A DNA stretch of 36,493 nucleotides from Fonticula alba ATCC 38817 (lineage: Eukaryota; Protista; Nucleariida): NCBI GenBank assembly GCA_000388065.2, contig KB932203.1; one strand, 5' to 3'. The notes below the pieces were generated by a model. That model had not been told where the DNA came from. It saw only the letters and a list, made by a program, of their open reading frames with translations, and did no database searches. The position numbers were made by a program, and so were the translations under genes. Below are positions 1-36,493 of this stretch, in pieces. Each line of letters opens with the position of its first letter. The stretch's first letter is position 1.

Positions 1-185
1 CCCCCCCCCGGCCGACGCCCCGTCCGGCTCATTCTGTGGGACCGAAAGGAGCCCCGGCTCCTGCGCTGGGGCCGGCGCGTGGCGATTGCCCGGGCACCCT
101 GCTCGGCCTCGCCACAGGGGTGAGGTGCCACCGCGGGGGCTGGGCTTCTGCTCCTGCGCCTGCGCCTGCGCCTCCCTCCTCCCCC

Positions 186-221
186 GGAGAAACCCACGGA
201 GAAACCCACGGAGAAACCCAC
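186..221. repeat. Perfect 12-nt tandem repeat x3 (GGAGAAACCCAC)
   Basis: Copies at 186-197, 198-209 and 210-221. Confidence 0.95.
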
Positions 222-509
222 GCAGGCACGCACGCACTCCCAGGGCCCGCGCCCAGCCCGTCTCGCCACTCGCACACGCGCACACGCACACGCACACACA
301 TAATCTACCCGAGATACCCTCCCAGCAGCAGGTATGCGCGTCGTCCCGCAGTTGCCCGGCAAGTTGAGGGCCTTCGCCCTTGGGCGCGCGCGCCGCGGAT
401 TTGGGGGCTCCAGACCCCTGGGGGCTGGAGGGGTATCCCCTCGCGGCGGGGGAAGGGGCCCAAATAGACTGCAAACATGCTGGACCGCCCCCCCCCCCCC
501 CCCCCCCCC

Positions 510-1441
510 NNNNNNNNNNNNNNNNNNNNNNNNNNNNNNNNNNNNNNNNNNNNNNNNNNNNNNNNNNNNNNNNNNNNNNNNNNNNNNNNNNNNNNNNNNN
601 NNNNNNNNNNNNNNNNNNNNNNNNNNNNNNNNNNNNNNNNNNNNNNNNNNNNNNNNNNNNNNNNNNNNNNNNNNNNNNNNNNNNNNNNNNNNNNNNNNNN
701 NNNNNNNNNNNNNNNNNNNNNNNNNNNNNNNNNNNNNNNNNNNNNNNNNNNNNNNNNNNNNNNNNNNNNNNNNNNNNNNNNNNNNNNNNNNNNNNNNNNN
801 NNNNNNNNNNNNNNNNNNNNNNNNNNNNNNNNNNNNNNNNNNNNNNNNNNNNNNNNNNNNNNNNNNNNNNNNNNNNNNNNNNNNNNNNNNNNNNNNNNNN
901 NNNNNNNNNNNNNNNNNNNNNNNNNNNNNNNNNNNNNNNNNNNNNNNNNNNNNNNNNNNNNNNNNNNNNNNNNNNNNNNNNNNNNNNNNNNNNNNNNNNN
1001 NNNNNNNNNNNNNNNNNNNNNNNNNNNNNNNNNNNNNNNNNNNNNNNNNNNNNNNNNNNNNNNNNNNNNNNNNNNNNNNNNNNNNNNNNNNNNNNNNNNN
1101 NNNNNNNNNNNNNNNNNNNNNNNNNNNNNNNNNNNNNNNNNNNNNNNNNNNNNNNNNNNNNNNNNNNNNNNNNNNNNNNNNNNNNNNNNNNNNNNNNNNN
1201 NNNNNNNNNNNNNNNNNNNNNNNNNNNNNNNNNNNNNNNNNNNNNNNNNNNNNNNNNNNNNNNNNNNNNNNNNNNNNNNNNNNNNNNNNNNNNNNNNNNN
1301 NNNNNNNNNNNNNNNNNNNNNNNNNNNNNNNNNNNNNNNNNNNNNNNNNNNNNNNNNNNNNNNNNNNNNNNNNNNNNNNNNNNNNNNNNNNNNNNNNNNN
1401 NNNNNNNNNNNNNNNNNNNNNNNNNNNNNNNNNNNNNNNNN
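510..1441. other. Assembly gap (N run); other gaps at 13382-13732, 24662-25290, 27716-27829, 29102-29501 and 30136-30145
   Basis: N characters, mostly abutting poly-C/G runs or microsatellites. Confidence 1.
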
Positions 1442-1582
1442 ACACCAAGTCTTCTCCATCACCCGCTATTCCGGCTCCCCCCTCCTGTTGCTCCCTCGTT
1501 TGCTCTCGCGTCGGGCCCGCGCTCCTTCCTGACGACCGCCCTGGTCTCCGGAGTCGTCCTCTTTCCCGTGCCCCCGCGACCC

Positions 1583-2918
1583 ATGTCCAAGGGAGATTCT
1601 CCCCCTGGCCGGGGGCGTGCTCTGCGCCCCCTGCTGCTGGCCGGGCTCCTCGCCCTGGCCTGTCTCGGTGCGCCCCTTCGCCCTCGGTGTGCCCCGGGCG
1701 CCGGCCGGCCGGCCCCCTCCGCGCCCGTGCTGACCTCCCCCATGTGCCTCCCTCCGTCGGGGCTTTCCCCCGCCCTGCGTCTCTCCCGCTGGCCCACACC
1801 TACTCCGATCCCTGGTGCATGCAGTCCACACCGCCAGGGCTGCCGGGAGCCTGACCGGCCTGACGCCCACAACGCTTCAGCTCCCGATATTGAACGTCAG
1901 CGAGGTCAGCACCTTGACTCCTACAACGCCAAAGTACAACCCGGCCGAGATCATCGTGGCCGCCATCCAAAACACCATCAACACGTCAAGCGAGACTTTC
2001 CCGGTGCAGACGCGCATCCTCTTTGGCGAGCTTGACACCCAGTCCCTTAATGTGCGATCAGCATCCCCGCCCGGCCCCGCCCCGCCCGGCCACCTCCCTC
2101 TTACCATGTCCTCCGTCCCCCCCCCCCCTCCCCTGCCCCGCAGACCAACTACTGCCCGACGGAGATCAACTACTACCACCCCATCCTGCAGTTTGCCACG
2201 GCCGAGGCCATCACCGATGCCGACCACATGGTCATGGCACACGGGAATGTCTGCTTCTTCAGCCCCACGACAACCATCAACCTCCCCACCCTCACCTACA
2301 ATACCCGGCCCAGTTCGACTGAGGCTACCTGCCTTTCACCGACCAGCCTCTACGAGCTGCATCGGCTGAACGTCGGTGCCAGTAGCCAAGTGGATGCCTA
2401 CTACCCGGGGCAGGGGTTCCTGCCGGTTCTCACTCAGCGCACCAACCTGTCCAAGCCGGTGTCCTTCTTCTTCGAGCTCCTCGGTCGCAGCACCATCCCC
2501 TCGCTGGCGGTGGATTCCTACCACCGGTATGGCGCGCCCAAGCCCTTGTTCTTTGCCACCGGCGTCCACTGCCCCGCGAACTCGAGCTGCCAGTTCCCCG
2601 GCTCCAGTGCCGCGCAGTGTGTTTGTGCCAATGACTATCGGCCATCCGCCGATCTCAAGCTTTGCGAGCGGATTTCCTGCCCGGCGAAGGAGGCCTTCAA
2701 CGCCAGCTGGCCACTCACCCTCGGCAATGCCCAGGCCACGGGCACCTGTAATGAGGGCTGGACCGGGCTGCCGACCCTGAAGTGCTCGGCCGACGGTGTC
2801 TGGGCCACCTCCCCGAGTGGCACTCCTTGCACACGTGCGTCCACATGTCCCCCGTGTGCCCTCCCTCCTTCCTTCCGCCGGGATCCATTTCCAGTCGTTT
2901 CCCTGACACACCATGCTT

Positions 2919-2954
<36 letters not shown>

Positions 2955-5505
2955 TTTGCCTCTCTCTCCCCCTCCCCCTCTCCCCCTCTCTCTCACACAC
3001 ACGCACATGTATCTCTCCTTCCTCGAAAATCCTCCAGGCCGTGTCTGTCCGGCTATCTATGAGAACTTCACCCAATTCCCGGCCACCGACTCCCTGGAGG
3101 TGGCCAACGGAGTGTGCGACGCGGCGGCCGGCTATGGTGGCACCATCCCCCGTCAGTGCAGGGCCGATGGAACGTGGGGTCCCATTGCCCCGGAGGACTC
3201 TTGTGGCCAGGTGGCCTGCTTCGCCGAGACCAGCCCCACCACCGGCATCCGCCACCCACAAACCCTCTTCGGCCAGGTGGCCACGGCCACTTGCCCCGCG
3301 GGCTTCGCTCCCGGGCTGGACCAAGTTCGCATCCAGTGCAGCTCATCCACGCGGAAGTTCGAGCTTCCCTACCTCAACGGTGCTGGCACCGCATATCCCT
3401 CCAACTCGTCGCCCTGCAAGCTGTCCCCCACCCCGTCGTCGCATTCGCTCTCCTCGCTCACGGCCAGCCACCGGAATTCCAACAGCATCACCCTGCGCTG
3501 GGGCCTGACCGTCGATCGGGTTGGCGACAATGTTGCCGTCATGACCGGGGCCTCGACTTCCTCCCTGTTCACGACCATCACCGGTGGCGAGTCGATCATC
3601 AGTGACAATTTCCGCATCGTCGGGCTTTCGCCGGTCCGGTCCTACAACTTCCGCGTGAGCATGGTCGACGACCCGGATGACTTTGTGCAGATGCAATTCA
3701 CCACCACGGTGGCCCCCCCGGGGCCGATCTCCCCGCCGGACTTCCCGACCGCCACCCGGGCACAGATCACCTGGGCCCCGGTCAGCTTCGCCAATGGCTA
3801 CCGCGTGAGTCTCGCCTCTCGGGGGACCTACGCCGAGCCGGCCTCGGGGGCTGCCCTCTTCGCGGACGATGAGTATGTCCTGGTCAAGGACACCACCGAC
3901 ACCACCATCATCCTGGACAATCTGATCGCCGGGGACTCGTATTCGGTGCGGGTGCAGGCCGGCGCCGGGTCCGACTGGGAGCCCGACGGCTCGGTGGTCA
4001 ACTTCGTCCAGAACTCCAATGTGGTCATGCCGACCGATCCGCCGACCGGGTCTTCGTCCAGCGGCTCCGGCCCGGTGGGGTCGCTGCCTGGCGACGGGTC
4101 GAGCTCCTCCCCGACCGATCCCTCCGGTCCGGGCTCCTCCCCCGGCGGGTCGGACTCTGGGTCTCCCTCCAACTCCGGCATCGGCAGCCATGATCCCGGC
4201 TCGTCGTCCATCGGTTCCTCCGGGTCCGATCCCAATCCCACCAAGGGCCGTAGCCTCCTGCCGATTGTCCTGCCAATTGTGCTGGTGCTGCTGCTGCTCG
4301 TGGTGGCTTTGGTGATCATTTGGTTCTTCTGGTACCGGCGTCGCCGGGGCGGCAAAAACAAGGCCGACGATGTGGACGCCGGCACCGGCGGCATGCCCCT
4401 GAGTCCCATGCACGGGGCCAGCATCCGCTCGGGCGGGTCCGGCTCGGTTGGCGGGTCGATCGGCGGCGGGTCGGCCGGCGGCGGGTCCTTCAATCACCGG
4501 TCCATGGCCGGGCGCGTGCGCACCGCCGATGCCACCGTGGTCAACACCCTGATGGATTTGTCGGTGCCCGGCTTCCTGGCACTGGATCTGACCCAGCAAA
4601 TCCGCCAGGACGAAGTCATCGGCACCGGCGGCCTGGGGACGGTCTACTGTGGCACGGTCCTGGACCGGGCCATTCAGGACCGGTACCATGTCGAGCGGGT
4701 GGCCATCAAGTATGTCCATCCGGATGAGAAGATCTCGGAGCAGGAGAATACCCAGCGCTTCCAGCAGGAGGTCAGCATCCTGTGGGCCCTGTCCTTCAAT
4801 GACTATGTCATCCAGCTGATTGGCTTCTCGGCCTCGCCGCCGGCCATCATCACGCCGCTCTATGACACGGATCTGTACCACCTGCTGCATGGGCACGACG
4901 GTGAGGCGGCCATCATCCAGCGCGGGACCACCCTGCCGCTGCTGCCCATCAACCAGGTGGCCTGGCTGGTGTATCGCGTGGCTCGTGGCCTGGCGTCCAT
5001 CCATGCGGTGGGTGTGGCCCACCGGGACATCAAGAGTGCCAATGTCCTGCTGAACCCCTCGCGCGAGCATGCCGGCTTCTATGACCCGGTCATCTGTGAC
5101 TTCGGTCTGGCCACCACCAGCGAGGAGGGCGTCAACCGGATGAAGGCCGTCGCCGGGCTGTCGCCTCGGTATGCCTCGCCGGAGACCTTCTCCCACAACC
5201 TCCTGTCCACGAACATCACCACTTCCATTTTCGAGGACCAGCAGGCCGACATCTATTCTTTCGGTGTGCTGCTGCACGAAATCTTCACCCGGTCCATCCC
5301 GTGGCTGGGCTTCACCAATGATGAGATCCAGTTCGAGGTCCGGTCCGGTAAGCGCCTCCCCGCGGTCGATGTGCTGGACTACAAGTCCCACCCGGCGGCA
5401 TTGGTCATCAAGCAGCAGATGGACGCCGCGCTGTTGGCCCGCGCGGCCAGCCGGCCCACCATCCAGGACATCATCGTTGCCTTTGCCAGCTTCAGCGAGG
5501 TGTGA
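1583..5505 (+). CDS. Single-pass receptor-like Ser/Thr kinase (TKL group), 1156 aa, 4 exons
   Basis: Exons 1583-1667, 1825-2051, 2144-2834 and 3038-5505, with GT-AG introns in phases 1, 0 and 1, total 3471 nt. Signal peptide ...LRPLLLAGLLALACLVHTARA. TM segment LLPIVLPIVLVLLLLVVALVIIWFFWY followed by RRRR. Kinase motifs: IGTGGLGTVY, VAIK, alphaC E (QQEVSIL), HRDIKSAN, DFG, YASPE, DIYSFG. HRDIKSAN rather than HRDLAARN argues against a Tyr kinase. Confidence 0.93.
2570..2665 (+). other. EGF-like domain in receptor ectodomain (5 of 6 canonical Cys visible)
   Basis: CPANSSC-x9-CVC-x12-C pattern. The usual first Cys is not present immediately upstream. Confidence 0.65.
2678..3417 (+). other. Three tandem 4-Cys HRM (hormone-receptor)/Sushi-like modules
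   Basis: Repeat 1 (2678-2830) is C-x22-C-x11-C-x14-C, repeat 2 (3046-3204) is C-x22-C-x13-C-x14-C and repeat 3 (3217-3417) is C-x24-C-x14-C-x25-C. Shared motifs are [W/F/H]PxT..(G)..A...C in all three and C.ADG.W in repeats 1-2. Confidence 0.7.
3430..4017 (+). other. Two fibronectin type III domains
   Basis: SITLRW...GLSPVRSYNFRV and AQITW...NGYRV...NLIAGDSYSVRVQA, both carrying the FN3 W / L-x-P/A-x-x-x-Y-x-x-R-V signature. Boundaries are approximate. Confidence 0.8.
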
Positions 5506-5932
5506 GCCTCACAACCGGCGCCGGGGGGAGGGGGGGGGGGCGGAGGCGGGCAGGAGGCGCAGCGAGTCTCCCTTGCTCCCGGGGAATCCCCTGTCTCCTC
5601 CTTCCTTTTCGCCTCCCCCTGTTTCCTCCTCCCTTTCAGTTTCCTCTGCCCTCGATTTCACCCGGCCTTTCCGCTCAGTTGATGCGATCCCTCCTGGGTG
5701 GCCCCCCCCTCCCTCTGCCTTCAGAAATACAAATACCCTCTCCTCCTTGCCCCTCTCCCTTTCTCCCTCTCTCTTCCTGCCTCTGTCTGATGCAACTTAT
5801 GACTACACGAGGACGATGCGTGGCTTTAATTGAGGCCCAGCTACTGCGACGCTCGGACGTCTGGTCCAGGCTCTCCGGACGCGTTAAACTACACGAAGGG
5901 CCCTCTCGCGCCCCTCTGTTCTCATCCTACCA

Positions 5933-5964
<32 letters not shown>

Positions 5965-7886
5965 CCCCCCCCCCCCCCGCGGGCGGGGGGGGGGGCGGCG
6001 GGGGCGCCCCGCCCCGCGGGGGGGCCCCTTCTCCCCCCCCCCCCCCCCCTGCCCTCCCGGGGGCCCGGGGGACGAGGCGGGGGGGGGTGGGGACACGAGG
6101 GGGGGGGGGGGGGGGGGGGGGGGGCGGGGGCGCGTTGCGCGCGGGGGGCGGAGGCGCAGCCCCCTCCCCCCCCCCCCTGGGTGCTTGTATGGGGCATCGT
6201 TGTGGCCGGTCCCGGTCGTGGCAGGTGACCGCACGACAAAGCCCCGGGCAGCCACCCTGGCGGGCGACCCCCTTCCAAGTGCGTGACATGGCCTCGCGGT
6301 GGCGAGAGCCTGGCATAAGCTGGAGGCTTGCCCTTTCCCCTGTGCCCCTTCCATCTCCCCTGCCTGCACTTGGGTGTGGTGCTCTGCGCCCCGATTGTGA
6401 TGGTGCTCTGGCGTGGGCGTTTCGCCCGGCGGAGGTGACTGCCCGAAGAGTCGACAATGGGGCAAAAGCGCGCCAGGGGGCATTTAAGATGCAAGCCCCA
6501 AATGCCCCGGTCCTTCCTGGAAGGTGTGGCTGCCCCCTGGGCGTTGGTGCTTTTTGGGGGCATGCGATCACCTCAAGAAGGGGGAGGGGGAGGCACGAGG
6601 AAGCAGCCCGAGGCGCATCTCACAGTGTGGCATGCAGCGACGACTTTACACGAGGGCATGCTGGATTGCATCTCCCCCCCCCCCCCCTCCCCCAAATGTG
6701 ACACACACGCGATGCCACCCAGAATCAAACAAAAACACGGTGGAGAGCCGGACACCCCGACACCCCGACACCCCGACACACACACACACACACACACGCG
6801 CGCGCGCACGCGCGCGCAAAGCCGGATGTGCTGGCCTGCAAAAACTCGGGTGTTTTTCTCTCTCGAGCCTAATGATTTGGTATTGGGAAATTTACATTTG
6901 CTGGTGTATATATAACTTTTCTTTCCCCTAATGATGAATATCGGGCGCAACAGGCGGAGGCGTCCATGTCGGCGAGTAGCAGGCGCGTGTGCATGCGCAT
7001 GTCTCAACAGTGCGGGGAGGGGGGGGGGAGGAGGGAGGGGCAGGAGGGGGCCCGGAGCCGAGGCAAGGAGCGACGGTAGGGGGCACTCACATGCGGCATA
7101 GGCGTTGGAAGTCCTGTGCGCGCCTGTGGGATCGGCGCCACTCGGCGAGCTCTCTGCCTTTCCCCCCCCCCCCCCCCCCCCCGCTCACTCACTCGCGCTC
7201 GACCTCTTTTCCTCTCTCTCTCTCTCTGTCTCTCTTTCTCTCTCTCTCCCTCATCCAGGCCCTTGTCCGCTGAGGGGCGAATAGCGGCGCGGAGGAGAGC
7301 GAGGGCACACAGCAGATGCGATGCGATGTGTGCGCGCATGTGCTTGTGTGTGTGTGTGTGGGTCCTCGTCCTGATTCTCCACACGAGGCGGAGAGCTTCG
7401 GAGGAGGAAACATGCGATTAACCGCATGGACTTTCTTCTTTTTTTCTTTTTTGTGCTTTTTCAGTTTTTGCTCGGCCCTTCACACGGCACGCACGCACGT
7501 CGCGCGTTTCCGCACCCAGACCCGGAAGACGGGGCCGGAAGGGCGGGGGAGGAGATGCACGGGCCGCATGCGAGACACACATGGGCTCGGGAGCCGGGCC
7601 TGGCACGAGGCCGAGCTTTTTCCCGGCGCATACGGAGGCGCACCACAGGTCGCGCGGGCGCAACACCTCTCACGACGAGCCGATGTGTACCGAGAAGGAG
7701 CGAGGCAGGGAGCGGAGGACGAGGAGGAAGAGAAGGAGGCGGCGGTGGCGGCGGGCAGAAGAGAGGCGCCAAGGAAAAGAGGTCACGGCAGGGGCCATCC
7801 GCCCGGCCTCGCATGCGCACACGCACACGCACACGCACAAAGTGCCGTGTGGCACACTCCCCGCGGGTGCCCTCTCTCTCTCTCTC

Positions 7887-8723
7887 TCAGTTGAAGACAC
7901 ACTCGCAGCAGTTGGTCACCTGGTTGCTGCCGGGGTTGGCGCAACGGCCGCCGGAAGTGCCGACCACCTGGCTCTTGCACCACTCAGTGCAGTTCTGGAT
8001 GTTGGTCCCGGTGAGGCAGTCCTTGCACCCGGCTGGAGAGGGCGCGCGCGCGCGCGCACACATACACACACACACGGAGGGCACCCACGGAGCCGGGGAA
8101 GCCCCGCGAGGGGAGAGGGGAAGGGCGGATGTTTTCGGTCAGGCGCGCTCGGCCAACATGGGGCATAGTGCCCTTCGCAGGAGCGGCGGGCCCCCACAAT
8201 TAAGCAGCCTGGTGTGTGCATATGCCCGTGCGTGCTTCGTGTGCAGCAAGTATGGACCAGAGAGGGCCGGGCGCGGGGGCGCGGGGGCGCGGGGGCGCGG
8301 GCAGGAGGCCCAGTGGAACGTACACTTCTCGAAGCAGTTGGTCAGGCAGTCGGCGCCGATCTGGTCGACGTCGCGGGCGAAGTAGTGCAGCTCGAAGCGC
8401 GGCTCATCCGGGCACCCGGCGCGGCAGGTCTTCCGGTTCTGGCTGTCATACTCGATGGTGCCGAGATCCTTGCAGCAGAAGGGGGTGCCATGGTGGGCAA
8501 TGCCGTGGCCGGCACCGACGGTGATGCCGGACTGGCGGCTGCCGCTGTCGATCAGGCAGGACTTACGGTTGACCACGAAGTTGGGCATGCTGGCGCGGGC
8601 GCTGAGACCCACACCGTCGTAGACGGTCCGGGTGTTGGACTGGACGAGGCCGATGTCGGCGGTGGCCAGCGAGATGAGGCTGGCCACCAGGACGACGAGG
8701 GTGAGGGACATCTTCTTGAACAT
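7887..8723 (-). CDS. Small secreted cysteine-rich protein, 181 aa, 2 exons, with C-terminal CS-alpha-beta (defensin-like) module
   Basis: Exon 1 is 8723-8324 (ATG in the context aaccATG) and exon 2 is 8032-7887 (TGA). The phase-1 intron runs GTACGT...CTCTCCAG. Signal peptide MFKKMSLTLVVLVASLISLATA, 15 Cys, strongly C/G-ending codons. Confidence 0.85.
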
Positions 8724-8751
8724 GGTTACGGGGGTCTGTGTGTGTGTGCGC

Positions 8752-8792
<41 letters not shown>

Positions 8793-8963
8793 TGTGTTCC
8801 GTGAGAAAGGAGCCGGAGTGGGGGGGGGGAGAGGAGGTGAGAAAAGCCGAGAAGGTATGGGAAAGGAGCGGGGGGGGGGGGGGGGGGGTAAGTCACAGAG
8901 GGGCCATAGCGCGGGGAGAAAAAATAGGACGCTTCGTTGTTTGCTCGCCGGAGGCAGGCCACC

Positions 8964-9006
<43 letters not shown>

Positions 9007-9421
9007 GGTGGGGCAGAATCGTCGCGGGCACACGCAGACACGACCATGACGCTCAGCCTGCTGAGGGACATGGCCTGTCTCTCGGCGACGCGGGATCGCC
9101 ACGGCAACGCACGATTGGGGGGCGTCCGGAGGGATGGATGAGACCGAAAGAGGAGGAGACGGAATGGGCGAAGGCAGGAGACGCGCGAGGAGGCAGGGGG
9201 GACGAATGCGAAAGTGCAGCTGCGGAGGGAGAAGAGAGGAGGCAAAGCAGTTCCAGGACCACGAAGAGAGCAGCCGGAGGATGTTCCCAATCAGAGAACT
9301 GGAGCGTGCGGGCAGCCCTCTTTAATGTCTCTCCCGTGGCTGCCCCGGCCGCTCCCTCCCCCGGCCGCGCGCCCCGCCTCGTCTGCTGGGCTGCTGGCCG
9401 CGGCCAGGGCACAAGGAGACG

Positions 9422-9427
<6 letters not shown>

Positions 9428-9516
<89 letters not shown>

Positions 9517-9536
9517 CCCCCCCCCCCCCCCCCCCC
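9428..9536. repeat. Poly-C tract (88 uninterrupted C, 9428-9515, then continuing)
   Basis: Read directly from the sequence. The exact length may be unreliable because of sequencing or gap-filling. Confidence 0.9.
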
Positions 9537-10973
9537 TCCGGCCCGGCCCCCGCCACTTCGGGCCGGCCGTGCGGCACACTTTGACACGCCGTGCCTTGCC
9601 CCCTGGGTCCGACTCCATTGGGGCTTACTGATCAGAGCCGGGAACCGCGGGCGGTTTGGCCGAGGATGGCGGTTCGGTCCAGGAAGACCACGAGCTGGTC
9701 CGGTTCGGTACGCCCCTGCTGGCGGGTGGGACCCAACTCCAAGGGGGTAGCGGTGTGGTGGCCCGGGTGGCGAACGACTGGCCCCGGGCGCCGGAGTCAG
9801 TCCGCCGCAGGCCCAGCACAGTGCTCCCCGGGGCCGGTGTGCATGCGTTCCCCCCCCCCCCCCCCCCCCCAGCCGCCCGCCCCCCGTGCCCCCGGGGCCT
9901 ATACCTGAGGAACATCCTTCCAGGGCCAGAGGCAGGGGGGGGGGGGGGAGGGCGGGGAACGTGCTCGCCGCATCGCTCCCCCTCCCGCCGCGCGCCTACC
10001 CCCGGGGGCGTGGGGAAACGCACGCTCGGGCGAGCTGGCCACGATGAACCGAAACCGCCCAGGCAGGCCGGTTTTGGCCCGCGAAAAACAAGCCCCAGCC
10101 AGTGCCCGGGCTCTTCCGGCGAGCGGCCTAGCTGAGGGCGGCCGGCGCGGTGGAGGTCCCCCGCCCCTCGTATGTGCCTGGGCATCCCAGTGGCCCTGGC
10201 CAGCTCCTGGGCGCCTGCCCCTCCACGAGCACGCCCCCATCGAGAAAGAGAGGGCCAAGGAGTGGGCGTGTTTGCGAGTCGGGATAGATGCCATCCACCG
10301 AGCCACCATACGCGCCTAGTCTCTGTTCGCATGACCGTCCTTCCAGGGACCACATAGGTCGCGTTGTTATGGACACTTCGGGGGCCCCGGCGCGCGGGGT
10401 GGCGCGGTCGGCCACCGCGCGCGCCGGATGCAGATCGTGACAAGTAGAATGATGTGTTTCGGTGGCGTCCAAACAATGGACCCGCAGGGTCCCCCCCCCC
10501 TGTCTTGCCCTTCGCCGGGGCGGCCACCTCTGGCAACATGCCGAAACCCTGGCCCAGTGCAGCGGGCAGGATAGACCAGGCCGTACAAATACTCTCTCTC
10601 ACACACACACATACACATCCGCAGGGCACGCATGTGCCGGGATTGCTTGCTCGCCACGCGCGCGCCTCATCATGCGCATACGGCGCATGCAAACGCCCGC
10701 AGCGCGACGCCCATGCAAAAAAAAAGAAGGGAAAACACGCCGCACCAGCGGGCATATTAATATCTCATCTAGGCCGGCACGATCGCGCCCGGTGATGCCA
10801 AGGCGACCGTCGGGGGCCAGTCTATTGCGTAAGCCCCGGCATATGGCCCATGCACCGAGAGGGGCGCTTGGCCGCCCCCGCCCGCCGCTTCCCCTCGCTG
10901 CACCGCGCCCGAGACCCGGTCCGCCGCGGGGCGCGAACTGGCCCAATGCCCCGGCGGCGTGTATGGCCGTGTG

Positions 10974-11013
<40 letters not shown>

Positions 11014-11152
11014 CGTGTGTGTGCGTGTGTGTGCGTGTGTATGTGCCCCGAACCGATCAGGCATGCCGCGGCTGATTGTGGGTGATTTCCTGGAGGCACA
11101 AACAGACCACGCTTGGCGCTATGCCCCCTCCCCCCCTTCAACCCTAAGGTTC

Positions 11153-11153
<1 letters not shown>

Positions 11154-11211
<58 letters not shown>

Positions 11212-11241
11212 AGAGTCCCCCCCCCCCCCCCCCCCCCCCCC
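11154..11241. repeat. Poly-C tract (58 C, short interruption, then more C)
   Basis: Read directly from the sequence. Confidence 0.9.
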
Positions 11242-14200
11242 TCCGCCCCTTTTCTGGGCCACCTCCCAAGTAAAGCGTGCCCACAGAGCAGGAGGGAGGC
11301 CGCGAGGCGGGGGGACGCCTGGGCGACCGCGCTGCGCCCGAAAGCCACGGAGGCCTGGAGCCCCTGCCCCTCGACCGGGGCGCCGGGCATCAAACGCCGG
11401 GGGCGGTCGGAGCATTCCTCGTACCGGAAGCGACCGGCCAGCCGCTCGGCCAGACCCCTTCCACGGCCCCCCCTCACCGCCGCCTCGAGCACGCTAGGCA
11501 ACGGCAGGAGCGCCGAGGCCCGGCAGGATCCGGGGGGATGACGCCGGTGCCGGAGTCGGCCCGCCCAGCTCCCCCAGGGGCTGGCCCCACACATGCACGG
11601 CCGTGAGGGGGAGGCGGGAGGCGGGAGGCTGCCCCACAGCCCCGGGAGTGGGGGCGAGCCTGGGACGAGGTGCCGCCAAAGTGACACCAAGGGAGGCAGG
11701 ACAAGGGCGGGCAGGATGCCCGCGCGCCTCGCGTGGCAGGACGGGCCCATGCTGGAGACCCCGCTATCGCGCAGGCAAGGGACCCGCGGACACGGCGCTG
11801 TCGAGCAGCCCGCCGGGAAATTAACACCACCGCGGCCACCGGAGGGGCTGGCCGACAAACATCGCAGCGCACGAGGAGCATGGCAGGGCGGTGTTGGTGG
11901 AGATTTCGCACACCGCACTCGCCAGACTGGGGCAGAAGGGGGTGGGGGAGGGCCGAGTGCTGCAACATTGCCCGGAAGGACGAGGCCCCGCCGCCATTGA
12001 CGGCCAGCGCCCTTGCTGGCGCGCCCCGGAGGTGCGGCCAAAAATCGAGGCACCCCGGAAATGACCCGTCGTGCGCGCCCGGCAAACGCACGCCAATATT
12101 ACCCTGGCGCCGACGCCACATCGAGGAGAGCAAGGGCGGCGGCCGCCGTGCCTCCGGGTCGACGACACCGTCGACCGGCCCCGTGGTTCTCCCGCCGCCC
12201 CCCCCATCCCCCCTGTGGACGACTCGCCGAGGCTAAATCATTGGCGGACGACCGCCATGCACACTGACGGAGGATTGCACCCGAGCCTGCGCGAACCCCA
12301 CGTGGGGGTCGCATTGCGTGCACGCCTGCCCGAGGGCAGACGGGTGGGCATATTGCATGGGCGCTCTTGCCAAGCGCCTGCCCCCGCGCCGGTCGCAGCC
12401 ACTCCACTCGAGCACCGCTGCCATGCTCCAACGCCGGCCCCGGTGGCCGAGGGCCGACGCACAGGAGCAAAGGGGGCCTGGACGTGGGAGGCCCGGCCCT
12501 GGCGCATGACGCATTGCGTCTGAGCCCCACGCTGCGAGCCCCCCGCCCCCTCGTCCGACGCTGCGCTGGCCCGGCCCTCTGCCGCCCCCCCCCCTCCCGA
12601 ACGCCACAGGCCCCTGGAGCTGTCCAGCACAGACGCCATCCGGGCCCGGGGTAACTGTCCGAGGGGCGCGGTTCGCTCATGGGGCGCAGTCGAAGGGCAA
12701 GGCGCCAGTCAAGCAGCCCGCGGCGTCTGCGCTACTCGGAAGCAGGGCGAGCAGCGCCGCCGGCCAGTCGCCCCAACGATGGCAGATGCGGGCCTCTGCG
12801 CCCGCGGCACTGTTAATAGGCCCTGTCCTTCGGCTCGAAGAGGGCCGGGGAAGGGGCCACTCCCCCGACGTTCCCCCTGCCTTTAACCCGGCCTGCCGCC
12901 CAAACTGCCCCCTCGGCCGCGTAGCCGCCGGGCTTTCGGTCGGAAGGCAGACCGGGCCCAGCATGCCCCCGGTGTCGGGTCCCCGGTGCCCGCGGTAAGT
13001 ACCGGCCACGGACATGTCGCTGCGCCAACTGGCCTCGTGCCCTTTCGTACCCTGGGGCGGGCTGCCGCTTGTCGCACCGAATCCGGAAGCCGCGCATGCA
13101 TGCCAAGGAGCCGCCACCCAGGCGGGGCATCTCCACCGCCGCCGAGACTTGGGTGTTGCGGCGAGCCTCCCCCCCCCCCTACCCCACGGCGTGTGGAGCA
13201 TTGCCATCAAGGCAGAGCATCTTTCAGACCCCTTTCCAACCCCTCCCCCGCCTCGCATCGCCGCGTGGGCGCTCAAGGGCAATACACGCTTGTACGCGCA
13301 CCCGAACACACACGCACAGCAGCCCGGCCCGGCGCCCCGGAGCCCGCCTAACGCGTCCCCACGCGACCGAGGGGGGGGGGGNNNNNNNNNNNNNNNNNNN
13401 NNNNNNNNNNNNNNNNNNNNNNNNNNNNNNNNNNNNNNNNNNNNNNNNNNNNNNNNNNNNNNNNNNNNNNNNNNNNNNNNNNNNNNNNNNNNNNNNNNNN
13501 NNNNNNNNNNNNNNNNNNNNNNNNNNNNNNNNNNNNNNNNNNNNNNNNNNNNNNNNNNNNNNNNNNNNNNNNNNNNNNNNNNNNNNNNNNNNNNNNNNNN
13601 NNNNNNNNNNNNNNNNNNNNNNNNNNNNNNNNNNNNNNNNNNNNNNNNNNNNNNNNNNNNNNNNNNNNNNNNNNNNNNNNNNNNNNNNNNNNNNNNNNNN
13701 NNNNNNNNNNNNNNNNNNNNNNNNNNNNNNNNGGGGGCGGGGACGGTCAGAGGGGCAGGGGCAGACAGGGAGGGCCTGCGTGGGATGTTGCCGTCCGTCG
13801 TGGTTATATCCATCCGATGGGCATGGGCATGGGGATGTGCACCGCGCATGAAGGAACAACGCCCGGCTCGGGAAAGGTCGACATGGACATGCGAAAATAA
13901 TAGACATGCCGCCCGCAAACGGCAGCCGGCGGCTAACACGAACCACCGCCGGGATTGTGGGGTGGCGAATGTTAATACCCGCTTGATTGTGGGTGTGATA
14001 CCACGGCGTGCATGTGATGTGTCACGGACACATGGTGCTACTCGAGTGGCACCACCGCCATCATCCGAGCGTTGGGACATGCGATGTTTCGATGCGAGCC
14101 CCGGCCTGCGCGCGCGCGTGTGTGTGTGTGCTTGCGTGCTTGTGCGTAAGTGTGTCAAAGTGTGATCTGGCCCCGGAGGACACGGGCAGGATGGCGCCGG

Positions 14201-14437
14201 GCCGATCGGGCGCGCGCCCGTGAACACCAACACCCCCCCCCCCCTTCCCCGGACATTCTCTTCTTCTTGCCCCGCCATCGCCCACTTGTGCGCCCCTCTA
14301 TAAATTGGCCGCTCCCACCAACATACACCGACATGCACTGACGCGCACGCATCCAACCAGGCACACACACACACGCACACGCACACACACGCACACGCAC
14401 ACGCATATACATTCTTTCTCCGGGCGCATACTACGCC

Positions 14438-16134
14438 ATGGCTGCTCCCTCGGCCGCTCCCCCGGCCGCTCCCCCGGCCGCTCCCCCGGCCGCTCCCCCG
14501 GCCGCTCCCTCGGCCGCTGGCGGTGGCGGCGAGGCACACGCCCCCCCTCTAGGCCTGTTGGATATCCACGCGTCGATTGGCCTCGGGGCCGGCACGCGCC
14601 TGCTCGCCACGCTGCCAGCCGGTCCTGGTGGCGGGCCGCTGCTGGACCCGGCAGCCCTCGGCCGCCTTCAAACCTTCGGGTTGACTACCTGCCATGTGCG
14701 CCATGCTCGGGCCCCTGCCCGGCGCCCTTCTTTTGCTCCTTTGGCTCCATCATCCCCCCATGGCGCCGGCCATGGTCTTGCCTCGCCACACGAACCGCAT
14801 GCGCAGCCACCCCGCTGACTGGCCTGGGCGCCTGCTCTGGAAGGATTTCCTCCTCTCCTGCGATTACCGCCTGTCGGTGGTGCTAAACGAGGACACCAGG
14901 TCCATCCGGGAGATCAAGCGCCGGGTTTCCCTCGAGATCTCGCCCCCACTGGTCCAGGCACGCCGACACCGCGTGCATCTTTCCCTCCTGCTGCCTGTCC
15001 CGCCCGTGCGCGCACGCATACATGCATCGCAGCATGCATGCGTGCATGCTCCGACGCAAGCTCTGACACTTGCCTCCCCCTTCGATCGACCCCCAGGCGT
15101 CGCGACTTCACTTGCCGGCTGACGGCCAGCCGGCCAACTCACACGGCACCTGTGACTCCTTCTTTGCCACTGGCATCCCGGCACTGGATGCCTTGCTGAA
15201 GGGCGGTCTCCCGCGGTTCTCGGTGACCGAGGTACGCCGACCGGCCTTTCATGCGGTCGCCCCTTGAAATGCCTACTGATGGTTCCCGCTGCCCGCCCAT
15301 ATCCTCTCAGGTGGTCGGCCCCTCGGGCTGCGGCAAGACACAGCTCTGCATGACCATCGCCTCGGAGTTCCTGGCGCGCACGCAAAATGCAAGCGGGCCG
15401 GATGCTCCAGGGGTCCTGTACATTGACACGGAGAATGCCTTCTCCCCGGTCCGGTACGTGCGAAGACCGGCATTTCCCTCTCTCTCTCTCTGCCTCTCTC
15501 TCTGCCTCTCCCGGCAGCCGCCATACACATTTGTTCCCCCTGCTGTGCTGCTGGCTGATGCGACCCATGGGATGGTAGCTTTTCCGAGATCGCTCGGGCA
15601 CGGTTCCCCCAAAGCGAGGGCCTGCTTGACCGTATCCGCGTGGTTGCTGTCGCCTCCACGACGGATCTTCTCCACATGTGCGTGGCATGCCCCTGTCGAT
15701 GGTTGGTCCCCCTCCCTCCCGGTGTCGCGGGTGCCTCTCCCGCCGCGCTGACCCATCCGCCGGTCCCAGTCTCATGGATCTGGAGAGCCAGATCATCGAA
15801 AATAGCATCGCCTTCGTCGTGGTGGACTCGATTGCCGCGCTGGTTCGACGCGAGTTTGCCCGTGACCAGCCACCTTCGACTGGGTCTCCGTCGGGCCCGG
15901 TCGCCGATCGCGGCACCCTCGGGTCAGGGCTGATTGCTCGAACTGAGCTTCTCAGCCGACAGGCCTCCATCATGAAGTACGGACATCCTTCCACCGTGCA
16001 CCAGACCTCCACCTAGAGCACACGCCCTCTCTAACCGGTGGCCCGATCCCACGCAGATACATCAGCTCCTACCACGGAGTGCCGGTGCGCTCCCCGCCTT
16101 TGGTCGCGCACATGCACACAAACACACACACACA

Positions 16135-16168
<34 letters not shown>

Positions 16169-16750
16169 GCGCATCTCCCTCCCCTATCCGTTTTTGCCCT
16201 CCCACCTGCGCGCACCCAGTCTGCCCACCGCTCGGGGCCCGCCGCCGTTCGCTGACCGCCGGTTCGTGGGCTCGCATAGTTCTTCGTCACCAACCAAGTG
16301 TTGGTCCGTGCCTCGAAGAGCGAGGGCACAGACGCTGGAATCGATCATCCGCGCGAGTATCTGCAAGATAAGCATGGACTTCCTGGTACGGAAGTCGCCT
16401 TACTTGCTCAAGTCCCCACCCTGTTCAAACACACGCACGCACACATACACACATACATACATACATACATGCATACATACGTGTCTCATCTGCTCACCCT
16501 CCTCCACCCCACGGTAGAGCCTCAGCTGACCGCGGCACTCGGCAACACATGGGCTCATGCCGTCAATACCCGCCTCAGTGTGGACTACTCGCTGGCCGGC
16601 CCGTCCGGGATAGCGCCCTCCGCCGGCGACCGGCCGACCGCCAGGCTGTCGGCTCCACGGCGTTGGATTGACGTCGCCAAAAGCCCGGTTGCCCCGCATG
16701 CACGCTCGACCTATGTCATCACTGATCGTGGCTTCGACATTGGCTCCTAG
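14438..16750 (+). CDS. RAD51B: DNA repair protein RAD51 paralog B, 440 aa, 9 exons
   Basis: Exons 14438-14695, 14844-14957, 15097-15231, 15311-15453, 15579-15677, 15770-15976, 16057-16084, 16280-16385 and 16518-16750, total 1323 nt in frame. Motifs: [13 protein letters not shown], Walker [19 protein letters not shown], Walker [20 protein letters not shown], and the RAD51B-typical [15 protein letters not shown]. Confidence 0.9.
14444..14517 (+). repeat. 15-nt coding tandem repeat (about 5 copies) encoding (P/S)AAPP in the RAD51B N-terminus
   Basis: Units of ccggccgctcc(c/t)c, translating to [25 protein letters not shown]. Confidence 0.9.
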
Positions 16751-17253
16751 CAATACACTGGGCACACCTCGTATGCCCCCCCCCCCCCCCCCCCGAGCGC
16801 ACCATAGCACATGAGGTGGGATGGGTGACCAAAATGTGTATAAACAAGGACTTAGGAAGGGAGAGTGTGGTGACTAGAATACAAGAGGTCGCTGCCAATG
16901 GCATGGGAAGGAGCGCGGGCGAGGAGCAGAGGGAAGATGCGCACGGCAGTCGGGGCCCTCTCTGTGGGGCCCCTCCCCCTGCTGCTGGGTGCTGCTGCGG
17001 CTGGGGGTGCCACATGTGCGCGCGCGCGCGCGCTCACACACACGTACACACACATACGCGTGTATATCTCTCCGGCCTCCCTCGCCTCCCTTTGCAAAGG
17101 GAATGTGTGCGCATTCGGGAGGGGGGGAGAGCGCGGACGAAAGCACAAGAACCCGAAGAGGGTGCGCGCGCGCACACACACATACACACACATACACACA
17201 CACACAGGCGCCCTGACCCACCGCCTTCGCAGGTGTGTCCTCCCCTCGCCCAT

Positions 17254-19022
17254 TCAGGAGGCATCGTCGCCCCCGTATGACGAGGGGAAGAGCAGCCGGC
17301 GGAGCTGGCGACGGCGACTCTGAACGCTGGGCATTTGCGCGCCCATATTGCAAGATAAGGGTGTTGTGACGGGCGTCCGAGAGGGGGAGGAGACCAGGGT
17401 GAGTACTTCGAGGAAAGGGGAGGGGGCATTTGGACATCGGGCAAAAAGGGGAAGGACGCACGCTGGCTGGGCATTGTCATCCTGACCGTCAGCCGGCATG
17501 GGGGCCTCTATGGCTGAGGAAGGAGGTGGGGTCGAGCCGGGAGGATTTTGAGACTGAGGTCACGTCGGTGGTACCAAGAGGGGGGAAGGAAATAAGAAAG
17601 AGAAGAAGGGAGAAGAAGGGAGAAGAAGGAAGAAGGAGAGAGAAGAAGGGAGAAGAAGGGAGAAGAAGAAGGGAGAGAGTCAATCGATACGAAGGGAACA
17701 CGCCGAGGAGGGAGAACACAGGGACACGACACAGGGGGGGGGGGGGGGGCCGACGTAGACGCACCTTGACAAGGGCCGGCGAGGTGGCAGCCGCCGGTGC
17801 CTCGGTCGGGGGGATTGCCCCGGCGACAGGTAGGCTGCCACCATCGACGGCTGCCCCCGGGTCAGGCCGGGGCTTGCGCCGAAGGGCCGACGGCTTGGCA
17901 GTCCCGGCGGCCGGGTCATCAGCGGGAGGGGCTGACGCCGGCACATTTCCAGACACCCGCAGGGTGGCCACGCCGAGAGTGATGTCGGAGTTGGTCGGCA
18001 GGGTGCCTGACGTGGTGGGCATCGAGCCACCGGCCGGGGCCGGGTTGCTGGCGCCATATTGCTGGAGATAAGCTGCCCCACCGGCGGCTGCCCCAGGAGC
18101 AGCGGAGGCCGACAGGTCGGCGGGGGCTCCCCCGGCGGCCGGCACCGGGGGCGACGATGGCTTCAGGCCGGTGCCCGATCCGGGCGCCAGCGGGGTCTCC
18201 TCCTCGCCATCGGCGTCCTGCGTGGGGGGAAGTGCCTTCCGGAAGTCGCCCTCCTGGGGCGCCCCTCCGGCGGGGAGGGCGGCCACGCCGCTGCCCCCCT
18301 GGGGCGGGAAGTACGTCTCCAGCATCATGTCCCCGGGCGGGGTGACGCCCCACTTCTGGCTGACCACACACCAATCGAACATGTAGTCGTAGACGAAGTT
18401 CCGGGCGTTGAAGAGGTTGCGGAAGAGGTTGCGCAGGTACACATAGTCCGGCTTGTCATTGTAGCGAAGGCCGCGCACATGGTTGAAGTACTCAAGGAAC
18501 TCATCTGGCATCGGGGAACGGGGAACGGGGAACGGGGGCGGGGGGGGGGAGAAGGAGACAGAGTAAGGAATCGGCAAGGGGAGGCAGGGGGGGATCAAGC
18601 GGCAAAAGGGAAAAAGAAACACAAAATAAATCCCTCCGGGCAGGGACGCAACGCACTGGGATAGCTCCGGCACAGCTGGGCCGGGGGGCAGTTGATCTTG
18701 ATGTGCTTGATCTTTTCATACTTCTGTGCCTTGGTTCCGTGGCGCTGGCCCTGCCACGGGAGGGAGCCCCGCAAGAAGTACATGAAGATGTAGCCGAGGG
18801 CCTCCATGTCGTCACGACGGGATTGCTCTGAATGATGAGGTGGAGGAGGAGTTGGATTAGCGCAATCAGAAGGAGGGCGACGGAAAGAGAGAGAGAGAGA
18901 GAGGGAGAGGGAGAGAGGGAGAGAGGGAGAGAGGGAGGGAGAGAGGGGGAGAGAGAGGGAGAGGGAGGGAGAGAGGGGGAGAGAGGGGGAGAGAGAGGGA
19001 GAGAGAGCGGGAGCGCGAGAGC

Positions 19023-19068
<46 letters not shown>

Positions 19069-20156
19069 GGGGGGGGGGGAGCCGGAAGGCGGGCCGCGAG
19101 AAAGGAGGTGGCCTGAGAGGGAGCGCGACTGCCCGGGAGCACGGCACCACGCACCGATACCCTTGTGAGTGTTGATGGAGGCATAGCGAGCTGTCCCGGT
19201 GAGACTCTTGCCCTCGCGATAGTAGGCATGCGTGCGAGTCTTGGGGTCACGGAAGCGCTTGGCCAGGCCGAAGTCCACCAGGTGGACGGCGTTGGCTGGC
19301 CGGCACGAGGGGTGGAGGAAGGGAAAAAAAAACGAAGGAAGACATGTGAGTAGACGAGCATGGCGGCCGGGACACCAGACCGGTGGGTGATGCATACCTG
19401 TCTGGCGCCGGCCCATCAGGAAGTTGTCGGGCTTGATGTCGCGGTGGATGAAGTCCGCGCGGTGGAGCGCCTCCACGCGGGAGATCTTTCACAGGAAGAC
19501 GACGAAACGGTCAGTGGGAGGCCCCATGTGGAGACGGGAGGCCGAGGAGGGGGGAGGGGCGGGCCGGACGTGACACGCACTAGCTGGTCCGAAAGGAGGA
19601 GGACCGTCTTCACGGAGAAGCGGCGCTTGCAAAAGTCAAACAAAGCCTCCAGGCTGGGGCCAAGTAGCTCCATCACCATGACATAATACTCGCCCTCCTT
19701 GCCGAACCAATGGACCTTGGGGATGCCGCCATTGGGGAAGGTGTCTGTGCGGGTGGGCGGCCATGTCCAGGCGCGAGGGGGCACCACACACGCAGGACAC
19801 GTGGAGATTGTGCCATCGGGGAGGGGGTGTCAAAAAAAAAAAGAAGGAGGGGACGGGGGAGGCGCGCGTGCGATGATCGGAGCAGGGGGTGGGTGGGGGG
19901 GGGGGCGAAGCCCATCCACGCGGCAGGAGACCGGCGGGATCCGCGGATGGGCATGATAGCACGCACTGCTGCCGCTGAGGAGGCGATACACGCGGGTCTC
20001 GTAGTGCAGTTGCGGATGTTCGGAACTGATGGGCTCCAGCTTAATTGCCACTTCGGAGCCGTTGGTCTGATCGATGCCGAGGTACACCTCGCCGAAGGCG
20101 CCAGATCCAATGCGCCGCTTCAGCTTGAAGCGGCCCTTAGCAATGCGGAAATCCAT
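17254..20156 (-). CDS. CK1: Casein kinase 1 family protein with long Pro/Ala/Gly-rich C-terminal tail, about 552 aa, 8 exons
   Basis: Exons 20156-19967, 19744-19581, 19485-19398, 19295-19155, 18827-18657, 18504-17765, 17553-17462 and 17326-17254, total 1659 nt in frame. The last two exons are less certain. CK1 signatures: [60 protein letters not shown]. Confidence 0.92.
17600..17675. repeat. Intronic 10-nt purine repeat (AGAAGAAGGG)n in CK1 intron 6
   Basis: About 7 imperfect units, polypyrimidine on the CK1 sense strand. Confidence 0.8.
18886..19065. repeat. (GA)n / (GAGG)n microsatellite in CK1 intron 4
   Basis: Long GA-rich run. Similar (CT)n/(CA)n tracts occur in many introns and intergenic spacers, for example 2918-3003, 8741-8787, 8967-9006 and 10976-11040. 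Confidence 0.9.
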
Positions 20157-21972
20157 GGTGCGCACGGACGTCCAGGGGAGGGCGCGGGAGGAGGGAGGAC
20201 AAAGAGAGGGAGTCCTGCGGGGCGGGTGGCTGGCCGGTGCGGGGGCGAGGGGGGGGAGGGCGGAGGCAGAGGGCACGGGAGCAGGATGCGAGAGGACAGG
20301 GATCGGGGGGAGGGAGAAGGGGGAAGCGAAGGCGGAGAAGGCAGCCGCGATATTGGGGGGCTGGGGGGGGGGGGGACGCGCCAACGAAGACGCGGGGGGG
20401 GGGGGGGGGGGGAGGGGGAGGGGGGGGGGGGGGGGGGGAGGGGGAGGGGGAAATGGGGGGGGGGAAAAATCTGGGGGGGGGGGAGGGGGGAAGGCGGGGG
20501 GGGGGGGGGCTCAAAGAGAGGGGCCTTGGGAGATCTGGAGATCAGCCGGATTCTGAAATTGCTCCCCCCCCCCCCCCCGCCGGCGTCCTGTGTGGGAGGG
20601 GTCGGCCGGGGATGGGTGTCGGAGTGCGCGTGCGCGCTGCCCGACCTCCCGCTCCCCCCCCACCACCACCACCACCACCACCTGGCCGCGGTTGTCCTCG
20701 GGAGGCGCCTGCGCGGTGCGTGCCGACGGGGGCGGGGGACCCCGTCGGGCGAGATTGTCTGGGACAGGCCCCGAGGTGGAACAGCCCGCCCCCGGGCGGG
20801 TGGGGCGGATCATCACCTCTAGATGACAGACAGGGGCCAGAGCCGCCCGCCCGCCCGCCCCCCCCGGGGGGCGGGCGCCGCCGGGCCAGGTGGGCGGTTT
20901 GAGGGTTTCGGCCGGGGGGGAGCGCGGTCCGGCGGGGGCGAGCCCGCGCCCTGGCGCTCGCAGGAGGTGTCTAAAGTCCAGGCGAGGCTGGCGCAGCGCG
21001 GGTCGGCGATTGACGCCCACTGGCACATATGCGCGAGCTGGCCCGCCGGCAGGAATTGTCAACTGACGCCCCAACGCGCTCCCTCCCCCCCCCCCCCCCT
21101 CCTCCTGGGCGCCCGGGAGATCACCAACATCGCTTCCCCCGCGCCTCGACGGGGGGCCCAATGCCACCGTGGAGAGAGGAGCGAACGGCGGCGGCGGCGG
21201 CGGCGGCGGCACGACCGTACCCAAGCAGTCATGCCCCCCGGTGGCCTGGCCCGGAGGTCAGACGCTCGCGGCGGGGTCCGTTGGGCCATGTGCGAGAGAC
21301 GGCCCCGGGGGAGGCCCCGGCCGCACACCCGCCCGCCTAGACGCCGTGACATCCGGCGCGCGCAGATGCGACCGAGCGCCCGTCTCCATGCCTCTCGCGA
21401 GCAGACGCCGGGCCCGGGCCCGGGGGCCCGCCAGCGACCCACCACCAAACAAAGCCCCTCACAGATGCGGAGTGATCCGGGCCCCGGACCCTCGCCTCCT
21501 TCGGCCCCGGCTGGTGGCGGCCGGCGGCCAGCGGCCAGCGGCCAGCGGGCGAGGGGGGAGGGGGGAGGCATAGGGGCGCACATACATGCGTCCAAGCGAA
21601 TCCTGGCGTGAGAAACCGGCCCCGGGCTATCTCTCGCCCGCGCCGGTGACAACACGCGGTATACGTGAACGAGCGCGCGCCCGGGCCTTCTCCCCCGGAA
21701 AGAGACGCCAGGGCGTGTGGCAGGGCTCCACCGCCGGCGTCCGCGCGTTTCCCAGCGCCCGGCGCCCGGCGCCCGCCCGCCCCCCGGGGTGCCGGGGTGC
21801 CCGCCCCTGCCGGCATCGGCATGCCGCCCGGCAGGACGCATGCTGTTCTCAGGCCCGGCAGTCTGCAGCGGGCCGGCGGCGCACCTCCGGCGGACGCGGT
21901 CTGGATGCGGCTGGGTGCGCGTCCACACGCCCACATGCGCCCCTGGGCGGGGCCCGACAATCGGATGACTGA

Positions 21973-22018
<46 letters not shown>

Positions 22019-25000
22019 ACCCGGGGGCAAAAGAGCACCAACAATCCGCCCGCGGAGAGATGCTCCCCCGGGGCCGGGCACCGCGCCCGAGAGGGAGGAA
22101 AAAAGGCCGATAGGGGGTGGTTCGAAGCAACACAAGCCAACCGGCCGCGCGACGGTCGGCCTGAGGGTTCGGCGCACGGCCGTGCAACTCCGGCCCGGGG
22201 CACATGTGGCCGCATCCGCTGCTTCGGCCTCTTCTGCGCGCGGCCAGCGCCGGAGATCCCCCCCCCCCCCCCCCCCCCCCCCTCACGACGCCCTGGCCGG
22301 GCGAGGGCGCGAGGATGCTGCACTTTCCATCCCGCCCCCCCCCCCCCGGGTGCGGACCGCCCCGGCCGGCCCGAAGAAGACAAGCGAGCAAGCAATCGAG
22401 CAGGTCCGACGGCTGAGGGCGGGAGGCGCTGGGCGTGGGATTGACATTTATAATAATGACCAAATATCGCCTGGGCTATTACCTTCCGGGTGGGAGAAAA
22501 GCTCTGACCCCCCCCCCGCCCCCCCCCCCGATGCTCGCGCAGTGGGGCCGGCCACCGTGCGCGCTTGTCCCACCTCTCCCTCGGCCGGGCTCCCTCTCGC
22601 TCTCTCTGTGCCTCCCCTCGCCCGGGCGTCGGAATAAAGCCCCTCCAAAGGGGCCGAGTTTCGTCGACTGCCCGTCCCCCGCCCCGGCCTCTAGCTGCCT
22701 GCCTCATGGGTCCCTTGTCGGACTTTGTCCGTCGCCGGCCTATGCTGTGGCATCATTTCTGGGAGGCGAGGCTGGGAGGGGGGGGGGGGGGAGTCACGGT
22801 GTGGGAGTGCCGCGGTTCGCGGCTGCGCCAGCCTGCCGGGCCCGGCGCGCGCCCCGGCCAGCCCGGCGCCGCCGAGGAGCCAGGTGACGGCCCTCGGATG
22901 CCGACGCGCCCTGTCTGCCAACGGAGGAGGCTTACAGATCCGGAGAAGTAGCTCCCAGGTACTGGGGAATTCCTGTGTGTGTGTGGGGCTGTGCGCGGGC
23001 GTGGGGGGGGGCGCGCGCGCGTACACGCGGAAATGGGCGACGCGCTACGGGCTTTGGGGCCGGGGATTCTGCAAACGTGATCACCAGATGGGTGGTCAGC
23101 CGACCAGGACTGACCCACCGGCCAGACCGGTTTGTGCCGAGGCGCCCGGGCGTCGGGGCCGTTTAATAAAAGCCGCCCAGAGCATCCGGTCGAGGCGGGC
23201 AGGGGGGGGGGGGGGGGGCCTTCCCCGGGGAATGCCCACCAAGGAGAAACGATATTCTGCCGCGGCTGGCCGGCGCGGTAAACAAGTTCCCGCGGCAGAA
23301 GCGTGAAATTGTGCCCCCCCCCTCCCCCTGCCCCCGCGGTCCCCGGCTCCCGGCTGCCCCCGGCCGATGATGCAGGTTGGCCGACCCTGGCGAGGGAGGG
23401 GCCGGCGGACCGGCAAATATACCCCCTACCCCGGACTCCGGGAGGATCTAAACCTAGGCTCTCGGGCGTTGGCCCCGGCGCCGGGCGCCGGTCGGGTCCT
23501 CGCCCGGCGGCGCCGCCCCGGCCTGCTCCCCATATGGCATGGGGCTTTTTCCTTTATTTCTGGCCCGGGGATGCGTCCATCCCCCCTGGGGCCCCTCCGG
23601 CGGGCGCCCGCCGAGTCGAGCTTCTTGCCCCCGGCCCGGGCCCGGCGTAGCGTCGTTCGGGCCCGGGCCGAAGGAGCAGCACGCTCCGACGGGGAATCCC
23701 CCATCGAGGTGACCATGTTCCGCGCGGTCAACGTAGGCGCCGACGGACGGCCCTCCTGCCGGGCGTCCGAGGTGTCGGTCCCCCCTCCGGCGGGGGGAGC
23801 CCGGGCCCGGCCATCCGTGTGCATGTCATCGTGGCCGTCCGGTGGCTGCTGCCCACACCTCTCCGGGCGCAAGATCCCGGGCCTCCAGGCCGGCCGGGGG
23901 CGCCGCGGCGCCCACAAGCAGGCATCTCCGCCAACCGCAATGCGTGTCTGGCCGAGAGAGGGAGAGAGAGAGATGGAGAGAGATGGAGAGAGAGAGAGAG
24001 AGCCCAAACAAGAGGGCTGGCGAAAAAGCTCCCGAGAGTGAGAGCAGGCTGCCTGCCCCCTGGGGCGGGGGGCGGCACCTGTGTTTCCCGTCGGCCAGCC
24101 GCCGAAACTGCACGCGGGAACTCCGGCGCGCGCTGAGGCGTGCGTGCGTGCATGCGTGTGTGTGTTGGCGGGTGGGTCGGGTGGGTCGGGTGTCACCGCT
24201 CCAGAGCACGCACACGCATGCCCCAAGCGCGCGACTGGCCGGGGCGCGGCTCCCCGCCCCGCGGCTCTGTCTGGAGGTGGTCGGCCCCCTGGGGCGTTTT
24301 CTTCGTCCCCCGGGCCCCTTCTCTCTGCCCAGCTGGCGATCTCGAACCGCAGGCGTGTTCCCATCGTCCCCCCCCCCCCCCCGCGCCCCCGAGCTCGCCC
24401 GGTGGAGCCGGGTGGCCCGCGGGCGTCTTGATCGAAATGCCTACTCTCGCGGCATTTGCTCATTCCTCGGAAGGGCCGGCCCTCCCGGCCCGGCGGCCGG
24501 TCTTTGGCGCGGTCGCGCCCGGCCGCCGCTTGGCCCTCGTTCCCAGTTTCTTCGGCCCAGGACGCTCGCGCTATGTCCCCTCCTCTACCTCTCGCGCTGT
24601 CTTTGTGCGTCTTTCTCCCCGCCGCTCTCTTGCCCGGCTGCTCGGGCGCGCCAGGGCCCCCNNNNNNNNNNNNNNNNNNNNNNNNNNNNNNNNNNNNNNN
24701 NNNNNNNNNNNNNNNNNNNNNNNNNNNNNNNNNNNNNNNNNNNNNNNNNNNNNNNNNNNNNNNNNNNNNNNNNNNNNNNNNNNNNNNNNNNNNNNNNNNN
24801 NNNNNNNNNNNNNNNNNNNNNNNNNNNNNNNNNNNNNNNNNNNNNNNNNNNNNNNNNNNNNNNNNNNNNNNNNNNNNNNNNNNNNNNNNNNNNNNNNNNN
24901 NNNNNNNNNNNNNNNNNNNNNNNNNNNNNNNNNNNNNNNNNNNNNNNNNNNNNNNNNNNNNNNNNNNNNNNNNNNNNNNNNNNNNNNNNNNNNNNNNNNN

Positions 25001-25297
25001 NNNNNNNNNNNNNNNNNNNNNNNNNNNNNNNNNNNNNNNNNNNNNNNNNNNNNNNNNNNNNNNNNNNNNNNNNNNNNNNNNNNNNNNNNNNNNNNNNNNN
25101 NNNNNNNNNNNNNNNNNNNNNNNNNNNNNNNNNNNNNNNNNNNNNNNNNNNNNNNNNNNNNNNNNNNNNNNNNNNNNNNNNNNNNNNNNNNNNNNNNNNN
25201 NNNNNNNNNNNNNNNNNNNNNNNNNNNNNNNNNNNNNNNNNNNNNNNNNNNNNNNNNNNNNNNNNNNNNNNNNNNNNNNNNNNNNNNNNNCCCCGCC

Positions 25298-26914
25298 ATG
25301 TCCCAGGCGACTGCTCCCTCCGTCGCCGGCCAGGAGGCCGCCCCCCAGGCCGCCCCGCCGAAGCCCGTCGTCGTCGCCGCCGCCGCCGTCCCGGGCCCTG
25401 CCGGCAGCAACTTCTTCATTGTCTTCAAGGACCTTCTGGCCGGTGGTGTCGCCGGCGCCGTGTCCCGTACGGTGGTCTCCCCGCTTGAGCGCATGAAGAT
25501 CCTCTTCCAGGTGCGCCCTCTGCCCGCCATTTGCCGCCCCCCTGCCCCGGCTCCGCCTCGTGCCCGTGCCCGCGAGTGCTGACCCACCCGCCCTACTGTC
25601 GCCCCTCCCCCCCCCCCCCTCCCTCCTCACATGCACATGTACACACCTTTCCTGGATCGTGCACAGGTCCAGGATGGTGCGGCCGACGCCTACCGCGGCA
25701 TCGTGCCCACCCTGCGTAAGATCGCCACCGAGGAGGGCTGGCGCGGCTTCTTCAAGGGCAACGGCACCAACGTCATTCGGATCGCCCCCTACTCGGCCAT
25801 TCAGTTCGCCTCCTTTTCTCAGTACAAGAAGGTGCGCCGAATTCCCCGCCGCACCCGCACCCGCACCCGCCCCCCCCCCCCTCCCCCCTGCCCTCTCTGC
25901 TCGCATGCGCGGCTGTCCTGCCTCTCCGTCTATCTCTCTCTCTCCCCCTCCCCATGCGCCTGCGCACACATGCACACACCTCGCCCCCTACTCACCTGCC
26001 GGCCTGTAGATTGCCCTCTCCATCACCGGGACCGAGTACCTCGCCCCGGTCCCCAGCCTGATTGCCGGTGCCTGTGCCGGTATCACCTCCTCCACCATGA
26101 CCTACCCACTGGACATCATTCGGACCCGGCTGTCCGTCCAGACCGACGGTTCGTCACTCCGGCTCCCTCCACCTCGCAGCGCCCCCCCTCCCCCCTCCTG
26201 ACCCAGGCGTCCCCGCCCCGCCGGCTTGTGCCCCGCTCTCCCGTCTGCCGGTCCGGCTCCCCCTCCCCCCCCCCTCTCTCTCTCTCTCTCAGGCCGCTAT
26301 CGCTCCATGTGGCATGCCATCGCCGAGGTGTACAAGCATGAGGGCGGCGTGCGCGGCCTTTACCGCGGCCTGTCGCCCACCCTGCTCGGTGTGGCCCCTT
26401 ATGTGGCGATCAACTTCACCACCTACGAGACCCTGCGGCGCTTCTTCGCCGAGCAGGAGGCTCTCAAGGATGAGAACCACCACCGCGACCCGAAGAGCAT
26501 CCAGCCCACCGGCCTGCAGAAGTTCTTCTCCGGTGCCGTGGCCGGTGCCACCGCGCAGACCTGTGCGTTTCCCTTTGCCCGCCGTGCTCCCCCCCCCCCT
26601 CCCCCCTACACACACGCATCGCATGCATATGTTTCCCCCTGGTCCCTTACGCTGGCCTCCCCCTTCCCCTCCCGCATCACACCCACGCAGTCACCTACCC
26701 CCTGGATCTGGTTCGTCGGCGTATGCAGATGATGGGCATGCCCGACTGCCGGTACCGCTACTCCAGCACCCTTGACGCCTTCCGGACCATCGCCCGTGTG
26801 GAGGGGATACGCGGCCTCTTTAAGGGCATGTTGCCCAACTACCTGAAGGTGGTCCCCCTGATGGGTGTTAACTTCCTCGTCTACGAGTGGTGCAAGCGCC
26901 TCCTCAACCCTTGA
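25298..26914 (+). CDS. Mitochondrial carrier (SLC25), YPR011C / plant ADNT1 / SLC25A42-like adenine-nucleotide or CoA-type carrier, 336 aa, 5 exons
   Basis: Exons 25298-25510, 25667-25831, 26010-26148, 26293-26562 and 26691-26914, total 1011 nt. Three carrier signature motifs Px[DE]xx[KR]: [29 protein letters not shown]. Also [21 protein letters not shown]. The start has the context ccgccATG but lies directly after an N gap. Confidence 0.93.
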
Positions 26915-27291
26915 GCGAGAGCCGGCCAGGCAAATCCCGGATGAAAGGGGGCCGCGCGCACGCGGTCGGCCTCCCTTTTTCTTGTCTCCCTCCCCAGCTT
27001 CTGCCTTCCCGCCTGCTTCTCCCCGTCCCTCTTCCCCCCCCTCCCCCTCTCCCTCTCTGCTCCTCATCCCCTTCACAATATCCGCCCCCCGTCCTTTGCA
27101 TTTTGGCGCGGTGGCGTATGCCCCTCGCGCGCGCGTAAGTGCCCCTTGCTCTCCCCCCCCCTCTCTTCCTCCTCCCCCCCCCTCAATAGACATATACACT
27201 TGTGGCTGGGCCAGTGGCGGGGCCTGTGCGTGTGTCTGTCTGTTTTCCGTGTCTGTGTGGATGTGTGCGCGCGGCGTCGCGCTAGGGCACG

Positions 27292-27599
27292 CCTGGCGTG
27301 TCCCCCTTCGGCGAGAGGCCGCCGGCCCGGGGGGAGGGAGGTAGCCTCCGGGACGGGCCGCCGGGCTACCGGGTCTCAGACACCAGAATCTGGTCCACCC
27401 GCCGGGTAATCACGCGCAGCAACAGTTCACAGGCCGTCCCCCGGGGCTTCGGCGGCGGCTGTGGCTAATTGTCGGGCGGCCGATCGGGCGCAAAGTCCCG
27501 CTCGGATGCCAACGCATTCGCGCTTCGCGCAATCTCCACGTGAGGCGATGGCAGTCGAACGTACGAACCCCCCCGCACCAGAACGTGGGACACGCCAGG
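27292..27599. ncRNA. Candidate structured RNA or inverted-repeat-bounded element, identity unknown
   Basis: A perfect 13-bp inverted repeat (27292-27304 / 27587-27599) encloses several hairpins, including a cUUCGg loop. A T5 run follows at 27646-27650. I could not recognise any Rfam family signature by eye. Confidence 0.35.
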
Positions 27600-28111
27600 G
27601 ACGCCTCCTCCTTTGGATGAGAGGGAGGGCGCATGCGCGGGGGTGTTTTTGCACACACCCACATCCACATCCACACACACATGTAGCGTCAGACAAGTGG
27701 CAGGGAAGTCGGCCGNNNNNNNNNNNNNNNNNNNNNNNNNNNNNNNNNNNNNNNNNNNNNNNNNNNNNNNNNNNNNNNNNNNNNNNNNNNNNNNNNNNNN
27801 NNNNNNNNNNNNNNNNNNNNNNNNNNNNNGGGAGAGAAAGGGAAAGAGCGACACACACACATGGCAGGTAAGGACCGAGGAACGGCCCAGTCTCGATGAC
27901 CTTCCCGATGGATGGCGCGTCCCCGCGGAGGTCGATGGGCACATCCCCACCCACCAGTAGTTTGCCGGGCCTTTTTTTAGAGAGTCGCCTCCTGGGCTTG
28001 CATCACCACAACACGCACCTGTCCCCCTCTTCCACGCCCCCTTCCCTATCCACCCAATACCCTGCCATCTTCCCCTCGCCCCAGGGGTAATACCGAGAAA
28101 GAGCCGCTCAG

Positions 28112-28675
28112 ATGTCCGGCCCGATTCTTTTCGGCCTGGCGGCAGCGGCCACCTTCTTGGGGATTCGTTACGCCCCTCGGGTGGCCAGTGCCGCACGCAA
28201 TGCCATCCGCATGGCCACCGCGCAGAAGACCATGCATGAGCAGGCCCGCGGCCGGGCCGGTAAGACAGACAGCGACCCCGGATCCGGGCGCTCCGAGAGT
28301 GCCTACCAAGACTGGATCCGTCAGCAGCAGCAGCAGCAGCAACAACAACAGCAGGGCCGACCACGCGGCCCGAGCCAGTCCTCCTTCCAGCAGGGACAAT
28401 ATCAACAGACACAGCAGCAGCAGGGGCAGACGGGCCAGGTGCCCCCCTTCACCTTCCGCTTCACCTTACCGAATGGCACGGTGTTCACCTTCAGCTCCGA
28501 TGGCGCCGGGCCCTCATTCTCCAGCTCGAACCCCATCTTCAACACCATCTTCGAGCACATCCGCCGGTCGGGAGCCACGGCGTCCCAGCAGCAGCAGCAG
28601 CAGCACCAGCAGCAGCGCTACCAGCAGGCGCGCCAGCAGCAGCAAGATCGCTTCCGGGACTTTTATGAGCAGTTT

Positions 28676-28714
<39 letters not shown>

Positions 28715-29055
28715 CGCCAGCAGTCGTCGTACGGTGGCGGCTCTCGGGCCGGGTCCTCCAGTTCCAACTTCATGACCCGCTCGGACGCCCTGCAAATCCT
28801 TGGTCTCCGGTACGCGTCCCGATGCCTCCGACCTCGTTGCCTCCCCTCCGCCTCCTTGCGCGGCTAACTCATGCTCTGCTGTCCATTTTGTCGCGACTCG
28901 CTGGCAGGTCCCACCCGCCCCCGACCGAGAAGGAGATCGGTGCTGCCTATCGCAAGCTGATGTTGGTGAATCACCCCGACCGCGGCGGCTCGCCTGAGAA
29001 GACTGCCAAAATCAATGAGGCGCGGTCCATCCTCCTGCGTGGGCTTGGTCGGTGA
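28112..29055 (+). CDS. PAM18: PAM18/Tim14/DNAJC19-like mitochondrial J-domain protein with long Q-rich insertion, 281 aa, 2 exons
   Basis: Exons 28112-28809 and 28908-29055, with a phase-2 intron GTACGC...CTAAC...GCAG. N-terminal hydrophobic segment PILFGLAAAATFLGIRY. C-terminal short J-domain MTRSDALQILG...YRKLMLVNHPDRGGSPEKTAKINEARSIL, which follows the PAM18-family pattern. Orthology versus paralogy is not established. Confidence 0.8.
28322..28722 (+). repeat. Coding (CAG)n polyglutamine tracts in the J-protein
   Basis: Q runs near 28322-28353, 28587-28644 and 28678-28722. Confidence 0.9.
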
Positions 29056-29689
29056 GGCGGTGCCGGGGCACCTGTGCGAACGGCAGGCCCCCCCCCCCCC
29101 CNNNNNNNNNNNNNNNNNNNNNNNNNNNNNNNNNNNNNNNNNNNNNNNNNNNNNNNNNNNNNNNNNNNNNNNNNNNNNNNNNNNNNNNNNNNNNNNNNNN
29201 NNNNNNNNNNNNNNNNNNNNNNNNNNNNNNNNNNNNNNNNNNNNNNNNNNNNNNNNNNNNNNNNNNNNNNNNNNNNNNNNNNNNNNNNNNNNNNNNNNNN
29301 NNNNNNNNNNNNNNNNNNNNNNNNNNNNNNNNNNNNNNNNNNNNNNNNNNNNNNNNNNNNNNNNNNNNNNNNNNNNNNNNNNNNNNNNNNNNNNNNNNNN
29401 NNNNNNNNNNNNNNNNNNNNNNNNNNNNNNNNNNNNNNNNNNNNNNNNNNNNNNNNNNNNNNNNNNNNNNNNNNNNNNNNNNNNNNNNNNNNNNNNNNNN
29501 NTCTCTCTCTCTCTCTCTCTCGCGGCTGGAGCAGCCACCCCTCTGTCAATAGATCGATCCACAGCAGCAACATGCGTGCCCCTCGATCCGCCTTTCTCCC
29601 TCCCCCCCTGTCGGCCTGAGTTGTGTACCTGCGGTGGGGCGCACGCGTGACGAGAAAAAGCAGACATCAGGCAAAAAGAATGAGGTTTG

Positions 29690-29762
29690 CGCTCCCGCAC
29701 GGGATCGAACCGCGGACCTTGGGATTAACAGTCCCACGCTCTACCTACTGAGCCACAGGAGC
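29690..29762 (-). tRNA. trnN: tRNA-Asn (GTT), 73 nt, no intron
   Basis: Acceptor stem GCTCCTG/CGGGAGC, D arm GCTC/GAGC, anticodon stem TGGGA-CTGTTAA-TCCCA, T loop TTCGATC, discriminator G. A Pol III terminator (T5) lies downstream at 29673-29677 on the minus strand. Confidence 0.97.
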
Positions 29763-30802
29763 ACACGTGTAGGCGGCCACGAAAGCCATTTATTATTTTC
29801 GGCCAAGCGGCACGCCCTTGCCCCACCTCGACGCGGGCACACGGGATGCTGCCACCTGGCTCACTTCCACACTGCTCCCCCCGCTGCTTGGCCCCTGTCC
29901 TACGCCTACGTGCCTCGCAGGTGAGGCAGGCTGCTCGGGCTCTCTTGCCTCCGTCCTTTGTTCGCCTTTATGATCCCTCCCTGTCCCGCACGGATCCACC
30001 GACGCCAGCCGGCGCCCTTCACGTCCCCAAGGGTCCTCGGGCGGGAACATTTCCTCTGCTCCCCTGGCCCGAAGTAATGGCCTCCCCCCCCCCCCCCCCC
30101 CCTGCTATTCGTGCAACGTCAGACATCATCCTTGGNNNNNNNNNNCCCCGCTGCTATTCGTGCAACGTCAGACATCATCCTTGGGCCCACCGCTAGGATT
30201 GGCTGGCGGCGAAGGGGTCCACTCGCGCGGCCCCGCGACCCCCGTCACACACAGCAGGGAGGTGTCGGCCCTCGGGGCCCCTGCATTGTTTGCTCCTCGG
30301 TGAAGCACGCATCTTGGAGCGGAGCCTTCCGGATGGCAGCCAGGTCTCGCCTGCAAGCGGTCACATAGACCCCCGCCCGCCAGCAGAACGCCTGGTGGCC
30401 CCCACAGACACAGGCCTCAAATGTGGGGAGGACGGCCGAGAGCCGCCACGACACATGCTCGGCAAAGAAAAGAAAAAAGCCCGACCATCATGACGGCTAG
30501 CATGGCAAGAGACAAGCAGGTTGCAGGTGCAACAAAGGAAAAGTTGTATTCAAGAGGGGAGAGAAGGGCGAGAGACAGAGGGAGAGAGAGAGAGAGAGGA
30601 AGGGGGGGGGGGGGAAATGAATCAAGAAGGAGAAAAGGACAGTTGCGTCGGGCGCAGGGGGGGAAATATGAGCAGGGGCAAAATGGGCGGGGGAGGAGGA
30701 GCCGAGGGCGAGGAGAGCGACGCAGGAAGAGGAGCACATCCGGCCCGGCTCCGCGTCCGGTGGGGGTCTCCGCCCCCCCATCCCCCGCCCCTCCCTTGGC
30801 CC

Positions 30803-33800
30803 TTAATCGGCCGCGGCAACCTCCTGTGACTGGGCCAGGAAGTCCGCCAGCTCGCGCAGGACATTGCCCATGTAGTGGCGGCACACGCGGCCCAGCAGCA
30901 GGAGGGGATTCCGGTCGGCGGCCGGCGGGCTGTCAGCCCCATCGGCCGGCGCCGGGGCAAGCCCCGCGTCTAGCGGCAGCAGGCCCAGCATGTCCCGGAG
31001 CCCGGCCACCTGGGTGGCCAGGGCGTCAAAGCGCGCCTGCGACGGGACCGGTGTCGACGGGGCGGCAGGCCCGCCATCCCCGGTCGAGGGCTTGTCCTCG
31101 GCCGGGAGGGCCGGGAAAATCAGCACCGGACCGAAGAGGTCGGCCGCGGCCAGGCGCAGGCGCACATACGCCAGGTACACCATGGCCAGGAGTAGCACCC
31201 CCCCGGAGAGGGGATCCCCCCCGGCCGGAAGCAGGGCCGTCACCAGCCCCGAAGACAGCGGCACCCCGAGGAGGCCACCACCGGCGGCGGGAAGCGCCAC
31301 AGGGTCGTCGTGGCTGGCCCCCCCGGGGGCGGCGCTCTTGGCGGCCTTCTTCACCGCCCGGCCAAGCGCCGGCGGCAGGGTGACCGCCGCGCCGGCCGCC
31401 TCGAGGAACGCCCGGGCCAGGCGCAGTCGCGGCCGATCATCAGCCAGGATGGCCTCCGGCAGGAGCCCGGCCACGGCCCGAGCCAAAGCGGCCCCGGGCC
31501 GACCAGCCAGCAGCAGGAAATGCCCTGCCAGGGTGGCCCCCGCCAGCGGACCCAGCGGAGTGCCGGCCAAGTGCCCGACCGGGCCCGGGACCGCCAGATT
31601 CGCCTCGGCCAGGGCGGCATACACCCAAGTCCGAGGAAGCCCCAGGGTGGCCAAGTCGCCGGAGATGAAGTCCAGCGCTTGGTGCTGGGGGTGGCGCGGG
31701 TGCGCGGCCGTGGGGCCGGCCGCGGCAAAGAGCGCCGCCCCGGCCACATCCCCCGGGGCAGTCCACACGCCTGGGGCCACGCCCCGACGAAGGACCCCCT
31801 GCACCTCGGCCGCGCGGTCGTGCGACGCCGGCAGCAGGTGCGGCAGGCAGGCCCACTCCAACAGGCCCAGGGCCTCCAACTCCGAGCCGAAAGCCAGCGC
31901 CAGGGTTCCCGACACGGGCAGGCGAGCCAGGATGTCGGCGGCCGTGGGCCCCGCCCCGGGCATGGCCACCCCGGCGAGGCAGCGCCCAAGGCGCTCGGCC
32001 ATCAGGCCCCGGTCCAGGCGGTGCAGGGCACTCTCCTCGTGCGGCTCCGCCCCCTGGCCCGGGGGCGACCCGGACGCCAGCATCGGCAGCAGGTGCCCGA
32101 GGGCCCAGCCAATGCGCGCGGTGGCCGGGGCCGCCGAGCCGGCCAAACACCGAACCAGAGCCCCAGCCCGGCCGCTGTACACCCCGACCAGGTGGTACAG
32201 GATGTCCGGCTCGGCGCCGGGGACCAGCCGGTGCTGGCCGGCTGCCAGCAGGCCGTCAAACAGATCGAGCGCACATTCGATGGCTCGCCCGGCCATCATG
32301 GCCTCCTCGTCCACGCCGAAGCGCAGGCACAGGAAGAAGCACAACTCCCACGGGAGCCCGGCCAGGGCATCGGCATCCAGCCGCCCGGCGGCCACCTTCA
32401 ACAGCCGCACGGCGAAGGGATTGCCCGCCTTGGCGGCCAGCGCTCCTGGAGTGGCGGCCACCTCGGCCAGCGCCCGGTCCAGCCCGACACGAAAGTCCGG
32501 CCCGGCTGCCGCCTGCGCCAGGAAGGCCGCCAGCCGGAAGTGCCCGGCCGCGGCGACCGCCTCCACCGCCGGGGCCAAATCCGTCGGGTGCAGGAAGAGC
32601 AGCAAGAAAGCCCGCTCATCGGCGCCCAGCCCGGGCTGCGCCAGACGCCCAGCCAGGTACCCGGCTGCCAGCCGAGCCAGCAAGCCCAACAGGGCTTCAC
32701 GGCGCCAGGCGCCGAGAACCGCCGCCCGGATTGCCAGGGCCCCGGCCGGCCGATCAAACAGACAGCTGGCCAGGTCCCACAGGAACACCTCACGACCGAG
32801 GGCAAAGTCGGCCGCAGGCCCGGGGCCAGCCGCCGCCGCCACCGGGCCGGAGATCGACAGGAAGCACGGCGTACGGGTGGCAGGATGGCCGTCGGGGGGG
32901 GCGGCATGGCCGTCGGGGGGGGCCAGGCGATGCTCGGCCACCAGCCGGTCGCGGTAGGCCGCCAGCGGGTGCGCCCGAAGGCAAACACCCGGCAATCCGG
33001 CGGCCGCCACCGCCACGGAGCCACCCTCGCCGGGGCCGACGCTGCCAGCGCCAGCCGGAAGCACCTCCATGTGGGACACCATCAGGCCGAGAAAGGCCCG
33101 GGTCCACTGGCGACGTTGTTGCTGCTGCGCGGCCGGCCGCCGGTGCGGCCCGGCCCGAGCCAGGGCAAAGGTGGGGGATCCCGGCACGCGGCCACCGCCG
33201 ACAGCGGCAGTCACAGCACCGGGGAGCGCCGTAAAATACGTGCCATCTGGAGTCCAGCCGACGCGGAAGGATCCGGCACGATCAAAATGGTGCTGATCGG
33301 CGGGGACGGCGGCCGGAGCAGCGGCCGACACCACCAGGGGCTTCGGGCCGGCCGGCTTGTCGTCCGGCTGCGGCAGGGCGTCGTCGCTCTCCTCCTCATC
33401 CGGCAGGCCGTACCAGGAGAAGTGCGCCACCCGGAAGGACCAGGTCCCGGTGTCCGGGGCGTACGACAGGAACTCCGAGTCGGAGCTGGCGTTGCGCTTG
33501 CGCAGGCTGTCCTCCCACTCGGTGACCCAGTCGCCCTCGCGCACTGACGGCCAGCACCGGTGGAGCACCACCACAGCCGGCTGGTTCAGGCCGACCCCCT
33601 GCGGCGGGGCCGTCTCATCGTCCAGGTACACGACCACATTCCGGTGGGAGATCTTCACCACCTCGGCGAAGTCCCGCACCCCGGTCAGATCCACCGGCCG
33701 GGAGAAGGACACCGAGCCGTACCCATCGCGGCGGATGGAGAGGTTGACGGACTTGAGCTGTGCGGGGGGGGGGGGGCGGGGGAGAGAAGAGAAGAAGGAA

Positions 33801-36425
33801 AGGAAAAAGGGGAGAAGAGGGGAGGGGGGAAGAAGGGGGCGAGGGAGCCATGGACAGGGCCCCAGCCATCGGAACAGGGAGGGAAAGCAGCCGGCAGGTG
33901 TAAATGCGCACCTCCTCCGGGGACAGCGTCCGCAGTGTGGCGAGAGGCGGTGTGAAGGAGTAGTCCGACTTGGACATGGTGAGGCCATTGTCGACGACGG
34001 GCGTGGCAGTGGCCGCCTTGTCGGCCTTGTCGGCGACGACGGTTGCCTTGGCGGCAGAGGCGGCAGGCTTGTCCGCGGGGGCAGCAGGCTTGTCGGCCCC
34101 CTTGACAGCACTGTCAGCCTTGGGGGGCGCCGTCGCCGAGGCCGCCGGGGCCGCCGGGGCGGCCGGCGTGGTGGCGGCACCGCGCACCGGGGCGGCCGGG
34201 GCCAGGGGCGCCTCGTCCAGCAGATCGGGCGGCTCCAGCACCGAGCTGATCTGCAGGCGCTTGACATTGCAGCCAGCCAGGCCGCCCGGCGCGAAGGACC
34301 CGACCGTGGCAGCCGACGGCCCGGCCGCCGGGGCGAAGTTATCCTCGGTCACACGCGTGGCGGCCGACGAGGGCTCCAACATGCGCAGGCTCACCTGGCG
34401 CTGCGGCTGGGCAAAGTTGATCTTCATGGCGACGCTGGTGGTGTCGCGCGAGCCGGACACCGAGGAAGCGCCCCCGGTGGCCGACACGGCCTTCGCCGCC
34501 TTCGGCTTGTAGTCCACCACCTCGTCATCAGCCTTGCGCAGGGGCTTCACCAGGCTCGAGAGGACGCTCGAGCCGAAGGGGTTGTCAATGCGCAGATTGA
34601 GATCCGGCATGGGCAGAGCAGCGGTGGCCATCGTGGCCGGAGCCGCCCCGGCCGCGGTGAGCGGCTGCGTCGAGGGCATCGAGCCGAAGCTCCCCAGCCC
34701 GGCACCGGTACCGGCGGTCGAGGCGCCGAACCCGCCAAAGAACCCGGTGCCGGTGGTGGTCCCGGCGGCCGGGGTGCTGCCAAACCCGCCGAACCCGGTG
34801 GTGCTGGCGGCGCCGGTGGTCCCGGCGGCCGGCGCCGCGCCGAACCCGCTCCCGGACCCGAACCCGCCGAACCCGCCGGTGGTGGTGGTGGTGGTGGTGG
34901 CCCCGGCGGCCGGCGTGGTGCCAAACCCGCCGAACCCGGTGGTCCCGGTGGCGGCCGGCTGGCCGAAGCCCCCGGTGGTGGCCGGCTTGGCCGCGGCACC
35001 GAATCCACCGGTGGTCGACCCGAAGCCGCCGGTCGAGGCACCGAAGCCGCCGGTGGTCGAGGCGCCGAAGCCGCCGGTGGTCGAGGTGCCGAAGCCGCCG
35101 GTGGTCGAGGCGCCAAAGCCGCCGGTAGTGGCGGCCGGCTGACCGAAGCCGCCGGTGGTGGCCGGCTTGGCCCCGGCACCGAATGCCCCGGTGGTCGAGC
35201 CGAACCCGCCGGTGGTCGAGCCAAATCCGCCGGTGGTGTTGGTCTGGCCAAAGCCCCCGGTGGAGGCGCCGAAGCCGCCGGTCGAGGCGGCCGGCTGGCC
35301 GAAGCCCCCGGTGGCGGCTGGCTGGCCGAAGCCACCCGTGGCAGCCGGCTGGCCGAAGCCCCCGGTGGCAGCCGGCTGACCAAAGCCCCCGGCAGAGGCG
35401 CCGAAGCCGCCGGTCGAGGCGGCCGGCTGACCGAAGCCCCCGGTGGCGGCTGGCTGGCCGAAGCCGCCCGTGGCAGCCGGCTGGCCGAAGGCCCCCGTAG
35501 TGCCAGCCTGCCCGAAGGCACCGGCACCGAAGCCCGTGGCGCCAGCCACAGCGCCACCCGCGCCGGAAGGCCGCCGGCCCATGGCATAATCCTCCAGGCG
35601 GATCTCATTGACCGACTTGTTGGCGTACAGGTGCGAGGCGGTGATGGTCATCAACAGGACCGGCGTGGCCGACTCGTTGGTGGAGATCGGCCGGAAGGGG
35701 GTGTGCGTGCCCTTGGCGTCGGCCGGGGGGGTCGAGGCTAAGCGGACGGAGGAGAGAGCAGGGACGGGACCACAAGTCAGAGGACAGGGTGAGGCGAGCC
35801 GGGCCGGGAGCGTCGACGAGGCCGAGGCAGCAGAGAAGAGAACGAGGAGGAGGAGGAGGAGGAGCGGGACAATGGCTGCGTGGATGCGCGCGCGCGCGCG
35901 CGCGCACGGCTGTGCCCGCATTTGCCCACTACGTACCGCCAAAGGTGTTGCCGGCCTGGAAGGCATTGGTGCCGGTCTGGCCGAAGCCGCCCTGGGTCTG
36001 CTGCTGCTGGCCCGCGTTGAAGGAGCCTACAAGAAGGAGTGAAGAAGAGCGTGTCAGAAAGGGAAAGGGGCGAGACACATGATGTGTGCAGGGACACACA
36101 CACACACACACACGAAGGCATTGGGGACCGACGGGGCGTGGTGGACAAGGCAGATGGGAAGATTCGGCCGACGGAAGTGCACGTACCAAAGCCACCAGCA
36201 CCGAAGCCACCGGTCGAGGCGGGCTGCTGGGCACCAAAACCGCCGGCGCCGGTGGTGGAGCCGAAGCCGGAGACAGGCGCGCGCGCGGCGGTGTTGGCGC
36301 CGAAGCCCCCGAAGCCGCCGGTGTTGGACTGCGCACCGAAGCCGCCGGCGCTGGGCTGAGCGCCGAAGCCGGTCGAGCCGGTCGCAGTGGCACCAAAGCC
36401 ACCGGCCCCGAAGCCTCCGCCCAGA

Positions 36426-36464
<39 letters not shown>

Positions 36465-36493
36465 TGCTGCTGAGCCCCAAAGCCGCCGGCCCC
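30803..36493 (-). CDS. NUP98: Nuclear pore Nup98-Nup96 precursor (Nup145/Nup189-like); 5' end lies beyond the window, 1725 aa visible
   Basis: Exons >36493-36187, 36026-35937, 35737-33912 and 33757-30803 (TAA), with phases 1, 1 and 0 consistent. FG repeats, a GLEBS motif (KGT..F.P...Y.NKS..EIR.EDY..GR), an autoproteolytic domain (GYGSVSF...VVVY.D...G.GLN.PA.V.L..CWP...GTW.F.V.HFS) and Nup96-like motifs (GHFRLAAFLAQA, LPWELCFFLCLRFG, LGLLEWAC). Confidence 0.95.
33407..33424 (-). other. Nup98/Nup96 autoproteolytic cleavage site HF|SWYG
   Basis: Translation VAHFSWYGLPDEEE at the end of the peptidase S59 domain. Cleavage at HF|S is established for this family. Confidence 0.9.
35140..35560 (-). 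repeat. Coding minisatellite of 27-nt and related units encoding GGFGQPAA(S)T FG repeats
   Basis: Recurrent ggcttcggccagcc(a/g)gc...acc units. Boundaries are approximate. Confidence 0.85.

Follow-up and report, generated by a model that had tools for sequence, protein, structure and literature searches.

A two-exon gene of Fonticula alba encodes a predicted secreted protein with a putative cis-defensin-like module fused to a cysteine-rich domain

To our knowledge, nearly every described defensin of the cysteine-stabilised alpha/beta (CSab) superfamily is a free peptide and comes from a multicellular host or a true fungus. Scorpine-type beta-KTx proteins consist of two parts and carry a defensin-type module on its own exon. 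In the nasonins of Nasonia the CSab module is also encoded on its own exon, with phase-1 introns at the module borders (PMC2853521). Big defensins have a defensin-type module on its own exon joined to another part (PMC7203481). The CSab defensins themselves have a helix that is disulfide-linked to a two- or three-stranded sheet, are presumed to be ancient, and are thought to date back to the ancestor that plants, fungi, and animals share (PMC8670511). Fourth bridges from the n-loop to the c-loop are known in eight-cysteine fungal and Nasonia defensin-like peptides (PMC2853521). Eurocin and plectasin are cationic, about 40 residues long, and contain three disulfides; they originate from a short pre-pro-peptide and have a free N-terminus. 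Lipid II binding of the plectasin type involves the N-terminus, F2, G3, C4, C37, and His18, and the free N-terminus and the His take part in a network of hydrogen bonds with lipid II (PMC8877149). The CSab fold itself is well known, and so is the placing of a defensin module on an exon of its own that follows a phase-1 intron. Here a gene of Fonticula alba that would combine both is described. Fonticula alba is a bacterivorous, slime-mould-like amoeba of the Holomycota, the sister lineage of the Fungi.

The window, meaning the whole stretch of DNA analysed, is 36,493 nucleotides long and comes from contig KB932203.1 of F. alba ATCC 38817. Gene H696_01983 is encoded on the minus strand. The ATG start codon was read from the translation at 8723-8721. 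Exon 1 (8324..8723, minus strand) is 400 nt long and comprises 133 codons plus one base, the first of a split Ser codon. It is followed by a phase-1 intron of 291 nt (8033..8323, minus strand) with the donor GTACGT and the acceptor CTCTCCAG. The border of exon 1 and intron reads AAGT|GTACGT at 8324/8323 and that of intron and exon 2 reads CTCTCCAG| at 8033/8032, with the acceptor at 8034-8033. The split Ser codon is made up of T at 8324 and CC at 8032-8031. Exon 2 (7887..8032, minus strand) begins with the two bases that complete the Ser codon and continues with 47 codons up to a TGA stop at 7889-7887. A word-based protein search showed the spliced product to be letter for letter the public 181-aa protein H696_01983 (P0001), a hypothetical protein of Fonticula alba. 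The exon 1 product was 100% identical to residues 1-133 of P0001, and the exon 2 product corresponds to residues 134-181. In the searches the two exons served as separate queries, and the joined proteins were taken from the database records P0001 and, for the paralog, P0003.

The first-pass annotation of this DNA had reported that exon 2 of a secreted protein encodes a module with eight cysteines spaced C-x2-C-x8-C-x3-C-x11-C-x10-CC-x-C. Translation of 7887-8030 on the minus strand gave GCKDC...CECVFN and a stop, which with the split Ser codon is exactly this peptide of 48 residues, and a script returned the same spacing. Its description of exon 2 as a separate coding module was supported. Residues 1-22 (8658..8723, minus strand, read from the translation) were predicted to form a signal peptide. 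Their n-region, MFKK, is basic and is followed by a hydrophobic core, with A-T-A ahead of the predicted cleavage site, and a comparable hydrophobic leader opens all six homologues. The leader is typical of a signal peptide, and secretion as claimed earlier is predicted from sequence. Residues 23-133 (8325..8657, minus strand) form an N-terminal Cys-rich domain in alignment A5. The last 47 residues (7890..8030, minus strand) form the CSab or cis-defensin-like module, as assigned from an AlphaFold2 (AF2) model, structure searches, and Pfam and PDB matches below threshold. H696_01983 is a real two-exon gene for a predicted secreted protein of about 160 mature residues with two predicted disulfide-rich parts.

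The gene belongs to a family of about six members, consisting of three F. alba paralogs and three genes from environmental eukaryotes. An exhaustive HMMER pass over 1.84 billion protein representatives (1.84e9) gave seven matches at E <=0.001, of which five (P0001-P0005) were true relatives. The protein had earlier been called an orphan and a search of the genome for paralogs had been proposed. This search of the 31.3 Mb F. alba genome found two paralogs, on contigs C7 and C9, and together with the three homologues on contigs of environmental eukaryotes they show that the protein is not an orphan. The C7 paralog (H696_04654, P0003) has both parts, a phase-1 intron with the donor GTGCGT at the same junction, and 8 of 8 exon-2 cysteines. 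The C9 paralog (H696_05165, P0008) comprises exon 1 followed by a GTGCGT donor at this site, and everything after that reads N. Its public model ends after 150 aa. In the stretch C9:454400-456800 exon 1 of H696_05165 lies at 587-1033 and the N run starts at about 1125. Any defensin-like exon of this gene would fall in the N run of the assembly, and all counts for the module given here cover the five readable copies.

Homologue P0002 is from a GC-rich genomic contig of a Logan assembly, is 41% identical, and adjoins a TAF12-like gene. P0004 and P0005 are from one bioreactor metagenome and are both on contigs with eukaryotic genes. One environmental eukaryote thus carries two family members, at L013:4684-5283 and L009:1599-2198 (bioreactor metagenome, PRJNA279279). 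The P0005 entry consists of exon 1 and intron read-through, and the true exon 2 of its gene comes after a 72-nt phase-1 intron at the same site as in F. alba. A word-based search with the module profile had this kind of sequence as its sole match, an exon-2 ORF of a metagenomic homologue. Both parts are contained in one uninterrupted ORF in P0002 and in P0004. Comparison of the contigs of the environmental homologues with F. alba showed no DNA similarity and no synteny. The family is small and lineage-restricted.

The phase-1 site is common to H696_01983, the C7 paralog, the C9 paralog (donor only), and one metagenomic homologue. The donors of all three paralogs are GTACGT or GTGCGT and fit GTRCGY (window 8323-8318; L006:1149-1154; L007:1034-1039). 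Two homologues (P0002 and P0004) have no intron at the domain border. As the intron is present in one bioreactor member and absent in the other, it was lost or gained within the family. The usual position of the phase-1 intron at the domain border fits exon shuffling, or an intron retained at a module boundary.

GC-rich DNA such as this holds many long spurious open frames, and exon 2 might be a gene-model artefact that is not joined to exon 1 in vivo, with a Cys-rich frame that is not translated. A transcript or contig look-up for P0001 gave no entry. The artefact is nevertheless very improbable. The two-part architecture and its junction recur in five genes from at least three organisms. Two of these genes are intronless, and the single continuous ORF of P0002 and of P0004 independently shows that one protein contains both parts. 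The public annotation has the same gene model, and the splice signals agree with the genome consensus.

The five readable modules align at 40-59% identity. Fourteen module columns are invariant in the five homologues, namely G1, C2, C5, C14, C18, G24, G28, R29, C30, P33, S35, C41, C42, and C44, and these include 8 of 8 exon-2 cysteines. The loops differ strongly between paralogs while the cysteines are fixed. A CSab regular expression (C..CxxxC..GxC..CxC) matched only the H696_01983 locus in six frames of the 36.5-kb window and gave zero matches in 200 shuffles. As the pattern is conserved in homologues and absent from shuffles it is not due to chance.

Matches of the module to Pfam were all below the curated thresholds, and no Pfam family of the clan was reached. 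The best Pfam score was for one homologue against PF24552 (Defensin), with an E-value of 0.0013 and 19.2 bits compared to a cut-off of 27. When the PF24552 model was run directly on the F. alba genome there was no match, and the controls were silent too. PF10868 (Defensin_like) gave an E-value of 0.055 in the family; the window copy had an E-value of 0.16 and 13.1 bits against a cut-off of 25.1. One homologue matched PF00537 (Toxin_3) with E = 0.081 and 13.6 bits (cut-off 21.5). Family members matched PF00304 (Gamma-thionin) at E 0.39, below the cut-off. The fifth Pfam family listed for the module, PF08117 (Toxin_30), was dismissed as noise at E 8.3.

Searches of PDB sequences pointed the same way. 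The five top matches of the family profile were the plant defensins 7c31, 1gpt, 1gps, and 1ti5, and cobatoxin. The E-values of the PDB sequence matches were 0.3-4, with those of the plant defensins at 0.45-4.3. With one homologue as the query, 6 of 8 matches were CSab proteins, including cobatoxin, ARD1/heliomicin, and gamma-thionin. The window copy aligns to eurocin with identical C-x3-C-x11-C spacing. The sequence evidence for CSab membership is weak but one-sided.

The AF2 model of the module was built from a five-sequence alignment (A3) and had a mean pLDDT of 82.7. It contains a helix at 14-21 that carries C14-T-E-W-C18, the CxxxC of which is invariant in five homologues. Strand 27-30 carries G28-R29-C30 and strand 42-45 carries C42-E-C44, and all of these cysteines and the GR are invariant. 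The CxxxC helix motif, gamma-core, and terminal CxC named in the first reading were located on a predicted helix and predicted strands. C2 and C41 make up an additional cysteine pair of the module. AF2 predicted no third strand for the module. By analogy with known members, the expected disulfides are C5-C30, C14-C42, and C18-C44, with C2-C41 as the fourth bridge.

Foldseek against the PDB listed 16 matches, of which 15 were CSab defensins or toxins, with TM scores of 0.4-0.55 and E-values >1. In a wide structure search against 48,161 PDB representatives a Z score >=2 was reached only by eurocin, termicin, and the plant defensin AtD90. Eurocin had a Z score of 2.6 and an rmsd of 3.0 over 34 aligned residues with 35% identity. 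Termicin and AtD90 each had a Z score of 2.1. A second structural look added plectasin (2.4), MGD-1 (2.2), and ETD151 (2.0). In absolute terms these Z scores, 2.0-2.6, are weak, and they depend on predicted models. Low structural scores are usual for 40-residue peptides. The ESM Atlas model of the C-terminal part matched arthropod-defensin, gamma-thionin, and DEFL clusters with TM scores of 0.54-0.61. Both structure predictors may simply recognise the cysteine pattern. Weight is given to the CSab fold because four methods converge on one superfamily. The CSab fold that had been proposed for exon 2, with AlphaFold and Foldseek as the means of checking it, is in keeping with the model of one helix and two strands and with CSab chains being the only ones at Z >=2. 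On the predicted models a CSab (cis-defensin-type) fold of the module is likely, and the module would be best filed as a divergent new family of the cis-defensin superfamily and not in any named family.

A different reading is that exon 2 is not an independent CSab domain and that its cysteines pair with those of exon 1, notably C126xxxC130, in one larger disulfide-rich fold, which would make the defensin-like prediction an artefact of pattern matching. All sequence and structure scores are below significance, which would suit such a fold, as would the fact that the N-terminal domain ends in its own CxxxC four residues ahead of the junction. Unusual features of the module are the CC-x-C arrangement and its preceding loop of 10 residues. 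The full-length AF2 model is unreliable. It was made from four sequences and had a pLDDT of 50, with 26-71 in the N-terminal domain, and on this poor model interdomain disulfides are possible. Each part can nevertheless be self-contained, with eight cysteines in the module and six invariant ones in the N-terminal domain. Two independent predictors gave the same fold, the weak matches of four methods came together on one superfamily among tens of thousands of possible ones, and the intron is exactly at the predicted domain border. The single larger fold is considered improbable and a separate CSab module is preferred.

The six invariant cysteines of the N-terminal domain in alignment A5 are C56, C83, C84, C100, C126, and C130. 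Conserved motifs are N-x-R...DG, C(F/L)xDxG, CC-x3-G, and C-x3-C-(F/Y). A seventh cysteine of the domain, C104 (codon 8412-8414), is in the motif C-R-x-G-C and is present in four of the six members. It is found in the window copy, the C9 paralog, P0002, and P0005, and is missing from the C7 paralog and P0004. Members with C104 have an odd protein total of 15 cysteines. C104 suggests a free thiol or a disulfide-linked dimer. The fold of the domain is probably all-beta.

Exon 2 had been described as fused to a larger domain of no known kind, and this agrees with the searches made with the 110-residue domain. Six N-terminal domains were compared to Pfam and matched no family. There was no match among PDB sequences and no usable match in the ESM Atlas search. 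The UniRef name of H696_05165 refers to a WSC domain (PF01822). This was rejected as 0 of the 6 N-terminal domains had a Pfam match to it, the genome-wide search found only an unrelated locus on C7, and hhalign against that domain gave a probability of 0.65%. An MBG_2 domain (PF18676) was considered from the match to P0006, a 2731-aa bacterial repeat protein (E = 8e-6, exhaustive search). Many P0006 repeats aligned to residues 17-63 by BLASTP. An hhalign comparison of A5 with 14 P0006 repeats gave a probability of 0.08% and E = 0.54. The P0006 match was rejected because the repeats multiply the VYDG stretch of the window copy, a chance similarity. P0007, a PEP-CTERM protein with a GRVQSNVQIGAG repeat, was a low-complexity match.

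The best matches overall were eurocin, plectasin, termicin, ARD1, and plant defensins. Eurocin and plectasin were top structural matches and share C-x3-C-x11-C, the GG-x-C turn, and the terminal CxC with the module. The Fonticula module differs from them in its position C-terminal to a 110-residue Cys-rich domain, its neutral to acidic character, and its extra pair C2/C41. Plant defensins and gamma-thionins (PF00304) share with it the eight cysteines and C-x3-C ... G(Y/W)-x-GG-x-C. Plant defensins have a beta1 strand at the N-terminus, and their fourth bridge runs from the first residues to the C-terminal Cys that follows the CxC, whereas the extra Cys of the Fonticula module is directly before the CxC.

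A likeness to long-chain Centruroides beta-toxins had also been suggested. The spacing part of this was retained, as long-chain scorpion sodium-channel toxins are members of the CSab superfamily whose spacing, G-C-K...C-x8-C-x3-C-x11-C, is similar. The specific kinship was not. The window module had no Toxin_3 match and long-chain toxins were absent from the PDB sequence and fold matches. The module has 47 residues compared to 60-70 in long-chain toxins and is without the disulfide of the C-terminal tail. On sequence comparison and predicted structure its nearest relatives appear to be defensins of fungi, insects, and plants, and not the long-chain beta-toxins of scorpions.

In architecture the protein is closest to the two-part proteins on separate exons. 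Big defensins carry a trans-defensin (beta-defensin-like) module, whereas the Fonticula protein carries a CSab module. Its partner is a new 110-residue Cys-rich domain without detectable relatives, unlike the partners in nasonins, big defensins, and scorpine-type proteins. No paper was found in the literature searched that links Fonticula or nucleariids with defensins or that names the genes of the H696_01983 family. What appears to be new is the Cys-rich partner, its permanent fusion to the module, and the occurrence in a holomycotan that is not a fungus.

The explanation favored as a whole, with somewhat better than even confidence, is a two-part secreted family protein with a CSab module, which may act on bacteria. 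The two helix cysteines of CxxxC would be linked to the two of CxC on the last strand, and the GRC strand to the first canonical Cys, with C2-C41 as the fourth bridge. The two domains would remain fused after secretion because there is no conserved basic or dibasic processing site at the junction. The junction sequences are FEK-S-GC, YRSG-GC, FGMG-GC, and FAM-D-GC. The CSab module might then serve as a rigid target-binding head, with the N-terminal domain supplying targeting or a second activity. The most likely target would be bacterial prey or competitors of the bacterivorous amoeba.

The net charge of the module in the five members is 0 to -3 with a pI of 4.4-6.3. Directly ahead of the second helix Cys the family has W, Y, F, I, or V, where eurocin has His. 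The features of plectasin/eurocin-type lipid II binding were not found in the module, which is fused at its N-terminus, has no His at this position, and is not cationic. The charge of 0 to -3, the fused N-terminus, and the lack of a conserved processing site argue against a classical cationic defensin. The charge, the fused N-terminus, and the lack of this His argue against a plectasin-like mechanism and also count against an antibacterial role.

Many plant defensin-like proteins act as matrix, signalling, or inhibitor units. The Fonticula protein may similarly have kept the CSab fold for another job, as a component of a matrix or stalk, a ligand in adhesion or cell-cell signalling, or an inhibitor of enzymes or proteases. 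The neutral to acidic module in 5 of 5 members would be in line with this, as would its permanent fusion to a larger domain rich in Cys and the lack of a conserved dibasic site at the junction. The His that contacts lipid II is absent (PMC8877149), and in four of six members the number of cysteines is odd, which suggests covalent oligomers. Set against this are the closest structural and sequence neighbours, which are antibacterial and antifungal defensins, the feeding of the organism on bacteria, and the variable loops with fixed cysteines as seen in defence and toxin families. A role in binding, matrix, or signalling that is not antimicrobial is possible and nearly as likely as an antibacterial one. 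Action on bacteria is tentatively put forward as the single most likely role. It is ranked first because the host is bacterivorous and antibacterial defensins of fungi are the closest relatives.

A further and more doubtful reading is that the protein kills prey or serves in defence, with a defensin head joined by exon shuffling to a previously unseen Cys-rich targeting domain. It would then be the first CSab family in unicellular opisthokonts outside the Fungi. If true, the protist ancestors of fungi would have had a CSab module, and the protein would provide a natural example of a defensin inside a larger protein as opposed to a free cationic peptide. A defensin-fold module in the sister lineage of the Fungi is a data point on the age and modularity of the scaffold. 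If the protein acts on bacteria, it would point to a use of the scaffold by a bacterivore that is neither cationic nor plectasin-like. Otherwise it would be a further reuse of the fold as a generic binding module. The claim is modest either way because the fold itself is well known.

Repeats are present in and around the gene. The intron (8033-8323) contains tandem GCGGGGGC repeats at about 8270-8301 and GC/CA dinucleotide runs by the acceptor at about 8040-8075. Microsatellites of (CA)n and (GA)n flank H696_01983 at 8735-8790 and 7868-7886. A C run of >70 bases is located upstream of the gene, from about 9428 to beyond 9500 in the window, and shorter C or G runs are present at 7165-7183 and 8870-8888. 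These long homopolymer runs near the gene give rise to poly-Pro and poly-Gly stretches in spurious ORFs. The window also contains AT-rich islands with a GC content of 0.37-0.50 at 1-2000, 13001-14000, 24001-26000, and 29001-30000, in a background of 0.64-0.76.
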